A stretch of DNA of 64,000 nt from Candidatus Hydrogenedentota bacterium (GTDB lineage Bacteria > Hydrogenedentota > Hydrogenedentia > Hydrogenedentales > SLHB01), in NCBI GenBank assembly GCA_963745075.1, contig CAVUWV010000008.1, positions 256,001 to 320,000 of the forward strand. Reading direction: 5' to 3'. Positions 1-64,000 of this stretch are shown here, one piece after another. The notes under the pieces were generated by a model. That model was not told the DNA's origin. It made no database searches and saw nothing but the letters and a program-made list of their open reading frames with translations. The position numbers and the translations under genes are program-made. Position 1 is the first letter of the stretch; each line of letters starts with the position of its first letter.

Positions 1-658
1 GGGGCTGTTAGCCGATTTGTCTCCGGGTAAAGCGTCGTCGAATCCGTCGGAACTGAAGACTTGGGGCGAGCGGGTCATGTTCCAGGCACGGACCCCTGAG
101 TCGGGTGCGGAACTCTGGATTTCCGATGGCACGACCGCCGGCACGCATATGGTTGCCGACATCAATCCGGGTTCGGGTGACAGCGATCCCTACGATTTCA
201 CCGTAGTTGACAAATATGTCTTCTTTCGCGCAAAGGACGACGCGTGCGGCCGGGAACTCTGGGTCACGGACGGGACAGGGAACGGCACATCGCGCGTGGC
301 CGACATCATGCCCGGGGCGGCGTCCGGCGAGCCGTACAACTTGACTCCAACGGGTTCGTCGCTCGTTCTCACGGCCAATGATGGTGTACATGGCGAAGAG
401 TTGTGGGGTGCCTTTGAGCGGGAAGGTGCATGGTCCGGCGCATTGCTGTTTGACCTTGAACCGGGTCGACAGAGTTCGGAACCGCATCGATTGCACTGGT
501 GCGACAACGGATGCGGCTTTCTTCTCGCCACCATGCCGGAAGCGGGGGAAGTCGTGTACTTGTTGCGTAAGCCGGTGGTGAACCCCGTGAGCGCGGAAGG
601 ATGGACTATCGAGCAGATTGCAGCAACGGCGCGAATTGGAAAGGAGGCACGGAAGTGA
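1..658 (+). CDS. ELWxxDGT-repeat beta-propeller protein, C-terminal part (starts before the window)
   Basis: Repeated GAELWISDGTTAGT, GRELWVTDGTGNGT and HGEELW motifs, each followed by ADIxPG/DLEPG. The frame is open towards the window start; stop TGA at 656-658. Confidence 0.85.
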   Translation, partial: GLLADLSPGKASSNPSELKTWGERVMFQARTPESGAELWISDGTTAGTHMVADINPGSGDSDPYDFTVVDKYVFFRAKDDACGRELWVTDGTGNGTSRVADIMPGAASGEPYNLTPTGSSLVLTANDGVHGEELWGAFEREGAWSGALLFDLEPGRQSSEPHRLHWCDNGCGFLLATMPEAGEVVYLLRKPVVNPVSAEGWTIEQIAATARIGKEARK

Positions 659-2517
659 CGGAGTCACAGGATGATTCGAAACCCGAGTATTGCCTTCGGG
701 CTGTGACAGGACCGTTGGCGGGCAAGAGTTGGCATCTGACCGAGCCCGTTTCGCTCATAGGCCGCAATCTTGGCTGTCATGTGCGGATCGATGATACGCA
801 CGTGTCACGAGTGCAGTGTGAATTGATCGCAGCACCGTACGGTATTCACATGCGGAACATCGGCCAACGCAATCCGACGCGGATAAACAACGTGTCGCGG
901 GAGGAGGCGCATCTGCAGCCGGGAGACGTTTTGTCCTTCGCGGGGCTATCGTTCATTGTTGAACAGGCAGATGGGCCAGAGCCTCGTGGGTTGCACATGC
1001 CCGAAAACAACCGCACCACGCAGAGCTTTGCCGACGTCATACATCTCCGCGCGGAGTTTGACGAGCAAGCGTACGCGCGCGATACCCAGCTGACAGGTGA
1101 TTTGCACCGACTCCTGGGGTTGCTCCGATCGCTCGGTCGTGCCACGTCACTCGAATCGCTCTGTCAAACACTAACCGAACACTTAAAGGAACGGTTGCAG
1201 GCGGACGAGGTGTGGTTGGCCTGGCGCCTGCACCCGCAAGAGGAATTGGTCCTTTTCCCACCGGCGGCTCCGGAAAAGAACCGCAAAGCGCCCTTTCAAT
1301 TGATGCGCGACGCCTGCATTACTGCGGCGGGTATCATGATCACCGCGGCATCGACGTACGATAGAAGCGACCGTCGCACGATGGCCGCACCATTGCTGCA
1401 TGGCGGGCAGTGTTTTGGCGCTGTAGCCGTGGGTCGCACCCTCGCTTTGCCCGGTTACACGGAAAGCGATTTACAGCATTTGACCGCCGTCGCCGAATGC
1501 TCCGCGCCGTTGATTCGCGGAGCCGAGCGCATGGAGCAGTTGCAACGTGATAGCGGAAGCAATCCGGAAGGGACCGTGCCGCCGGCGACTTTGTTGAGTG
1601 CGAGCCATAGTATGCAGCGCGTACACACGGAGATTCGGCGTGCCGCCATCACCTTCGGTCACGTCATTCTGCAAGGGGAAACCGGCGCGGGCAAGGAACT
1701 TGCGGCACGCATGAATCATAACCTCAGCGCGCGCGCAAACGGACCCTACATTGTGGTCAATTGCGCGGCCATAGCGCCGGAGTTGTTTGAAAGCGAACTC
1801 TTCGGCCACGAACGCGGCGCGTTCACGGGCGCCCTTCGCCGCCGCCGCGGATTCTTCGAACTGGCCCACGGCGGTACGTTGTTTCTGGACGAAATCGGTG
1901 AACTCAGCCTCACCAACCAGGCCACGCTGCTGCGCGCCGTCGAAACCGGGCGGTTCCGCCCCGTGGGAGGTGAGTCGGAGATACAAGTCGATGTGCGCAT
2001 CATTTGTGCCACCAACCGAATGTTGCCGGACGTGAAACAGACGTATTTTCGCACGGACCTGTATCATCGGCTGGCCGGTTACATCGTCACGATACCTCCG
2101 CTGCGAGAGCATCGCGAAGACATCCCCGATCTTGCCCGTCATTTCCTGCGAGCCAGTGCGCCTAAGGCGCCCGCCCATCCCAAGGAGTTCACCAAGGAGG
2201 CCATGGACAAACTCGTCGCCTATGATTGGCCCGGGAACGTCCGGGAACTTCGCAACGTCGTCGAGCGTGCGTGTTTCTCGACGCAAGCCGCCTTTGTATC
2301 CAGTGACGATATCCATGTTGATCGGCCGGAAGCGTCCACTGCAATTCCGACCGGCACCGTATCGGTGGAAGAATTCGAACGCCAGCAGCTTATTGACGCG
2401 TTGCGGCAAAATGACAACAGCGCCTCAAAAGCGGCCAAGGCACTCGGGATTCCGCGAAGCACCATGTACTATAAGCTCTCCTACCACGGCATCAAGCCAC
2501 GAACTATGACACACTAA
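655..2517 (+). CDS. FHA-GAF-AAA+ sigma-54 enhancer-binding protein with Fis-type HTH
   Basis: FHA motif (IGRN...HVSRVQ...NPT), Walker A GETGAGKE, ESELFGHERGAFTGA, Walker B LFLDEIGE, WPGNVREL and a C-terminal HTH. GTG start overlaps the upstream stop (GTGA); SD AAGGAGG at 641-647. Confidence 0.92.
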   Translation: MTESQDDSKPEYCLRAVTGPLAGKSWHLTEPVSLIGRNLGCHVRIDDTHVSRVQCELIAAPYGIHMRNIGQRNPTRINNVSREEAHLQPGDVLSFAGLSFIVEQADGPEPRGLHMPENNRTTQSFADVIHLRAEFDEQAYARDTQLTGDLHRLLGLLRSLGRATSLESLCQTLTEHLKERLQADEVWLAWRLHPQEELVLFPPAAPEKNRKAPFQLMRDACITAAGIMITAASTYDRSDRRTMAAPLLHGGQCFGAVAVGRTLALPGYTESDLQHLTAVAECSAPLIRGAERMEQLQRDSGSNPEGTVPPATLLSASHSMQRVHTEIRRAAITFGHVILQGETGAGKELAARMNHNLSARANGPYIVVNCAAIAPELFESELFGHERGAFTGALRRRRGFFELAHGGTLFLDEIGELSLTNQATLLRAVETGRFRPVGGESEIQVDVRIICATNRMLPDVKQTYFRTDLYHRLAGYIVTIPPLREHREDIPDLARHFLRASAPKAPAHPKEFTKEAMDKLVAYDWPGNVRELRNVVERACFSTQAAFVSSDDIHVDRPEASTAIPTGTVSVEEFERQQLIDALRQNDNSASKAAKALGIPRSTMYYKLSYHGIKPRTMTH

Positions 2518-2878
2518 TTCTCATCCGCGTTCCTGGCACTCGCTATGCCATGGCGTCCACCTGGATTGGGCTGGACTACCGGAGTTTTGCCACGGAATAC
2601 CGAACCCGCATAAACCTTCGCTGATCGTTTCCCGTTCAACCTTTCGCATTGCCCGCCTCGCGTTAGTTTGATCCCCCATCCGCCTGAAGCTCGGCGAGCA
2701 CGTTGTCCAGCACGACGAATCCGGCGCCCCGACGTTGCTTCATTCCCGCCATGGCCGCGGCGAAATTCACATTCAAACACACTTCACTTGGGCCGTGGAA
2801 TGGTGGGTCACCCGCTCAGGCCCTCTCCAGAAACAGGAGACATTTCTAACGAGTCTTGACGATTCACGGTCCTGCTCT

Positions 2879-2906
2879 TTGCATCCCGCCGGCAATCGCG
2901 TATCAT
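2879..2906 (+). promoter_or_regulatory. Candidate sigma-70 promoter for the oxidoreductase gene
   Basis: TTGCAT-N16-TATCAT about 50 bp upstream of ATG 2955, which has an AGGAGG SD. Confidence 0.5.
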
Positions 2907-2954
2907 AGCGGTTTACGAATAGGTGCATTGATCTCGAGAACTTAGGAGGCATTC

Positions 2955-4283
2955 ATGTCGTACTCGATCACGAGGCGTGATTTCGTTAAGTCCGCCACGC
3001 TTACCATCTCAGTTGCCGCGGCCGGTCCTGCGATTGCGAAGCCGGGTTCGGCAAACGACAAACTCGATATCGCCATCGTCGGTGTGGGCGGCCAGGGCCA
3101 TTACAGTTACGAAAACCTGAGCAAGGAGAACATCGTCGCCATCGCCGACGTGGATTCCGAGCGCGCAGGCAAACCCTTCGCGGAGATGGACCCGTCGCAC
3201 CGTTTCAAAGACTTTCGTGTCATGCTGGACAAGGTGCAGAACTCCATCGACGCCGTCGTCGTGGCGACGCCGGACCACTCGCACTTCCATGCCGCTCACA
3301 TGGCGATGGACCTCGGCAAGCACCTCTACCTCGAGAAGCCCATGGCCCACAACGTGTGGGAAGCGCGCACGCTGACCGAATTGGCCGCCCGCAACGGACT
3401 CGCCACCCAACTCGGCATGCAGCGGCACGTCAAAGACAACATGCACCGCGTCACGGAATTGATTCAGGCCGGTGCGATCGGTGACGTGACCGAAGTGCAC
3501 AGTTGGGTCGGCAGCGACCGCGGCATGGTTCCGCGACAGACCGAACCACAAACCGTTCCCGATACGCTGGACTATGACCTCTGGCTCGGGCCGGTGGAGT
3601 ACAAGCCTTACGACTCTAACATCACGCCCTACGGCTGGCGCTTCTGGTGGGACTTCGGCACCGGCGAATCGGGGAACTGGGGTTGTCACATCCTGGACAT
3701 CCCCTTCACCGCGCTGGGCCTCGACTTCCCCACGCACGCCGGCGCGACCGGACCCGACCCCGATCCGGAGATGACGACCAAATCCATGCACAGTTGGTTC
3801 GATTTCCCGGCGAAGGGCGACCGCAAGGCGCTCAAACTGCACTGGTACCAAGCGAAAGGCGGCCCGCCCATTTTCGAGGAATTGGGACTGCCTGCCAAAG
3901 GCAACAACCTCTTCATCGGCACCAAGGGCGTGCTGAACTGCGGATTCGACGACCGCCGCCTGTACCAGAAAGACGCGAACGGCGAATGGAAGCTGGTCCT
4001 GACGGACAAAGATTCCATGGACTTCGACATACCGCCGCAAACCGTCCCCGATTCGCCCGGCTTCCATCAGGAATGGGTCAACGCGTGCAAAGGCGATCCC
4101 ACGCCGCCGGCCTGCAACTTCAGTTGGACCGGCCCGCTCTCCGAAACGGTGCTCTTGGCCAACGCGGCCTACCGCGCGCAATCCGAGTTCGATTGGGATC
4201 ATACGACCATGACCTGCACCGGCGCCCCGAAAGCCCAAGCCTACATCCGGCGAACGTTTAAGAAAGGTTGGGAGATCGCTTAG
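2955..4283 (+). CDS. Tat-exported Gfo/Idh/MocA family oxidoreductase
   Basis: TRRDFVK twin-arginine signal, IVGVGGQG Rossmann motif, VATPDHSH and YLEKPM. Confidence 0.92.
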   Translation: MSYSITRRDFVKSATLTISVAAAGPAIAKPGSANDKLDIAIVGVGGQGHYSYENLSKENIVAIADVDSERAGKPFAEMDPSHRFKDFRVMLDKVQNSIDAVVVATPDHSHFHAAHMAMDLGKHLYLEKPMAHNVWEARTLTELAARNGLATQLGMQRHVKDNMHRVTELIQAGAIGDVTEVHSWVGSDRGMVPRQTEPQTVPDTLDYDLWLGPVEYKPYDSNITPYGWRFWWDFGTGESGNWGCHILDIPFTALGLDFPTHAGATGPDPDPEMTTKSMHSWFDFPAKGDRKALKLHWYQAKGGPPIFEELGLPAKGNNLFIGTKGVLNCGFDDRRLYQKDANGEWKLVLTDKDSMDFDIPPQTVPDSPGFHQEWVNACKGDPTPPACNFSWTGPLSETVLLANAAYRAQSEFDWDHTTMTCTGAPKAQAYIRRTFKKGWEIA

Positions 4284-4391
4284 CGCGGCATCGCAGCGAA
4301 CAAATCCGAATATCCGGACCGTCGATTGAGGAACCTGGACACTCAGACGTACTGTTTCGACCGGCAATTAGAGCTATGGTACAATTCACCT

Positions 4392-4604
4392 ATGAGCAAG
4401 CGAATGACAGCCGATGACATTCTCCCGCTCATTGCAGGGCTTTCAACACAGGAACGGGTCCGGCTAATTCGACTAATCTCCGGGACTCCGTGCTGCCGTG
4501 ACGATGGCGCTGTCTATTCTGAAACCCCGCCCAGAGACTCCGAATTCTCAAGCGAAGACGATCCTCTTGCGTGGGAAGGGGATGGATGGGAGGAATTCGA
4601 TTGA
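4392..4604 (+). CDS. Small acidic putative antitoxin
   Basis: 70-aa ORF with an acidic tail; its stop overlaps the TTG start (TTGA) of a PemK/MazF toxin. Confidence 0.7.
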   Translation: MSKRMTADDILPLIAGLSTQERVRLIRLISGTPCCRDDGAVYSETPPRDSEFSSEDDPLAWEGDGWEEFD

Positions 4605-4929
4605 TCCGAGGGGAAATCCGGTGGTACACCTTTCGAATCCCTGACAAACGGCGTCCCGTTCTCATCCTCACCCGTGACGAGATCATTGATCGGCTTAACG
4701 AAATCATCGTTGTACCGGCAACTCGAACCATACGAGGGCTGGAAAGTGAAGTACTCCTGACGGTCGAGGATCAGATGCCAACGAACTGTGCCCTGAACTT
4801 CGATCATGTGTCTCTCGCACAACGTGCTCGCATTGGCCCACTGCTTTGCACGCTTCGCGAAGAGCGATGGCCCGAAATACGGCGGCACTGCTGGTTGCTT
4901 GTGGATTCGGCGAGGGAGTGTTTGAATAA
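4601..4929 (+). CDS. mazF: PemK/MazF family endoribonuclease toxin (apparent 1-nt deletion near 4883)
   Basis: RGEIRWY...DKRRPVLILTRD...IVVPATRTIRG...LNFDHV. Restoring one base gives the expected end RRALLVACGFGEGVFE* (TAA 4927-4929). Confidence 0.85.
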
Positions 4930-5067
4930 CAGGTTCTCCGTCCCGTGCCGAACAATCTCGCAGACATGCCTCAAGTCCCCGCTGAACCTGGCGCATCCCC
5001 ACTCACCTGCACGAAATCCAATCCCCGTTCGTGCGTGCCGGGCCGAACGTTTTCGTCCGGGAACTGA

Positions 5068-5610
5068 CTAAGGCGGCCGTTCGAGCGAAGTACCAGAGGC
5101 AGGAACTGGGAAGACCGCGTGAAATCGCCGCCCGCGCCGGTCTTTCCGCCGGACCGCATCACGCGTGTTTTCTTCGTGAAGCTGTAGGGCAAGAATCCCT
5201 GATTCGAACGTCAAGTGGATTTCCCGGCCCTCCGATTCCCAGGTACCGTCAACCGTATGTTCCTGTCGCGGTTCCACCTCTTGCACGGCGGGGTTGTCGG
5301 GATCGACGTAGTCGAACAACCCCGTGTCGATATCCATCCATACCCGCATGGTGAACGTCCCATCCGGGCGTATGTCCAGTTCAACCCCCTGCTCACCGGA
5401 CGCGTTCTTCTCCCGCACCGACTCCTGGGCGCGGGCGTTCATTTGTTTCGCATTGGAAAGGCTATCGGGCACGAACCCGGCGGATACCGGTAGCCCGGAC
5501 CGCCATTTACCGACGAAGGCCGGATTGTGCTCGGTCTCGCGGTCACATCCCGCGATTAAAGCAACTGCCACGATCAAGTAATACCCGTGTGTACTCACCG
5601 TTCGTTTCAT
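5068..5610 (-). CDS. Hypothetical lipoprotein
   Basis: Hydrophobic stretch ending in lipobox LIAG-C, then FVGKW and LDIRPDGTF...GTW lipocalin-like strands. The 3' end is uncertain. Confidence 0.6.
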   Translation of the reverse strand: MKRTVSTHGYYLIVAVALIAGCDRETEHNPAFVGKWRSGLPVSAGFVPDSLSNAKQMNARAQESVREKNASGEQGVELDIRPDGTFTMRVWMDIDTGLFDYVDPDNPAVQEVEPRQEHTVDGTWESEGREIHLTFESGILALQLHEENTRDAVRRKDRRGRRFHAVFPVPASGTSLERPP

Positions 5611-5908
5611 GGAGGACGTCCAATCGCCAAGATTGTGGCGCAGCGTTGGATTAAGAATGCGCCGGACGCGATTTGCCTGTGGAAGTAGATGTGAGTTTCG
5701 ATTGTCCATACGAATGGGCCCGCGATCAATTACGTGCCGACTCGACACGTTTTGACGCGGAGCGGAGTACGCGATCGGGGTAGCGTGCGCGCTCTTCAAA
5801 CACCGGTGCCCCGGTGGATTTGTGCTGTCAGTTGCTGGACAACGCGGAGGAGTTTGTTCAAGATATCGCTGTCCGAATAGACGAGGTGTACACGTTGGAG
5901 GATCGTCG

Positions 5909-6670
5909 GTGACCGAGCAGGAACTCTTCCCCTACGTCGTTGCCTTCGGGTTCCTGGTTGCTGCCGTCGTTTTCATCCGCCTCTTCTTTCAGAACGCCCC
6001 CTACGGGCGCTACATCCGCGGGGGCTGGGGTCCGACCGTTCCCGCGCGGCTGGGCTGGATTGTGATGGAAACGCCCGCGGTGCTGACCATCGCGTGGTTC
6101 CTGTTAAGCGGGCGCAACGGCGATGCGCCGATGACGATCGTCTTCCTCATCATCTGGCAGATTCATTACCTCCACCGCGCCTACATCTTTCCATTCCGGA
6201 TACGCGTTACGGGCAAACGCATGCCCATGGTCATTGCAGTCTTCGCGATCGTGTTCAACCTGTACAACGGCTACGTGAACGGCCGGTACCTGGGTGCGTT
6301 CGCCGATCCGTACCCTTTGTCGTGGCTGTACGATCCGCGCTTCATCGTGGGGGCGGTCGCTTTCTTCATCGGCTTCGCGATCAACCTGCACGCCGACACC
6401 GTGTTGATCCACCTGCGCAAACCGGGCGAGACGGATTACAAGATCCCGCATGGCGGAATGTATCGGTACCTCTCCTGCCCGAACTACTTCGGCGAGTTGC
6501 TGGAATGGACCGGCTGGGCCATCCTGACCTGGTCCATCCCCGGCCTCCTCTTTGCCACATGGACCGCAGCCAACCTCCTACCCCGCGCATTCAACACCCA
6601 TCGCTGGTACCACGAGAAGTTCCCCGACTACCCTCCCGAACGCAAGGCGGTCATCCCGTTCCTGCTCTGA
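5909..6670 (+). CDS. Steroid 5-alpha-reductase (3-oxo-5-alpha-steroid 4-dehydrogenase) family membrane protein
   Basis: APYGRY, GWIVMETP, HYLHRA, CPNYFGELLEW and HRWYHEKF...RKAVIPF motifs; GTG start with GGAGG SD. Confidence 0.9.
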   Translation: MTEQELFPYVVAFGFLVAAVVFIRLFFQNAPYGRYIRGGWGPTVPARLGWIVMETPAVLTIAWFLLSGRNGDAPMTIVFLIIWQIHYLHRAYIFPFRIRVTGKRMPMVIAVFAIVFNLYNGYVNGRYLGAFADPYPLSWLYDPRFIVGAVAFFIGFAINLHADTVLIHLRKPGETDYKIPHGGMYRYLSCPNYFGELLEWTGWAILTWSIPGLLFATWTAANLLPRAFNTHRWYHEKFPDYPPERKAVIPFLL

Positions 6671-6832
6671 GCGTTTGGTGTGCTCGCCTGGACTAACATT
6701 GCGCAGTTTCCAGGGTACCTTCTATTCCGATCCGCACGTTCCGCTCTCCAAGTTCGGCACCGGAGACATCGGCAGTTCCCTGTGATACACTGCGCCCCGC
6801 AAGGTGTGGCGGATCTACTTCAGAGGTGCACG

Positions 6833-7876
6833 ATGAAACCACATATCCCCAAGATCCTCGCGGCATGTTCGCTGATACTGAACTCATGCGCGCTGATCTT
6901 TTTCGTAAGGTGGCTCTTTAAGCTAAAAGTTTCTGGCATTGCCGGCCATGTTGGTTTTCAAGTGACGCATCGAGGACCGGTGGAGTGGTTGATAGCGGCT
7001 CTCGTGCTCTCCATCCTTGGCGTACTAACGACGGTTGTCAGCCTGATCGGCCTGACGCGTAAGCGCGGTGCTGCGCACCCGACCCATTCATCATGGCTGC
7101 GCGTGTTGACCGGCCTCGCGCTCCTGGGCGTTACCGCGCCGGCAATTGGTATCATTCCAGGCAGTGCATTGCTGCTGCCAAGTGCACAACGGGAAGCCCG
7201 CCGAGAGGCCGCAATCCACGATCTACCCGAAATAGACCGGCTTCTGAAGGCCCTGAAAGATGAAAATTACGACGTCCGCCGCGACGCAGCGCAAAAGCTC
7301 AGAAGCGAATCGTGGCTGCCCGAAAGCGCAATTCCCACGCTCACGAAGGCAGCGGCGCGCCATGATGGAGAGCCCAGTACTTTGTCCGTCCAAGCGCTGG
7401 CCCATTTCCACAATATCCCGGACGATGTGGCCCCTCGCCTGGTGGGCTTACTGGACACGCCGGAGATAGGCCCCGTCGCGGGAGAGGTTTTGGGCGGGTT
7501 TGGCGAGACGGGTGTTGATGCATTGTTGAAGGCATCAAAATCGCGAGATGCGCAGGTGCGCCAGTCTGCCGCGCACGGCCTGGGAAAATGTTCCAACTTT
7601 AAGGAAGAAATAATCCCGCAGCTCACGGGACTGCTCAGCGATGAGAACGGCTCCGTGAGGGCGGCTGCTGCGATGTCTCTGGGCAGTTGGGGCGTCAAAT
7701 CGAAATCCGCGCTTCCGATACTGCAATCCATGGCAAACGATCCCGACCCCGATGCCCGCAGCGATGCGGGATGGGCCGCCCGTGAAATTGCAAGTCGAAC
7801 CAGATCGCCCAGTCAGCCGTTACCGTTACGCGACGGTGGGCCTTTGGGCCAAACAAAAAGCGCCCCGGCCCAGTAA
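6833..7876 (+). CDS. Membrane-anchored HEAT-repeat protein
   Basis: Three N-terminal hydrophobic helices, then repeats LKDENYDVRRDAA, SRDAQVRQSAA, LSDENGSVRAAAA and DPDPDARSDA. Confidence 0.8.
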   Translation: MKPHIPKILAACSLILNSCALIFFVRWLFKLKVSGIAGHVGFQVTHRGPVEWLIAALVLSILGVLTTVVSLIGLTRKRGAAHPTHSSWLRVLTGLALLGVTAPAIGIIPGSALLLPSAQREARREAAIHDLPEIDRLLKALKDENYDVRRDAAQKLRSESWLPESAIPTLTKAAARHDGEPSTLSVQALAHFHNIPDDVAPRLVGLLDTPEIGPVAGEVLGGFGETGVDALLKASKSRDAQVRQSAAHGLGKCSNFKEEIIPQLTGLLSDENGSVRAAAAMSLGSWGVKSKSALPILQSMANDPDPDARSDAGWAAREIASRTRSPSQPLPLRDGGPLGQTKSAPAQ

Positions 7877-7953
7877 TCACCGGACCGGGGCATATATGCA
7901 TAAACCCCGGCTAAAAAGTACTGCCGCCGAGGGAAGGCATATGGCTCCCCGAG
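7848..7953. repeat. 106-bp direct repeat, copy 1 (tRNA 3' end, trailer and terminator); copy 2 at 8327-8432
   Basis: GCCAAACAAAAAGCGCCCCGG...GGAAGGCATATGGCTCCCCGAG occurs twice, 479 bp apart, with about 7 mismatches by eye. Confidence 0.95.
7849..7891 (-). terminator. Rho-independent terminator, duplicated copy
   Basis: On the minus strand a GCCCCGG(T)CC stem is followed by GCTTTTTGTTTGG; one stem position differs from copy 2. Confidence 0.7.
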
Positions 7954-8054
7954 TCACGCCGCACGCGTGATCTGCGACAGACTCGAACTTGCGACCTAGT
8001 GGTTAATCCCGCGTGCCGCGGGACTCTACCAACTGAACTCGGGATTACTCGGGG
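7942..8054 (-). pseudogene. Pseudo-tRNA-Asn with three sequence replacements
   Basis: Colinear with the tRNA at 8421-8496. On the + strand, CA is replaced by 25 nt (7954-7978, including hairpin TCACGC-CGCAC-GCGTGA), CAGCCACCCG by hairpin TCCCGCG-TGC-CGCGGGA (8007-8023), and GCTA by ACTCGGGATTAC (8037-8048). Confidence 0.9.
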
Positions 8055-8311
8055 TCTCCCCGTGTCACGTCATCGAAATAGCGCCCGATGCCCCGTTTCT
8101 TGATCTTCTTTTCCAACGCCATGGCCTCGGCCCGGGTCGGCAATTCGCATTTCCAGACGAGTTCCCATGGGCCTTCGAAACGCTTTGTAGTCTTGGAGCC
8201 ATGATAGTCAGGATCGTTGTGTTGGGCGATGCGGCGTTCGACATTGTCAGACGAGCCACAGTAGTAACGCCCCGTGGTTGCGCTTCGCAGAATATACGTC
8301 CAGCAAGGCAT
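8045..8311 (-). CDS. Small stand-alone GIY-YIG nuclease (88 aa)
   Basis: WTYILRS...YYCGSSDNVERRIAQHN...SKTTKRFEGPWELV...RAEAMALEKKIKK. Both motif tyrosines and the Arg, His and metal-binding Glu positions are present. Confidence 0.92.
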   Translation of the reverse strand: MPCWTYILRSATTGRYYCGSSDNVERRIAQHNDPDYHGSKTTKRFEGPWELVWKCELPTRAEAMALEKKIKKRGIGRYFDDVTRGDPE

Positions 8312-8327
8312 CGGTAGCCCCCTACCG

Positions 8328-8370
8328 CCAAACAAAAAGCGCCCCGGTCCAGGTTGCACCGGACCGGGGC
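8328..8370 (-). terminator. Rho-independent terminator of the tRNA-Asn transcript
   Basis: Perfect 10-bp stem GCCCCGGTCC/GGACCGGGGC (8341-8370) followed on the minus strand by GCTTTTTGTTTGG, 50 bp after the tRNA CCA. Confidence 0.85.
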
Positions 8371-8420
8371 ATATATGCATAAACCCCGGCTAAAAGATAC
8401 TGCCGCCGAGGGAAGGCATA

Positions 8421-8496
8421 TGGCTCCCCGAGCAAGACTCGAACTTGCGACCTAGTGGTTAACAGCCACCCGCTCTACCAACTGAGCTATCGGGGA
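8421..8496 (-). tRNA. tRNA-Asn (GTT), 76 nt, encoded CCA
   Basis: The reverse complement reads TCCCCGA TA GCTC AGTTGGTA GAGC G GGTGG CTGTTAA CCACT AGGTC GCAAG TTCGAGT CTTGC TCGGGGA GCCA, a complete cloverleaf. Confidence 0.98.
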
Positions 8497-9178
8497 TTAA
8501 ACTTGCTTCCGAAATTACTCGGACGGTTAATCCCGCCATGGGCGGGACTCTACCAACTGAGCTATCGGGGATTAAACTTGCTTCCGAAATTACTCGGACG
8601 GTTAATCCCGCCATGGGCGGGACTCTACCAACTGAGCTATCGGGGATTAAACTTGCTTCCGAAATTACTCGGACGGTTAATCCCGCCGTGGGCGGGACTC
8701 TACCAACTGAGCTATCGGGGATTAAACTTGCTTCCGAAATTACTCGGACGGTTAATCCCGCCGTGGGCGGGACTCTACCAACTGAGCTATCGGGGATTAA
8801 ACTTGCTTCCGAAATTACTCGGACGGTTAATCCCGCCGTGGGCGGGACTCTACCAACTGAGCTATCGGGGATTAAACTTGCTTCCGAAATTACTCGGACG
8901 GTTAATCCCGCCGTGGGCGGGACTCTACCAACTGAGCTATCGGGGATTAAACTTGCTTCCGAAATTACTCGGACGGTTAATCCCGCCGTGGGCGGGACTC
9001 TACCAACTGAGCTATCGGGGATTAAACTTGCTTCCGAAATTACTCGGACGGTTAATCCCGCCGTGGGCGGGACTCTACCAACTGAGCTATCGGGGATTAA
9101 ACTTGCTTCCGAAATTACTCGGCCGGTTAATCCCGCCATGGGCGGGACTCTACCAACTGAGCTATCGGGGATTAAACT
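8473..9178 (-). repeat. Tandem array of nine 75-bp tRNA-Asn-derived units
   Basis: Exact 75-bp period, with CTCTACC at 8473 (inside the tRNA), 8548, 8623 ... 9148. Minus-strand unit: 28-nt leader, tRNA nt 1-24, TCCCGCC-CAY-GGCGGGA, tRNA nt 35-40. The only variants are in the hairpin loop (ATG x3, GTG x6 on +) and A>C at 9123. Confidence 0.97.
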
Positions 9179-9203
9179 CGGTCCCGACCCCACGCCACGC
9201 TCT

Positions 9204-9247
9204 TCAAGCCCGCCAAGCGCCGGACTTTACCAATTGAGCTATCGGGG
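9204..9247 (-). repeat. Degenerate tenth array unit
   Basis: TCAAGCCCGCCAAGCGCCGGACTTTACCAATTGAGCTATCGGGG aligns without gaps to the unit consensus with about 7 substitutions; it sits 77 bp from unit 9. Confidence 0.85.
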
Positions 9248-9261
9248 TCAGTTTGACTCAA

Positions 9262-9291
9262 AGTCTACCGCATGGCCGGGACTTAATGCAA
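9262..9291 (-). promoter_or_regulatory. Candidate sigma-70 promoter for the array + tRNA transcript
   Basis: Minus strand TTGCAT-N18-TAGACT with an A-tract upstream; the -10 box ends 14 bp before the tRNA-like 5' end of the degenerate unit. Confidence 0.55.
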
Positions 9292-9569
9292 GTTTTTGCC
9301 ATGTTTGAGCACCGGGACGGTCGCGTAGCCGGTGATTCGCTCCGTTCACGCGCGGCTCCGCGCCGTCCGTTGAGACCCGGAATCTGCCCTGCGCTCGCGC
9401 GGATACGACCGCCCAACCTGACGCAACACCCGGCGCGAAGGGGGTGGTTGTACAGGACTGATTCTCTCGCCTCGCATTTGATAACCTGACGACCATGAGT
9501 TTGGGGTGGCATTGCGTCTGGTGTCCGGTCGTTGACACGCCACGAGAACCGTTTACAAAGGAATCCCTC

Positions 9570-11430
9570 ATGCACCGAAGTCGTCTGTTCGTAGCGTTTT
9601 GGGTAGGAATTCTCGTCTGGAGCGATCTTTGCCTCGCCCAAGCGGCGCAAAAGGGGATCGAACTGCAGGAAACGTCGCGCGACAAGCTGCGCGTGGAGTA
9701 CGTGGGCTATCGCGCCGCGCGGTATGAAACCGAGGCGCTGATCGAGCCGGACAACGAACGGCCGAACCAAGGCGGCCTGGTGTACGTCTATCTCACTAAC
9801 GTCACCGACGAACCGGTTCACTTGGCCTTTTACCAGATTAACGGCAAAGACGAATCGACGTGGCGGCTGGACGGTTTCCTGGCTTGGGACCGCGTCTACA
9901 GCAGCACCTTGCAACCCGGCCAGACCACGGTTCAGGAATTGAACGGGATCACCCGCGATTTCGGGAACGGACAACCCTTCGCGTTCACCTACATCGATCG
10001 CACGTGGAAACCAGCCATGCGGACCTATCGCACCACGCTGGAGGAGGACCCGGTCCAGATTTCATCGGTGCGCATCCGACCGGACATGGCCACGCTGGAC
10101 GTACACGTCCGTCACTCGGTAAAAGCAAAGCGGCATTAGGTTCGTTGGAAATTCTCGGTCATGAAACGGCAACGTGGAATGGGTCGGCGATACAATGCGC
10201 GGCCAATCCCACGCCATCGCCCGGTTGACGCTGGCTACACCGTTGAAACCGTCCGAACTCGCCATCCTGAAACTGGACGTGAACGACGCGGACGGCGAAC
10301 GGTTCGTCTATACCCACCGCCGAGCCTTCGTGGACCGGTTTCCCATCGGCACCTGGTCGGCGAACGAAAAGACCTGGGAAGAGTTGAAGCGGATTCACGT
10401 CGACACCGTCGTGGAAGGCGGCTCGCCGGAAAATCCGTTCTTCTCTAAGGCCGTTCCGACGTATGGGTTCCACGCCATGGTGCCGACGGACAAAGGCCGC
10501 GCCATCGACACCATTCGCAGTCTCGGCGGGTCCCCCGCGGTATCGTGCTGGATGCTGTCGGACGAACCGGACTGGTCCACCGCCGCGAACATCATGCTCT
10601 TCGCCGACGGTCTCGCGCGCCGCTATGACTCCACCATCCCCACCTTCATCACGCTCTGCCGCAACGTGAAATTCTTCGAGTACGCCGCCATCGCGGATAT
10701 CCCGTGCCAGGACCACTACTGCGTCACCGCGCCGACAAGCAGCAAATGGCCCCACGTGTACGGCACGCATCTCGAAGAAACGGCCTACTATACCCGCGAC
10801 CTGAAAGCCGCCTGCGAACCCAAGCCAATCTGGGTGTGGTCCCAGGCGATCGCGAACTGGGAGGAGCGCCCCCTGCGCCCCCTTCCTACGCCGGAGGAAC
10901 TCGCCGCGCAACTCGTCTACAACCTCGGTCGCGGGGCCAAGGGCATCCTCTGGTTCAATTATGACCACGACGTGGCCGAGAAATATCCCGAAGTGCGCGA
11001 CGCCATGCGCGACTGGGGACGCGTGATGCGCATGATCCGGGAAGATTTGCTCGCCTCCGATCCGGTGCAGTTGCACTCGGAGGCGCCGAAGAAAGTCGAC
11101 GTGGCCACGCTGGCCACACGGGATAAGGTCTTCGTGTTCGTGTCGAACCAGGACTACGAAATCGACAAACAGGCCTACCCGTTCCACACGCAGCGGAACG
11201 TGACCGTTCACCTCGATCTGCCCGATTGGGTTGCGCCGAAGGCAGCGCTGGAAGTGTCGCCCGACGGCGTTGCCGAATTGCCCTGCGAAATGAGCCGCAG
11301 TGGCGCGAGGTTGACGCTGAATGAGCTGCACGTTGCCCGGGTCTTCGTACTCGCGAACGACGCTGAATCCAGGTCATCATACGAAACCGAATACCAGCAA
11401 GCATTGTCCGACGAGCAAAAGACGTACTGA
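9570..11430 (+). CDS. Secreted hypothetical protein with a glycoside-hydrolase-like C-terminal domain (two apparent indels at about 10117 and 10172)
   Basis: Signal peptide at ATG 9570. ORFs 9495..10139 and 10174..11430 are bridged by GKSKAALGSLEILGHETA in the third frame. WMLSDEPD, CQDHYC and RGAKGILWF motifs. Confidence 0.65.
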
Positions 11431-11574
11431 TTCCGCGAATCTGGAAATCGTCACGTCGCCGGGCGTAGGATCGCACTCCACCCTCTGCAAGGCGGGGTGG
11501 TAAGACGATCGTTACCCGTGTGTGCTTCCGTGGCGATCCGTTCCTGATGGCGTGCCTTGCGGAGTTGTTTTGAC

Positions 11575-12783
11575 ATGTACGATGCAATCGTTGTGGGTGC
11601 CCGGTGCGCGGGATCTCCGCTCGCCATGCTGCTGGCGCAAAAAGGATATTCGGTGCTACTGGTCGATCGGGCCACATTCCCGAGCGACACCGTGTCCACC
11701 CATTTCATTTGGCAAGCCGGCGTTTCCTATTTGAAACGGTGGGGGCTGCTGGATGCCGTGGCGGCCAGCAATTGTCCGCCCATCCGTAAAGTGCGACTCG
11801 ACGCCGGCGACGTGATCCTCGAGGGGAGTCCCCCACCCACGGAAGACGGCGTCGCGGACGCGTACGGTCCGCGCCGCAAGGTATTGGACCCAATCCTGCT
11901 CGACGCCGCCATCGCTGCGGGCGTCGAGTTTCGCGAGGGATTCTGGGTACGCGAACTCGTGGAAGAACGCGGTCGTGTCGTGGGATTGCGCGGCGCCACC
12001 AAGAATGGGCCTGCGACCACGGAGCGGGCACGCATCGTCATCGGCGCCGACGGCATGCGTTCATCCATCGCGCGCATGGCCGGCGCGGATGAATACAACC
12101 TGTCGCAGCCGCTTTGTCCCAGTTACTACACCTATTGGAGCGGCGTGCCTTGCGACGCCTTTGAAATGGTGGCGCGAACCGGCTGGGGGATGGGTGCGCT
12201 GCCCACGAATGACGGCCTCACCTGCGTCGTCGTCGGCTTCAACGAATCGCTGTTCCCCAATTACCGATCCGACGTCGAAGGAACCTACCACCGCTCCCTC
12301 GCGTTGTGCCCCCGTTTCCATGAACTCCTGCAGGATCGCAAACCCGAAGAACGCATTATGGGAATTGTCGAATCCGAAAGCTTCTTCCGAAAACCCCACG
12401 GGCCCGGCTGGGCCTTAGTCGGCGATGCCGGGTATTACCGTCATCCCCTCACCGCACAAGGCATTACCGACGCCTTTCGCGATGCGACGCTACTGGCGGA
12501 CGCCCTTCACGAAGCGTTCTCGGAAGACCGGAATGAGGAAGCCGCGCTCCAGGACTATGAGCGCAAGCGCAATGAAGCCGTCTTGCCCATGTTTGAAAGC
12601 ACCTGCCAACGGGCCGCCTTGAACCCGTTGCCCCCGGAAATGATGCAGTTCTTCCACGCCCTGGCGAAGAATCAGGAAGAGACCGACCGGTTCTTTGGTA
12701 CCGATGCGGGCACGGTGCCCATGCAGGAGTTCTTCTCGCCGCAGAACATGGAACGCATCATGGCCGGTGCGGCGACGGTCTGA
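11575..12783 (+). CDS. FAD-dependent oxidoreductase (geranylgeranyl reductase/hydroxylase-like)
   Basis: DAIVVGARCAG, IVIGADG and WALVGDAGY...PLTAQGITDA motifs. Confidence 0.9.
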   Translation: MYDAIVVGARCAGSPLAMLLAQKGYSVLLVDRATFPSDTVSTHFIWQAGVSYLKRWGLLDAVAASNCPPIRKVRLDAGDVILEGSPPPTEDGVADAYGPRRKVLDPILLDAAIAAGVEFREGFWVRELVEERGRVVGLRGATKNGPATTERARIVIGADGMRSSIARMAGADEYNLSQPLCPSYYTYWSGVPCDAFEMVARTGWGMGALPTNDGLTCVVVGFNESLFPNYRSDVEGTYHRSLALCPRFHELLQDRKPEERIMGIVESESFFRKPHGPGWALVGDAGYYRHPLTAQGITDAFRDATLLADALHEAFSEDRNEEAALQDYERKRNEAVLPMFESTCQRAALNPLPPEMMQFFHALAKNQEETDRFFGTDAGTVPMQEFFSPQNMERIMAGAATV

Positions 12784-12789
12784 AGACGG

Positions 12790-13986
12790 CTATCGTGTCT
12801 TCGCGGGCGCGTCGATCAAATCCCGAATGTCCCCATAGTTCTTGAGGTCGATCAAGTCCGGATTATACGGAGCGTCCGGCGCGGACGCCATGATGTCACG
12901 GTCCATGTAGTACTCGTTGTTCGGCTTGAAGCCCGGCACGGTGATCACGTTGACGAACACGTCGATCCCGCGATGCCCGGTGCCGGGCCGAATGTGAACA
13001 AAGTCCCCGGGTTCGAGCCGGTGCTCCTCGTGGCAGGTTAAGTCGTGCAGGTCCGGGTACGTTATCAACGACGCCTCCCGGCCATGCGTGTCGAGGCCGT
13101 ACGCGGCCGGGTCCAGCACCAGGTAAAACTCGTTCTGCGCGCTGTCGCCAATGACGCCCTGCGGCGGATGAAAGTGGGATGGCGACGTTTCCTTCGCGAT
13201 GTTGACGACGTGGCTGTTCACGAAATTCACGCCGTCGCCTCGCTCTCCCGGTTCGCTGAGGTACCAGGTCAAGGGCAAGCGGCGAAACGGTTCGAAGTCG
13301 AAGTTGCATCCCCCGGAACTGTCTTTGAGATAGCGCAGCCGCATCGTCGCAGAAACATGACTCGTCATACGAGCGACGTTTTCCAGCGTCAAACACGCAA
13401 ACGATCCACGCACGGGCAATCCCACGCCGGCACACACCACAAGCTGATCACCTTCCATAATCCGTTCCCACGAATCCACGGATTTCCGCGAGTACCCGGC
13501 GTCCGCACATAGACCGAACAAGTTTCGTAAGGCGGAATCGATAGCCGGGTCTTCCGACCATGGCGCGGGGATGTGCTCGAGTTTCCACAAATCGTTTGCA
13601 AAATCGCCGACGTACGATTCCCCCTGCCATCGACTCAGGATGGCATCCACAGGAGCGCCGGCCGCTTCGACCACGGAATCGCGCCGTTCCCGGAGGGTCG
13701 TCAGAAGTTCTAGCAACCCGGCGGGCATGGGCTGGGGTTCGTACGCGGAAGGCAGCGCACCCCCGTCACCTTCTTTGGTCCGGAATCCGGCGGGGAGAAA
13801 GACTTCGCCCGCTCCTTCATAAAGCCAGAAGATCCTCATCCCACCGCGTGCGCTTTGGAGAATGGTCTCGCCATCGCGGAGGACGAAGCGGTCGAATTCG
13901 AGCGACGGATGATCCCGTTTGAAATGTCGGGCGAACGACCGTATCGCGTCGTCGTCCCCCATGCGCATCACGCGCACTTCGGGCAT
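12790..13986 (-). CDS. Hypothetical protein with a C-terminal cupin-like metal site
   Basis: SHFHP...NEFYLV and LEPGDFVHIRPGTGH match cupin motifs 1 and 2. Confidence 0.65.
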   Translation of the reverse strand: MPEVRVMRMGDDDAIRSFARHFKRDHPSLEFDRFVLRDGETILQSARGGMRIFWLYEGAGEVFLPAGFRTKEGDGGALPSAYEPQPMPAGLLELLTTLRERRDSVVEAAGAPVDAILSRWQGESYVGDFANDLWKLEHIPAPWSEDPAIDSALRNLFGLCADAGYSRKSVDSWERIMEGDQLVVCAGVGLPVRGSFACLTLENVARMTSHVSATMRLRYLKDSSGGCNFDFEPFRRLPLTWYLSEPGERGDGVNFVNSHVVNIAKETSPSHFHPPQGVIGDSAQNEFYLVLDPAAYGLDTHGREASLITYPDLHDLTCHEEHRLEPGDFVHIRPGTGHRGIDVFVNVITVPGFKPNNEYYMDRDIMASAPDAPYNPDLIDLKNYGDIRDLIDAPAKTR

Positions 13987-14010
13987 GGCATCAGCTCCCG
14001 TGTTGGCGCG

Positions 14011-16773
14011 CTATTCCCCGGTATACCCGAGGGCGCGCAACTCTTCGACGATATCCTCGGTAAGCGGTTTCGCGGCTGAACGCTTGGCCGCAGGCGACAC
14101 GTACCAGATCCGCAGGACGTTTTTGCCCGTCAAATCCGTCTGCGGCCGGGCATATTCCGCCGCCGACGGGTCGAGCGGGATCGTGAATTGGGTGCCGGTC
14201 TGGACCGGCGCGTCGCCGACCGCCAGACTGAATTCGGATTCCCCGTTCACGGTGACCACCAGCTTAGTCATCGGGTCAGTCGTACGCAGTATCAGTTCGT
14301 CGTCACCATCGCGGCCCATCCGCACGATCACGGAACGACCCTTGAGAATCATGTTTTGGCGATCCCATCCCCGCGTGAGAATGGCCGTATCCAACGCGCT
14401 GTCCGCGGCGACTTCGAGATCGCCCCGCCAATTCGGGTCCGCCAGGGAGTAGGCGAAATGCCAGCCTTCCGGGCTGACCCGGTAAAAATCCAGCAGGTCG
14501 CTTTGCAGTTCACCTACCGAGTCCTTGGCGTCGGCGTACAGGTTATTCTGCTCGGCCCGATCCGTCTTCATGTCGTAGAGTTCGTAACGGTCGCCGCGTA
14601 CGTTCCGGATCAGTTTGACGTCGTCCGTGCGGATCGCTTTTTGATTCATCCGTTGCACGTACGCTTTGCCCGAGGGCGTTTGCCCGCCGTTCAAGAGTTT
14701 CGACAGATCCTGGCCGTCAACGGGTTTCGGCAACGGAACACCCAACACGCCCAGAATGGTCGGGTACAGATCGGCCAATTGCACGACGTGCGGGTACCGC
14801 GTCCCGCCGTGCTGGCCGTGCGGGAACCGAATCAACAGGGGGACGTGCGCGCTCTGCTCGTATACGTTGCCGTGCCCGTAAGTTCCGTGTTCGCCAAACT
14901 CCTCGCCGTGGTCTGCGGTTACGATGATGAGCGCGCGGTCGTAGAGGCCGAGACGCTTCAGCTTGTCAAAGAAGGCATGGATATTCTGGTCCACCATGCG
15001 GATGCAGTCGTCGTAGAGAGCGATGCAATACGCCACCTCGTCGGGCGTAATCTCAATCTCACCCCGATCGACCGAGAGCATGAAGTCCTCACCATTCACC
15101 TCGTCGCGACCCTCGCGCTCGAAGGTCGGCGGCGAATCGAACTCCTTGGCAAAATGCAGATAGCTGGGATCGTCGGGCCCGTACGGCAGGCCGTCATACT
15201 GCCGGGCCGGCTTCGAGTGGGCGTCGAAATTATGGAAGAACACAAACAGGTTCGGGACCGGATGATTGTCGATCCAGCCCTCTAACAAGGCGCGGGTGTC
15301 GTAGACGGCGCGAAAACGCCAATCCGGAATGTTGTAGATATCGAAGCCGTGCGAGAATCCGCGCCAGGGATACAACCAGAAGCTGAATCCTGTGTAGCCC
15401 GCGGTCAAGTACCCTGCACCGCGCAGCGCTTCGGGAAGCGTAACGGTCGACTCCGGGAGGTTGGCGTTGGCGGTCATTCCGTGGTTCTTCGGATACAACC
15501 CCGTAAAGATGGTGCCGTGGGACGGCAAGGTCCACGTCTCATTGGAAATCGCATTCTCGAAGAGCACGGCCTCCTTCGCAAAAGCGTCGAGGTTCGGCGA
15601 GGTCTCGCGAAGGTAGCCGTAGCACGACAAGTGATCCGCGCGCACGGTGTCGCACACGATCAGAACGACGGGCGTCGCGCTCGTGTTCGACGCCCCACTG
15701 TAAATCATGGGATCGCCCCAGAACGCGTAGTCTGAATCCGGCGTCTCGCCATGGTCGACACGCAGGTTCAGCGTCACCGGTTGTCCGGCGTATTGGGACA
15801 GATCGAGATCGAGCGGCAGCCAGAACCGATGCGTCTCGACGGTCGCGGGCGATAACGTTTCGTCCGCCAGCGTGTGGGCGCCGTCCGGCGCGTCCAATTC
15901 GACGATAAACCGGGCCTCGCCGTTGCGCCCGTTCTCCCAGGAACGAGGGTGCATGCCGAGGTGTACGTCGAGCCTTCCGTTTTCGGGCACGGTGAACGAC
16001 CAAGGCGGTTGCGTGCCATACAACGCCTCATGTGTCTGCGTGTCCAGCGTCACCCGCGCCGGCCCTTCCGGAGGCACGTACAGGAATTTTAGTTCACGGA
16101 CTTCGACATTGGCCGGTTGGTCCGACGGATAGAAGGCGATACTCTTGATCGTACCCAGCCACGTCTCGGCATTGTAAGGATCGAGAGCAAGGCGGTACGT
16201 GTGCAATTCATTATCCGCAAAGATCGGTGTACCGACCCCTTCGTTCCGCAAGACCGACGGTTCCAGATCGCTGGACCAGCTCAAAATGCACCGGGATCCC
16301 CGGTCGGCGCGCAACGTCACTTCCAATACATTGTAATGACTCGCCAAGAACCGGTGGTTCGTTTCGATGCTGCTGTACTTGTCGCCCGCCTTCACCCGAA
16401 TGTACTCGGGGGTCTTCTCGATCATCTTGGCGATTGCCGCCTTGTCTTCGGCACCGCCACTCCGCATGCCGAGCGACACTCGCATGGTTTCCAGGGGAAT
16501 GACGAGAGGGTCTCGTTGTGTGTTCTGCCGGTGGGCGAGGATGTCTTGCGTCAGACGCAAGGTCTGCGCTGCGCTGTCCTGCGTTGCAATGGGTTGCGCC
16601 ACGACGACCGCCGTATCCGACGGATCGTGGACGTCCTCCTTCGACACCGGCCCGCGTCTGCACGCGGGCAAGACCAGCAGACCGGCCGCCAGCAGCAACA
16701 GGATGCGGGCATGGTTAAGCCGGAGAATCATGCGTGTGAGTGTACCTCGTGTTACCGGATTCGTGGTCATCAT
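14011..16773 (-). CDS. Large sulfatase-like lipoprotein with accessory beta domains
   Basis: Lipobox LPA-C; LIVCDTVRADHL, WTLPSHGTIFTGLYP, YDDCIRMVD, ADHGEEFGEHG and terminal LRALGY. Confidence 0.88.
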   Translation of the reverse strand: MMTTNPVTRGTLTRMILRLNHARILLLLAAGLLVLPACRRGPVSKEDVHDPSDTAVVVAQPIATQDSAAQTLRLTQDILAHRQNTQRDPLVIPLETMRVSLGMRSGGAEDKAAIAKMIEKTPEYIRVKAGDKYSSIETNHRFLASHYNVLEVTLRADRGSRCILSWSSDLEPSVLRNEGVGTPIFADNELHTYRLALDPYNAETWLGTIKSIAFYPSDQPANVEVRELKFLYVPPEGPARVTLDTQTHEALYGTQPPWSFTVPENGRLDVHLGMHPRSWENGRNGEARFIVELDAPDGAHTLADETLSPATVETHRFWLPLDLDLSQYAGQPVTLNLRVDHGETPDSDYAFWGDPMIYSGASNTSATPVVLIVCDTVRADHLSCYGYLRETSPNLDAFAKEAVLFENAISNETWTLPSHGTIFTGLYPKNHGMTANANLPESTVTLPEALRGAGYLTAGYTGFSFWLYPWRGFSHGFDIYNIPDWRFRAVYDTRALLEGWIDNHPVPNLFVFFHNFDAHSKPARQYDGLPYGPDDPSYLHFAKEFDSPPTFEREGRDEVNGEDFMLSVDRGEIEITPDEVAYCIALYDDCIRMVDQNIHAFFDKLKRLGLYDRALIIVTADHGEEFGEHGTYGHGNVYEQSAHVPLLIRFPHGQHGGTRYPHVVQLADLYPTILGVLGVPLPKPVDGQDLSKLLNGGQTPSGKAYVQRMNQKAIRTDDVKLIRNVRGDRYELYDMKTDRAEQNNLYADAKDSVGELQSDLLDFYRVSPEGWHFAYSLADPNWRGDLEVAADSALDTAILTRGWDRQNMILKGRSVIVRMGRDGDDELILRTTDPMTKLVVTVNGESEFSLAVGDAPVQTGTQFTIPLDPSAAEYARPQTDLTGKNVLRIWYVSPAAKRSAAKPLTEDIVEELRALGYTGE

Positions 16774-16896
16774 CGGAATGTAGCCGAGCGGCCCATTTGG
16801 ATCCGGAGTGAATGCCGCACACTAGCCGACCCCCGAATGACGTGTCAACTCCGCGACGTGTTGTCGTGGAACGCGAGGCAGAAACGCCCCGGACAT

Positions 16897-17654
16897 TCAA
16901 ATCTCTATCACCGTGATCTCCGGTCGACAGGCGAACCGAACGGACAACAGAAAGGTGCCGATCCCGGGATTCACATACAGCGGACCGCCGGGGGTTTGGA
17001 AACGTCCGCGGCTATAGGACCCCACCCGGTCCGGCACGACGGGGGCTCCGAAAAAGGGCACCCGGCATTGGCCGCCGTGAGAGTGGCCCGCGAGAATCAG
17101 GTCGAACGGTTCGCCGTGCACCATGTCCGCGTCCATGGGATAGTGAGTGAGCAGGATATGTTTGCGCGAGCCCGGCGCCGGTTCGGATTGCGGGATGCGG
17201 TTGTCGTTGCCGACGATTTGGAGGTCGCCGATTTGCACATCCGTGTTGCGCATCCATGCGCCGCCGGTGGATTCGAAACACGCGGCAATATCGGACTGAC
17301 TACCCCGCGCGATGTAATCCCAATTGCCGGGCACGCCGTAGGTGGGCGGTGTGAGTTTGCTCAGGCCATCGAGCGCTTCGGTAAGAAACGATCTTTCTTC
17401 CACGATGTCGCCCGTGAAACAGACGAAGTCCGGGGACAGGGTGTTGACGTGGTCGACGACCTTCGCCAAGTCGCGCGGTCGCCCTTGTGATGAAGATCGG
17501 TGAAATGTACGAACCGGGTCGTGGGATCTCCGGACATCTTCAGTTTGCGCACCCGAAGCCACTCCGGCTCCAGCCAGAACGCATCCGCGACGCACACCGC
17601 TGGAACCGAGTAAAACGCTGTGCGCAAGAACCATCGGCGCGGAATACGCGGCAT
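16897..17654 (-). CDS. Metallophosphoesterase, YkuE-like (apparent indel near 17475)
   Basis: The N-terminal part (RRWFL, FTDLHH) is in one frame; FTGD, PGNWD, LLTHYP and AGHSHGGQ are in another. Confidence 0.85.
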
Positions 17655-17885
17655 GCCCATGATGGAACACCTCCACGGTCTCAATCCAAATCGCGTCCCT
17701 TACCATGGTATCACCGCAACGTGGTGGGGGTACCATCTTTGGCGATTTCGATAGGGGTCGCGAAGGACGGTTGGCCAGCCTTCCCTACCCCTATCGCATC
17801 GTGCAATGGGGTTATCCCGCCCGCTCGTGATATCCTGTAAGGCAAGTACGGTGCTGAATTCTTACCCGAATCGAGAACGTGCGCG

Positions 17886-18926
17886 ATGCAAGCTTGCGTG
17901 TTACATGCTATCGGTGACTTACGCCACGAGGAAGTGGCCAACCCGCGGCCGCGCGTGGGGGAAGTGCTGCTGCGCGTCGGCGCCTGCGGCGTCTGCGGCT
18001 CCGACATTCCGCGGGTGTTCACGAAGGGCACCTACAGCTTTCCCACCATCCCGGGCCATGAGCTGGCGGGCGTCGTCGTCGAAGCCGGGGCTAAGGTCGA
18101 CGAATCGATCGTCGGCAAGAACGCCGCCGTGTTTCCGCTCATCCCGTGCCGGAAATGTCCCATGTGCGAAATTGGCGAATACGCCCAGTGCTCGGATTAC
18201 GACTATCTGGGGTCACGATGCGACGGCGGGTTTGCGGAGTATGTGCGCGTGCCGGTGTGGAACCTCGTGTTCCTGCCCGACGGCGTCACCGTGGATGAGG
18301 CCGCTATGACCGAACCCGCGGCGGTCGCGCTCCACGCCTTGCGGCAGGCGAACGTCGATATCGGCGACCGTGTGCTCATCCTCGGCGCGGGCCCCGTCGG
18401 GTTGATGGCCGGCATGTGGGCGCAGGTTTGGGGCGCGGGCAAGGTGATGCTGGTCGACATCGATCCCCAGAAACTGGACTTCGCCAAAAGCCTCGGGTTC
18501 ACGGATGTGTGCAATTCCGGCGAAGACGATCTCGCCGCGTGGGTCAAAGATCTGACCGACGAAGGGGCCGACCTCGTCGTCGAAGCCTCCGGCAGCACCG
18601 TGGCGCTCGACCAATGCATGCTCACCGCGAAAGTATTCGGCAACGTGGTGCTCATGGGCAATCCAGTGGGCGACATGTGCCTCTCGCAACAGGGCTACTG
18701 GGCCATCCTGCGCAAACAACTGAAACTGCACGGCACCTGGAATTCGTCCTACAGCAAGGTCGCCCGCAGCGAATGGCAGCTTACCCTCGACTTCATGGCC
18801 TCCGGCAGACTCAACGTCAAACCTCTCATCACCCACCGCGTCGGCCTGGACGGACTCTTCGACCGCATGAAAGCCGTCCGCGACCGCACGGAATTCTCGA
18901 ACAAGGTGCTCTGCGTGAATCCGTAA
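17886..18926 (+). CDS. Zn-dependent alcohol/polyol dehydrogenase (galactitol-1-phosphate dehydrogenase-like)
   Basis: GVCGSD, GHELAG, structural Zn site CRKCPMC-x7-C and GAGPVG. Confidence 0.92.
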   Translation: MQACVLHAIGDLRHEEVANPRPRVGEVLLRVGACGVCGSDIPRVFTKGTYSFPTIPGHELAGVVVEAGAKVDESIVGKNAAVFPLIPCRKCPMCEIGEYAQCSDYDYLGSRCDGGFAEYVRVPVWNLVFLPDGVTVDEAAMTEPAAVALHALRQANVDIGDRVLILGAGPVGLMAGMWAQVWGAGKVMLVDIDPQKLDFAKSLGFTDVCNSGEDDLAAWVKDLTDEGADLVVEASGSTVALDQCMLTAKVFGNVVLMGNPVGDMCLSQQGYWAILRKQLKLHGTWNSSYSKVARSEWQLTLDFMASGRLNVKPLITHRVGLDGLFDRMKAVRDRTEFSNKVLCVNP

Positions 18927-18988
18927 CGGTCACCGGGTTTATCACGTGGAGGTGCGACAACCGCCGGCATCGTCCCGCAGCACGCGTC

Positions 18989-20555
18989 TCAATCGTTGAG
19001 CCAGTTGTTCCACGCGGATACGACGAAGCGGAGTTTGCCCGCAATACCCGGGTCATTCTCGTTTTCGAAGGGGATCTGCATTGCTACCTTGCCGTCTTGA
19101 CGCACTTCGTAGTCGAGGGACCGATCCGGGAAATCCGGATCCTCGCCCTGGCTCTGCCAACGGTACGTGACCTTCCAAGCATCGTCCCCCGATTGCGGGG
19201 GAAAGATCTTGACGATCAAGACGCCCCAGTAGAGGTAGCCGCCCTCATAGTGTCCGTCGATCCAGAATCTTCTATCCACCTCGTAGTCCGGCACGCGCAC
19301 CCCCAGCGTCAACCCGTAGGAAAGCGACGTATCCTCGTCGGTCACGCGGGCACTGGCCGCCAAAAACACAGTCGAGAGATACACCTTTCGTTTGCTCGCG
19401 TCATCCGGGTCGGTCAATTCCAAATGCGTGCGGCACGCGACCGAATCTTCCTCGGCGACACGGCGCGTAAGATACCAGCGCATACCACGGGGCGCTGCCA
19501 GCAACTCAATCTGGTACAGCGCATCCACCGCCTTTCCCTGAATCGCCTGTGGCAACCGAACTTTGTCGATGTCCAGCCAGATGTCGGCCCGAACATCGCC
19601 GAACAGGAAACGCGTGAGGTTCTGGTAAGCCTCCTCGCTGTTCACGATGCCGAAATGGCCGGAGTGAGATCGGTACGCATAGGCGGTCGCACTCGGAACC
19701 GACACTTCCCCTTTGGCAGTGAAACCCCATACGGACGCGTTTTCGACGCGGACCAATCCGTCGCTGCCGTGTCCGGCAAAGGTCCTGGACAACCCCAGCG
19801 CAACTTCGTAATCCGCCCGGTTCGTGCCGACCATGCAGAAAAACCGATCTGACGGAAAGACCTCTTCCGGCAGCCAGTCGACGCGATGCGTGTCCTTAAA
19901 CCGGGATTCGAGCGCGAGGTACTTGGACATGTCCAGGCGATTAAAGTTGTCCATGTCCGCAAGGCCCAGCCATTGGGGAACGTTGATCCCCGCCATGTCG
20001 ATGCCGTTATGGGGTGTCGCATAGGTGAATACCTTGTCGACGCACCGACGGGCTTCGTCATCGCCACAGGCAGGATTCTGCAAGAAGGCGCGGCACACAA
20101 GCCCACCCATCGAATGTGCCACGAGATAGCACCGGAAATCTTCCGGAGTCGTTTTGTTTTCCTCACGGTCGCAGACCAGTTTGCGAACGCGGACGATTAA
20201 GTCGCTTAGATCGCTCGCGAATTTCGTAATCGGCGGCGTTTCTCCCTGCCCCAAGAGCAACGAAGCCTCATCGTAATATCGAAAGACAATGATGGATCGA
20301 CGCGCGATCGATCCTTCCCATCCCTCGTCCATGATATCGAGCCCATTCTCGTACACGTCGCAGTATTTGTAATCGGAAATGAGCCGCACCACGGGAGACT
20401 CGAAGATGAACTTCTTGGGCGGTTTCTTCTTCTCCGGAGTCGCGCGATATACGGTCGACCCCAAGTTGAAACCGCAAAACGGATCGGCGGCAGTTTCGTT
20501 CTGCTCTCCTTGGGTCATCGCATACCCACGGACATAGATGATCGGGAGACAACGG
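18989..20555 (-). CDS. Alpha/beta hydrolase (PGAP1/lipase-like) with its 5' end abutting an IS remnant
   Basis: LPIIYVRGY, LVAHSMGGL nucleophile elbow, TYATPHNG, SDGLV and SHSGH. The upstream part of the 731-aa ORF is antisense to the transposase. Confidence 0.8.
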
Positions 20556-20559
20556 GCGG

Positions 20560-21710
20560 TGAGTTCCTTTCGAGTTGATGGAGGAGCATGTCGCGCTAAA
20601 AAAGGAACTTGGGGAGCTCTGACGGGCGCCTGGGTTCCCCACGACACGCGAGATGCCCTGATGGATTTCGTGAACGGCTGGTCGGCGAAGACGGAGATCC
20701 CGGCGACCCGTTTCATTCGGCTGGATGGGCATCGGCTCGAGCAAGTTCTACGACTGGCGCAAGCGGTACGGCAAGGTGAACGAGCACAACGGCTGGATTC
20801 CGCGCGACTTCTGGCTCGAGCCTTGGGAACGGCAGGCGATCCTCGCCTACTTCTGACAAGCATCCGGACGAAGGCTACCGCCGGCTGACCTTCATGATGC
20901 TGGACGAGGACGTGGTGGCCGCCAGTCCGACGACCGTGTGGCGGGTCCTGCACCAAGCGGGCCTGCTGCGCCGCTGGAAGGAAAAGACCAAGAAAGGCAA
21001 GGGATTCCAACAGCCCTTGCAGCCCCATGAACATTGGCATGTCGACATCTCGTACATCAACATTTGCGGGACGTTCTATTACCTGTGCAGCGTCCTGGAC
21101 GGATGCAGCCGCTACATCGTCCACTGGGACATCCGCGGAGTCCATGACAGAGACCGACATCGAACTCATGTTGCAACGGGCCAAGGAACTGTAGCCCGAG
21201 GCGCGGACCCCGCATCATCACCGACAACGGCCCCCAGTTCATCGCCAAGGACTTCAAGGAGTTCATTCGCATCAGCGGCATGACCCACGTGAAGACCTCG
21301 CCCTTCTATCCCCAAAGCAACGGCAAGATCGAGCGGTGGCATCAATCCCTCAAACGCGAATGCATCCGTCCCGGAACGCCGCTCACGCTCGAGGACGCGC
21401 GGCGCTTGGTGGCCGGATACGTCGAGCACTACAACACCCGGCGCCTGCACAGCGCCATCGGCTACGTGACCCCCAAGGACAAACTCGAAGGAAGGGAACA
21501 AATGATCTTCGACGCACGCGACCGTAAACTCGAAGCCGCCCGCGAACGCCGGAAGGCGGCACGGGAACAGCGCCATGGTATACTGGCCAATGCCGGGTGA
21601 AACGGAGGCCGGCTCTGCGGGAGCGCAACCGCGCCAAGGGATAGCCCGGCCGGGCTCATCGAGACGATGTGCCACACGGATGGGGCGAGCAATTGACGCC
21701 CCATCCCCAT
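20560..21710 (+). mobile_element. IS3-family insertion sequence remnant: orfA tail plus frameshifted orfB
   Basis: OrfA end ELMEEHVALKKELGEL*; slippery AAAAAAG at 20598-20604. OrfB is spread over frames with GYRRL, HEHWHVDISY, IITDNGPQF, QSNGKIERWHQSLK and YNTRRLHSAIGYVTP; stop at 21600. No terminal inverted repeats recognised. Confidence 0.9.
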
Positions 21711-22004
21711 ACAAAAACATCGGATCGATAGACCCGCTATCTTTGAATCGGTCATATTCCCCTCCGATGATTGCATCCCCTCGCCGTTTGTCATCATAGT
21801 GCACCAAAAGGGATTCTGTCGAGGAGCAATGCCATTGGCGTCTCACGAAGACCGATGGAACCCACGCCCGCAATCTTGCCCATCAACCCACTCCGTCTAT
21901 ATGATATGTAGACGGTTGGTTTGTTGGGGGGGACGAGGCGGATGCCGTCTCCCTGTGGTTCAATCCTGCGCACCGCTCGGAACGTGTGACCCTGATATCG
22001 CGAG

Positions 22005-22592
22005 GTGACTTTGACGAAAGAACTGCTACTCGTCGATTTTGAAAATGTACGGCAGGTGGAACTGTTGCGCCTGCGCGACGCCTGCAACGTCATCATCTTT
22101 CTTGGCGCGAACCAGAAGACCCTTCCCGTTGAACTGGTCACTGCGGCCCAACAGCTCGGCTCGCGTGTCCAGTGGCAGCAGATCGAGGGCAACGGCAACA
22201 ATGCGCTGGATTTCCACATCGCCTGTCATCTCGGCCGCATACTCGAAACGTCACCGCAGACCCGCTGCACCGTTCTCTCCAGAGATAAAGGCTTTGACCC
22301 GCTTCTTCGGCACTTGAACAAACTGGGTCTCAAGTGCAAGCGGATCAACAGTCAGATGGAACTCGATCCGAAGCATGCACCCGCAATCGATTCAAACTAC
22401 AAGCGGGTAATTGAACTGCTTCGGAAATCCGACAAGAACAGACTCCCTCGAAAGCGCAAGACCTTGTCACAACACATCTCGTCCATGTTTCAGAAGAGGA
22501 TCGCGCAAGAGGACGTCGATCGCATCATCGACACGCTGTTCGCAAACGAAATGATCTCAGAGACGAACGGAATCGTTTCTTACGGATTTTGA
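22005..22592 (+). CDS. PIN-domain protein (NYN/PIN7-like) with a C-terminal helical domain
   Basis: LLVDFENV, GNNALDFHI and VLSRDKGFD acidic PIN motifs. Confidence 0.85.
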   Translation: MTLTKELLLVDFENVRQVELLRLRDACNVIIFLGANQKTLPVELVTAAQQLGSRVQWQQIEGNGNNALDFHIACHLGRILETSPQTRCTVLSRDKGFDPLLRHLNKLGLKCKRINSQMELDPKHAPAIDSNYKRVIELLRKSDKNRLPRKRKTLSQHISSMFQKRIAQEDVDRIIDTLFANEMISETNGIVSYGF

Positions 22593-22898
22593 GCACCCGC
22601 GACGGCACCCCTTGCCGTGAGCATTTCGTGTTTCGGCAGATCCTGAAGCTGGCAAAAGCGTCGATATGTCCAACGGCTTCGTTCGGCAACGACGTCGCCG
22701 TGGCATTGCGCAGGTTGAAGGTCGGCGACAAGTCGCCTTGCTTCGCGTCGGCTAACCCGGGGCTATGAATATCGAGGCCTTTCAAGCCACCGAACCGCGT
22801 ATGTCCGTGGAGTGCGCATCTGTAGAACGCGCGTCCGGAGAATCTGCGTCATCCGTGGAGCGCGCATCTGCCAAATCCACGTCATCCGCGTTCCATTG

Positions 22899-24314
22899 TT
22901 ACTCTTGCTTCGCGGCCCAGGTGGCGGCTTGCGCGACGAGACGTTGGTAGTTGGGGTTGGTAAACTCTTCCGGGCCGTGGCCGAGTTGGATGTAGCACAC
23001 GTTGGCGTTGCCGTGACGCCGGACCCAGCAGATGGCCGGTTCACTGGTCGGCTCGTCGGTCGTCAACAGAATGCGGTTGTTGTCGAAGACGTCGTAGTTG
23101 TTGTAGGTCTCGTCGTGCACGACAAAATCCTGCAATCCCCGTGTGACGGGATGCTGACTGTCCGCGACGTGAACGGTGAAATCGACACCGTGTTTGTAGA
23201 TCGACTTCGTGTGTTCCGGCGTATCTTCGAGGTAATACTTCGCGCCGATGATGTCCGAATATTCCGGCCAACCCGAGAACGCCGCCACCGCGTGATGCAA
23301 CACAACGAACCCCACGCCGTCATCGAGTAACTTGAGAAAATTTGCCTGCCGCGCTTCGGAAATTTGCTGCGTCATGTTGTAGAGGACGACGACGTTGTAC
23401 GGGAAGTCCGTCACGTTGTCGAAGATTTCGCTGTCGTCTTTCTGTTCGAGGATGGTGTACGTCGCGCCCTGGTGCGACGCGAAGATCTGCGGGAAGACGG
23501 CTTCGTCAAAGCCGTGTCCGCCCACGATGACCGCCGCGTTCACCTTCGGCGCTGGCCACGGGTCCGCGATCGGGATCGTCACCGCGCCGGTTGCCGCCCA
23601 CTCCGTACCGCGCAGCATGAGCGTCTGGAAACCGGGGTTGCCCATGGCCTCCGTGTTGTGCCCGAGGATGTTGTAAAAACACCGGCCGTCGCCGAATTGG
23701 GTCGTCACGGCGATGGGTTCAAATTCACCTGTGCCATTTTGATCTTTGGCGGAGAATGCCGACGCCACCACGTGCATGGACGGGTGTGGGGTCAGCCGGT
23801 GGTACAGCTCATCCGGCCCCGCAATAAAGGGTGGCATCCCCTTCGCGATCGGATGCTCGGGGTCGTCGATGAATACCTCGAACTTGTGAAACTTGCCGTG
23901 GCCCGAGTCGTCACCCCAGGTGCAACCGGCCATCTCCTGGAACTCGGGCCAGTCCGAGAAGCACGCCGTCGCCGCGTGCAGCAAGACGAATCCCTTGCCG
24001 CCGCGCACGAAGTCGAGAATCGCGCCCTCCGCGGGCCCCCACTGCCGGCCCGTCATGTCGGGATACGCGCTCCAGTTGTCGACGAGCACATCGTACGGCT
24101 TTAATGTCTCGGCCGTTAGCGACGCGGGGTCGTTCGTAACGTCCACCACGAACCGGCCGCTGGTTTCGTACATGTCTTTCAGGAACGGCGTGGTCTCTTG
24201 CCAGTTGTGGTTGTTTTGTCCGGACAGGATCAACACGCGCAACGGTTCCGCCGCGTTGCCCTGTACGGCCGCGCCCAGTCCCAGCAACATCGATGTGATA
24301 AGCATAAATCGCAT
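22899..24314 (-). CDS. Secreted protein with two ThuA-like domains
   Basis: Signal peptide; VLILSGQNNHNW, GGKGFVLLHAA, DELY and YNILGH, repeated as VGFVVLHHA, DETY and YIQLGH. Confidence 0.85.
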   Translation of the reverse strand: MRFMLITSMLLGLGAAVQGNAAEPLRVLILSGQNNHNWQETTPFLKDMYETSGRFVVDVTNDPASLTAETLKPYDVLVDNWSAYPDMTGRQWGPAEGAILDFVRGGKGFVLLHAATACFSDWPEFQEMAGCTWGDDSGHGKFHKFEVFIDDPEHPIAKGMPPFIAGPDELYHRLTPHPSMHVVASAFSAKDQNGTGEFEPIAVTTQFGDGRCFYNILGHNTEAMGNPGFQTLMLRGTEWAATGAVTIPIADPWPAPKVNAAVIVGGHGFDEAVFPQIFASHQGATYTILEQKDDSEIFDNVTDFPYNVVVLYNMTQQISEARQANFLKLLDDGVGFVVLHHAVAAFSGWPEYSDIIGAKYYLEDTPEHTKSIYKHGVDFTVHVADSQHPVTRGLQDFVVHDETYNNYDVFDNNRILLTTDEPTSEPAICWVRRHGNANVCYIQLGHGPEEFTNPNYQRLVAQAATWAAKQE

Positions 24315-24422
24315 GACTCCCCCTTCGGTTGCGCCGGTAAGCCTACCGCAACGGCTCACCCCTCCATCAAATCATGGAACGATCCGAAAAGCAACTGGGT
24401 CTTCGTACGTGCGCGGGTTGCG

Positions 24423-25445
24423 CTACAAAATCAACATCACGTCGCCGTAGGAGTAGAACCGGAACTTCTCGCGAATGGCGTATTGGTAGGCTTCCCGGGT
24501 GAGGTCGGTCCCGGCAAAGGCGTAGACGAGGGCAAGCAGGCTGGATTTCGGCAAATGAAAATTCGTCTGGAGCACGTCCACGGCGCGGAATTCGTACGGT
24601 GGGTATATGTAGAGCCCCGTCGCGCCGGAACCGGGCTGGAACGCGCCGTGCCGGTATTGGAATTCCAGCACGCGGGTGGAGGTCGTGCCTACGGAAACGA
24701 CGCGGCCGCCGTTCTCGCGGGTGGCATTCAGCGTTTGGGCGGTTATGTCGGGCAGGTTGAACTCTTCGGGATCGATCCGGTGGGCCTCGACGCGATTGCC
24801 GCGAATGGGACTGAACGTGCCGTACCCCACGTGCAGCGTGAGCGTCGCGCGCTGCACGTCCCGTGCTTCCAGATCCGCAAACACGTCTTCGGTAAAATGA
24901 AGTCCTGCCGTCGGCGCGGCCACGGCACCGGGAGACTGCGCGTACACGGTCTGGTACCGCGTCAGGTCGGACGGTTCGGAACTCTTACGATGAATGTACG
25001 GCGGTAACGGCACTTCGCCGCACGCTTCCAACACCTGCAACACGTCGGGCCGGTCGAACGTCACCCGGCGGCGTCCTTCCGGCAGCACGTCCCCCACCGT
25101 CGCCGCGATACCGGCCGCGAGATCCACGCGCGTGCCCGGCGCGACCTTCGCCGACGGCCGCACCAGCGCGTCCCATTCACCCGGCGCGTGTTCGTGCAAC
25201 AGAAATATTTCGACCCGGCCGCCCGTGTGTTTTTGCCCGTGCAGCCGCGCGCGAATCACTTTCGTCTCATTCAATACGAGGCAATCGTCCGCGCGCAGGT
25301 ACGCGCCCACATTGCGAAAGACGTCTTCCCGGATCGCGCCGGTGGCACGGTCCACCACCAGCAGACGCGATTCATCCCGCTTCTCGCAGGGGTGCTGCGC
25401 GACCAACGCTTCGGGGAGTGTATAGTCCAGCTCGGCAATATCCAT
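24423..25445 (-). CDS. queA: S-adenosylmethionine:tRNA ribosyltransferase-isomerase
   Basis: PLPPYI, YQTVYA, GAVAAPTAGLHFT, LHVGYGTF, TNFHLPKSSL and FRFYSYGD motifs. Confidence 0.97.
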   Translation of the reverse strand: MDIAELDYTLPEALVAQHPCEKRDESRLLVVDRATGAIREDVFRNVGAYLRADDCLVLNETKVIRARLHGQKHTGGRVEIFLLHEHAPGEWDALVRPSAKVAPGTRVDLAAGIAATVGDVLPEGRRRVTFDRPDVLQVLEACGEVPLPPYIHRKSSEPSDLTRYQTVYAQSPGAVAAPTAGLHFTEDVFADLEARDVQRATLTLHVGYGTFSPIRGNRVEAHRIDPEEFNLPDITAQTLNATRENGGRVVSVGTTSTRVLEFQYRHGAFQPGSGATGLYIYPPYEFRAVDVLQTNFHLPKSSLLALVYAFAGTDLTREAYQYAIREKFRFYSYGDVMLIL

Positions 25446-25625
25446 CGCGCGCAACAATAGCAAGAGATCGGGATCGCAGACAACGCGCGGTCCGTGGTAT
25501 CCGTCGTCTACAGGACCGTGCACCTGCCCGGTTGTAAACGTGTTCGTAATCGTAATCGAGGCTCTTGCTCCCACACACACGGGGGCAAGAGCCTCATTTC
25601 ACATTCGATCCAATCCGTTACGCCA

Positions 25626-26786
25626 TCACTCGCACAACTCGAACACGCCGGCTCCGCCCATGCCGCCGCCGATGCACATGGTGACGAGGCCGTATTTCTC
25701 ACCGCGCTTTTGCATTTCATCGATGATCTGCACGGAGAGTTTCGCGCCGGTGCAGCCGAGGGGATGCCCCAATGCAATGGCGCCGCCGTTAACGTTGACC
25801 TTCTTGGGGTCGAGTTTGAGTTCGCGCGTCACGTAAATCGCCACGCACGCGAAGGCTTCATTGATCTCGATGAGCCCCACATCCTCCAGTTTAATGCCGG
25901 CGAGTTCGCAGGCTTTCGGGATCGCGACAAGCTGCGCCGGACCGAGGTATTTCGGACTGGCTGCGGCAATGTTGTAACCGCGGAACTTTGCCAGCGGTTT
26001 TGCGCCGGTTTCCTTCACGGCCTTTTCGCTCATCAGCACCAACGCGGCCGCGCCGTCGCTCATCTGACTCGAATTGCCCGCCGTGTGGAACCCGAGTTTG
26101 GGCGACGCGGCAAAAGCCGGTCTTAACGCCGCCAAACCTTCCAACGTCGTGTCGCGGCGCGGACCCTCGTCCATGTCGAAGGTAATGGACTGTCCGTTGA
26201 CCGGCACTTCCAGCGGCACGATCTGATCCTTGAACTTCCCGGCGTCGATCGCGGCCACGGCTTTCTGGTTACTTTCGAGCGCACATTGGTCCAGTTCCTC
26301 GCGCGAAATCTTGAATTCGCGCGCCACGTTGTCGCCCGCGTTGCCCATGGCGATGTAAATCTCGGGATAGTTCTTCGTGAGGTACGGATTCGGCGCAACC
26401 CGCGCACCCGGCATGGGCACCTGACTCATCGATTCGGTGCCGCCCGCGACCGCGATGTCGAAGAACCCCGCCTCGATCTTGGCCGCCGCGATCGACATGG
26501 ATTCCATGCCCGACGAACAAAACCGGTTGATGGTCATGGCGCTGACAGTGTCCGGCATCCCTGCACGCAACGACGCGATGCGCGCCACGTTCATGCCTTG
26601 GGACTGCTCCGGCATCGCGCACCCGATGACCACGTCCTGCACCTGTTCGGGGTTGATGCCCGCCCGTTCGACGGCCGCTTTGATCGATTCCGCCGCCATG
26701 TCGTCGGGACGATAATTGACCAGGGTGCCCCGTTTCGCTTTACCGATGGCCGTGCGCGCACCCGAGACTACGTAGACGTTCTCCAT
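25626..26786 (-). CDS. fadA: Acetyl-CoA C-acyltransferase (thiolase)
   Basis: NRFCSSG, EINEAFA, GGAIALGHPLG and TMCIGGGMG motifs. Confidence 0.95.
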   Translation of the reverse strand: MENVYVVSGARTAIGKAKRGTLVNYRPDDMAAESIKAAVERAGINPEQVQDVVIGCAMPEQSQGMNVARIASLRAGMPDTVSAMTINRFCSSGMESMSIAAAKIEAGFFDIAVAGGTESMSQVPMPGARVAPNPYLTKNYPEIYIAMGNAGDNVAREFKISREELDQCALESNQKAVAAIDAGKFKDQIVPLEVPVNGQSITFDMDEGPRRDTTLEGLAALRPAFAASPKLGFHTAGNSSQMSDGAAALVLMSEKAVKETGAKPLAKFRGYNIAAASPKYLGPAQLVAIPKACELAGIKLEDVGLIEINEAFACVAIYVTRELKLDPKKVNVNGGAIALGHPLGCTGAKLSVQIIDEMQKRGEKYGLVTMCIGGGMGGAGVFELCE

Positions 26787-26806
26787 GATTCCTGTCCTCC
26801 TGCGAA

Positions 26807-29208
26807 TCAGTTACGCAACGGCTTACCGGTGGTAAGCATGTGTTGAATGCGTTGCTGGGTCTTTTCCGTGCCGACAAGGCTGACGAAGGCCTCCCGTTCG
26901 AGGTCGAGCACGTCTTGTTCGGTCATCTTGGTTCCGGGCAAGCGGTCGCCGCCGGTGAGGATGTTCGCAATCTTCTCGCTGATCAGCACGTCGTGCTCGG
27001 ACGCGTACCCGCTGAGCTGGAAACTGTACAGCGCCATCCGGAACGTGGCGCGCGCCTGCTCGCCGAGGGCGGTTAACGTCGCCGGCATGGGCGGCCGATA
27101 GCCCGCTTTGGCTAGACCGAGGCAGACCGCCTTGGCGCGGCTGATCTGTTGGTCGAAACTCGGTTCGACCGGGCAGTCGGGCGTGAGGTAGCCGAACTCG
27201 ATGTATTCCATGCCGCTCGTGCTGACTTTCGCCATGCCGATGTCTTCAAAGGCGCGCCGCACGTAGGGGAACGGATCGCCTTCGGGCACGGTATCCGGCA
27301 CGTAAGCCAGCGCGCGCCGCAGCATTTCCTTGCACCCGCCGCCGCCGGGGATCAGGCCCACGCCGACCTCCACGAGTCCGCCGTAGGTTTCGCCCGCGAT
27401 GACGCACCGGGCGGTGTGCTGGCAGATCTCCGTGCCGCCGCCCAGCGTGTAGTGGTGCGGCGCCGCGACGATGGGCCGTTTGCAGAACCGGATCGCCTGA
27501 TTGCCTTGTTGGAACGCATTCACCGCGTCTTCGACCGCTTTCCAGTTTTCCTGCATCGCTTCGCCGAGTATCACGAAAATGTTCGCGCCCGCGCAGAAGT
27601 GGTCGGCCTGGTTGCCGATGACCATGCCCTCGAATTTCCCTTCGTTCAGCATGGTCACCGCGTCATTTAACATCTGGCCCATGTCGTTGTCGATGGCGTT
27701 CATCTTCGTGTGGAACTCGGCGCAGATGATCCCGTCGCCGATATCGACAAGGCTGCAACTGTCGTTCTCCTTGACGACTTTCTTCGCATCCTTTCGCGCT
27801 GGCGATGGAAATGATGTTCGGATTCTGCGGCACGGGCTTGTACGCCTTGCTCGCCAAATCGAAATACAGCGGCGTACCCTTCTCGGTCTTGTAGAAGGAG
27901 TCGAGGCCCGCGTCGAGCAGCGCCTTCGCGATGGGCGGCAGGGTGAGGCCGTCCTTTTCCATCCGGTCGCAAACGTACTTCACGCCGAGGAGGTCCCACG
28001 TTTCAAAGATGCCGACTTCCCACGCGAACCCCCATTTCACCGCGTTGTCGATGTTGACGATGTCGTCCGCGATCTCGGGGATGCGGTTGCCGGCGTAGAT
28101 GGCCGTGTTGGCGAAGGATTTCCACGCGAACTGCGCGCCCTTGTCTTCGCCCTTGTACATAATCTCGAGCTTTTGCTCGATGGACTCCGCGTTGCGGACT
28201 GCGCCGGTGCACTCGAAGCGCGGCTTGATCGGGTCGCGATACTCCAGCGTCTCCAGGTCGAGCCCGAGGATGATGCGCTTGCCCTTTTCGTCGCGCTCCT
28301 TCGTCGCCTTGTAGAAGCCGGAACCGGATTTGGAACCCAGCAGGCCCTTGTCGACCATCTTCTGAAGCCAGTCCGGCACGTTCATCACGTCTTGCCGTTC
28401 GTCGTCGGGACAGTTGTTCGCCACGTTGCCCAGCACGTGCACGTAGGTGTCGATACCCACCAGGTCGAAGGTGCGGAACGTTGCCGAGGACGCGTGCCCC
28501 ACGGCAGGGCCGGTCAAGCGCGTCGACCTCCTCGACCGAAAGCCCGTCTTTCGTCATCTCGTGGATGATGTACTGGCACGCAAAGGTCAGGATGCGGTTG
28601 GCGATGAAGTTCGGCGTGTCCTTGGCATACACCACGCCCTTGCCTAACACGTTCTCCATGAAGTCCGCCATGAAGGCAATCGCCTCGGGATCGGTCCCCG
28701 TGTGGGGGATAATCTCGATGAGTTTCAGGTAACGCGGCGGGTTGAAGAAGTGCGTCCCGAAGAAGTTGCGGCGCATGTCCTCGTCCATCACGTCAGTCAT
28801 GGAGGCAATCGGAATGCCGCTCGTGTTGCTGGTGACAATCGTGCCGGGCTTGCGGTGTTTCGCCACCTGCTCGTAAATCTTCTTCTTGATCGAAAGGTCT
28901 TCCTTGACGACCTCGATGATCCAGTCGCAATCCGCGATCTTCGCCATGTCGTCCTCGAAGTTGCCGATCTCGATCATGTCGAGCACCTTCTTCGAGTACA
29001 GGGGCGACGGACGGGCCTTGAGCATGGCTTGCTTACTGCTCTCGGCGAATGCGTTCCGCTTCTTCGGATCCTTCTTGTCGGCCCCCGAAAGGTTTGGCGG
29101 GACGATGTCGAGCATGAGGCTGGGGATGCCGCAGTTGCCGCAGTGCGCCGCGATGGCGCCCCCCATGACCCCGGAACCCAATACAGCGACGCGAGTAATC
29201 TCTCTCAT
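26807..29208 (-). CDS. fadN: 3-hydroxyacyl-CoA dehydrogenase/enoyl-CoA hydratase, FadN type (apparent indels near 28515 and 27795)
   Basis: GSGVMG, SNTSGIPI, HFFNPPRYLKL and DTPNFIANRI, then TFRTFDLVGID, then the crotonase part LGGGTE, GLVEVGVGLIP, ending TGKPLRN. Spread over three frames. Confidence 0.92.
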
Positions 29209-29680
29209 GGCGAATAGACTCCTCCCAACTCGGAACCCGGCACGACTCTCCGCGCGATTCCATCCCGAAAGTTCGAGGAACGCAACATATGTCTATATGA
29301 GTACCTTACAAAACAGGCACCTAAAAACAAAAACTGACCTACCGTTAGGTCTGCACCGACATCGCAAACAACATCCGCATTCGCAGGATTCATACACGGG
29401 AATACCGTGGCCCGGGCCAATACGCCATCCTACACATTCATGCTGTACCCGTCAAGGGATCGAACCGGCTCGAAGTCCGCCACCTCCGGCTCCGCGCGCC
29501 TCCGAAAATCTCCGTGAAACCCCCGGCGATCATGGTAGAATCAAGTGGCAAGCTGTCCCCAGCGGACCAGGTGCCTGAAGTGACATCTCCGCAGCGGTCA
29601 TCCTCCCCATCCAACGCGGGGAGCGAATCGCTGCTGAACCGTATACGCCTATCCGGCCTCCCGAAAGGAATCGACGCAGT

Positions 29681-29902
29681 ATGAATCGGAAGCCATTCAC
29701 CAAAGATGCATCCGCGCGAAGCCCTTTTCGCGCTAAGAACTCCAGACACGATACCGGCACGACCAATCTCGTCGTCATCGATCCCGATGTTAGCGAGTAT
29801 TTCCCGGACCGCGAGTCCGTGAACGAAGCACTTCGAGGCCTCATCGCCATCATCAGACGCCAGCGCGAAACCGCTGAAGTAGAGTCCAAAAGACAAATTT
29901 AG
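29681..29902 (+). CDS. Orphan antitoxin-like small protein (BrnA-like RHH tail)
   Basis: VVIDPDVSEYFPDRESVNEALRGL resembles antitoxins found with BrnT-type toxins; no toxin ORF is seen upstream. Confidence 0.6.
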   Translation: MNRKPFTKDASARSPFRAKNSRHDTGTTNLVVIDPDVSEYFPDRESVNEALRGLIAIIRRQRETAEVESKRQI

Positions 29903-30097
29903 GATATCCGGCGTCAACCTGCGCTCATTCGGGACAACGTGTCGTAAACCCCATCTCTGAGACATGCGGTAGATACCACGTCCGCACTCGCGCGCCCGCC
30001 GAGTGCGCGAACCATCGAAAACAAGAATCGCCACAACCGAAGCCGGACCCTGTGCTATACTTCCATAGAGCACCTACCCGGGCTACGGATGGTTGCC

Positions 30098-30971
30098 ATG
30101 AAATCGACGCGCAAGAGATGGATGGTTGCGGTCGCAGTCCTAGCGGTCGCATGTGGAACCGGCTGGACGTACACGTGGTACCGCACGGCCCAACGCAACG
30201 CGCAGTGCGTGCGCAACCTCGAGCAAATCGGCGCCGCCCTGCACGCCTACATGAACGACTCGAAGGGGGAGTACTCTCCCCCATTGTCCTTGGTGCCGGG
30301 CCGACTCATGTTCGACCGCGACGCGGTTTACCCAACGTATCTGACCGAACCCATGTGGCTCGTGTCGCCGTTTCACCCGGACTATGTGCGTTTTCAGGCG
30401 CAAGACAGCGATCCCGAGTCGCTCATTGATGACGCCAGCTATTGGTACCTGGGCTATATCTTTGCCAACGAACGGTCTGCCTTTGCTTGGATTGATGAGT
30501 ACAAGAAACGTGCATCCCCGGCGGGCAACTTCCTCCCGATGTCAGCGTTCTTTGGCCGGACATACAAGACGGATTGGCGGCACGGGACAGGGAAATGCGC
30601 GCACGATACGACGAAGCGTTGGCGAAGGTTCGCGCCGATTGGATCGCGTCTGGCCAGGAGGGCGATCCACCAGAAACCCGTGGGGATGTTGAGAAATGCG
30701 ACCGAACCTTCCCGGAAGAATGCACTAGTACATGTCTTGAGACGGAGTAGAACGCTTTCTGATCACGGAAATCATGGCAATCCCGCGGTGCTGGGCAAAA
30801 GGCATCACGAAAGCCCCCGTCATGGTCGAACGGCCCGAACTGCACGGCGACGGCGGCCACGTCCTGTACATGGATGGCCACGTCGAGTTTGTCCCTTACC
30901 CCGGCCCGTTTCCCATGACCGTGACCTTCATCGATGGCCTGCGGTCGCTGGATCGGATGGCGTCGCGCTGA
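30098..30971 (+). CDS. H-X9-DG / DUF1559-like pilin-associated protein (several apparent indels)
   Basis: N-terminal TM helix and CVRNLEQIGAALHAYMND; the C-terminal LHGDGGHVLYMDGHVEF is in another frame. Confidence 0.75.
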
Positions 30972-31122
30972 CAGTATGCGTGGTGAGGGGCATTGCGCCA
31001 GAAGATCGTAACCATTGCACTTCCACATGACATACGATTGCAGATGTTGCGCCGGATTGGATACGGTACAATACTGAAGAATGCGAGTTGACGCGCGATT
31101 CCGCTCGTGAGGAGAAGACACG

Positions 31123-31347
31123 ATGTCACCGGACGCAATGGATTTAGTCAGGGAAGCTTTGAAGCTGCCGCCCGAAGCGAGAGCAGCCCTTGCCGGAACG
31201 CTTCTGGAAAGCCTGGAAGAGCCGATTGACGCCGACAGCGAAGTGGCGTGGTCCGTGGAAATTCGGCGGCGGCTCGATGAATTGGACTCAGGGAAAGCAA
31301 CCACGGTCCCATGGTCTGAACTCCGCCGCCGCATCCACGGCTTCTGA
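31123..31347 (+). CDS. Addiction-module antitoxin
   Basis: ALKLPPEARAALA...LLESL...AWSVEIRRRLDELDSG...VPWSEL; its stop overlaps the toxin ATG (TGATG). Confidence 0.88.
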   Translation: MSPDAMDLVREALKLPPEARAALAGTLLESLEEPIDADSEVAWSVEIRRRLDELDSGKATTVPWSELRRRIHGF

Positions 31348-31646
31348 TGGTCGACCGTGTGGAGTTCCATTCCGCGGCTGCGGATGAAGTCCAGGCGGCA
31401 CACCGATGGTACGCTGAACGCAATGATTCAGCCGGCGCTGCCTTCCTGCGCGATTTGGACAATGCAGTGTCGCGAGTCTTGGAGTCGCCGGAGCGTTGGC
31501 CGCGATACATTAACGAGACGCGGCGATACGTCTTCCGCCGGTTCCCATATTCGCTCGTGTACAGGGTTGCCGCTGAGAACGTTCAAGTAGTTGCAGTGGT
31601 CCACGCACGTCGACGGCCCGGGTATTGGAAGGAGCGTACGCGCTAA
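31347..31646 (+). CDS. ParE/RelE family toxin
   Basis: FHSAAADEV...WY...PERWP...RRFPYSLVY...VVAVVHARRRPGYW. Confidence 0.9.
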   Translation: MVDRVEFHSAAADEVQAAHRWYAERNDSAGAAFLRDLDNAVSRVLESPERWPRYINETRRYVFRRFPYSLVYRVAAENVQVVAVVHARRRPGYWKERTR

Positions 31647-31824
31647 ATAATCGCGGAGGTGTAGGCGGACCCTTTATATGGAAGTGGTGTGAACTGCTTT
31701 CTGGGTTCATCATGGGACCTCGCCATCACGCAAGTCGCACCTCAATTACAATAGCGCCTCACGATTACGAAAAAGTCGAAGGGGGAAACATCCGTTTCTA
31801 ATCGGCATCAGGAGGGGGGGAAGA

Positions 31825-33898
<2,074 letters not shown>

Positions 33899-33902
<4 letters not shown>

Positions 33903-34903
33903 ACTCGGATCTTTCGCTCGACACGCAAACCAGCCTGCTCTTGACCGCTCCCCTAATCGCGGGACAGGTCAAGACGGAAGCCGATGTCTTGACGTCCGGC
34001 GAGTTCAAACGATTGGTTCGGCTTCTCGGCGAGAACCGACGCCAACCCGGCGATCTACTGGGTCCGGACGCCGCAGACGTATTGGAGAAAACCCGGCATC
34101 TCATCGAACCCGACCAAATCCAGCGCTTGCTCGAACGCGGTTTTCTGCTATCCCAGGCGCTGGAATACTGGCACGCCCGGGCGATCTGGGTCGTAGGCCG
34201 GACGGACGACGCGTACCCAAGCCGGTTGAATACGCGTCTCGCCGACGACGCGCCACCCATTCTTTACGGTTGCGGCGACGTCTCTCTTCTGGATAACGGC
34301 GGCCTGGCAGTGGTCGGATCGCGCCACGTGGACGACGCGCTGGTTTCCTATACCGAAAACATTGGCCGTCTCGCAGCGAGCGCACAGCGCACCCTCATCT
34401 CCGGCGGCGCCCGTGGCATCGACCGTGCTGCCATGCGCGGTGCACTCGAGGCGGGCGGCAGCGTTTCAGGGGTCCTGGCCGACAGTCTGGAACGCGTAGC
34501 CCTGACTCGCGAGCATCGCGAAGTCCTGATGGACGGGCGGCTCGTCCTTATTTCACCCTACGATCCCGGAGCGGGGTTCAACGTGGGACACGCCATGCAG
34601 CGCAATAAGCTCATCTACGCCTTGTCCGACGCAACGCTCGTGGTCAGTTCCGACCTCGATAAAGGCGGTACCTGGAACGGCGCCGTCGAGCAACTCGACA
34701 AACTACACTTCGTGCCCGTCTACGTCCGGACGAACGGTGAACCCAGCAAAGGGTTGGAGGCCCTCCAGCGCAAGGGCGCTTTACCGTGGCCCGATCCGAA
34801 CACCCCGGAATCGCTTGATGAGGCGCTCACGGTCGAGATTGCCTCGAGATCCGCAGGCCCCGAACAAGGAGAACTCTTTCCCGACACCTCGAAAGAACCG
34901 TAG
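33899..34903 (+). CDS. rqlI: DprA/Smf-domain protein, RqlI-like
   Basis: YPSRL...[33 protein letters not shown] and [12 protein letters not shown] overlap with the helicase stop. Confidence 0.85.
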
Positions 34904-35123
34904 CGTGCTTCCATTCGTCTGCGGCCCCGATTGGGATCGTCCGGCGCGCCTGTGGTAGGATTTTGTTCTACCCCTCGAATCGTCGCGGCGGGTCTTTTCA
35001 TTCGGGCAACGTTCGCGCGACGCATCAGGGGCTACCGTACATTGAACCTGCATACCGCTCCGAACGGGAGTCGGGCCGGAGCCCTTCAGAAAATATCCGG
35101 CCTCAGCACATTCGGAAACACGC

Positions 35124-36488
35124 ATGGCAGCCCAAAAAGACCGAAACATCATAGTCGTGGAAAAGCGGCCCGGCATCGCCAAACGGCTCGAACGCCAGTT
35201 CGCCGACCGCCCCGTCACGGTATCGAGCGAAGGGAACGTCGATACGGTATTGGACCGCTTCGAGGACGAAGTCTACGACGTCGTCATCATCACCAGCGCG
35301 GCCGTAAAGTCGGGCCACATTGGCGGCAAGGAACTCTTCGAAGCGATTTCGGGTAAGAGTCCCCACTCGGAAGTCCTGTTCCTGGTCGATCCCGCCCACA
35401 TCAAACTGGCCATGAAAGCCATGAAAGCCGGCGCGTTCCGGTACGCAAAATTTCCCATCGAAGACGACGAACTCGGCATGCTGGTCGAGTCCACGCTGAA
35501 GCAGCCCAAGACTATAGACGAGACGGCGACCCTCGATGGTGCGGAACCGGTGCAATTCGACCAACCGTTGCTGGGCCGATCGAAGCCCATGAAAAACGTC
35601 TTCCGTCAAATCAGTCAGGCGGCGGCCAGCGACATTCCCGTTCTGATCGTCGGCGAAACGGGAACGGGCAAAGACCTCGCGGCCCAGGCGGTTCATCTTG
35701 CCAGCGCGCGGCGCGACGGCCCCTACGTGCCGGTGCACCTCGGCGCGCTGCCCCCGGAACTCGTCGCCAGCGAGCTGTTCGGGCACGAGAAAGGGGCGTT
35801 CACGGGCGCGCTGGATCGACGCACCGGGAAGTTCGAGCAGGCCAACGCGGGCACCATTTTCCTCGACGAAATCTCGACCATCGACGAAAAGGTCCAGGTC
35901 AGCCTGTTGCGCATTCTCGAAAGTAAACGGTTCACCCGGCTCGGCGGCAAGCGCGTCATGACGAGCCGCTCCCGCATCATCGCGGCCACCAACGAAAGTC
36001 CCAACGAGTTGGTCGAAAAGGGCGTCTTCCGCGAGGACCTCCTCTACCGGCTGGATGTCTTCCGCGTGGTGATGCCGCCCCTGCGCGACCGTCACGGGGA
36101 TATCCCGCTGCTCATCAACGCATTCATGAAACGTTTCCGCGAAACCTTTCACAAGGATGTGCGCGGGATCGACCCCGATTGCGTAGCGCGCCTGGAAGAG
36201 CACGACTGGCCGGGCAACGTGCGCGAACTGAAGAACGTCATCCAACGCGCCGTCTTGATCTCGGCCGGTGAGGTGCTACTCCCCGAACACCTGCCCAGCC
36301 GGTTCCGGCGCGAAAGCGTGACCCGGCCCAAAGTGACCTTCACTGTAGGTACGCCGCTCGAAGAGGTCGAGCGCGAGATGGTGGTGCGGGCCCTGGCGGT
36401 CGCATCGAACCGTACGCAGGCGGCGGAACTCCTAGGCATCAGCCGCCGCGCCCTCTACAACAAACTGCACAAATTCAACATCCAATAA
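35124..36488 (+). CDS. NtrC-type sigma-54 activator with a degenerate receiver domain
   Basis: GETGTGKD, SELFGHEKGAFTGA, FLDEI, WPGNVREL and HTH; the receiver reads IIVVEKR and DVVIITS. Confidence 0.92.
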   Translation: MAAQKDRNIIVVEKRPGIAKRLERQFADRPVTVSSEGNVDTVLDRFEDEVYDVVIITSAAVKSGHIGGKELFEAISGKSPHSEVLFLVDPAHIKLAMKAMKAGAFRYAKFPIEDDELGMLVESTLKQPKTIDETATLDGAEPVQFDQPLLGRSKPMKNVFRQISQAAASDIPVLIVGETGTGKDLAAQAVHLASARRDGPYVPVHLGALPPELVASELFGHEKGAFTGALDRRTGKFEQANAGTIFLDEISTIDEKVQVSLLRILESKRFTRLGGKRVMTSRSRIIAATNESPNELVEKGVFREDLLYRLDVFRVVMPPLRDRHGDIPLLINAFMKRFRETFHKDVRGIDPDCVARLEEHDWPGNVRELKNVIQRAVLISAGEVLLPEHLPSRFRRESVTRPKVTFTVGTPLEEVEREMVVRALAVASNRTQAAELLGISRRALYNKLHKFNIQ

Positions 36489-36496
36489 CGTTCCGC

Positions 36497-39400
36497 TCAC
36501 CCTGTGACGGGCCGTTGAAACAACGCCGCAATACTGGCGAAGTACCGCAAGAACCAGTTCCGCATGTCTTCGACGATCGTGTAAAACACGGGCACGACGA
36601 ATAGCGTCAGCGCCGTGCCGGACGTCAACCCGCCGATGAGCGTCCATCCCACACTGCTGAGCCCCACGTCGGCCACGTGGCTGCCCAACGCGAGGGGGAT
36701 GCACGCGAGGATCGTCGTCAACGACGTCATCATGACCGGCCGGAATCGGTCGCCGCACGCGGACACGACCGCCGCATTGCGTTCGTCGATGCTTCGCTGC
36801 CGGTTGATGTGATCGACCAGCACGATGCCGTTGTTCACGACGATGCCGCACATGAGAATCCCCCCGATCATGGAAATCACGTCCACCGGAATGTCCGCGA
36901 GATACATGGCCCAATATACACCGACGAAGGCCAGCGGCACGGAGGTCAGGATCGAGAGCGGCAACAGATACGACTCGAACAGCGCCCCCATGACCACGTA
37001 AATCAAGATAATCGCGAGGATGAGCGCGATGGTGTAATTCTCCGCATTGACCTCGAGCTGGGCGAGATGTTCACCCTCGACGATGTCGTACCCCGCAGGC
37101 AAGTGAAACGCCCCTATCAGTTGGTCCAGATTCGATTTCACCGCCGACAGTTTCTGCGTGTCCACCTCCACGAGAATGTTGATAACGTTTCGTCCGTCGA
37201 CGCGCTGGATCGCCCGGGGGGTACCCGCTTTGATCCGAGTCACCAGACCTGCCAGCGGCACAAGGTCGCCCGACTCACTCAGCACCGCCACGTTTTCCAG
37301 GTCGCCGACCGAGCGCCGATCCTCCGCACCGAACCCCGCCATGACCGGCACCTCCTTACCCTCCCGTTTCAAGTAAAAGAGCCGGGTGCCGCGCAGGGCA
37401 AAATCGACGGTCTGTGCGATCAGGAACGGGCTCACACCGGCGCGTTCCGCCATGATGTTGTCGACCACCAATTGGATTTCATCCGTATCGCGTTCGGTAT
37501 CCAGCATCACATCGTTCACGTCCGGCAAGTCCGAGGCCAGCTGGGTGAAACGTGTCGCGTATTGCTTCAGGAGCGTCGCGTCTTCGCCGCGCATTTGCAG
37601 CGTCACGGTGCTGCCGCCGCCGGTGTCCGCTTCCACGAGCTTGATGCGGACCTCGCCCCCGGGGATCAGCCGGGGTAATTGCGTTTCGAGAATGCGCCGC
37701 ACGTCCTCCGTGGTGTATCGAGCCGGTTGCCCGCCCAATGACTTATCGGACTCCACCAGATACGCGCGGATTCGTCCACCGCTCGACCCGGCGCTGACAT
37801 AAAGATTGCGGATCCCCAAATCAATTCGTTGCCGGTTCAATACACTCTCGATGGCATCGAAGACCGTCTGGGCCATCGACCAGTCATAGGTCTGATCGAA
37901 GGACACGTTGACCTGGACCATCCGTACATCCACGCGGGGCAGGGTCCGCGCGCCGACGCGCTGCATAGGAATCCACGCCGTAACCGCCATCAGCCCCGTC
38001 AGGCCGAGTACCGCGACTAGGCGCCGGTGCAAGAGCCAGTTCAGGCCGGTCTGGTATGCGTTCGCAACGGATACCCGCGGCAGCGCGCCCGTCACACGAT
38101 CCCACACCTGCCGGAACGTATGGGCGCCCGCAGGCAGCCGCGCGGCGTCCAGGATCGTCTTGGCAAGCCCCGCACGTTCCCGGGCCCGCGCGGTGAGTCG
38201 CCCCAGCACGAGCGGAATCAAGGTCAGCGAAACCACGAGACTCGCCACCAGCGCCACCGTTACCGGCAAGGCGAATTGGCGCATGTAAATCGACAGTTCC
38301 CCCGTGTCGATGTAGAACACCGGGAAGAACACGACCCCGGTCGTCAACGTCGCCGTCGTAATGGCGAGCGACACCTCGTTCGCGCCGAGCCGCGCGCTCT
38401 CCCACGGACCGTAGCCAAGCTCCCGGTAGCGCAGAATGTTCTCCATCACCACGATGGAATTGTCCACCAGCATCCCGAGGCAGATGATCATCGCGGCCAA
38501 AGTGACGGCGTTCAGGCTCATGCCCGTGAAGTACATGGCGATCAATCCGATCACCGTCGAGATGGGCACCGACACCGCCACGACCAACGTCGCGCGCACG
38601 CGCCGAACGAATGCGAACAGAATCAGCAGGGCGAGCCCCCCGCCGTTCAGCCCCGCCACGGTCAGCATGTCGATGGCGTTCAACATGTCGCGGGACTGAT
38701 CTTCGAAGATGAATACGTCCATGTCGCGAGCGACCGGATCCGCGTGCAACCGATCGAGCTCGCCCTTCACCGCCGCGCACGTCTCGATGGTATTCGCGTC
38801 GGAGTCTTTCAGGATGCGGACAAAAACGCCCGTTCGCCCGTCGATGGTGTGCCGGAAACCGACCACCGGTCCGGCCCACGAAACCGTCGCAACATGCTTC
38901 AACTGCAACGCGTTCGGCCCCACCACCGTGTTGCGCAGATCGTTCAGGCTGGTGACATCGCTCACCACCCGGACCGGATGAACGGTGTTCCCGTCGCGCA
39001 GCCGCCCCGCCGCCAGATCCACCTGGTCCTTGCGCAAACGCTGAACAACCTCATAGAGACTTAGGTTTGCCGCCCGCAGCGCGTCCTGGTCGAACTCGAC
39101 GTAGACGGTCCCCGGGTCCGCCCCCCAGATATCGACCTCGGCCACGCCGTCGAGCCGCGCGAGTCGTGGTTTAAGTTGAGTGTGGACCCAGTGGGCCAGA
39201 TCCCGGTCCTCGCCTTCCGAAAAGATCGTGAAGGACAGCATGGGCTGGGTATCCGATCCCGACCGGGAGACGTAGATCCGATCCACGTCATCCGGCAGGT
39301 CCGGCCGCAGGCGTTCCACGCGGTCCCGCACGTCGCTCAGCGCCTGGGACATGCCGGCTCCCCAGTCGAACAGCATCTCCAGGTTGCACCCGTTGGCCGA

Positions 39401-39658
39401 ACATTGGGTTTGAATATGCCGGAGCCCGGGCACGGTGCGGAACCGCCCCTCCGCCGGAATCGCAATGTCCCGCTCGACCTGTTCCGGGGTCGCGCTGGGA
39501 TACGGGATCGTGCACCGCAGCACCGGAAAATCCATGTCGATCATGAATTCCCGGGGAATCCGCGGCCAGACCACCGCGCCCAAGGTCAGCACGGCGAATA
39601 CCAACATGAAGACGGTGATGGGCCGTCGCAGCGCGTATGTGGGCAAGGAAAACTTCAT
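36497..39658 (-). CDS. RND (AcrB/SwrC-like) efflux transporter permease
   Basis: ALRRPITV, GMLVDNSIVVMENI, GIVVNNGIVLVD and RFRPVMMTSLTT motifs; about 1050 aa. Confidence 0.95.
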   Translation of the reverse strand: MKFSLPTYALRRPITVFMLVFAVLTLGAVVWPRIPREFMIDMDFPVLRCTIPYPSATPEQVERDIAIPAEGRFRTVPGLRHIQTQCSANGCNLEMLFDWGAGMSQALSDVRDRVERLRPDLPDDVDRIYVSRSGSDTQPMLSFTIFSEGEDRDLAHWVHTQLKPRLARLDGVAEVDIWGADPGTVYVEFDQDALRAANLSLYEVVQRLRKDQVDLAAGRLRDGNTVHPVRVVSDVTSLNDLRNTVVGPNALQLKHVATVSWAGPVVGFRHTIDGRTGVFVRILKDSDANTIETCAAVKGELDRLHADPVARDMDVFIFEDQSRDMLNAIDMLTVAGLNGGGLALLILFAFVRRVRATLVVAVSVPISTVIGLIAMYFTGMSLNAVTLAAMIICLGMLVDNSIVVMENILRYRELGYGPWESARLGANEVSLAITTATLTTGVVFFPVFYIDTGELSIYMRQFALPVTVALVASLVVSLTLIPLVLGRLTARARERAGLAKTILDAARLPAGAHTFRQVWDRVTGALPRVSVANAYQTGLNWLLHRRLVAVLGLTGLMAVTAWIPMQRVGARTLPRVDVRMVQVNVSFDQTYDWSMAQTVFDAIESVLNRQRIDLGIRNLYVSAGSSGGRIRAYLVESDKSLGGQPARYTTEDVRRILETQLPRLIPGGEVRIKLVEADTGGGSTVTLQMRGEDATLLKQYATRFTQLASDLPDVNDVMLDTERDTDEIQLVVDNIMAERAGVSPFLIAQTVDFALRGTRLFYLKREGKEVPVMAGFGAEDRRSVGDLENVAVLSESGDLVPLAGLVTRIKAGTPRAIQRVDGRNVINILVEVDTQKLSAVKSNLDQLIGAFHLPAGYDIVEGEHLAQLEVNAENYTIALILAIILIYVVMGALFESYLLPLSILTSVPLAFVGVYWAMYLADIPVDVISMIGGILMCGIVVNNGIVLVDHINRQRSIDERNAAVVSACGDRFRPVMMTSLTTILACIPLALGSHVADVGLSSVGWTLIGGLTSGTALTLFVVPVFYTIVEDMRNWFLRYFASIAALFQRPVTG

Positions 39659-40046
39659 TTCGGAAGTACCATTCTCGGGGGCGCCCCAACTCTCTGTGCC
39701 GATTCTAACCCGGAATTCCCATACGCACAACGCGTCTGCGCAGTAATCTTTGTGCATACGGTTCGTTCCAGCGACGGCCAAGGTCCTTCGACTTGACAGC
39801 GTGCGTGTGAGAATTCCTCAACCGTGAGCCCGCAGTCGTTCTCGGGAGCATTTCTCGCCGCTGCCCGCAACGACGCTCCCTGAGATGAGGTTTCTGGGGC
39901 GGTGAGAAATGCGGACCAACCCGAATCAGGGACGCGCACCCCTCTGACAGCGCAATACACCGGGCTTCCATCGAACCCATCGGCCATTCCGGGGTCTAAT
40001 CAAGGAGGAAAGATGAATGCCGTTCGACGCGAAAGGAACTGCGCTC

Positions 40047-40295
40047 ATGAGAACACCCCTCGGACTCGTCATGTCCCTGCTGCTCGCCGCAGGTGTCTTC
40101 ATTGGAACCGGTTGTGACAACAAGACTTTAACGGTGCCCCCGGCCCCTGTGTCCAACGGCCATCCTGCGGTCACTCCAAATCCGCCCGATTCGCCTGACG
40201 CAAACGCTGCCTGGGATCCGGGGGGGCCGGTAGATGAATTACCGGATATCCCGACCGATCCGGCCCGCAACACCGGCCCGAGCGCTCGGCGGTAA
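40047..40295 (+). CDS. Small Pro-rich lipoprotein
   Basis: AAAGGA SD, hydrophobic signal ending GTG-C, Pro/Asp-rich body. Confidence 0.7.
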   Translation: MRTPLGLVMSLLLAAGVFIGTGCDNKTLTVPPAPVSNGHPAVTPNPPDSPDANAAWDPGGPVDELPDIPTDPARNTGPSARR

Positions 40296-40481
40296 ACGGC
40301 TGTCCTGCGGCAGATTATGCAATTCCCGGGCCGTGGACAGAGGTCCCGGAGTTGATCCGCGCCCCGGTCAATGTGTACCCTATTAGGGTGTGCGTACCCA
40401 ATGCACATCGAGAATCATGATAACGGAATAGCTGGTCCCGCTAACGGCGGGAATCGAAACGACAAGAAGGAAGGGCTTCCC

Positions 40482-40865
40482 ATGAAAACAGTTGTTTCTA
40501 TAGCAATGGCATTGGTGCTGGTCTTCGGGTTCGCCGTCGTCGCGGCGGGTTGCGGTGGCGCGCCGTCCAGCGATACCGGCGCTCAAAAACCTGACACCAC
40601 GGCACCCACGGCGCCGCCGGAGCCGTCCGCTGAAAAAGCCGATGACGTCGCCCCGCCGGCTGAAGGAACCACCACGCCCGACAGCACAGCCCCGGCCGAT
40701 TCGTCCGAAGGCATGAACGAACAGCCGGCCGCGCAGGGTGACAGCAGCGCAGCGGCCGAGGGTTCCGGCAGTGAAGCGTCCGCCGATTCCGGCAAAGCGC
40801 TCACCGACGAGTTCGACGATTTCGACTACAGTGCCGGTGGCGGTGCGGCCAGCAAGCGCCGGTAG
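40482..40865 (+). CDS. Small acidic low-complexity lipoprotein
   Basis: Signal MKTVVSIAMALVLVFGFAVVAAG-C; Ala/Ser/Asp/Glu-rich body. Confidence 0.75.
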   Translation: MKTVVSIAMALVLVFGFAVVAAGCGGAPSSDTGAQKPDTTAPTAPPEPSAEKADDVAPPAEGTTTPDSTAPADSSEGMNEQPAAQGDSSAAAEGSGSEASADSGKALTDEFDDFDYSAGGGAASKRR

Positions 40866-40897
40866 GAATACCGCTTAAGCCAACGAGTCTTACAGGG

Positions 40898-40938
40898 GTG
40901 GGCTCGCAGAGACCGATCTGCGAGCCCACATATCTTTC
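40898..40938 (+). terminator. Probable terminator hairpin
   Basis: Perfect 13-bp stem GTGGGCTCGCAGA/TCTGCGAGCCCAC with a 6-nt loop, followed by ATATCTTT, 32 bp after the stop. Confidence 0.6.
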
Positions 40939-41093
40939 CTCGCAGACCCGTGCCTGAGGAGATGGCGCCCGCGCGCCGAGGATGCCCTTCGAGCGCGGAA
41001 TGGACCCGCAATTCCACCGGTTTCTTGTTCTGTACCCCGTCAGCGACTACAATTGCCGGATCGCGCATTGAAACAAACGAAAGGGACGGTACC

Positions 41094-41684
41094 GTGGCGT
41101 CCGATGAAAGCGGATACGTAAACTACTTCGAGGTCCTCGGCCTGGACGAAAATGCCAAGCCGGGCGAAGTCCGCAAGTCCTACCGGCAGAAGATGAAGGC
41201 CCTCGTGAACGAGATCGCCGACGTGGAAATCACGGAAGAACGGCGGTCCCGCTACCTCCTGGAAATGGCCAAAATGAACGCCGCGCTCTTCATTCTGCGG
41301 GACACGGAGACGCGCGACGAGTACTGGAACAGTCGCCAGGATCTCGTTGAACTGGAGCGGAAATGGAAGGAAGCCGCCGATTCCAGCGACGCCAACGAAG
41401 CCGACCGGTACCGGAAAGCCTATGACGGCAAGGTCCGCGACTTCCTGGGCAAGTACGTCGAGGATTACATGCTCGCCGCAGGCCGGGACAAGGAATGCGT
41501 CGAAGCCAGCCATTGGGACCCCTACCACGAGCGTCACGCGTTCCGCATTCTGCGGCATTACCGGCAGAGTTTGTATCGCGAGATTCTGGAGCGGTTACCC
41601 TACGCCGAAATCACGCGTCCGGAGATCGACTGGGACCAGCGTGAAACCGCCGTGAGCCGCATGCTCGCGCACAGAGGAAGCTGA
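41094..41684 (+). CDS. J-domain-like protein lacking HPD
   Basis: NYFEVLGL...EVRKSYRQ...MNAALFILRDTETRDEY follows the J-domain pattern; GTG start. Confidence 0.75.
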   Translation: MASDESGYVNYFEVLGLDENAKPGEVRKSYRQKMKALVNEIADVEITEERRSRYLLEMAKMNAALFILRDTETRDEYWNSRQDLVELERKWKEAADSSDANEADRYRKAYDGKVRDFLGKYVEDYMLAAGRDKECVEASHWDPYHERHAFRILRHYRQSLYREILERLPYAEITRPEIDWDQRETAVSRMLAHRGS

Positions 41685-41687
41685 GCG

Positions 41688-42803
41688 ATGGCGCGCGGCA
41701 AACGAAAGGGTTCGGGCCAGAATAAGATCGTCGACATGGAACTGGCCGCCCTTGCCCTGGCGAAAGCGGTCCACGATGGCGACATCGTCAACCTTCGCCT
41801 CTTGTTCATGCCCTTCTCGCCGATCCGGTCCGACTCCAGCGAACATTTGGAAGACGACAAGTACGCCTACCTCTTGCCCGACGAAGAGACCGAAGCCTCC
41901 CTCGAGTTCCGCGAAGCGCTCCAACTGGTGCAACGAGATTCGATTTGGAATCACATCGAAGGCGAGCTGGAGGCGAAACGGCCCGCCCGTCTGCCCTGGG
42001 AACTCGTGCTTCATCTCGGCGACAACGCCGTGCTTCTGGGCAAATACACCAGCGCCTCCCAGGCTTACGAGCTACTCCGTATTCGCCGGCGCATGCAGGA
42101 CAGTTTCTACGCGCAGGCGGACAAAGCCTTCGATGAAGGAAACCTGAAACGGGCGGTTCACGGGTACGTCGTTGCGACGGGATTGGATTACGATTACGCT
42201 GCTTTCCCCGAGCCCTTGCCCCTGGTTCCCGACTTTCAGCGGCGCGCGCTCATGCTGCACGGGGTTTATCCGGAGCGCCCCGAAGATTCGGTGCCGCTGC
42301 AGGAACCGGATACGTTCCTGCGTACCGCGCTGACCTATCTGTTGCTGGATGCCGGCGCCGCGGCCCGCCTCGAATCCAGAACCCGCGACCAGCGCGTGGC
42401 CTTTCTCGCCGAACTGGTGCGACAACGCGACCCCGGGTGGCGCGAGTTCGTGCACCGGTACCGCGAAGCCTGCGACAAGATGCGCGAGTTCGAACAACGC
42501 GTCGAGCGCGTCAAAGCCGAAAGCGAGTCATCCAACGGTTCCCTCGCAGAACAGATCGAAACCATTCTCGGCGAAGATCCCCACGCCATACCCGCGTGCC
42601 TTCTCGGGCGTGCCATCGAGGAAGGCGAATGGTGGCAGTATCTCAAGGAATTGGCGTTCAAGCATCCCGCCTCCATCCTGTTTCTTTCCCGCCAGTTGGT
42701 GGGGCAAAGTGAGATTGTCGTGCCGCGGTATCGTGCCGATTCCCCGGTGCCGCGCGAGCTGGGCCTCGTAACCGGAACCGCGGCGTCCGCATCGGCGTCG
42801 TAG
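41688..42803 (+). CDS. Hypothetical alpha-helical protein
   Basis: 371-aa ORF with host-like codon usage, 3 bp after the J-like gene. Confidence 0.75.
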   Translation: MARGKRKGSGQNKIVDMELAALALAKAVHDGDIVNLRLLFMPFSPIRSDSSEHLEDDKYAYLLPDEETEASLEFREALQLVQRDSIWNHIEGELEAKRPARLPWELVLHLGDNAVLLGKYTSASQAYELLRIRRRMQDSFYAQADKAFDEGNLKRAVHGYVVATGLDYDYAAFPEPLPLVPDFQRRALMLHGVYPERPEDSVPLQEPDTFLRTALTYLLLDAGAAARLESRTRDQRVAFLAELVRQRDPGWREFVHRYREACDKMREFEQRVERVKAESESSNGSLAEQIETILGEDPHAIPACLLGRAIEEGEWWQYLKELAFKHPASILFLSRQLVGQSEIVVPRYRADSPVPRELGLVTGTAASASAS

Positions 42804-42837
42804 CCAGGACCGACTCGGGGGCCCGCGAGAATGAGCC

Positions 42838-43467
42838 ATGGGATTGGTCATTGACTTGCATTTGCATACGCTGCGCTATTCGCAGTGCAGCCGTATCGAC
42901 CCCGCAGGCCTGATCGACCGGGCCGTCCGTGCCGGGCTCGATGGCCTCGTGATTACCGAGCACCACCATCAGTGGGAACCGGAAGAGCTGCATGAATTGG
43001 TCGTCGCATCGGGCCATCCGGGCTTTCTGCTCTTCGCCGGGTTCGAGTATACGTCGGCCCAGGGCGATTTGCTGGTCTACGGGCTTACGCCTGCGCAGGC
43101 AACCCAGTTCCGTCCCGGTTGGCCCCCGGAACGCGCCGCGGGGATGATCCGCGATTTCGGCGGTGTTTGTATTGCTGCCCACCCGACCCGGGCTGGCCTC
43201 GGGTTCGATGAGCGTTTGGAAACCCTCCCGCTCGCCGCGATGGAAGTGGCGAGCGTGAACTTACAAGAACACGAGCAGCGTTTGGCACGTAACCTCTCGA
43301 AAACACTGAACATACCGGCGACCGCCGGGAGCGACGCCCACGACTTGCACGATGTGGGGCGCTACGCCACCGAATTCGAGGATTTACTGTTAAACGTCAC
43401 GGATTTACAAGATGCGTTGGTCCATGGTAAATTTCAGGTGGCCCAACGCGCTGAGAGGAGCCACTAG
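42838..43467 (+). CDS. PHP-domain phosphoesterase
   Basis: IDLHLHT, ITEHH, AAHP and AGSDAH motifs. Confidence 0.9.
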   Translation: MGLVIDLHLHTLRYSQCSRIDPAGLIDRAVRAGLDGLVITEHHHQWEPEELHELVVASGHPGFLLFAGFEYTSAQGDLLVYGLTPAQATQFRPGWPPERAAGMIRDFGGVCIAAHPTRAGLGFDERLETLPLAAMEVASVNLQEHEQRLARNLSKTLNIPATAGSDAHDLHDVGRYATEFEDLLLNVTDLQDALVHGKFQVAQRAERSH

Positions 43468-44108
43468 TGGAAACCAATCCCTCACCGGGATCTTCGTCTC
43501 CTGCGGGAAACGATGTGTCGCAAAACATTCGGCGGGAAGTATTTGAGTTCGTTCGGATGGTCGTGATTTTCCTCCTGTTGTTTATCGTCTTGAAGACCTT
43601 TGTCCTCGAAGGGTACGAGGTGCAAGGCCCGTCCATGGAGCCGACCCTCCATAACAATGAGCGGATCCTCGTGCTCAAACTTCCCCACTGGCTTGGCGTC
43701 GACGACATCGACCCCGGCGATATCGTCGTCTTTGACAGCACCGACGACGCCGACAAACGCTACGTAAAGCGCGTGGTCGCCGAGGGTCCCCGGCCCGCTC
43801 ATGACAACACCGTGGCGGCTATGGGCCACGACCAGTACAAGAAACGCATGGTGGCAGTAAGCCTCGAGCACGGGCGCCTCTATGTAGACCATCACCTGGT
43901 CGAAGAATCCTATCTGCCCGATGTTATCCGCGAATCCTTCAAAGCCACGGATCCCGAGCGCGACTTGAGTCCCGGACAGTTTTACGTGCTTGGCGACAAC
44001 CGCAACGTAAGCAAAGACAGCCGCAGTTTCGGTCCGGTCGACAACGACAAGCTTATCGGGAAAGCGGTGTTGCGGTTCTGGCCGCTAAGTAAATTCAGCC
44101 TGCTCTGA
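43467..44108 (+). CDS. lepB: Signal peptidase I
   Basis: GPSMEPTL, GDIVVF, YVKRVV and GDNRNVSKDSRSFG motifs. Confidence 0.95.
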   Translation: METNPSPGSSSPAGNDVSQNIRREVFEFVRMVVIFLLLFIVLKTFVLEGYEVQGPSMEPTLHNNERILVLKLPHWLGVDDIDPGDIVVFDSTDDADKRYVKRVVAEGPRPAHDNTVAAMGHDQYKKRMVAVSLEHGRLYVDHHLVEESYLPDVIRESFKATDPERDLSPGQFYVLGDNRNVSKDSRSFGPVDNDKLIGKAVLRFWPLSKFSLL

Positions 44109-44887
44109 TGAACACGGTCATTTTCTCGGACGTCCACCTGAACGTGGCGGAGGACGGGCGTGAGCGCATGGCCGAGTGCATCCGCTTTCTCCGCGCCATC
44201 GATCCCGCGGAAACCGACCGCGTCGTGATCCTGGGCGACCTCTTCGACTTCTGGTTCGAATACCGGCACGTCATTTTCAGCGGCTATTTCGACGTGCTGC
44301 GCGCATTCGCCGACCTCCGCGACGCCGGCGTACGCTTCTATTTTGTGTGCGGGAACCACGACTTCTGGGCGGGCGGTTTCCTGCGCGATCGTCTCGGTTT
44401 CGCCATTCACCCCGACCACCTCGTCCTCAACTTCGGAAACAAACGCGTTCTGTTCGTGCATGGGGACGGCATCAACCCGAAAGACGTAAGCTACCGGGTC
44501 TACAAACGCATCGCCCGGTTCCCGCTGGTGGTCGGTTTGTTCCGGTTGCTGCATCCCGATTGGGCCATGGCGCTTGCCCAGGCCGTGTCTCGCGGCAGCC
44601 GCCATCTCACGGGCGTGAAAGATCCCAGCCAGGGACCGGAAGTAGAACCGTTGGAGGAATTCGCTCGCGGAGCATTGGAGCGGGGCGAAGCCGATGTCGT
44701 CATGTGCGGCCACTCCCACTACCCCGTCATGAAGGAGTTTCCCATACCGAACGGCACGGGGCTGTACATCAACACCGGCGACTGGCTGTTCCACCGCTCC
44801 TACGTGGAATGGGACGGCGACGCCTTCTACCCGCGCTCATTCGACCCCGAAACCGCCGGCAAGCCAGTATCCGCCGAGCGCGCATAG
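44108..44887 (+). CDS. lpxH: UDP-2,3-diacylglucosamine diphosphatase-like metallophosphoesterase
   Basis: SDVHL, LGDLFDFW, GNHDFW, VHGD, GHSH and NTGDW motifs. Confidence 0.85.
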   Translation: MNTVIFSDVHLNVAEDGRERMAECIRFLRAIDPAETDRVVILGDLFDFWFEYRHVIFSGYFDVLRAFADLRDAGVRFYFVCGNHDFWAGGFLRDRLGFAIHPDHLVLNFGNKRVLFVHGDGINPKDVSYRVYKRIARFPLVVGLFRLLHPDWAMALAQAVSRGSRHLTGVKDPSQGPEVEPLEEFARGALERGEADVVMCGHSHYPVMKEFPIPNGTGLYINTGDWLFHRSYVEWDGDAFYPRSFDPETAGKPVSAERA

Positions 44888-45759
44888 CGCACCGTACAGA
44901 ATCAGCATCAAAAAGATCAGAATGCCGGCGCCGCGTTTGCGCGTGAACGCACGAACGTTTCGGCGGATAATGGTTCCGATGCTGGGGCTGATATCGGCGA
45001 CGATGACGGTGATGTTGTCCTTGCCGCCGTTGTCGTTGGCCATGGTAATCAGGCGGCTGACGATTTCCGCCGGGGCCGCGCGGCGCCGGAACTCCTCGAT
45101 GATTTCCGCATCCTTGCACATGTTGACCAGCCCGTCCGTGCAGAGGAGCAGCATGTCACCCGGCACGATATGCCACATGTAGGTGTCGATATCGACTTGC
45201 GGATGCGTGCCGATGCTTCGCGTCACAATATGCCGCCGGTTATCCGACTCGGCCTCGGCCTTGGTCATCATGCCATACTTGACCTGCTCGTCCACCCACG
45301 AATGGTCTTCCGTCCGGGTAATGATCTCTCCGTCGCGGATGTGATAACAGCGGGAGTCGCCCACGTTTCCGATAAACACCTTGCGCGGCGTGACGATCGC
45401 GCTTAACAGCGTGGTCCCCATGGGACGGCCCTTGGTCACCAGGTCCGTGTTCGTCCTGTGGACGTTGTCGTTGGCAAGTTTAACGGCCTCGCGGATGATC
45501 GGGAGATACCCTTCGTCCTCCTCCGGATCGGCCGCGGGGGCCGGGGGGGCTTCTTGAGCATGTCTTTCGCGATGGAGACAGCCAGCTTGCTGGCGATCTC
45601 GCCTCCCATGTGGCCGCCCAGTCCGTCCGCCACGCAGAGCAGCGCACCTTCACGAAAGAGCTGGAGGTCCGGAGTATCGTCGCGAAATACCCCGTAATAA
45701 TCCTCATTGTTTCGCTTGCGCCGCCCAATATCCGTCTGCGCGGCTATGTCAATACGCAT
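44837..45759 (-). CDS. PP2C-type Ser/Thr phosphatase (Stp1/PrpC) with C-terminal TM helix (apparent indel in the G-runs at 45536-45549)
   Basis: TDIGRRKRNNED and VADGLGGH, then MGTT, NVGDSRCY, LLCTDGL and GGKDNIT in the adjacent frame. Confidence 0.9.
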
Positions 45760-46144
45760 GCAGCACTGCCCTCCGGCTGTCCTCGGAAACATTAGCAAAC
45801 GACCTTAGACGCAGGCAAGCCCGTTGGGAGCCTTCCTGCGCCGCAACACATCGTCTCAAAAGCGATATCAAAACTCGAAGCGCGAAAACCGAAACAACTT
45901 CGAATGCTTCAACACCGAAACGTTTCAGACGGGTGTCAAATGCCCGTTTTCTTGACGCCCGCGTCTGCTCGTTTCGGACATTTTGCCGATTTCGGTCATT
46001 CGAATTCGTCTCGGAATTTCGCGCTTCGGATTCCGAGTTTTCTCTGGGGTCGTTTCTCCTTGGCTCTGAACGGGTTGACAGGCATCGGACGAGCGACTAG
46101 AATCGCCAGAGGTTGGCAAGCCGCCTGCGGGGAGCACTTTACGT

Positions 46145-48754
46145 ATGAAACGGTTCAACTTCGGCTCTTTCCTGGTAGACGAGTCGAACGAGCATGCCTT
46201 TCAGTTGTGCCACGATGTCGCCGACCTCAAACCCGTGAACCCGGTCCCGGTCGTGTTGCTGGGTGACGAGGGGTGTGGGAAAACCCACCTCCTCTATTCC
46301 ATCGTCAACCGCGTCCGCGCGGGCTCGTCCAAGACCGGCCTTGCCTACGTCACCGCGTACGATTTCCCCGATCAGGTGCGGGCGCTGATCGACGACCCTT
46401 CGCCCGTCGAGCGGGCCCAATCCGCCATCCTCCTGGTCGATCAATTCGAACGGTTCCGCGACCTCGTGGAAGAGCTGGAAGCTGTCATCCGCATCTTCCT
46501 CGATAACAATCATTATGTCGTCATCGCTACCAGCGTTCATCCCGGACGCTTGCATCATCTCAGCGACAGTTTCAAAGCTTTGCTCGATTCAGGTCAAATG
46601 ACCCAGATCGTACCCAAGGGCACGGAAACACAGATCGACCGCATCAAGCGGCAGCTTCGCGAAGAGAGCGAATCCCAGCTCCAGAAAAAGCAGGAAGAGA
46701 TCGAAGAGTTGCGCGGGCTGCTCAGCCGAGTCGGCAAGGATGCCGACCCCGATACGTCCGCGACCATTGCAGGTCTCCGCGAGGAACTCGACGCAGAACG
46801 CATCGCCAAGGCGGAAGTAACCAAGAAGTACGATGTCGCAAGAGATCTCGCGGGAAGCGTGCAGGACGAACTCGCGTCCGCACGCTCCGAGATGGATCGC
46901 TTGCGCAACACCGCGCAGGAAGCCGAAAGGGCCGCGCGCGCCGCGGCGGAGGCGGAACTCAACGAAGTTCGCGAAAAACTTGGGCAAGCGGAATCCACCG
47001 CCGCCGACCGCGCCTCGGAGATCGAACGACTCAATCGTGCGCTGGACGAAGCGGCGACGCTGAATGAAACGGTCGCTTCTCTCGAGGAACGGTTGGCTCA
47101 GGCAAAGACGGAAGCCGAAGAGAATCTGGAAACCGCGCGCAACCTGCACGAAAAGATGGAAGCAGCGGAAGAAAAGGTTACGTCCGAGACTGGAACCGCT
47201 GAATCGCTCCGGTCCCGGCTGCAGAAGTTGGAAGCGGATCTCGCCGGTCATACCGAGACGGAAGAGGCCTTGCGTTCGGAGTTGCTGGAAGCCAGGACTC
47301 AATCGGCGCAGCAAGCCGCCGAACTGGATTCCGCGCGACAGGAGATTGCCGACCTGCGCGCCCAGTCCGAAGGCGTGTCCGCTTCGGAACAGGAACTGCG
47401 TGACGAGTTGAACCGCGCGCGCACCGAACTCAGCGCCGGGCAAGGTACGATTCGGGACTTACAGGAACAGTTGCAGCGGGCCGAGTCGGAAGCGGGATCC
47501 CATGCGGCGACCTCCGGCGGTCTGCGCGCACAATTGGAATCGACCCGCGCCGACTTGACCGCGCAACTCGACGAACTTCGCCGCGAAAAATCCGTTGCCG
47601 AAGCGGAGCGCGACGAGGTCGTCCAACGTGCAGAGCAATTGCTGGAACAAATCGGCGGGATTCGCGCTGAGTATCGCGCCGTCGAGGAAGAACAGCAAAC
47701 GCGCATCGCCGCGCTCGAAACGGCCATCGAAACCCAGGCCGCCAATGCCGTCGATCCCGACGAGGTGAGCCGCCTCCAAGACTTAGCCGAACAAACGACT
47801 GCCGAGCTGGAATCGTTGCGCCAAGTATCGGCAGCGGAGACCGACCAGCTCCGGCAGCAGGCCGACGATCTGCGCGACCAAGTGCGCCGCTTGGAACAGG
47901 AACGCGTGTCCCTCGAGTCGGACAAGTCCGCCGCCACACAGGAATGCGAGAAGCTGCGGGCCGCCTTGGAAACCGCCAAGAGCGAGGCCGAACGCGAGAT
48001 CAACGATCTGCGCAGCGCGTTAGATCAAACCGCCAACGCCCAAGACGCATTGAACGGGCAACTGCAGGAGTCGGGCGCGGAACGCGAGCGCCTACAGGAA
48101 CGCGTGTCGACGTTGGAGGAAGATCGCGATCAGTTCGATATGGTGCGCCAGGAACTCGTTCGCGAACGGGACGCTCTTCAGTCCGAACGCGATGCCGCAC
48201 AGGCTCAGGCCGACGAGGCACGCCGGGAACGCTCCGCCGCGCGCGCGGAGACCGAGTCCCGTGTCGCGGAGCTGACATCCGCGCTCGAATCCAAGGACTC
48301 GGAACTCAACCGCGCCAAGGAGGCCGCCGACGGGCGCATCGCCGACCTTGAATCCGCCTTGCGGACCAAGGAATCCGAACTGGCGAGTGCACGGGAAAAC
48401 GCGGATGCGCGGATCGCCGAGTTGGAGTCATCCTTTCAATCGAAGCAAGCGGAGTGCGACGCGGCCTACACCCGCGCGAACGAACTCGAACTGGAAATCG
48501 CGCAAATGCGGGAGGCGTCCGATGCCATGCGCCGCGCCAGCAGCGATGCGGGCCAACGGTTGGAAGGAGCTGCCCGCAGCCTCGCCGACATCGCAACGGG
48601 GCTCGTATCCGCATTGCAGAACGTAACCCCCGCCGCCAGCGACGATTCCGATCGGGCCATGCGCTCGGCCCACGACGCCGTCGCCGGCGCCCTCGAAAAA
48701 CTCCGCCCTCTCGAAGACCTCGAAGGCTACGAAGAAGAAGACCACTCGATCTAA
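46145..48754 (+). CDS. DnaA/Hda-like AAA+ domain fused to a ~700-aa coiled coil
   Basis: FNFGSFLVDESNEHAF, Walker A GDEGCGKTHLL and ILLVDQ, followed by a long E/A/R/L-rich heptad region. Confidence 0.85.
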   Translation: MKRFNFGSFLVDESNEHAFQLCHDVADLKPVNPVPVVLLGDEGCGKTHLLYSIVNRVRAGSSKTGLAYVTAYDFPDQVRALIDDPSPVERAQSAILLVDQFERFRDLVEELEAVIRIFLDNNHYVVIATSVHPGRLHHLSDSFKALLDSGQMTQIVPKGTETQIDRIKRQLREESESQLQKKQEEIEELRGLLSRVGKDADPDTSATIAGLREELDAERIAKAEVTKKYDVARDLAGSVQDELASARSEMDRLRNTAQEAERAARAAAEAELNEVREKLGQAESTAADRASEIERLNRALDEAATLNETVASLEERLAQAKTEAEENLETARNLHEKMEAAEEKVTSETGTAESLRSRLQKLEADLAGHTETEEALRSELLEARTQSAQQAAELDSARQEIADLRAQSEGVSASEQELRDELNRARTELSAGQGTIRDLQEQLQRAESEAGSHAATSGGLRAQLESTRADLTAQLDELRREKSVAEAERDEVVQRAEQLLEQIGGIRAEYRAVEEEQQTRIAALETAIETQAANAVDPDEVSRLQDLAEQTTAELESLRQVSAAETDQLRQQADDLRDQVRRLEQERVSLESDKSAATQECEKLRAALETAKSEAEREINDLRSALDQTANAQDALNGQLQESGAERERLQERVSTLEEDRDQFDMVRQELVRERDALQSERDAAQAQADEARRERSAARAETESRVAELTSALESKDSELNRAKEAADGRIADLESALRTKESELASARENADARIAELESSFQSKQAECDAAYTRANELELEIAQMREASDAMRRASSDAGQRLEGAARSLADIATGLVSALQNVTPAASDDSDRAMRSAHDAVAGALEKLRPLEDLEGYEEEDHSI

Positions 48755-48886
48755 GAGCGTATTTCAAAAGTGGGATTCTTGTCGTCATCCGGGTGGGCTG
48801 CTTGACTCTGGAGTAGGCTGGAAGCCCGCACCACAATTTGCCCAAACTGTGCCGAACGTGACCATGGCCACTTCTGATACACGCTC
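48755..48886. mobile_element. 132-bp MITE-like element with IS5-like ends
   Basis: 19-bp imperfect terminal inverted repeats GAGCGTATTTCAAAAGTGG / CCACTTCTGATACACGCTC (16/19), flanked by TAA on both sides. Confidence 0.7.
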
Positions 48887-48983
48887 TAAAGCATTCTAAC
48901 TTCTTCGGCGTCAACTCAATCGCACACGGTACGGCATGTTTGTGGAATCAAGTATCCGGTTACCCAATCAAGGGGGGGCGCCC

Positions 48984-49910
48984 TTACAGCGCAGCGGCGA
49001 TTCGGCTGAGGATGCCTTTGAGGCCGCGGCGATGCTGGTTGGGGCAGGCACTTTCGCCGCAGTTGATGCAAATTTCCGGCAACCTCTTCGCGTCGCCTTC
49101 GTGGAGGCCGTCCCGGATTTCCTGGACGCGTGCGCTGTGCCACACGTCCTGAACGGATTGTTTCGACACGTCGCCGAGGACGGTCGTGCGCAGCCAGTCC
49201 ACGCAGCACAGGGGAACCTGGCCGTTGAAGAGAATCATCATGTCACGCGACGGGCGGATGCAGTCGCCCATGGATTTCATGGCGCCGATATTCATATCGT
49301 CGGCACCCTTGATGTTTCCGCCGCGATTTTCGAGGGCGGACGTCACGAGCCGGACACCATGCTTCTTCCAGAACTTGCGCGTGCGCTCGATATCGTGGAC
49401 AGTCTTCTTTGTCACCACCATGGAGACGCGGAAATCGATCTTGGCGCGCTTGCGCCGGATCGTTTCCTGGAAGGCGATGCAGTTTTCGATGACCTTCGTG
49501 CTCTCGTAACCCATGATCTCTTTATTGATCTGGGGATCGAGGGATTGCAGGCTGCACTTGAGCTGTTTGAGTCCCGCGTCAATGAGGGCCTCACCGCGCT
49601 CTTTCGTGAGGTACGTGCCGTTGGTAATGACCTGCGACTTGGTTTCCGGCAACTTCTCCGTGACGTAGGCGGCGAAGTCCGGCAACCGCTTATCTGACAG
49701 CGGTTCGTTCATCATGTACAAGCCCAGGCGCCGGGGCGGCGTCCGGGTCAGATCGTCCACGATCTTGTGAAACAGCTCGACCGGCATGCGGCCGTGTTCG
49801 AGGTCGCTGTTCAATACTTCCTCGTTGGGACAAAACACGCACCGGCCGTTGCATCCGGCCTGCGTCTGAATCTGGACCCGGGGCGGCCCGGGCGGCGCTT
49901 GCACGCTCAC
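48984..49910 (-). CDS. Radical SAM protein with SPASM/twitch domain
   Basis: CNGRCVFC triad, NEPL and ITNG; C-terminal CIRP...GQVPLCCVD...LGDV...ICINC. Confidence 0.9.
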   Translation of the reverse strand: MSVQAPPGPPRVQIQTQAGCNGRCVFCPNEEVLNSDLEHGRMPVELFHKIVDDLTRTPPRRLGLYMMNEPLSDKRLPDFAAYVTEKLPETKSQVITNGTYLTKERGEALIDAGLKQLKCSLQSLDPQINKEIMGYESTKVIENCIAFQETIRRKRAKIDFRVSMVVTKKTVHDIERTRKFWKKHGVRLVTSALENRGGNIKGADDMNIGAMKSMGDCIRPSRDMMILFNGQVPLCCVDWLRTTVLGDVSKQSVQDVWHSARVQEIRDGLHEGDAKRLPEICINCGESACPNQHRRGLKGILSRIAAAL

Positions 49911-50058
49911 GGAGATATCTTCCTGTTTGCAGTATGATGAGCCTTCAAGAAAACGTAATTATAACAGACCGTTCCCGCGGGATGCACACGGCTGGACCGT
50001 AGCGAGTGACTTCAAATCTCTCCAATTCTATAAAGAAGAAACCAAGTAATTTCGAAGA

Positions 50059-50207
50059 ACACAGCCGAGGGCGGCTGTGCCACACGGGTGATTGCAAAGA
50101 TTTTGTCCCTGTTTCATAAGTCCCGGTCGCGCCCAAATACAAATCGAAGAATAATTCAGAATCGTCCAACGGGCAAGCGCGTGTGGCACAGCCGCCCTCG
50201 GCTGTGT
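50059..50207. repeat. Inverted pair of 28-bp REP-like palindromes (REPIN-like)
   Basis: ACACAGCCGAGGGCGGCTGTGCCACACG (50059-50086) and its exact reverse complement (50180-50207), 93 bp apart. Confidence 0.9.
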
Positions 50208-50215
50208 CTTTTGGG

Positions 50216-53200
50216 TCATTTCAGGATATTTCGCAGGGCATCTGCGGCCCGGTCCACTAGCTCGTCCCGGACGATGCTGGTGGTGGTCTTGAGCGTCCGA
50301 AGTACGTCATCGGTGACCTCACCAACGATCGGCGGACCGAACCCATAGCGGGTAGACGGGTTATCCGGGGGGCCGGTGACCAGGATGCGCATGCCCCCCG
50401 CCGAGCGCAGATGGTCCGCGACTTCCCGGACCCCGGGCACGAGGTCGCCCGCGCTGAGAACCGATTCCAACAGGTTTACGTGGACTAGCAGTTCCGTGTC
50501 GTTGGCAGGAAAGTTGATGGTGCCGCGGGCCGCAATCAGGTAAGTAGGTGTGCGGATTTCCATATCCTGGACCGTCATCAACCCCTGATTCATGGTAATG
50601 GTGCCCCGGCACCGGTCGAACGAGAGGCCTTCATCGCGCACGGACGGCAGTCGCAGCCGGGTGATTTCCGTGGCGCGCAAGACGGTCAGGATTTGCGTCG
50701 CGATCCCCAGCTTGCCGAAGGTCCCGTTTTCGCCGGTGAATTCGATGCTTCCGGACATCCCGTGAGTCGGGTCAACCCCCTCGCCGGTCGGCATTTGCAG
50801 AATAACGGTGCCGTTCAGGTTCCCCTTCAAGCCGCGGGGTTCGACGAAAGCCAGTTCGTCGATTACCTGCGCCGGAACATTGGTCACGACCATTTCCGTG
50901 GAGAACTGTCCTGTTGGCTCACCGCTCGCCATGGTGAGGGTGCCCGTGATGGAACCGCCGTTCCGATCGAGGCGCAAATTCTCCACCTGAATGTGGCCGT
51001 TCTGCGCGACCACCGTGGCGGATGCGTTGGTGAAATGCGCCTGCCGGTAAATCAACGCGTCAAGATTCGCACTGAACGAGCCCGTGAACGGTTCGGCCGC
51101 ATCCGAATGCGCCGGGCTGCTTGCCGGGGTTACGTCGGCGGGTTCGGACGGTTCCCCCTGGTATTCTTTGACCGCCGCGAACAGGTTCTCGACGCCGTTG
51201 ATGTCGAGCTGTTGCCCCGTGACGCTGCCCGACCAGTGACCCGCGCGTTTCTCGGCGGTGACGTGGCAATCCGAGTTCGCGCCCACGACTGCCAGATCGC
51301 GAACGGAAACGCCGTCCGGATGGATTGAAATCCCGCCGTTAACCGAATCGATTGTGAGGTCGGGGCTCAACGCCGCGCCGAATTCCATCAGGGTTAAATC
51401 AAGTTCCGTGGGATTCGTTGCAACGCGGCCCTGGATACGGCCATGGGCTTCGCCGCCGCGTGCGAGCAGGGGGGCGAGCATTGCCACGTTGAGGTCGAGG
51501 GGATCGATGATGAATCGATCGCTTTCGAAGCGGCCTTGTACCGCCTCGCCCAGGCATTCGACGCGCAGCGACTGGGCCTGCCAGATATCCGCGGTTGCTT
51601 CGCCCGTTACGTCGAGCGACGAGACCACACCGGACCCCTTGTGGATGTATTGTCCGTAGGTCAAATCCGTCGCGTCCAGCGTGAGGTGGGCGACGAACCG
51701 CTTCTGATCGTAGGAGCGGGTAAAACCGACGTCCATGTCGCCGCTCGCGGTGGCCGTATCCGGCAGCATGGCCTGCAACGCCGTACCGGGGATGGTCGCG
51801 TCAACCTTCACATCCCCCAAGGCCCACGCTTCGCCATCCTTGCGCCACGCAACGTCGCCCGCGAGTTTCGGCGTCCCGTTGCGCGCAAACGTGACCGCCG
51901 CGCGCGGCTGGTCCGGCCCCGGCAACTGCACCGTGATGTCAAAGGCAGATGGTCCGTAGGCCGCGACGATCCCCGGCGCCACGTCTTTGGCCGCCGCCTG
52001 TTTCAGGAACGGGAGATCCATTTGCGACAGATCGCCCTGGACCGTTCCACGCCATTCCCGTTGATCGAGCAGGTATTGTCCATCGACCGTCGTCGCACCG
52101 AGTTTTTGCGAGGAGGCCTGCGCCTTGGTTTCAATGCGGCCGGGCTGCGCGGTGAACGTGGCCGACAACGGCGCGAACCGATCGTTCCACGCGTCGGATT
52201 TAATGCCCAGGACGCCGTTCTTCACATCGCCTTCGACGACCAAATCGGCGGGCATGCCTTCACCTGGTACGATGGTCGCCTTGATGCGACTCAGGTGCAC
52301 GCGGCCAGCGGCCTCGGAAATCTGCGGAAGGTCGACTAGACTTCGTAATCGCTCCCGCGTCAGATCGACTTGACCCGAAAGATCGATGGCCGTGACGCCG
52401 TTCGAGAAGTCCGGGGTCACGTCGCCTTTCAACGATATCCCTTCCGATGCAACGCGTTGGACGTGAATCACGCCCTCCTCGAAGGTTACGTCGCCGGAGA
52501 CCCCTTGATATGCGGTCTCTCCAGACTTGGTCGCCACGTTGATACCTTCAAACTGTGCCGTGCCCTGTACGAGCCGGAGGTAGTGGTCGGGCGTAAGTCC
52601 CAGCAGCACGTCGTCGCCGGAGAAGGTGCCATCGGTGGTGGCGGAAAGACGGAACGGTAGATCCGGAGGATACCGGAGAAGGTCGTTGAGGCCTTCGCCA
52701 TGGACCTGCGCATGCGCAACGTGTGCCGCGACGCTACCATCGCTCGGCACCGACACATCGCCGCGAATTTCGGCGGCCGCGGTCTGCCAGGCAAATCCGT
52801 TCAGCGTGAAGGTCCCCTGGTCCCACCAGCCCTCCGCCGTGAAGGGACCCGAGAGCGAATCCATATCGGCCCCGTCGATAGGCTTGGGCGCCGCGTCTCC
52901 GCTGATGTCGGCCCGGTAGGTGAGTTTCGCCGTGCGCTCGAAGGTGGCCTTCGCGTTGGCAATGGCGCTTGGAATGTTCCGCGTCTTGACGAGGGTCTCC
53001 GTGTCCACGCCAGTCACCGATACGTCCCCGGATACGCCGATTCCCATCTCAGGATCGCCGGTTCGCGTTACGGTCGCCTGGCCGGTGAATCGGGCATTCT
53101 CGCCCAAGAGCGGGATGGTACCGTCGCCGTGGATGGCGATCGCCTTTGTGAGCACGTCATCGACCGCGATGTCTCCCTCCAGTGCATAGTCCGAGCCCGA

Positions 53201-53719
53201 ACCGAAAACGAGATGGGCTCCGTCGGCCCGGATGGTACCGACCAACAGTCGTTGCGAGCCGCTTTCGGATGCGGAATCGCCTGTCGCGGAAGACACAGAG
53301 TCGACAACCGTATTGATGCGTGAACGCGCGTCGCCCACGTCGGTTGGCAGCGTGACGACCAGCCCGCGCAGCAGGATTTCTTCGATTTCGATGGTGCCGT
53401 GTCCGAGGCTCGCCAACCGGGGGTAGGCGACCACGTCGCTGCACACGGCCTGAAAGTCGCCCTCGCCCACGACCACGTCCCTCACGTGGGCCGACGGCAC
53501 CGGCAGCAAGGTCAGATCGATGTCGCCCAGTTTGACGGGAAGCCCCGTCGCCTTGGCGAGTCGCTCGGTAATCATCGGCCGGTATCGTTCCGGCCGAATC
53601 GCCCGCTCCACGACAAACCACGTTCCCGCGATCAGGACCAGCACGGTCCCCAGGATCCACGGCCATCGTCGTCGCCGCGGTCTGAAGGAAGACGGCATTC
53701 TCTGGGAGTTTTCCGGCAT
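50216..53719 (-). CDS. AsmA-like protein
   Basis: N-terminal TM anchor, ITERLAKATGLPVKLGDIDL, a long beta-rich body, and an AsmA C-terminal-like region (LSFDRCRG...GTINF...VTGPPDNP). Confidence 0.85.
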   Translation of the reverse strand: MPENSQRMPSSFRPRRRRWPWILGTVLVLIAGTWFVVERAIRPERYRPMITERLAKATGLPVKLGDIDLTLLPVPSAHVRDVVVGEGDFQAVCSDVVAYPRLASLGHGTIEIEEILLRGLVVTLPTDVGDARSRINTVVDSVSSATGDSASESGSQRLLVGTIRADGAHLVFGSGSDYALEGDIAVDDVLTKAIAIHGDGTIPLLGENARFTGQATVTRTGDPEMGIGVSGDVSVTGVDTETLVKTRNIPSAIANAKATFERTAKLTYRADISGDAAPKPIDGADMDSLSGPFTAEGWWDQGTFTLNGFAWQTAAAEIRGDVSVPSDGSVAAHVAHAQVHGEGLNDLLRYPPDLPFRLSATTDGTFSGDDVLLGLTPDHYLRLVQGTAQFEGINVATKSGETAYQGVSGDVTFEEGVIHVQRVASEGISLKGDVTPDFSNGVTAIDLSGQVDLTRERLRSLVDLPQISEAAGRVHLSRIKATIVPGEGMPADLVVEGDVKNGVLGIKSDAWNDRFAPLSATFTAQPGRIETKAQASSQKLGATTVDGQYLLDQREWRGTVQGDLSQMDLPFLKQAAAKDVAPGIVAAYGPSAFDITVQLPGPDQPRAAVTFARNGTPKLAGDVAWRKDGEAWALGDVKVDATIPGTALQAMLPDTATASGDMDVGFTRSYDQKRFVAHLTLDATDLTYGQYIHKGSGVVSSLDVTGEATADIWQAQSLRVECLGEAVQGRFESDRFIIDPLDLNVAMLAPLLARGGEAHGRIQGRVATNPTELDLTLMEFGAALSPDLTIDSVNGGISIHPDGVSVRDLAVVGANSDCHVTAEKRAGHWSGSVTGQQLDINGVENLFAAVKEYQGEPSEPADVTPASSPAHSDAAEPFTGSFSANLDALIYRQAHFTNASATVVAQNGHIQVENLRLDRNGGSITGTLTMASGEPTGQFSTEMVVTNVPAQVIDELAFVEPRGLKGNLNGTVILQMPTGEGVDPTHGMSGSIEFTGENGTFGKLGIATQILTVLRATEITRLRLPSVRDEGLSFDRCRGTITMNQGLMTVQDMEIRTPTYLIAARGTINFPANDTELLVHVNLLESVLSAGDLVPGVREVADHLRSAGGMRILVTGPPDNPSTRYGFGPPIVGEVTDDVLRTLKTTTSIVRDELVDRAADALRNILK

Positions 53720-53873
53720 GGAATCAGTGTAACACGTGGGAAGGGGGACCAAACGTTCATTTCTTCGGTCTCATTGGTCGTCGGTCCTATCGCCCCTCCC
53801 GTGTGCATGTTCCCGCGAACATACGGTATGATCCCCGCTTTCGACTCAAACCCCGGGAAAACTGGACAAGACC

Positions 53874-55613
53874 ATGACTGACACGAAGTTCAAACGCACG
53901 CTGGTCACGAGCGCGCTGCCATACGCAAATGGGCACATTCACCTCGGCCACATCGCCGGGGCCTATCTGCCCGCGGATATCTTTGTGCGTTTCAAGCGGC
54001 TCAAGGGCGAGCCCGTACTCTATATCTGCGGCTCCGACGAGTTTGGCGTACCCATTACGCTGACCGCCCTGAAAGAGGGTATTTCCCCGCAGGAAGTTAT
54101 CGATCGCTACCACGCCGCCAACGCGGAATCCTTCGCCAAGCTCGGCATTGGTTTCGATCTCTACGGACGCACCTCTTGGCCCTTGCACGCGGACACCACG
54201 CAGACCTTTTTCCGCAAGCTCAATGAAGGCGGATTCATCGAAGAGCAGGAGATGGAACTCTGGTACTCCGAGCAGTCGGATAAATTCCTCCCGGATCGGT
54301 ACGTCAAGGGGATCTGCCCCAAGTGCGGGTACGAGGACGCGACGGGCGACGAGTGCGAGAATTGCGGCGCGCAGTATGCCGCCCACGATCTGATCAACCC
54401 GCGCGTCAATATCCCGAACGATACGTCCACGCCGGTGCTGCGAAACTCGACCCACTGGTTTCTCAAACTTCAGGATTTCGCGAAGGATCTGAAGACGTGG
54501 CTCGATTGTCATCCTGAATGGCGCGCCAACGTCAAAGGCATCGCCTACGGTTGGGTGCAGGAACTACGCGCCCGCTGTATTACCCGCGACACGGATTGGG
54601 GCGTGCCGATTCCGCTGGATGACCCGCGCACGGAGGGCAAACGCATTTACGTTTGGTTCGACGCACCCATTGGCTACGTGACCAACACGCGGCAGTGGGG
54701 CATCGACACGAAGAGCGACGAATCCACATGGGAGCTGTGGTGGAAGGATCAAACCACGCGGCTGATCCACTTCATTGGCAAGGACAACGTGCCTTTCCAC
54801 GCGGTCATTTTCCCGGCTATGTTGAAGGGCCAGCAAGATTACGTGTTGCCCGACGACGTGGTCGGCAACGAATACCTCAACGTCTTTAACCGGCAAACCG
54901 GCAAGGCGGAGAAAGGCTCCAAGTCGAAGGGCAACATGATCAGCGTGCGATGGTTCGTCGAACGGTTCAGCCGGGACGCCATCCGTTACTACATCTGCGC
55001 GATCATGCCGGAAACGAAAGACGCCGCCTTCGACTGGGACGAGTTCCAGAATCGGTACAACGGCGAGTTGTGCGACGTGGTCGGCAACTTCGTGCACCGA
55101 TCCCTGACCATGACGGTGAAGAATTTCGAGAGCAAGGTTCCCGAACCGGGCGAACTCGACGACGAGGACCGCGCGTTGCTGGATTCCTTGCCGGGCCTCA
55201 TCGACGGCGTGGCCGAATCGCTGGAAGGCTTCCGATTCCGGCAGGCCTCGGAACGGTTCATCGATGTCGGCCGCCGCGCGAACGTGTATTTCGACACGAA
55301 AGCGCCGTGGACCACGCGCAAGACGGACTCGGTTCGCACCGGCACGACGTTGTACGTGTGTTGCCAAGTCGTGCGCGCGCTGTGCACGGTCATGGCGCCC
55401 TTCGCGCCCGACGGCGCAGCGAAGCTCGCGGAAACTCTGGGTGTCACCTTGCCGAAGGGCGGCCCCGACGGCGGCGAAGACGGCTGGAACGCGGCCAAGG
55501 AAGGCCTCGCCGGCGGCAGCCCCCTGCAGCCGCCGCAGGTCCTGTTCCCGAAGCTCGACCCCGACATGATCGCCCAACTCGCCGAAGAGCACGCCGCCGG
55601 GGAAGCGTTCTGA
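53874..55613 (+). CDS. metG: Methionine--tRNA ligase (no C-terminal dimerisation domain)
   Basis: TSALPYANGHIHLGH, Zn knuckle CPKC...CENC, YVWFDAPIGY, FIGKDNVPFH and KGSKSKGN. Confidence 0.97.
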   Translation: MTDTKFKRTLVTSALPYANGHIHLGHIAGAYLPADIFVRFKRLKGEPVLYICGSDEFGVPITLTALKEGISPQEVIDRYHAANAESFAKLGIGFDLYGRTSWPLHADTTQTFFRKLNEGGFIEEQEMELWYSEQSDKFLPDRYVKGICPKCGYEDATGDECENCGAQYAAHDLINPRVNIPNDTSTPVLRNSTHWFLKLQDFAKDLKTWLDCHPEWRANVKGIAYGWVQELRARCITRDTDWGVPIPLDDPRTEGKRIYVWFDAPIGYVTNTRQWGIDTKSDESTWELWWKDQTTRLIHFIGKDNVPFHAVIFPAMLKGQQDYVLPDDVVGNEYLNVFNRQTGKAEKGSKSKGNMISVRWFVERFSRDAIRYYICAIMPETKDAAFDWDEFQNRYNGELCDVVGNFVHRSLTMTVKNFESKVPEPGELDDEDRALLDSLPGLIDGVAESLEGFRFRQASERFIDVGRRANVYFDTKAPWTTRKTDSVRTGTTLYVCCQVVRALCTVMAPFAPDGAAKLAETLGVTLPKGGPDGGEDGWNAAKEGLAGGSPLQPPQVLFPKLDPDMIAQLAEEHAAGEAF

Positions 55614-55740
55614 AGCGGTCTTCGCGTCAGTTTTGGTGTATAATAGTGTCAGCGTATCATGGGTTCGGCACGTCAAAAAGCGAGATGGTGTTTTCATTGC
55701 CGGATGCGCAACAGCAAAAGACTCTGCATGGAGAATCTGG

Positions 55741-56172
55741 ATGGCTTCGTACGACCCCAATGGTAGGCCGAACGTATCTTCCCCCAACAAGGTCGTGCAC
55801 CCTGCGGATTGGTACGATGCGTCGGTCGCCAAGCTGATCGGTTACCGCAAGTCAAGTTCAATGGAAGATAGCTCCGAATGGCCCGGTCCGTCACCCTCCG
55901 CAATCGCAAACGCCACGGAGTTTCTCGACAAACTACATGACTCCGATATGCCTCCTTCAACCGTTTCTCAATCTGCGATTGGTGGCATTGCATTTACGTT
56001 TCTCTCCGGCGGCATGGAAGTGTTTGTTGAGTTCTTGAACAACGGAAACGTATTTGCCGTCGTCTCCAAGCCGGACGACGTGGAGGCGGACTTTCCCACG
56101 TACCAGGTCGGCAAAGACGGCTTTGGTTACGACGGCTTGATCGAGATTATCGCCAATACCTCCAATGCGTGA
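55741..56172 (+). CDS. Hypothetical acidic protein, putative antitoxin/immunity partner
   Basis: GGAGA SD, TATAAT at 55639-55644, and an 8-bp overlap with the next gene. Confidence 0.6.
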   Translation: MASYDPNGRPNVSSPNKVVHPADWYDASVAKLIGYRKSSSMEDSSEWPGPSPSAIANATEFLDKLHDSDMPPSTVSQSAIGGIAFTFLSGGMEVFVEFLNNGNVFAVVSKPDDVEADFPTYQVGKDGFGYDGLIEIIANTSNA

Positions 56173-56680
56173 AATGCCGCCGGAAATGCTTTGGGATCGC
56201 GTCTCGGTCAACGAAAACTTCCCTGACGATGAGCAGCTCTATTGCCGCATCAAGCCGGAGCATCTTATTCCCGGCACGGGCAAGGGTCTTGTGATTGATG
56301 TGACGGCGTTTGACCTGCCGGACAAGTCAGTAAACCGAAGCGACGATGGCGGCAAGCCCGACATGGCTCGTCACAATGTCTACCCAAACTGCGGCCACAT
56401 GTGCGATGGCAGGCACCATGACTGGGCCGTCGTCAGCATGAGGGTTTGCGACGTTCAGCGACGGGTTATGGACGTTGTCGAAGGGATCGCCTTTGAAACC
56501 CGAGTCCACCACGACCCATTGCCATACAATCGCTTCCACAGCGAGATCCGGGCTTTCGATCGCGATGGACGTCATATCGTGAAAGACCGCATGGCATTGC
56601 TCGGTTGGAAGACGCACTACCGTTGGCGAAAGATCGTCAGGTTCTGTTCCCATGTTGTCGTCCAGCTGGCCGCGGAATGA
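56165..56680 (+). CDS. Hypothetical protein, possible RES/ADP-ribosyltransferase-like fold
   Basis: LYCRIK...AF...SVNR...HDPLPYNRFHSEI pattern; the fold assignment is inference. Confidence 0.55.
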   Translation: MREMPPEMLWDRVSVNENFPDDEQLYCRIKPEHLIPGTGKGLVIDVTAFDLPDKSVNRSDDGGKPDMARHNVYPNCGHMCDGRHHDWAVVSMRVCDVQRRVMDVVEGIAFETRVHHDPLPYNRFHSEIRAFDRDGRHIVKDRMALLGWKTHYRWRKIVRFCSHVVVQLAAE

Positions 56681-56750
56681 AGTGAATTCCCCCTGTCCAC
56701 GGGTGTGCGTAGAGACAGGGGGAGCACACACATGACGCCACCGGAACGAT

Positions 56751-57098
56751 TCACTGCCGCGATGAAGTTGCATCAATAGAAGTACGTGGACCGGCAGCCA
56801 AACCGGCAAGACAGGCTAGTCCAGCCAAACCGGCTGCAGCCGGGTGTGGTCCGCCCAGGGCGCCGAGAAAACCCAAAAAGCCGAGTGCTCCCAGATAGTA
56901 CTTCCGCTCCGGATCGATGGGCACTTTCACTCTCGCCTTGTCGAATGGGACGAAGACGAGCAGCGACGCGAGGGAAAGAAACGAAACCCACGCGACCTGG
57001 GCCAGGTGACTGTAGCTTGTGGGGAGAAACCCCAGGAATCCCAGAAACCCGAGGAACCCCAGCGCGCCGAGAAACCTACTGTTCTGAGCTTTTTCCAT
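56751..57098 (-). CDS. Small membrane protein with (FLG)n repeats
   Basis: FLGALGFLGFLGFLGFL and YLGALGFLGFLGALG; AGGAAG SD; third gene of the ECF operon. Confidence 0.75.
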   Translation of the reverse strand: MEKAQNSRFLGALGFLGFLGFLGFLPTSYSHLAQVAWVSFLSLASLLVFVPFDKARVKVPIDPERKYYLGALGFLGFLGALGGPHPAAAGLAGLACLAGLAAGPRTSIDATSSRQ

Positions 57099-57126
57099 AG
57101 CGTACTTCCTATACTATCCCGGCCCA

Positions 57127-58764
57127 CTACTCGCCGGTGTATTCCTTCGTCGGAACCAAGCTGTCGATAAGCGCGCGAAGTTCGTCATCGGTCAGTTGGC
57201 CGTTAACGGCGAGTGCGGGGAACGTGCCCGCCGGCGTTTCGAGAAGGTACCCGGTACGGTCTTCTGACGGCGCGTCCTTGATGGAGGCACGGGCGCTGCT
57301 GAGCAGAATCCCGGCCAGCCATTTGCCTCGCGGGCTACCCCAAACCTTAGTGCCGTTCGGTGACGTGTATACGAGCGTTCCTCCAACAGCTTTGGTCTCC
57401 CCCAGCATGTTGTAGGAATGGGATTGGATGAGCACGACGTGCCGGCTGTCATCCGCGCGATACGTGATCGCGAACATGCGATGGGGTGGGCTGGCTACAT
57501 CGAGGATATCCGTGATTTCGCGTTCCGGAGCCCACGACGGAGCGGATTCGAAAACGTAGGTCGCGAAATCGGCCCGTTCCACCATGTGCTTCACGGACAC
57601 GTCGGTTATTACCATGTCCGGAAGAATACCGAAGAGACCACCCTCCTCCGGAGTCGGCGGCTGGACGGAGTCTTCAATGAGACCTTCGATTCCGGTGAGA
57701 TCCCAGTCCACCTGAGCGTCGTCGACCGTTTCGGTCCAATCCCTTCGAACCACCAGGTAGGACTGCCCGTCGACGACCCACTCCATTTCGGCAATGGTGT
57801 TGTCGTCCTCACGGATCTTAAACAGAAACTCCGATTTGCTCGTTGTCGCCGGCGCGCCTTCGCCGGATCCCGTAGTGGATTTGACCACACGCGCTTCCGT
57901 GCCATCGGCGAGTTTCGTATGTCCCATGTCCACAACAAGCGTCTCATCCAATTCATCGAGATGGCTGGGCAGTCCCGCAGCGATACCCAGGAACGCAGCG
58001 GGATCTTCCGGCGGATGAAAACTATCTCCCACAGGAGCGGCTACGACCGTCAAGGGTCCGTCGGGGCTGGGTTCCAGCGAGTACACGGCGGCACCGTCGT
58101 AGGCGTTGGCGAAGAGCGGAGTCTCCCCGGTCGACAACAGGCGCACGAACCGCCCCGTGGCCGGATCGTACCAAGCCTGATCGTCGACGACGTATTCCTC
58201 GCCGGGTTCTGCACCGAGGGCCAACTGGTGAACCCGCGGCGTCCCCGACGCCTCGATGGCCATGATGGGTAACCACCGGGCTTGGGCTAAAACGGGGTCC
58301 GCCACGGGTTTCACCATAATCTCGTTGACGATGTGAACGATTCCGCCCTGGCTGAACAATGTTTCTTCTGCGGCCCACGCCCTGGTGAGCAGCGTGAAGG
58401 CGGAAATGGGCGGCCCGGCATCCTTCGACCAATAGAGCACCGTAGCGGCAATGATCAGCAGCAGCGCGGCCGCCGCTGCCGTGAGCGGTTTCCACCACCA
58501 AACGCTTCGGCGGCGGGCCGGTGCAAGTGTTCGGATTCCGGCATCCATATCGATGATTGCGTTCATGATTCGACCCTCCAGTTGCTTCGATACTTCCACT
58601 CGGTGGGAAGGCTGAATGGAAGCCAGGGTCTGTGTCGCGATTTCATGTTCCCGTTTGCAGCGGGGGCATATCCGAACGTGCTCGGTGAGTTCGATAGGCA
58701 CGGGTTCATCGGGTGGATGGATGAGAAGATCGTCGAGCCAGTTTTGCGTTCGTAGGCAACTCAT
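57127..58764 (-). CDS. Zinc-binding transmembrane anti-sigma factor with a large periplasmic domain
   Basis: ZAS motif HVRICPRC, one TM helix, ATGA overlap with the sigma factor stop. Confidence 0.85.
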   Translation of the reverse strand: MSCLRTQNWLDDLLIHPPDEPVPIELTEHVRICPRCKREHEIATQTLASIQPSHRVEVSKQLEGRIMNAIIDMDAGIRTLAPARRRSVWWWKPLTAAAAALLLIIAATVLYWSKDAGPPISAFTLLTRAWAAEETLFSQGGIVHIVNEIMVKPVADPVLAQARWLPIMAIEASGTPRVHQLALGAEPGEEYVVDDQAWYDPATGRFVRLLSTGETPLFANAYDGAAVYSLEPSPDGPLTVVAAPVGDSFHPPEDPAAFLGIAAGLPSHLDELDETLVVDMGHTKLADGTEARVVKSTTGSGEGAPATTSKSEFLFKIREDDNTIAEMEWVVDGQSYLVVRRDWTETVDDAQVDWDLTGIEGLIEDSVQPPTPEEGGLFGILPDMVITDVSVKHMVERADFATYVFESAPSWAPEREITDILDVASPPHRMFAITYRADDSRHVVLIQSHSYNMLGETKAVGGTLVYTSPNGTKVWGSPRGKWLAGILLSSARASIKDAPSEDRTGYLLETPAGTFPALAVNGQLTDDELRALIDSLVPTKEYTGE

Positions 58765-59327
58765 GATTTCCACTCCCGTGACGCGATTCTTCGTAATCTT
58801 CTAAACCCGTAGCGAAGCCGTGAACTGACGGTGTTCGGTTTGCACCCGACCGTGTCGGCGATTTCGCCAATACTCAATTCGTCGAACACACGCAACCGGA
58901 TGACTTCGGCTTGTCGCTTCGGTATGCGCCGCAAGAGAACTTCAGCCCTGCGCAGTTCGTCTGACACCGCGTAAAGGTTCAGCGCGTCCTCGCGTCCACT
59001 CGGAAGGTTCTCGCTTGCGAACCGGTCCAGGAGTCCCTTCGACCGCTTGCGTTTTCGAAGCGCGTCCGTGCAGGCGTTGGCCGTCATCCGGTAGACGTAC
59101 GGAACAACCGCCGAAATTCTTGCATGTTTGTGGCGCTCCGCGTAGGCCCGAATCAGCACATCCTGGACCACGTCTTCCGCATCGGACATGCTTCCAAGGC
59201 GACGGAATGCATACGAGACCAATCGCTGCACGTATGCTTCCACAAACCGCTTGAAATCCTCTTGCGATTGCGGCCAACCGTCTTTCCACGCGTCTTTTGG
59301 CTGCGCTGACCCTGGCTCCGGAGCCAT
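58761..59327 (-). CDS. ECF RNA polymerase sigma factor
   Basis: DAEDVVQDV (region 2) and LSIGEIADTVGCKPNTVSSRLRYG (region 4). Confidence 0.93.
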   Translation of the reverse strand: MAPEPGSAQPKDAWKDGWPQSQEDFKRFVEAYVQRLVSYAFRRLGSMSDAEDVVQDVLIRAYAERHKHARISAVVPYVYRMTANACTDALRKRKRSKGLLDRFASENLPSGREDALNLYAVSDELRRAEVLLRRIPKRQAEVIRLRVFDELSIGEIADTVGCKPNTVSSRLRYGFRRLRRIASREWKS

Positions 59328-59566
59328 TCGATTCCCCTCTCGGTCTGCACGATACCTGCACATTCAGGCTTCTCTCAGCCTTCCCATATCCTATAACGAA
59401 TCCTGGTGCCGGTCTTCGTCTAATTCTTTTCTCCGGCCGTTGTCCGGGAACCCGGTAGCGAAAGCAAGTGATCGCCAGGATCCGGCGGGATCGCTCGCCT
59501 GAATCAGGCCATTGCATTGGTGTATGATTCGTCCGCTTTTCGGGAAATGTCGCAGGGGGAACGATA

Positions 59567-60523
59567 ATGACACCACGGGAACGATTCATCGCCGCGCTGG
59601 AGCGGCGGCCATTGACGGGGCGGGTGCCACACTTCGAGCTGGTCTTCTTTCTCACGATGGAAGCCTTCGGCAAAGTCCATCCGAGTCACCGGAACTACGC
59701 CCAGTGGGACCAGATGACAGAGACCGAGCGCAACCTCCATCGTCACGATCAGGCGGAGATCTTCATCGAGACGGCCCGGCGCTACGAACACAGCGCGATC
59801 TTCCTGCATCCCAATCCCTGGCGGGAAGAGGAAGCCCTGCGCTGCGTCGACCTGGTGCGCGAAAAGTCGGGCGACGAGTTCTTTCTCATGTACCACGGCG
59901 ACGCCACCTACGCGATTCCCCACGGCGAAGATATGGTGGAGCATGCGTCGTGGCTGTACGAACATTTCGATGAGGCCAAGGACGAGGCGCAACGAAAAGT
60001 TGACAAGCAACTCGCGTGGGCGGAGAAACTCGCGAAGCACGGCGGCCTCGACGGCTTCGCCCTGTGCGATGACTACTGCTTTAACGACAACCCGTTTTTA
60101 AGCCCCGACATGTTTGCGGAAATCATCACGCCGTACCTGACGCAGGTCATCGCGGGCGAGCGTGAACTCGGCTTCTACTGCATCAAACACACCGACGGCA
60201 ACGTCATGCCGATCCTCGATCAACTCGTGAGCGCGAATCCCCACGCCATCCATTCCCTCGACCCGCAGGGCGGCGTCGACATCGCCGAAGTCAAACGCTT
60301 GTACGGCGACAAGGTCTGCCTCATCGGTAACGTGAATTGCGGGCTCCTTACCTCCGGCACCGAAGAGGAAGTCGTGGAATCCGCACGGTACTGTATCAAG
60401 CACGGCATGCCCGGCGGCGGCTACATCTTCTCTACGAGCAACTGCGCTTTCACCGGCTTACCTCTCGAACGGTACGAACTCATGTGGCGCGTCTGGCACA
60501 AAGAAGCGATTTACCCGGAGTAG
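59567..60523 (+). CDS. Uroporphyrinogen decarboxylase / MtaA-like family protein
   Basis: MTPRERF...RVP, LCDDY, FLSPDMF, KHTDGN, CLIGNVN and GGGYIFSTSN motifs. Confidence 0.88.
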   Translation: MTPRERFIAALERRPLTGRVPHFELVFFLTMEAFGKVHPSHRNYAQWDQMTETERNLHRHDQAEIFIETARRYEHSAIFLHPNPWREEEALRCVDLVREKSGDEFFLMYHGDATYAIPHGEDMVEHASWLYEHFDEAKDEAQRKVDKQLAWAEKLAKHGGLDGFALCDDYCFNDNPFLSPDMFAEIITPYLTQVIAGERELGFYCIKHTDGNVMPILDQLVSANPHAIHSLDPQGGVDIAEVKRLYGDKVCLIGNVNCGLLTSGTEEEVVESARYCIKHGMPGGGYIFSTSNCAFTGLPLERYELMWRVWHKEAIYPE

Positions 60524-60710
60524 CGCCATTATCTCCCAATCGTAATCGTGCTGGTCATCGTCATCGTAATCGATCTGCAAAGGACACAAGTTGACGGTGC
60601 ACGAAATGACCGGGCCGCGTTCGCCTGTTATCCTGTAGAGAACACTTGCATCCTCGCGCGGTGTTGCAGCTTTTCGTCGGCAACCGCGAATTAACAGAAA
60701 GGAGTTCCTC

Positions 60711-61292
60711 ATGAGTGCCAAGAAGATTCTCATGCTGGTGGGCGACTACGTCGAAGATTACGAAGCGATGTGTCCGTTTCAGATTCTGCAAACCGTCGGG
60801 CATACCGTCCACGCGGTGTGTCCGGACAAGGCCGCCGGCGATTCCGTGCGGACGGCCATCCACGATTTCGAGGGCGACCAGACCTACAGCGAAAAGCGCG
60901 GCCACAACTTCGCGTTGAACGCCACGTTCGCGGACGTGAACGAAGCGGAGTACGACGCGCTGGTCATTCCCGGAGGCCGCGCGCCCGAATACATCCGCCT
61001 CAACGAACGCGTCATCGCCATCGTCCGCCACTTCGCCGAGACCGGAAAACCCATCGCCGCGGTGTGCCACGGGCTCCAGGTCCTCGCCGCCGCCGGGGTG
61101 CTCGAAGGCCGGAGCTGTTCCGCCTATCCCGCCTGCGGACCCGACATCACCCGCGCGGGCGGCACGTTTAAGGACATCGCCATGGACGCTGCGCACGTGG
61201 ACGGCAACCTCGTTTCCGCTCCGGCCTGGCCTGCCCATCCTGCGTGGATGGCGGCGTTCTTGAAAGTGCTGGGCACGAAAATCGAACCGTAG
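60711..61292 (+). CDS. DJ-1/PfpI family protein
   Basis: [17 protein letters not shown] and AAVCHG motifs. Confidence 0.95.
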
Positions 61293-61319
61293 GCACCAGC
61301 AGCTCGCCCGTCAGCGCGT

Positions 61320-63041
61320 CTAATGCATCGCATACCCGATGGGATACGTCGTCCCGATGGGCATGGGCAACGTGCCGCCGGCCTTGGCATCGCCGAAGAT
61401 AACCTTGACCGCCGCTTCCATCGAAATGGGCGCCGGACTGTTCGCGGAGACGAACGTCGGGACATCCGGGAACGTAGTCATGTCCGAGGGGTCGCCCAAC
61501 CCGACGATCACGATCGGTTTATCCAATTTGATTAGCCGATTGATAAGGTCGGCCTGCGGCGGAGAGAACAAGGTCAGTAGACTATAGCCTATGATGAGAT
61601 TCGCCGATGCCGCAGCCTCGACGGCCGCGGTGATTTCCGCCTCGGTCGGGACCGTGTTGATCTGAATCTCCGTCGCGTCCGGAACGTACTGCCGTAAGAA
61701 GGGTCCCAGCGTCCCGCCGATGGGCACGTCCCACCCCTCGGGTTTCCCCGCGCGGACGATCGTATCGGGCGGGCTGATCACCACGACCTTTTTGACGGAC
61801 TTCTTCAAGGGCAGCAACCCCGCGTCGTCGCGCACGACAACGATCCCGTTCAACGCCACCTTTTTGTTGGCCTCGACGAGATCCGCGCGCCCGAAATTCT
61901 CGTCGAAGTGTTCGATGTCCGCATAGGGACTGCTGAACAGGTTGTATTTCGCTTTCGCGCGGAGGATGCGCCGCACCGATTCGTCCAAACGCGCCTCGGT
62001 GATCCGCCCCGATTCGACGGCGGTGAGCACGGCGTTCATTCGGGTGTACAAGTCGTCGAGACTTCGGGATACCTGCAAGATGATGTCGCAGCCGGCGAGA
62101 ATTGCTCTTACCGTCGCTTCGTCGACGGGGTACTGCTTCGTCACGGCGCCCATGCTCATAGAGTCTGTCACGACCATGCCGTCGTAACCCAGATCCGTGC
62201 GCAGCATCTTGTCGATCACAATCGGCGAAAAGGTGCCGATTTCATCCGGATCCCACGCATCGTAGAAGAGGTGGTGCGTCATGATCATATCCGTGCCCGC
62301 ATCGATGGCGGCGCGAAAGTGGGCCAGGTCGCCTTCTTCGAGAACGGGCAGCGGCTCCGTGACGTGCGGCGCCGTGAAGTGCGTGTCCCCGGTGTAATAA
62401 ACAAGTCCGGGCCAGTGTTTCGCACAGGCGATGGCTCCCGCGTCCTGCATGCCGCGCACGGCGCCTCGCGCCAGGATCGCGTTGCGATGAATGTCGCCGC
62501 CGAAGGAGCGCACCGTATAGTCCGGATTCATCGGCTGTTTCAACACGTCGATGGCGGGAGCAAACGTTACGTTCACGCCGCAGGCCCGCATATCCGTGCC
62601 CAACGCGTGGTACGCCGTGTAGGCATCCTCTTCCCGGCCCGACGCCCCGAGCGCCATATTACCGACGGTTGGCACCGCGCCTTGTTCGTACCGGATAACG
62701 ACACCCACGCCGCCCTCTTCGTCCATCGCAATCAGCAGCGGAACCCCGATGGGACTTTCGAGCGCCGCCTTCTGCAATACGTTGCAGAGTTCTGCGCATT
62801 CAAGGGGTGTACTGTAGTTGTCCGGTATTTGGAAGAAGAATCCGCCCGAACCCCAGTCGTCGATGAGTGCCTGCATCTCCGGCGTCAATTCGGTGCCGAT
62901 GTACCCAATCATGTGCATCTGGCCGATCTTCTGTTTCAACGTAAACTTTGCGAGCGTTTCGTCGATATTCACGGTATCCGCGTGCACGAATGCCGGTGCG
63001 ACTAAGGCGGCAAGGATTCCGATTGCGATGTGTCGTCTCAT
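61320..63041 (-). CDS. Secreted GH3 beta-N-acetylhexosaminidase-like glycosidase
   Basis: Signal peptide; IAMDEEGG, FAPAIDV, RSFG, KHWPG-x6-DTH and VVTDSMSM motifs. Confidence 0.9.
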   Translation of the reverse strand: MRRHIAIGILAALVAPAFVHADTVNIDETLAKFTLKQKIGQMHMIGYIGTELTPEMQALIDDWGSGGFFFQIPDNYSTPLECAELCNVLQKAALESPIGVPLLIAMDEEGGVGVVIRYEQGAVPTVGNMALGASGREEDAYTAYHALGTDMRACGVNVTFAPAIDVLKQPMNPDYTVRSFGGDIHRNAILARGAVRGMQDAGAIACAKHWPGLVYYTGDTHFTAPHVTEPLPVLEEGDLAHFRAAIDAGTDMIMTHHLFYDAWDPDEIGTFSPIVIDKMLRTDLGYDGMVVTDSMSMGAVTKQYPVDEATVRAILAGCDIILQVSRSLDDLYTRMNAVLTAVESGRITEARLDESVRRILRAKAKYNLFSSPYADIEHFDENFGRADLVEANKKVALNGIVVVRDDAGLLPLKKSVKKVVVISPPDTIVRAGKPEGWDVPIGGTLGPFLRQYVPDATEIQINTVPTEAEITAAVEAAASANLIIGYSLLTLFSPPQADLINRLIKLDKPIVIVGLGDPSDMTTFPDVPTFVSANSPAPISMEAAVKVIFGDAKAGGTLPMPIGTTYPIGYAMH

Positions 63042-63210
63042 TTCCCCCAACTCCCCGTCGGATGCCCGACATTCTGGTACTTCAAAATCATGTTCGTGAT
63101 CGAAATAGACCAAGCCGGGGTCATCATAGACCCGGCTGAAGCGGTCGTCAACGTGCTATGCTAACCGCAAAGCCACGGGCGCCATTCCGCCCCCACATGG
63201 GAGGACCAAT

Positions 63211-64000
63211 GTGAACGCGATTGTTGTTGCCGCAATTCTTTCTCACAGTCTCGCTGCCACGCCAATGCTGATCCTCAACGAGGACAACAGCCACTTCTAT
63301 ATGTCGCGCACGGCCGACGACATGACGATGGACGGACTGAACGCCTTCGTCGATCAATACGCGGACACCAAGGTCACGCAGTTATTTCTGAACCCGAGCG
63401 CCATGCGCGCGAGTTACGGAAGCGACGTGTGGGATCGCATCTGGGACGTGGGCGATCAAGAGGTGCCGCAAGAACCTCCCGTTTTGCAGCGGTGGGTGGA
63501 TAATTCGCGTCTGCTCTACGAGCGCGGGCTCGATCCCTATGCCGTGTGGATTGCCCGTTGCCGGGAGAAAGGCATATCGCCCTGGCTCACCATGCGCATG
63601 AACGACGTCCACGACGTTAACAACCTGAAAAACTTCATGCACAATACGTTTTGGGTGAATCATCCCGAGTATTGGCGCGTGCCGGGCAGCACGGGGGCTT
63701 GGGTGGACCGTGCGTTCAACTACGCCATTCCCGAAGTGCGCGAACATCACATGACCCTCGTTCGCGAGTTGCTGGAGCGCTACGACCCCGACGGGCTCGA
63801 ATTGGATTGGATGCGATTCGGGTACCACTTCGCGCCGGGCGAAGAAGCGGAGGGTTGCGTCATCCTCACCGACTTCATGCGCGAGGTGCGTACGCTCACC
63901 CGCGAGTGGTCCACGAAACGCGGTCACCCGATCCAGGTCAGCGCCCGCGTGCCCACGCATCCTGACGCGGCCGTCGGTTTGGGCATGGACGGCATCACGT
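63211..64000 (+). CDS. Glycoside-hydrolase-like (GHL10-type TIM barrel) protein, runs off the window
   Basis: Not in the ORF track because it has no stop in the window. GGAGGA SD and GTG start; my translation gives LILNEDNSHF, PWLTMRMNDVH, FNYAIPEVR and YDPDGLELDWMRF. Confidence 0.8.
   Translation, partial: MNAIVVAAILSHSLAATPMLILNEDNSHFYMSRTADDMTMDGLNAFVDQYADTKVTQLFLNPSAMRASYGSDVWDRIWDVGDQEVPQEPPVLQRWVDNSRLLYERGLDPYAVWIARCREKGISPWLTMRMNDVHDVNNLKNFMHNTFWVNHPEYWRVPGSTGAWVDRAFNYAIPEVREHHMTLVRELLERYDPDGLELDWMRFGYHFAPGEEAEGCVILTDFMREVRTLTREWSTKRGHPIQVSARVPTHPDAAVGLGMDGIT

Follow-up and report, generated by a model that had tools for sequence, protein, structure and literature searches.

The locus analyzed here is one instance of a compact cassette, found in several bacterial phyla, in which a gene for a small GIY-YIG protein is tied to the tRNA-Asn(GTT) gene, and it carries the largest array of tRNA-derived repeats that we have seen. 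We put the probability at roughly 0.5 that the cassette is a widespread minimal selfish element with hairpin-edited copies of its own target, and that the arrays are by-products of break-induced amplification. It has the appearance of a selfish DNA element, not previously described, that recurs in many bacterial phyla; the literature that we searched contained no description of it, in agreement with the initial annotation of this DNA, which knew of no named system with this layout.

Organization of the locus

In the window (the whole 64,000-nt stretch of DNA that was analyzed), all parts of the locus are co-oriented on the minus strand between positions 7848 and 9291 (Table 1). Every component listed in the initial annotation, from the promoter-like motif, the one degenerate and nine regular units and the tRNA to the terminators, the gene and the pseudo-tRNA, was found again where it had been placed. 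The degenerate first unit starts ~14 nt past the −10 element, the expected start of the native tRNA, and similar TTGCA(T/A)-N17–18-TA(G/C)ACT motifs precede tRNA-Asn in relatives; a promoter-scan tool returned no sites, the TTGCAT–18 nt–TAGACT arrangement falling below its thresholds. The intact tRNA-Asn is the sole gene of its kind among the 46 tRNA genes that ARAGORN detects in this 36-contig genome. Within the spacer that follows it, the terminator-like hairpin folds with a z-score of −3.95, and 87 nt are 95–97% identical in congeners, far above the 76–78% of the ORF.

Table 1 Features of the locus in the window
Feature	Position	Strand	Description and basis
Promoter-like motif	9262..9291	-	TTGCAT (9286–9291), 18-nt spacer, TAGACT (9262–9267); read from sequence
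Degenerate first unit	9172..9247	-	Mutated tRNA-Asn 5' part, imperfect hairpin, diverged tail; read from sequence
Nine tandem 75-nt units	8497..9171	-	Sequence and Tandem Repeats Finder
Intact tRNA-Asn (anticodon GTT)	8421..8496	-	ARAGORN; Rfam tRNA, 70.9 bits
Spacer with intrinsic-terminator-like hairpin	8312..8420	-	Stem 8340–8371, then T run
88-aa stand-alone GIY-YIG gene	8045..8311	-	Stop codon 8045–8047; PF01541 match
Pseudo-tRNA-Asn	7942..8044	-	Sequence and alignment to intact tRNA
Second spacer and terminator copy	7848..7941	-	Stem 7861–7892, then T run

The GIY-YIG gene, which is single-copy in the genome, is the only ORF between the direct repeats. As the initial annotation had noted, there is no integrase or transposase among the flanking ORFs (ORF list and Pfam), which encode a HEAT-repeat protein, a steroid-reductase-like protein, a GH42-like protein and one product without a family. 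In the pseudo-tRNA, positions 25–34 are swapped for the hairpin TCCCGCG-GCA-CGCGGGA (8007–8023) and the T stem is partly swapped for a second hairpin, TCACGC-GTGCG-GCGTGA (7954–7970); its 5' acceptor strand is degenerate and its 3' end, including the CCA, is intact.

Association with tRNA-Asn

A tblastn search of a species-level genome collection confirmed 428 loci in several phyla, the best 80 of which were examined. In 52 of these 80, a co-oriented tRNA-Asn(GTT) ends no more than 150 nt upstream of the gene; in five more it lies farther upstream and in four downstream. Among the 19 loci that lack the tRNA, 16 have a tRNA 3' remnant 46–114 nt upstream. tRNAs of other kinds number only two across all 80 loci, and a second subfamily (40–53% identity) shows the identical layout. 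The tie to a tRNA gene and the palindrome replacements, drawn at first from a single locus, thus recur among homologs. No partner gene is conserved beside the GIY-YIG gene, and many loci have a second cassette, in tandem or truncated. A second type of site has a ParB-HTH gene and a tRNA-Asn 3' remnant next to the gene and may belong to an integrated element.

Within the phylum, the gene is patchily distributed (26 of 135 genomes, 17 of 66 genera) and present in all five congeners searched. A chimeric motif joining the D arm, the hairpin and TTAA occurs in 12 of the 135 genomes, 11 of which carry the gene; in the remaining one, the motif lies within 230 nt of contig ends. Neither motif nor gene is present in 108 genomes. 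The strict motif is absent from 15 of the 26 gene-bearing genomes, and some of those inspected use variant hairpins or junctions. At tRNA-Asn in 20 GIY-free relatives we found neither a hairpin nor an extra fragment, whereas the two GIY-positive genomes compared with them have both. In G007 and G127 a flank hairpin follows the pseudo-copy, and in GIY-free G025 and G017 it follows the intact tRNA; the downstream pseudo-tRNA of G007 and G127 is contiguous with the native flank, creating a direct repeat on either side of the insert. A search of viral contigs, plasmids and phages found no copy of the cassette and no vector.

The GIY-YIG protein

The 88-aa protein matches PF01541 (GIY-YIG) over residues 3–72 with 67.5 bits (cut-off 22.6; E = 1.3e-18); a second Pfam match, T5orf172, is below its cut-off. 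In a profile search of the PDB, the closest solved relatives were the UPF0213 proteins BH0048 and EF2693 and SLX1 (E = 7e-10, 2e-7 and 1e-5, respectively). By these matches the protein is a member of the GIY-YIG superfamily, in its UPF0213/SLX1-like branch, and a predicted nuclease. Residues Y6, Y17, G19, R27, H31, N32 and E67, whose roles are presumably those of their I-TevI counterparts, are invariant in 24 of 24 homologs, and the subfamily is marked by two invariant motifs of its own, TTKRFxGPW and IKKRGIxRF. Y17 and G19 are the equivalents of residues mutated to inactivate the phage enzyme SegB, according to the SegB report (PMC13096335). The homologs listed are 78–141 aa long, from a search that covered proteins of 48–154 aa, and 1 of 71 inner branches of the protein tree is well supported, too few to demonstrate horizontal transfer. 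Pfam finds the GIY-YIG domain and no DNA-binding domain that could read a long target or account for the preference for Asn.

Purifying selection acts on the protein, with a median dN/dS of 0.11 over 15 pairs and a maximum of 0.225; these values and the presence of the gene in every congener searched are as compatible with a gene that benefits the host as with a selfish one. The nuclease and hairpin could be a domesticated module that serves the host at tRNA-Asn. It might, for example, keep phages and integrative elements out of a favored integration site or resolve structures that form where a tRNA gene is heavily transcribed, with the pseudo-copies acting as decoy or regulatory sites. Membership of the structure-specific SLX1/UPF0213 branch, conservation of the 87-nt spacer in the genus and the second site type, together with the strong selection, favor such a role. 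We nevertheless consider it unlikely, given the patchy distribution within the phylum, the tandem and truncated copies that are typical of selfish DNA, the absence of a conserved neighboring partner gene, and the failure to match a known defense family in PADLOC with an E-value better than 0.005 (13.8 bits).

The conserved hairpin

A TCCCGC-loop-GCGGGA hairpin lies within 120 nt downstream of the gene in 58 of the 78 assessable loci from the best 80 of 428; on the upstream side of the tRNA, 30 of 57 loci have it and the other 27 lack it. Six base pairs of the stem are nearly invariant and the seventh covaries (CG in 50, UA in 22, GC in 5), with 95.5% of alignment cells paired and the observed values reached in none of 500 shuffles. 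The stem is lengthened through a G-U pair (91 of 92 rows), a pairing that is standard in RNA but not in DNA. Subfamily 2 has a diverged hairpin with the compensatory variants ATTCGCC, ATACGCC and ATCCGCC.

Among 171 hairpins, TT follows the hairpin in 146 and TTAA in 105, and other junctions take the forms GTTAA/hairpin, hairpin-TTAA-hairpin and hairpin/TTCGA. Because the hairpins abut TT, TTAA or TTCGA in these forms, it is the tRNA stems that are replaced and the loops that are kept: the hairpin substitutes for one strand of a stem and leaves the TTAA and TTCGA loops untouched. In all extra tRNA copies a stem strand adjoining TTAA is replaced; in the intact tRNA nothing is altered. Apart from its replacements, the downstream pseudo-tRNA agrees with the tRNA of its own locus.

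Hairpins with the TCCCGC stem also form the core of dispersed REP-like repeats, including those of GIY-free G030 (108 copies) and G032 (53), so the hairpin is not exclusive to the cassette, and its dispersed counts do not cleanly track the gene. This dispersal leaves room for a reading in which unrelated processes converge, the tRNA pieces being att-site remnants of integrase elements, the hairpins invading REP- or MITE-like elements, the array a product of replication slippage and the GIY-YIG gene a bystander. tRNA genes are indeed common integration sites at which partial copies are left behind, as one study describes (PMC9897764). Still, we regard such a coincidence as improbable: neither the cassette nor its immediate surroundings contain an integrase, integration at the 3' end would not leave 5' fragments upstream, the hairpin type shifts with the protein subfamily, the chimeric motif almost always accompanies the gene, and the hairpin-rich, GIY-free genomes G030, G032 and G027 have hairpin-free tRNA-Asn loci.

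The upstream array

Each 75-nt unit consists of tRNA-Asn positions 1–24, a 17-nt hairpin (TCCCGCC-CAC/CAT-GGCGGGA), TTAACC from tRNA positions 35–40 and a leader-like stretch of 28 nt; tRNA-derived sequence thus makes up only ~30 of the 75 nt. Tandem Repeats Finder reports a period of 75, 9.4 copies and 99% matches at 8473–9178, and direct reading of the assembly sequence alone gives nine units, preceded by the degenerate one. Two variant positions split the nine into three blocks. One unit folds with −29.6 kcal/mol as RNA (z = −4.55) and −12.9 as DNA (z = −2.95), and the DNA fold of the degenerate unit is no better than that of shuffled sequences (z = −0.94). Congeners have 1 to 2.3 units and other assemblies arrays of three to six; at least two extra upstream tRNA 5' fragments are present in 11 of the 57 loci with an upstream tRNA (from the best 80 of 428).

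The initial annotation had raised the possibility of an RNA antitoxin–nuclease module built from tRNA parts, and also of decoy tRNA fragments. In such an RNA-level system, the repeats and pseudo-tRNA would be transcribed into hairpin RNAs that restrain the nuclease, much as in type III toxin–antitoxin loci, or would act as tRNA-fragment decoys or repeat mimics. The order of promoter, repeats, terminator and nuclease, the stable RNA fold of the unit and the G-U extension of the stem are consistent with this idea. However, the protein falls outside the ToxN, CptN and TenpN families, an intact tRNA always intervenes, most homologous loci have one upstream repeat or none, and the gene persists without any array. 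The toxin–antitoxin option thus finds no support; decoys may still be at work, but the array is not a conserved part of the locus. We consider RNA-level function very improbable.

Slimmer still is the chance that the nine-unit array is an assembly artefact, mis-expanded or collapsed from a true one or two units, for although congeners have few units and contigs of several relatives end exactly at such units, the variant positions are ordered across the units inside a 562-kb contig, arrays of three to six units occur in other assemblies, a 105-nt contig of another sample equals 8499–8603 and crosses a unit junction with 0 mismatches (in a comparison of small-share contigs only), and the element itself would stand even were the number of units wrong.

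A model for a proposed selfish cassette

The cassette comprises a terminator, a gene for an ~85-aa GIY-YIG protein with the catalytic domain only, and a 3' tRNA-derived piece consisting of a D-arm fragment followed by the conserved 7-bp hairpin. A functional tRNA-Asn flanks it on one side; on the other is a displaced copy of that tRNA, disrupted by the hairpin and next to the native downstream flank. We propose that the nuclease would be expressed when transcription from the tRNA promoter reads through, and that it could break the DNA of the tRNA-Asn gene at or near the TTAA of the anticodon loop, or less often in the T loop, a target placed solely from the positions that the hairpins abut. 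Recombination with a cassette-bearing copy would then spread or maintain the cassette and restore one intact tRNA. In every extra copy the hairpin takes the place of one stem strand, and such a copy should therefore form neither the target nor a working tRNA. Meanwhile, repeated breaks at the sole intact copy, followed by out-of-register repair on 5' fragments, could generate arrays of leader, 5' tRNA and hairpin. Because the intact tRNA still contains the sequence presumed to be the target, the cell would need to tolerate or limit self-cleavage.

Of the three options in the initial annotation, a selfish element whose nuclease cuts the tRNA gene and whose edited copies are immune fits the comparative data best. 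The frequent association with tRNA-Asn, the match of motif to gene in 11 of 12 genomes and the 20 clean GIY-free loci argue for the selfish element. The anatomy, the association, the conserved and covarying hairpin and the purifying selection are observed; cleavage and its site, immunity, mobility and the way the arrays arose are steps that we infer.

More tentatively, the cassette could exemplify a new class of site-specific mobile element, minimal and encoding a nuclease only, whose ~85-aa GIY-YIG protein recognizes its own conserved 7-bp hairpin, by sequence and structure, in single-stranded DNA. With the hairpin, this protein would cut and join at the anticodon-loop TTAA, insert the cassette with a replacement tRNA part and write the hairpin over tRNA stems, the arrays being a record of repeated events. 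The hairpin–nuclease pair would then parallel REP/RAYT or IS200/IS605 ends, but with a GIY-YIG fold at its core.

If the selfish reading is correct, there are several implications. First, an essential single-copy tRNA gene houses a very small selfish element in several bacterial phyla. Second, tandem amplification driven by a nuclease, as recently demonstrated for phage SegB, extends to bacterial chromosomes. Third, the cassette accounts for recurrent tRNA-Asn fragments and adjoining contig breaks in metagenome-assembled genomes. Finally, it offers a compact nuclease paired with a defined hairpin; the rules of its recognition could be addressed with few oligonucleotides.

Comparison with known systems

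Several known systems share parts of this layout. Type III toxin–antitoxin loci (ToxIN, CptIN, TenpIN) have the same order of promoter, tandem repeats, terminator and nuclease, but Pfam and PADLOC place the protein outside the ToxN/AbiQ, CptN and TenpN endoribonuclease families, the repeats are not conserved among homologs, and a functional tRNA and a terminator separate them from the gene. ToxI repeats also differ in size and structure from the 75-nt units. A group I intron in the tRNA can be set aside: a search of 7000–10000 with Rfam at E-values up to 1 yields the tRNA and nothing else, and that tRNA is uninterrupted. REP/RAYT systems likewise have short, GC-rich, conserved-stem hairpins that are both dispersed and flank a nuclease gene. 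RAYTs, however, are HUH (Y1) transposases, whereas this protein is GIY-YIG and the dispersed hairpin numbers do not follow the gene.

Elements that integrate into tRNA genes, which leave fragments there (PMC9897764), resemble the cassette in that the intact tRNA flanks one side and a displaced partial copy, contiguous with the native flank, the other. The direct repeat is present here, but no tyrosine or serine recombinase is encoded, the insert is only ~0.45 kb, the displaced copy retains the D arm and has hairpin-swapped stems, and additional 5' fragments precede the tRNA. BH0048, EF2693 and SLX1 have the small GIY-YIG core in common with our protein, whose subfamily is set apart by its own invariant motifs and a fixed genomic context; to our knowledge, no such context is known for those three. 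Free-standing homing endonuclease genes compare in adjoining a conserved target gene, here tRNA-Asn or a remnant of it, but the 88-aa protein lacks the DNA-binding domain for a long target.

The nearest analog is phage SegB. SegB has additional domains, whereas the protein in the window is a catalytic domain only and comes with a conserved hairpin that takes the place of tRNA stems. Both genes lie among or beside tRNA genes, and the tyrosine and glycine of the YIG motif are common to both. As the SegB report describes it, this GIY-YIG homing endonuclease of T4/T6-like phages is enriched beside tRNA genes of many isotypes and cuts inside them, and it was shown experimentally to drive recombination-dependent tandem amplification of the adjacent segment (PMC13096335); the cassette described here is, in contrast, chromosomal and tied to tRNA-Asn(GTT) only.

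Organization of the locus

All parts of the layout proposed in the initial annotation are present in the stated order on the minus strand, with the unit count as assembled; an assembly artefact could affect copy number alone. Behind an intact tRNA-Asn lie a terminator, a small nuclease gene and a pseudo-tRNA-Asn, a displaced copy edited by two stem-loops, the first of the form TCCCGC-loop-GCGGGA. In each upstream unit, the first 24 tRNA positions run into a 17-nt hairpin, which is followed by TTAACC (positions 35-40) and 28 nt that resemble a leader; the first hairpin of the pseudo-tRNA belongs to the same family. The genome encodes 46 tRNAs, of which the window copy is the only tRNA-Asn, and it carries a single copy of the nuclease gene. 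A promoter scan did not call the TTGCAT/TAGACT pair; in relatives, motifs resembling it stand 5' of tRNA-Asn. Judging from those loci, the degenerate first unit lies where the native tRNA would be expected to begin. In a search of the window region against Rfam, tRNA was the sole match. Among relatives, one pseudo-tRNA plus terminator gave a sub-threshold match to Xanthomonas sX14, a candidate we rejected as a generic hairpin-plus-terminator likeness (31 bits against a gathering threshold of 80).

Features of the tRNA-Asn locus and of related sites
Feature	Position	Strand	Remark
Promoter-like TTGCAT-18 nt-TAGACT	9291-9262	-	Read from sequence
Single degenerate unit	9247-9172	-	Read from sequence
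Nine 75-nt units	9171-8497	-	Tandem Repeats Finder: period 75, 9.4 copies, 99% matches
Intact tRNA-Asn(GTT)	8496-8421	-	
Spacer with terminator-like hairpin	8312-8420	-	Stem 8371-8340; conserved part within 8325-8420
88-aa ORF, GIY-YIG domain alone	8311-8045	-	PF01541, E 1.3e-18
Pseudo-tRNA-Asn	8044-7942	-	
Pseudo-tRNA, first hairpin	8023-8007	-	Replaces positions 25-34
Pseudo-tRNA, second hairpin	7970-7954	-	Partly replaces T stem
Second spacer and terminator copy	7848-7941	-	Stem 7892-7861
Frame in register with nuclease ORF	8045-8380	-	111 aa
Bare hairpin, window copy	near 40436		
Dispersed hairpin repeat, own-genome contig C1	209169		Example
Dispersed hairpin repeat, contig C13	224477 and 224537		Examples
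Dispersed hairpin repeat, contig C24	55323		Example
Spaced 20-mer, contig C1	near 343480		4 copies, spacing 50-100 nt
Second site type, locus L016	1881-2303	+	Divergent 140-aa ParB-HTH (PF17762, E 5e-5)

The spacer is predicted to fold into two stems (z about -3.9). Between the window's genome and either G005 or G003, two related genomes, an 87-nt part of spacer and terminator is 95-97% identical, whereas DNA identity within the genus is 74-78% in the ORF and 71-73% in the promoter region. This mosaic could mean that a non-coding element is under constraint, or that the ORF has been exchanged between flanks that are themselves conserved. The spacer also contains a 9-codon mini-ORF that starts at the CCA of the tRNA, and a segment, CCGGGG / CCCCGG, for which alternative pairing with the terminator stem is possible. 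From an ATG at 8380, a longer frame runs through the terminator in phase with the nuclease ORF; it is probably incidental. The tRNA-Asn in the window matches that of G013, a genome of another genus, at 100% identity and those of congeners at 93%, the differences from the congeners being paired changes in the anticodon stem; it could be a retained ancestral form or have been replaced together with the cassette.

Distribution of the cassette among homologues

Relatives of the protein are encoded at 428 loci in a species-level genome collection, and the layout was counted in the best 80. The association with tRNAs and hairpin-edited copies to which the initial annotation had pointed recurs among them: a co-oriented tRNA-Asn(GTT) ends within 150 nt 5' of the ORF at 52 of the 80 loci, and a TCCCGC-loop-GCGGGA hairpin lies within 120 nt 3' of the ORF at 58 of the 78 that could be assessed. 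The tRNA-Asn is farther upstream at five of the 80, solely downstream at four and absent, as is any other tRNA, at 19, 16 of which retain a tRNA 3' end 46-114 nt upstream; tRNAs of other kinds number two across all 80. The hairpin also lies 5' of the tRNA at 30 of the 57 loci with an upstream tRNA. These best 80 loci carry submitters' labels that include Thermodesulfobacteriota, Hydrogenedentota, Nitrospirota, Zixiibacteriota, Verrucomicrobiota, Planctomycetota, Acidobacteriota, Ignavibacteriota and Pseudomonadota, among others. The names carried by homologues put the window's organism in Candidatus Hydrogenedentota. Many homologues are found at the edges of contigs or on contigs that are very short, as repeats are, and in several ORFs from different phyla the C-terminal residues are a translated D-arm fragment plus hairpin.

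Two or more extra upstream D-arm fragments occur at 11 of those 57 loci, in arrays of up to ~6 units whose leader and end point inside the tRNA are distinct for each lineage; the window's array is the longest seen. The initial annotation's options of an RNA-level toxin-antitoxin module or decoy tRNA fragments are weakened, since the arrays are not conserved and the protein is of the wrong family.

Comparison of flanks provides evidence for insertion of DNA. In G025 and G017, which lack the gene, a characteristic hairpin, TTACGAAC...GTTCGTAA, flanks the intact tRNA on its 3' side. In the gene-bearing genomes G007 and G127, a different terminator and the nuclease gene follow the intact tRNA, and the TTACGAAC...GTTCGTAA flank comes after the pseudo-copy instead. 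Partial or complete second cassettes in tandem are frequent (G003, G001, G013, G119, G098, G099, G056 and G107); crossover mapping in G119 yielded few informative differences between intact and displaced tRNA halves. In three genomes a cassette stands apart from the genuine tRNA, next to a 3' remnant of tRNA-Asn and a gene for a ParB-HTH protein. Sites of this second type, where the cassette follows a tRNA-Asn-like 3' end, occur at L016 and in similar form at loci L020 and L021, and may mark the border of a further integrated element. Searches of viral contigs, plasmids and phages found no relative.

Edited tRNA copies and their hairpin

At the 52 loci where we aligned the intact tRNA with sequence 3' of the nuclease gene, locus by locus, what lies downstream typically copies the locus' own tRNA, starting near position 8 and running to the CCA, with a hairpin in place of the 5' anticodon-stem strand up to G34; many have a second hairpin before the T loop. 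In a junction census of 171 hairpins from 71 of 81 loci, the 3' side is TT in 146, 105 of which read TTAA, and the 5' side is AG in 124, including 106 with the D-arm end RAGAG. GTTAA|hairpin, hairpin-TTAA-hairpin, hairpin|TTCGA, TTCGA|hairpin and hairpins within the D arm also recur, and in all junction forms the loop is retained and one tRNA-stem strand is swapped for the hairpin. Palindromic GTTAAC was considered as a required target and discarded, as some host tRNAs have GTTAAT.

We aligned 95 segments comprising a D arm and what follows, picked solely by the three bases immediately 3' of the D arm; one row is out of register. The sequence of six stem pairs is almost constant, the loops vary freely and a seventh pair covaries (CG 50, UA 22, GC 5); 95.5% of cells are paired, and none of 500 shuffles matched the observed measures. 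Proteins of a second subfamily (40-53% identity) are encoded directly 3' of tRNA-Asn, often in tandem cassettes, and have their own diverged hairpin, which follows CTGTTA and shows compensatory variants (ATTCGCC, ATACGCC, ATCCGCC). Protein and hairpin therefore diverge together, an outcome that linkage by itself would produce. That the stem sequence is almost fixed inside a subfamily, by contrast, argues for sequence-specific recognition.

Do the edits follow the gene? At the tRNA-Asn loci of 20 gene-free relatives, no hairpin or extra fragment was found within 330 nt upstream and 260 nt downstream where sequence reached, two of the 20 ending downstream at a contig end; both features occur in the two gene-bearing genomes compared alongside. 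Across 135 genomes of the phylum, which are kin and hence give raw counts only, the chimeric motif (D-arm / hairpin / TTAA) occurs with the gene in 11 and with no gene found in one, where it lies <230 nt from contig ends; 15 have the gene and lack the strict form of the motif, some of them with variant hairpins or junctions, and 108 have neither. At locus L120, from a genome in which no gene was found (G032), an ATG and a few codons resembling the nuclease N terminus stand just 3' of the tRNA-Asn terminator and may be the relic of a lost cassette.

The bare hairpin also forms the core of genome-specific dispersed repeats, with ~17 copies in the window's genome, where the REP-like repeat reads AAGATGGAT-hairpin-ATGACGG and shares the core but differs in its flanks; other genomes, such as G042 and G044, have their own flanks around the common core. 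A dispersed REP family dependent on the gene was rejected, as counts in 41 relatives fail to separate gene-bearing from gene-free genomes. The idea that the loci combine integrase remnants with REP hairpins is weakened: some gene-free genomes are rich in hairpin repeats, yet their tRNA-Asn loci are clean, and an integrase is absent.

The nuclease

A search with a profile built from 24 homologues matched two UPF0213 proteins of solved structure, BH0048 and EF2693, as well as SLX1, a structure-specific endonuclease. Y6, Y17, G19, R27, H31, N32, E67 and a basic C-terminal motif are invariant. The SLX1-like affiliation suggests that the nuclease recognizes a fold rather than a long duplex site, be it the hairpin or single-stranded DNA folded like a tRNA; this would fit a protein that has no DNA-binding domain. 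A protein tree intended to address horizontal transfer (84 columns, omitting L037, L064, L081, L083 and L095 for stops or short length) branched without resolution.

Among 41 related genomes, including the window's own, the gene is present in 5 of 5 congeners, 5 of 19 other family members and none of the 16 genomes that represent the order's other families. For 15 pairs at 75-99% identity, dN/dS has a median of 0.11 and a maximum of 0.225. A cassette that serves its host would fit both this purifying selection and the gene's fixation in the genus.

Proposed mechanism and relation to known systems

We place the cassette, as a putative member, among free-standing nuclease elements of the homing type that reside at tRNA genes. 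Its anatomy, together with analogy to a phage system, makes nuclease breaks and recombination at the tRNA-Asn gene the most likely mode of action. The nuclease would break the DNA of the tRNA-Asn gene at, or next to, the TTAA of the anticodon loop, a position proposed because TTAA is the sole tRNA piece always kept beside the hairpin, on either side. Recombination via the tRNA-derived flanks could then copy or keep the cassette, and exchange of a stem strand for a hairpin would leave all surplus tRNA copies both uncuttable and non-functional. The one intact copy, broken repeatedly and repaired out of register on the repeated 5' fragments, might thereby expand the upstream unit. A bolder reading, in which nuclease and hairpin would constitute a new class of site-specific mobile element, is less likely.

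In each unit of the array (8497-9171), the hairpin and its tRNA-derived flanks resemble a class 1 CRISPR repeat, in which a stem-loop precedes a short handle rich in A and T. The window's genome showed no CRISPR array, and the only other spaced repeat found in it is the 20-mer on C1. The full-text literature searched, mostly outside subscription journals, contained no description of a small GIY-YIG gene linked to tRNA-Asn or of hairpin-edited tRNA copies, in agreement with the initial annotation, which had known of no named system with this layout. According to PMC13096335, SegB is a phage GIY-YIG homing endonuclease enriched beside tRNA genes, inactive as the Y17A/G19A mutant, that cuts tRNA genes internally, with homologous recombination then tandemly amplifying the neighbouring segment. 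Of experimentally studied systems, SegB is the closest to the cassette.

Follow-up and report, generated by a model that had tools for sequence, protein, structure and literature searches.

The window examined here, a stretch of 64,000 nt from a Candidatus Hydrogenedentota bacterium, carries one intact tRNA-Asn gene flanked by partial copies of itself, and raises the question of why ten of these copies have all lost the same ten nucleotides and carry a 17-nt hairpin in their place. A small gene for a GIY-YIG nuclease lies among them, and closely similar arrangements occur in relatives and in many bacterial phyla. Altogether, this recurring architecture resembles a selfish DNA cassette of a kind not described before, and the reading preferred in the present study is that it probably represents a minimal selfish nuclease cassette which inserts in tRNA genes but leaves the tRNA restored, with the hairpin as a selected terminal structure and with fragments that were amplified by breaks and recombination. 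The full-text literature that was searched contains no published description of such a nuclease/tRNA/hairpin family.

Organization of the tRNA-Asn Locus

The features of the locus are collected in Table 1. The intact tRNA-Asn is the sole gene for this tRNA that ARAGORN finds in the assembly, and within the window it is the only one of the tRNA-Asn copies that is called by either ARAGORN or Rfam, the repeat units and the pseudo-tRNA being passed over by both. This agrees with the original prediction that the substitution, which removes G34, destroys the anticodon. Searched at E values up to 1, Rfam gave only tRNA and a chance plastid match, and a known RNA family was rejected.

Table 1. Features of the tRNA-Asn locus, in window coordinates.
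Feature	Position	Strand	Basis or remark
Spacer DR-B	7846..7940	-	Similarity to DR-A; terminator scan
Second terminator-like hairpin, in DR-B	7892..7861	-	Terminator scan
Pseudo-tRNA, downstream of the GIY-YIG ORF	7941..8044	-	BLAST and motif matches
Pseudo-tRNA: 3' acceptor strand with CCA	7941-7953	-	
Pseudo-tRNA: second hairpin, in place of the 3' T-stem strand	7954-7970	-	
Pseudo-tRNA: tRNA nt 35-62	7979-8006	-	Identical to intact gene
Pseudo-tRNA: hairpin	8007-8023	-	TCCCGCG-GCA-CGCGGGA (- strand)
Pseudo-tRNA: tRNA 5'-half mimic	8024-8044	-	
GIY-YIG ORF, 88 aa	8048..8311	-	Pfam PF01541; stop codon 8045-8047
Strong terminator-like hairpin in DR-A	8371..8340	-	Terminator scan
Spacer DR-A, between tRNA-Asn and nuclease gene	8330..8420	-	~92-93% identical to DR-B
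tRNA-Asn (anticodon GTT), intact	8421..8496	-	ARAGORN; Rfam tRNA, 70.9 bits
Nine tandem 75-bp units, upstream of the intact tRNA-Asn	8497..9171	-	TRF; motif matches; BLAST
Make-up of an array unit		-	tRNA-Asn nt 1-24, 17-nt hairpin, TTAACC, ~25 nt ending GCAAGTT, then TAA
Array hairpins	8531-8547, 8606-8622, 8681-8697, 8756-8772, 8831-8847, 8906-8922, 8981-8997, 9056-9072, 9131-9147		Spacing 75
Degenerate unit: tRNA 5'-half-like stretch, then decayed hairpin	9179..9250	-	BLAST, 87% identity to unit

Upstream of the tRNA, TRF describes the array as having a period of 75 with 9.4 copies and 99% matches, and its units are also found by BLAST with tRNA nt 1–24. The units are contiguous, with no spacers between them, and a CRISPR-like array was rejected on this ground. 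As single-stranded DNA, one unit folds with −12.9 kcal/mol (z −3.48). The outermost of the nine has one more substitution, outside the hairpin, and beyond it lies the degenerate unit, in which two D-arm mismatches and hairpin arms without perfect pairing can be read from the sequence; this is the oldest unit, adjoining the native tRNA promoter region. Only in this genome do the second small hairpin of the unit and the end of the nuclease ORF (3') have a 9-nt word in common. No further copies of the unit, and no nuclease paralogues, occur elsewhere in the same genome.

On the other side of the tRNA, the spacer DR-A is part of the cassette; it also follows the tRNA in the relatives G002–G005, and is absent after the tRNA in relatives that are free of the nuclease. 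The similar spacer DR-B appears to be what is left of another cassette that has lost its nuclease gene, and in G003, G001 and G013 a truncated second GIY-YIG copy follows at the corresponding position. Expression of the nuclease gene is uncertain, since a strong terminator stands between it and the tRNA and no promoter was predicted.

The Hairpin and Its Junctions

In all nine units and in the pseudo-tRNA, nt 25–34 of tRNA-Asn are absent and the junctions read GGTAGAG, hairpin, TTAACC (10/10 copies), just as had been proposed from the window. On the plus strand the array hairpin is TCCCGCC-RTG-GGCGGGA (TCCCGCC-CAY-GGCGGGA on the minus strand) and varies in its loop only, which is ATG in three units and GTG in six, while that of the pseudo-tRNA is TCCCGCG-TGC-CGCGGGA. 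The seventh and innermost stem pair is C-G in the former and G-C in the latter, so that the flip described in the original prediction, with pairing kept, was also confirmed. Its phrase 'every copy' needs qualification: all ten carry the swap, but their independence was overstated, as the nine units are tandem copies with 99% identity and represent one amplified event, leaving two independent lineages and one compensatory pair in the window. The claim of a selected structure rests on comparative data. What takes the pattern beyond chance is its recurrence in relatives together with a genome-wide motif search, in which TCCCGC-N5-GCGGGA matched 14 times in 6.8 Mb, with 10 of the matches at this locus. 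By this count a dispersed REP, which had been named beforehand as an explanation that would undo the prediction, was rejected.

Junctions were compared at 23 loci, which gave 33 fragment pairs recognized solely by BLAST to the neighbouring tRNA; as loci from related genomes are non-independent, these and the following counts overstate the number of events. The right breakpoint falls at G34|T35, after the first anticodon base, in all 33 pairs, and the left one depends on the lineage, 19 pairs having it after nt 24 and the other 14 after nt 28. Site-specific breakpoints had been predicted, and this holds for the right side but not universally for the left. The same junction is seen in several phyla, also at other tRNA species. 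Since the hairpin follows TTAA in some lineages, or sits in the T loop, the rule is a hairpin adjoining a tRNA loop rather than one fixed site. Displaced 3' halves in the relatives are mostly 100% identical to the host's own tRNA.

Several lines of evidence indicate that the stem is selected, as originally suggested. A perfect stem of at least five pairs is present in 19 of 21 distinct inserts, against a mean of 0.8 after shuffling. In a metagenome scan with a pattern that fixed five stem pairs only and left the inner positions free, the latter were paired in 59 of the 63 distinct sequences, whereas shuffling gave 18.5 on average and never more than 29. The covariation check proposed beforehand gave a score of 0.212 versus 0.056, which was reached by none of 500 shuffles; variants at pair 6 include A-U, C-G, G-U and U-G, and at pair 7 C-G, G-C, U-A and U-G. 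Conservation of the hairpin solely as coding sequence was rejected, as the ORF ends before it in 21 of 53 distinct junctions; in the others the ORF ends at the anticodon-loop TAA (28), inside the hairpin (1) or later (3). A fold-back or P-nucleotide origin from the flanking tRNA was likewise rejected by reading, since the arms are not complements of the flanks.

These data bear directly on whether the hairpin fragments could be neutral scars, that is, the inherited and tandemly duplicated product of one ancient tRNA rearrangement, for example of integrase type, in which the hairpin has no role. The single amplification event behind the nine units would fit such a history, tRNA-Asn is a known integrase hot spot, and translations of several metagenome contigs show integrase-like ORFs behind the tRNA. 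When species of one genus are compared, however, stems remain perfect while loops and the sequence after TTAACC have diverged, and with the compensatory changes, the repeated appearance of the junction across phyla and tRNA species, and the lack of an integrase within the ~480-bp module, a scar of this kind is highly improbable.

The GIY-YIG Nuclease

Between the tRNA repeats the GIY-YIG gene is the only ORF with a family match. Its product scores 67.5 bits against Pfam PF01541 (cut-off 22.6; E 1.3e-18), whereas the group I intron endonuclease model TIGR01453 gives 17.7 bits, below its cut-off of 56.05. A profile of 10 homologues searched against the PDB found the UPF0213 proteins 1zg2 and 1ywl (E 8.7e-12) and chains of SLX1, a structure-specific nuclease (E 1.5e-7), and the protein is accordingly predicted to be a stand-alone nuclease of the UPF0213/Slx1 type. 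Its 88 aa comprise the catalytic domain only, with no attached DNA-binding domain. Residues Y6, Y17, G19, R27, H31, N32 and E67 are intact here and invariant in the 10 homologues, and among them are the conserved Tyr, Arg, His/Asn and Glu that we take to have the catalytic roles usual for the GIY-YIG fold. Its nuclease activity and target, like the role of the hairpin, are inferred.

The gene is single-copy, tblastn of its own genome returning one match. A phage origin was rejected: the nuclease matched no PHROG family and, by tblastn, none of 50,697 phage records, and the hairpin pattern had 0 matches in viral contigs. Plasmids gave three weak nuclease matches, of 35–37% identity.

Linkage to tRNA Genes and Distribution

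Homologues of the nuclease number at least 357. Of 80 related loci, 54 have a same-strand tRNA that ends no more than 200 nt ahead of the first nuclease copy, and 12 of the remaining 26 have less than 250 nt of upstream sequence. The linked tRNAs are mostly Asn (39), followed by Pro (9), Val (2), and one each of Arg, Met, Lys and Asp. Tandem nuclease copies, from two to seven, are found in 26 of the 80 loci, and the typical order after the nuclease is a D-arm mimic, a TCC...GGA hairpin and a displaced tRNA 3' half. Distribution among relatives is patchy, with the nuclease present in 12 of 41; those without it have plain tRNA-Asn loci, i.e., empty sites. Hairpin copies are present at six of nine tRNA-Asn loci in nuclease-positive relatives versus none of 21 in nuclease-negative ones, and 39 of 98 metagenome instances of the hairpin follow a GIY ORF, so the preference for GIY-YIG genes that had been anticipated was borne out. 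Pieces of this system turn up in sequencing runs too, a soil run containing part of the nuclease gene and a unit-to-unit junction. None of the runs contained half of the sampled sequence words, and the contigs obtained from four of them showed no joints, ends or sign of expression.

The same comparisons make it improbable that the GIY-YIG gene is a mere neighbour, and that an independent small palindromic element, or hairpin-writing repair, inserts GC-rich hairpins into spare tRNA copies. Extra hairpins do occur in pseudo-tRNAs, such as the one replacing the 3' T-stem strand at 7954-7970, and others are inserted in the T loop after G53 (several lineages), the T arm (L070) and the D loop (G013); moreover, 64 of 146 TCC...GGA hairpins in the loci abut TT, a count dominated by the TTAAC class. 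Such an element would nevertheless have to leave the tRNA-Asn loci of nuclease-free relatives untouched and confine itself nearly to one locus in the present genome. No transposase-like gene is found at the locus, and hairpins up- and downstream in one locus are usually of the same stem class, as expected of one cassette.

Units made of the tRNA 5' half and this hairpin are likewise found upstream of the tRNA in different phyla, and 39 of the 98 metagenome instances lie upstream of an intact tRNA-Asn. In many metagenome contigs such units have no nuclease gene within the ~300 nt of available downstream flank, from which it follows that upstream units can persist, and perhaps act, without it. 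This persistence of solo units would suit an RNA-level function, in which the tRNA promoter drives transcription of units and pseudo-tRNA and the products work as structured RNAs. The repeats could serve as a decoy or antitoxin RNA to which the nuclease binds, in the manner of type III toxin-antitoxin systems, or the hairpin could mark and stabilize the 3' end of the nuclease mRNA beside a tRNA-like processing signal. On the minus strand the order is indeed repeats, tRNA, terminator and nuclease gene, and with the native promoter region ahead of the first unit, the units would be part of the pre-tRNA leader. The DNA fold of the pseudo-tRNA retains a 7-bp acceptor-like stem as well as the hairpin, and contigs of an estuary RNA library cover the hairpin region of relatives, a weak hint given that DNA carry-over is possible. 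The hairpin also covaries, with three of five non-Watson-Crick cells G-U or U-G. Mismatches are, however, too few for wobble asymmetry to serve as an RNA-versus-DNA test, and a hand count of the listed hairpins (~5 G-T vs 3 A-C) gave no clear excess. The units, moreover, lack the T arm and 3' acceptor strand, no T run follows the hairpin, no transcript ends were seen, and about 17 of about 40 nuclease-bearing tRNA-Asn loci, by a reading of the fragment maps, have no upstream unit at all. The protein, finally, has the fold of a GIY-YIG DNA nuclease and not of a ToxN/AbiQ-type RNase, and a role at the RNA level is considered unlikely.

A Proposed Selfish Cassette

Under the preferred reading, a selfish nuclease cassette, the element consists, in order, of tRNA nt 35–76, the terminator spacer, the nuclease ORF, a D-arm mimic that overlaps the 3' end of this ORF, and the GC-rich hairpin with its TCC...GGA foot. 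Its insertion point would be the anticodon loop, between G34 and T35, where its own 3' tRNA part would rebuild an intact tRNA-Asn upstream, while the resident 3' half would be pushed downstream behind the mimic and hairpin to give the pseudo-tRNA. The 75-bp units may be the mirror product, composed of a genuine tRNA 5' half (nt 1–24), the hairpin and nt 35–56, and amplified in tandem to nine copies in this genome. With this layout, the non-functional copies all lack nt 25/29–34, and exactly one intact tRNA-Asn is left in the middle.

Presumably, the nuclease cuts the tRNA gene at or near its anticodon region, or cuts the hairpin itself. Homologous recombination of the host, acting on the repeated stretches of tRNA sequence, would then bring in a copy of the cassette and expand or contract both arrays, as in experiments with SegB of phage T6. 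The hairpin may be retained since a nuclease that has no DNA-binding domain reads a structure, and/or since the cleavable, functional anticodon stem is thereby gone from the spare copies. Several points stand against this scheme, among them the uncertain expression of the nuclease gene, the upstream units that occur with no nuclease gene nearby, and the other hairpin positions in some lineages. The intact tRNA beside the cassette keeps nt 25–34, so that a simple model of the hairpin as immunity leaves the escape of the functional copy unexplained, and a catalytic domain of 88 aa has no obvious means of recognizing a long site. Nor could a single recombination pathway be derived that gives both the upstream units and an always intact tRNA.

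More tentatively, and as a possibility that is itself rather doubtful, the cassette may exemplify a new class of mobile element. Here, a minimal, structure-specific nuclease of Slx1-like type, devoid of a DNA-binding domain, would be aimed by an element-borne hairpin or cruciform beside a mimic of the target tRNA, and would cut there or at the matching anticodon stem-loop; host recombination would then copy the cassette into anticodon loops and make mirror arrays, with the logic re-used at several tRNA species and in anticodon and T loops.

If the cassette is real, it would provide a nuclease-only route, beside that of integrases, for elements to use tRNA genes without destroying them, and would account for a class of tRNA fragments and repeats in tandem by which tRNA annotation is misled and assemblies are broken. 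It would also offer a compact natural system for the study of how a catalytic domain finds its site without a DNA-binding domain, possibly via the hairpin, and would allow a test of whether bacterial chromosomes, too, are shaped by the kind of nuclease-driven amplification at tRNA loci that was recently demonstrated for phage SegB.

Comparison with Known Systems

Among the closest parallels is SegB, a free-standing GIY-YIG homing endonuclease of the tRNA cluster of phages T4 and T6 that is described as cleaving tRNA-gene DNA (PMC2330249). T6 SegB is reported to drive tandem amplification of a 718-bp tRNA-segB unit through breaks and homologous recombination, a process that involves microhomology shared by the start of the tRNA (5' end) and the end of segB (3' end) (PMC13096335). 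In both systems a GIY-YIG nuclease gene sits among or behind tRNA genes, but whereas SegB is of the I-TevI/Seg lineage and has a DNA-binding part, the present protein is a bare domain of Slx1/UPF0213 type, and its gene is chromosomal and without match among the phage records. The portions of the SegB account drawn on here describe no hairpin-substituted pseudo-tRNA (PMC13096335).

Islands and prophages that integrate into tRNA genes are described as bounded on one side by an intact tRNA and on the other by a displaced 3' fragment (PMC9897764). The cassette resembles them in bringing a replacement 3' tRNA part, with nt 35–62 and the 3' acceptor strand repeated after the ORF. It differs from them in its small size and lack of a tyrosine or serine recombinase gene, in the D-arm mimic and conserved hairpin that precede the displaced fragment, and in the mirror-image 5'-half units upstream and the common tandem reiteration. 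According to Williams in 2002, the anticodon loop is reportedly a crossover sublocation used by some integrases, and the crossover of the cassette lies within the same loop.

Prokaryotic Slx1-like proteins consist of a minimal stand-alone GIY-YIG domain, and a 2006 survey, in the sections relied on here, describes no tRNA-gene role or selfish behaviour for the bacterial Slx1/UPF0213 proteins, merely asking whether further GIY-YIG members act as molecular parasites (PMC1564403). Among solved structures, these YhbQ-like proteins are the best match for the nuclease, which shares their minimal form. Stand-alone proteins of this type are widespread among bacteria, and no role is assigned to them; to judge from the present locus and those related to it, many may be selfish elements that ride on tRNA genes and have a very small, stereotyped anatomy.

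Type III toxin-antitoxin systems like ToxIN comprise tandem direct repeats, a terminator and a small nuclease gene on one strand. This order is present here, but equivocally, as a tRNA gene intervenes and many homologous loci have no repeats. The nuclease, in addition, is a GIY-YIG protein and not an endoribonuclease of the ToxN/AbiQ/CptN type, and the repeats are tRNA fragments. REP/BIME sequences and the ends of IS200/IS605 elements are imperfect, GC-rich palindromes in which the feet are conserved and the loops vary, and which a dedicated nuclease reads as hairpins. The present hairpin has the same general form, but it is not dispersed, abuts a fixed tRNA position, and is accompanied by no HUH or RAYT gene.

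In the Allomyces literature, free-standing GIY-YIG ORFs of fungal mitochondria are reported to insert in a gene and to carry a duplicate of its 3' end, which replaces the original and displaces it, and GC-rich double-hairpin elements are found nearby. The replacement of the 3' end of the invaded gene and the nearby hairpins are thus features in common, although the targets of fungal mitochondrial ORFs are organelle protein-coding genes and no tRNA mimic is involved. Lastly, in its patchy occurrence among relatives, and in the presence of empty and filled alleles of the same site, the cassette resembles the free-standing homing endonuclease genes.

Organization of the tRNA-Asn locus

The features of the locus are listed below. 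Each tandem unit consists of tRNA nt 1–24, a 17-nt hairpin, TTAACC and about 25 more nt. The pseudo-tRNA begins with a mimic of the tRNA 5' half followed by a hairpin of the same size and in the same place as in the units, and continues with nt 35–62, unchanged from the real gene, a small second hairpin that substitutes for the 3' strand of the T stem, and then the 3' strand of the acceptor stem, including CCA. Only the intact tRNA was recognised by ARAGORN and Rfam; neither the units nor the pseudo-tRNA were called.

Features of the tRNA-Asn locus, in order along the - strand
Feature	Position	Strand	Remarks
Degenerate old tRNA 5'-half copy	9250..9179	-
Nine tandem units	9171..8497	-	75 bp each
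tRNA-Asn(GTT)	8496..8421	-	sole tRNA-Asn gene in the assembly
Spacer DR-A	8420..8330	-	~90 bp; strong terminator-like hairpin
GIY-YIG ORF	8311..8048	-	88 aa
Pseudo-tRNA	8044..7941	-
Spacer DR-B	7940..7846	-	second spacer copy

Motif matches in the window bear out the breakpoints of the original prediction, and its hairpin sequences, the flipped innermost stem pair of the pseudo-tRNA and the restriction of variation within the array to the loop are likewise accurate. The hairpin does occur in every copy, as was claimed, but the array copies are not independent: since the array (9.4 copies by TRF) is 99% identical, its nine units represent a single amplified event rather than nine observations. 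The genome search proposed at the time, for TCCCGC-N5-GCGGGA, gave 14 matches in 6.8 Mb, ten at the locus and four with unrelated flanks, a count on which a dispersed repeat was rejected. A genome search detected no further copy of the nuclease gene or the units.

Other hairpins are also present. The second one of the pseudo-tRNA (7954–7970; 17 nt, 6-bp stem, 5-nt loop) is unrelated to that at the anticodon site, and two congeners (G003 and G004) carry a different extra hairpin near the matching place; hairpins seem to accumulate in old pseudo-tRNAs. Each unit has an extra hairpin about 10 nt past TTAACC (5-bp stem, 6-nt loop), whose 5' arm and loop have a 9-nt word in common with the end of the GIY-YIG ORF, its last codons and stop (8045–8053 region); this word is absent from the units of related species. 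The two spacers are about 92–93% identical. Behind DR-B there is no nuclease gene, and the spacer adjoins the place where a convergent HEAT-repeat-like ORF (6680..7876, + strand) ends, a layout that suggests a second cassette, since lost.

Related genomes

The nuclease was found in 12 of 41 relatives, all in one family. It lies directly behind tRNA-Asn in six genomes (G003, G004, G005, G013, G007 and G006), and in six (G001, G003, G004, G005, G013 and G021) a pseudo-tRNA comes next, its hairpin flanked by GGTAGAG and TTAACC. Past the hairpin, the pseudo-tRNA matches the tRNA of its own species (CCACTAGG here, CCAGCGGG in congeners). A second, truncated nuclease copy occurs downstream in G001, G003 and G013, and upstream units with perfect hairpins and differing loops (3, 4 or 6 nt) in G002, G003, G004, G005 and G013. 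Between these species the sequence past TTAACC is far more divergent than the hairpin stems. Hairpin copies at the tRNA-Asn locus were seen in none of 21 nuclease-negative relatives, which have plain loci, versus six of nine nuclease-positive ones, a lower bound because copies with CTAACC or TTAAGC were left out.

The tRNA-Asn of the window is 100% identical to that of G013, a different genus, and 93% identical to the matches from its own genus (G002–G005; none in G001), with differences throughout the anticodon stem. The tRNA may have been co-converted along with the cassette, or the polymorphism may be ancestral. At three loci (L003, L007 and L008) nuclease and pseudo-tRNA lie away from an intact tRNA-Asn, beside a tRNA 3'-end remnant only; in L003 (contig C52 of G003) the distance is about 25 kb. 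Such placement suggests relocation, or old, decayed targets.

Junctions and covariation

Fragment pairs were defined by BLAST to the neighbouring tRNA-Asn alone, with no hairpin presupposed. All 33 pairs (23 loci) resume at the second anticodon base (T35), and the left breakpoint is at nt 24 in 19 pairs and at nt 28 in 14, so that beyond the window the identity of breakpoints originally proposed holds for the right side, the left one depending on the lineage. A perfect stem of at least five pairs was present in 19 of 21 distinct inserts (shuffled mean 0.8, maximum 4/21).

Metagenomes were scanned with a pattern in which the flanks and five stem pairs were fixed. At least 121 contigs matched, and among the matches listed, 80 loci held 98 instances with 63 distinct inner sequences. 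Among these listed matches, the unconstrained outer positions were paired in 59/63 (shuffled mean 18.5, maximum 29) and two further pairs formed in 35/63 (shuffled mean 3.7). From the same listed matches, 43 instances with a 7-nt inner part were aligned together with the window's two hairpins. The alignment has 30 distinct rows, and the first five pairs do not vary in it, being fixed by the pattern itself. Pair 6 is A-U in 16 rows, C-G in 12, and G-U and U-G in one each; pair 7 is C-G in 24, G-C in two, U-A and U-G in one each, and unpaired in two. As had been anticipated, the stem pairs covary, with a score of 0.212 against 0.056 in shuffles, reached by 0/500. With this covariation, the near-confinement of the motif to the locus and the relatives' loci, an autonomous hairpin element accords less well, and we regard it as quite improbable; hairpins that are neutral scars, very improbable in our view, likewise agree less well with the motif count, the relatives' loci and the covariation.

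Of the 98 listed instances, 39 lie directly behind a GIY ORF and 39 upstream of an intact tRNA-Asn; the remaining 20, mostly at contig edges, could be assigned to neither position. Upstream units that stand alone in metagenomes are compatible with a role as RNA, either a decoy in a type III toxin–antitoxin-like layout or an mRNA end signal, although we consider this unlikely. In three metagenome contigs (L137, L145 and L177), tRNA-Asn with a solo upstream hairpin unit is followed by integrase-like ORFs whose N-termini resemble phage-type integrases, indicating that tRNA-Asn is used by two kinds of element at once.

The ORF frequently extends into tRNA-like sequence. Among 53 distinct junctions, it reads through the hairpin to stop at the anticodon-loop TAA in 28, and stops before the hairpin in 21 (as in the window), inside it in one and later in three. 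The loops range from 3 to 9 nt, which also speaks against a constraint on the peptide, and by these lengths and the stop positions the hairpin is a nucleic-acid feature.

Distribution across phyla

A homologue scan with one genome per species gave 357 loci encoding a relative, the best 80 of which were analysed. Record titles include Hydrogenedentota, Planctomycetota, Nitrospirota, Desulfobacterota, Ignavibacteria, Zixibacteria, Verrucomicrobia and Bacteroidota, bin names being possibly unreliable. In 54 of these best 80, a same-strand tRNA ends within 200 nt ahead of the first nuclease copy (39 Asn, 9 Pro, 2 Val, and one each of Arg, Met, Lys and Asp); 12 of the other 26 have upstream sequence too short to judge. 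Tandem nuclease copies, two to seven, occur in 26 of the best 80. Behind each nuclease copy lies a pseudo-tRNA that contains a TCC...GGA hairpin. A Bacteroidota record (L097:1043-3460) has seven behind tRNA-Val, each followed by a pseudo-tRNA with a 19-nt hairpin in the exact place of the anticodon arm. Some lineages place the hairpin after TTAA rather than before it, and in some the T loop or T arm is split by a second hairpin.

Another conserved class of insertion (L027, L033, L054, L079, L045/L009) has a hairpin of about 21–24 nt in the T loop, directly after G53 and before TTCGA; these pseudo-tRNAs contain two hairpins, splitting their homology to the real tRNA into short pieces. At L029, L038 and L058 the ORF stops within a retained GGCTGTTAA, at its TAA; the hairpin comes afterwards, substituting for the 3' rather than the 5' anticodon-stem strand. 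Remnants made up of a tail and a hairpin, with no nuclease gene, are also present at L038. Contigs frequently end in or beside arrays (e.g., L002, L005, L010, L011 and L013). Short-read assembly seems to break at these repeats, and MAGs therefore probably understate the copy numbers.

The nuclease

The ORF has a Pfam GIY-YIG match (E 1.3e-18), falls below the cut-off of the intron-endonuclease model (17.7 bits, cut-off 56) and has no match in PHROG. By a profile of ten homologues, the closest solved relatives are the UPF0213 proteins BH0048 and EF2693, then SLX1, a structure-specific nuclease. None of the conserved Tyr, Arg, His, Asn and Glu positions varies among the ten. Judged by its sequence, the 88-aa protein is a bare catalytic domain of the Slx1-like branch. 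A terminator scan places its gene behind a terminator-like hairpin. In those parts of a 2006 superfamily survey (PMC1564403) that deal with it, the Slx1-like branch is the minimal stand-alone form, with no tRNA-gene link drawn.

Proposed mechanism and comparison with known elements

By its anatomy, the element would most likely enter the tRNA gene at G34|T35 carrying its own nt 35–76, so that the tRNA is restored and the old 3' half displaced. A broken end (nt 1–34) may pair with the D-arm mimic, shed the tail that finds no match, and be extended by copying of the hairpin and of the tRNA from nt 35 on; nt 25–34 would thereby be replaced exactly as observed, or nt 29–34 where the mimic reaches nt 28. 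Out-of-register repair between repeated segments could expand both downstream modules and upstream units. That the TCC...GGA foot is conserved, the stems perfect and the loops free suggests recognition of the hairpin by its structure, with which an Slx1-like enzyme would be consistent. A literature search, with many subscription papers outside it, found no account of bacterial tRNA genes that have Slx1-like GIY-YIG genes nested behind them along with tRNA copies in which a hairpin is substituted, and there is a real chance that a new mechanism, guided by structure, is involved.

By analogy, the known kinds involved would be homing-type nuclease elements and tRNA-restoring insertions. Integrase-borne islands follow the same restore-and-displace logic in their general layout (PMC9897764), whereas the module in the window is about 480 bp and has no integrase. 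Since the nuclease is its only protein, copying would have to depend on breaks that the host repairs by recombination, the route used by free-standing homing endonucleases. Among experimental precedents the closest is SegB, described as lying among phage tRNA genes and cleaving tRNA-gene DNA (PMC2330249). In phage T6, according to the account in PMC13096335, SegB drives recombination-dependent tandem amplification of the tRNA-segB unit, the tRNA 5' end and the segB 3' end sharing microhomology through which this proceeds; here, the ORF 3' end is the D-arm mimic, a source of SegB-like homology.
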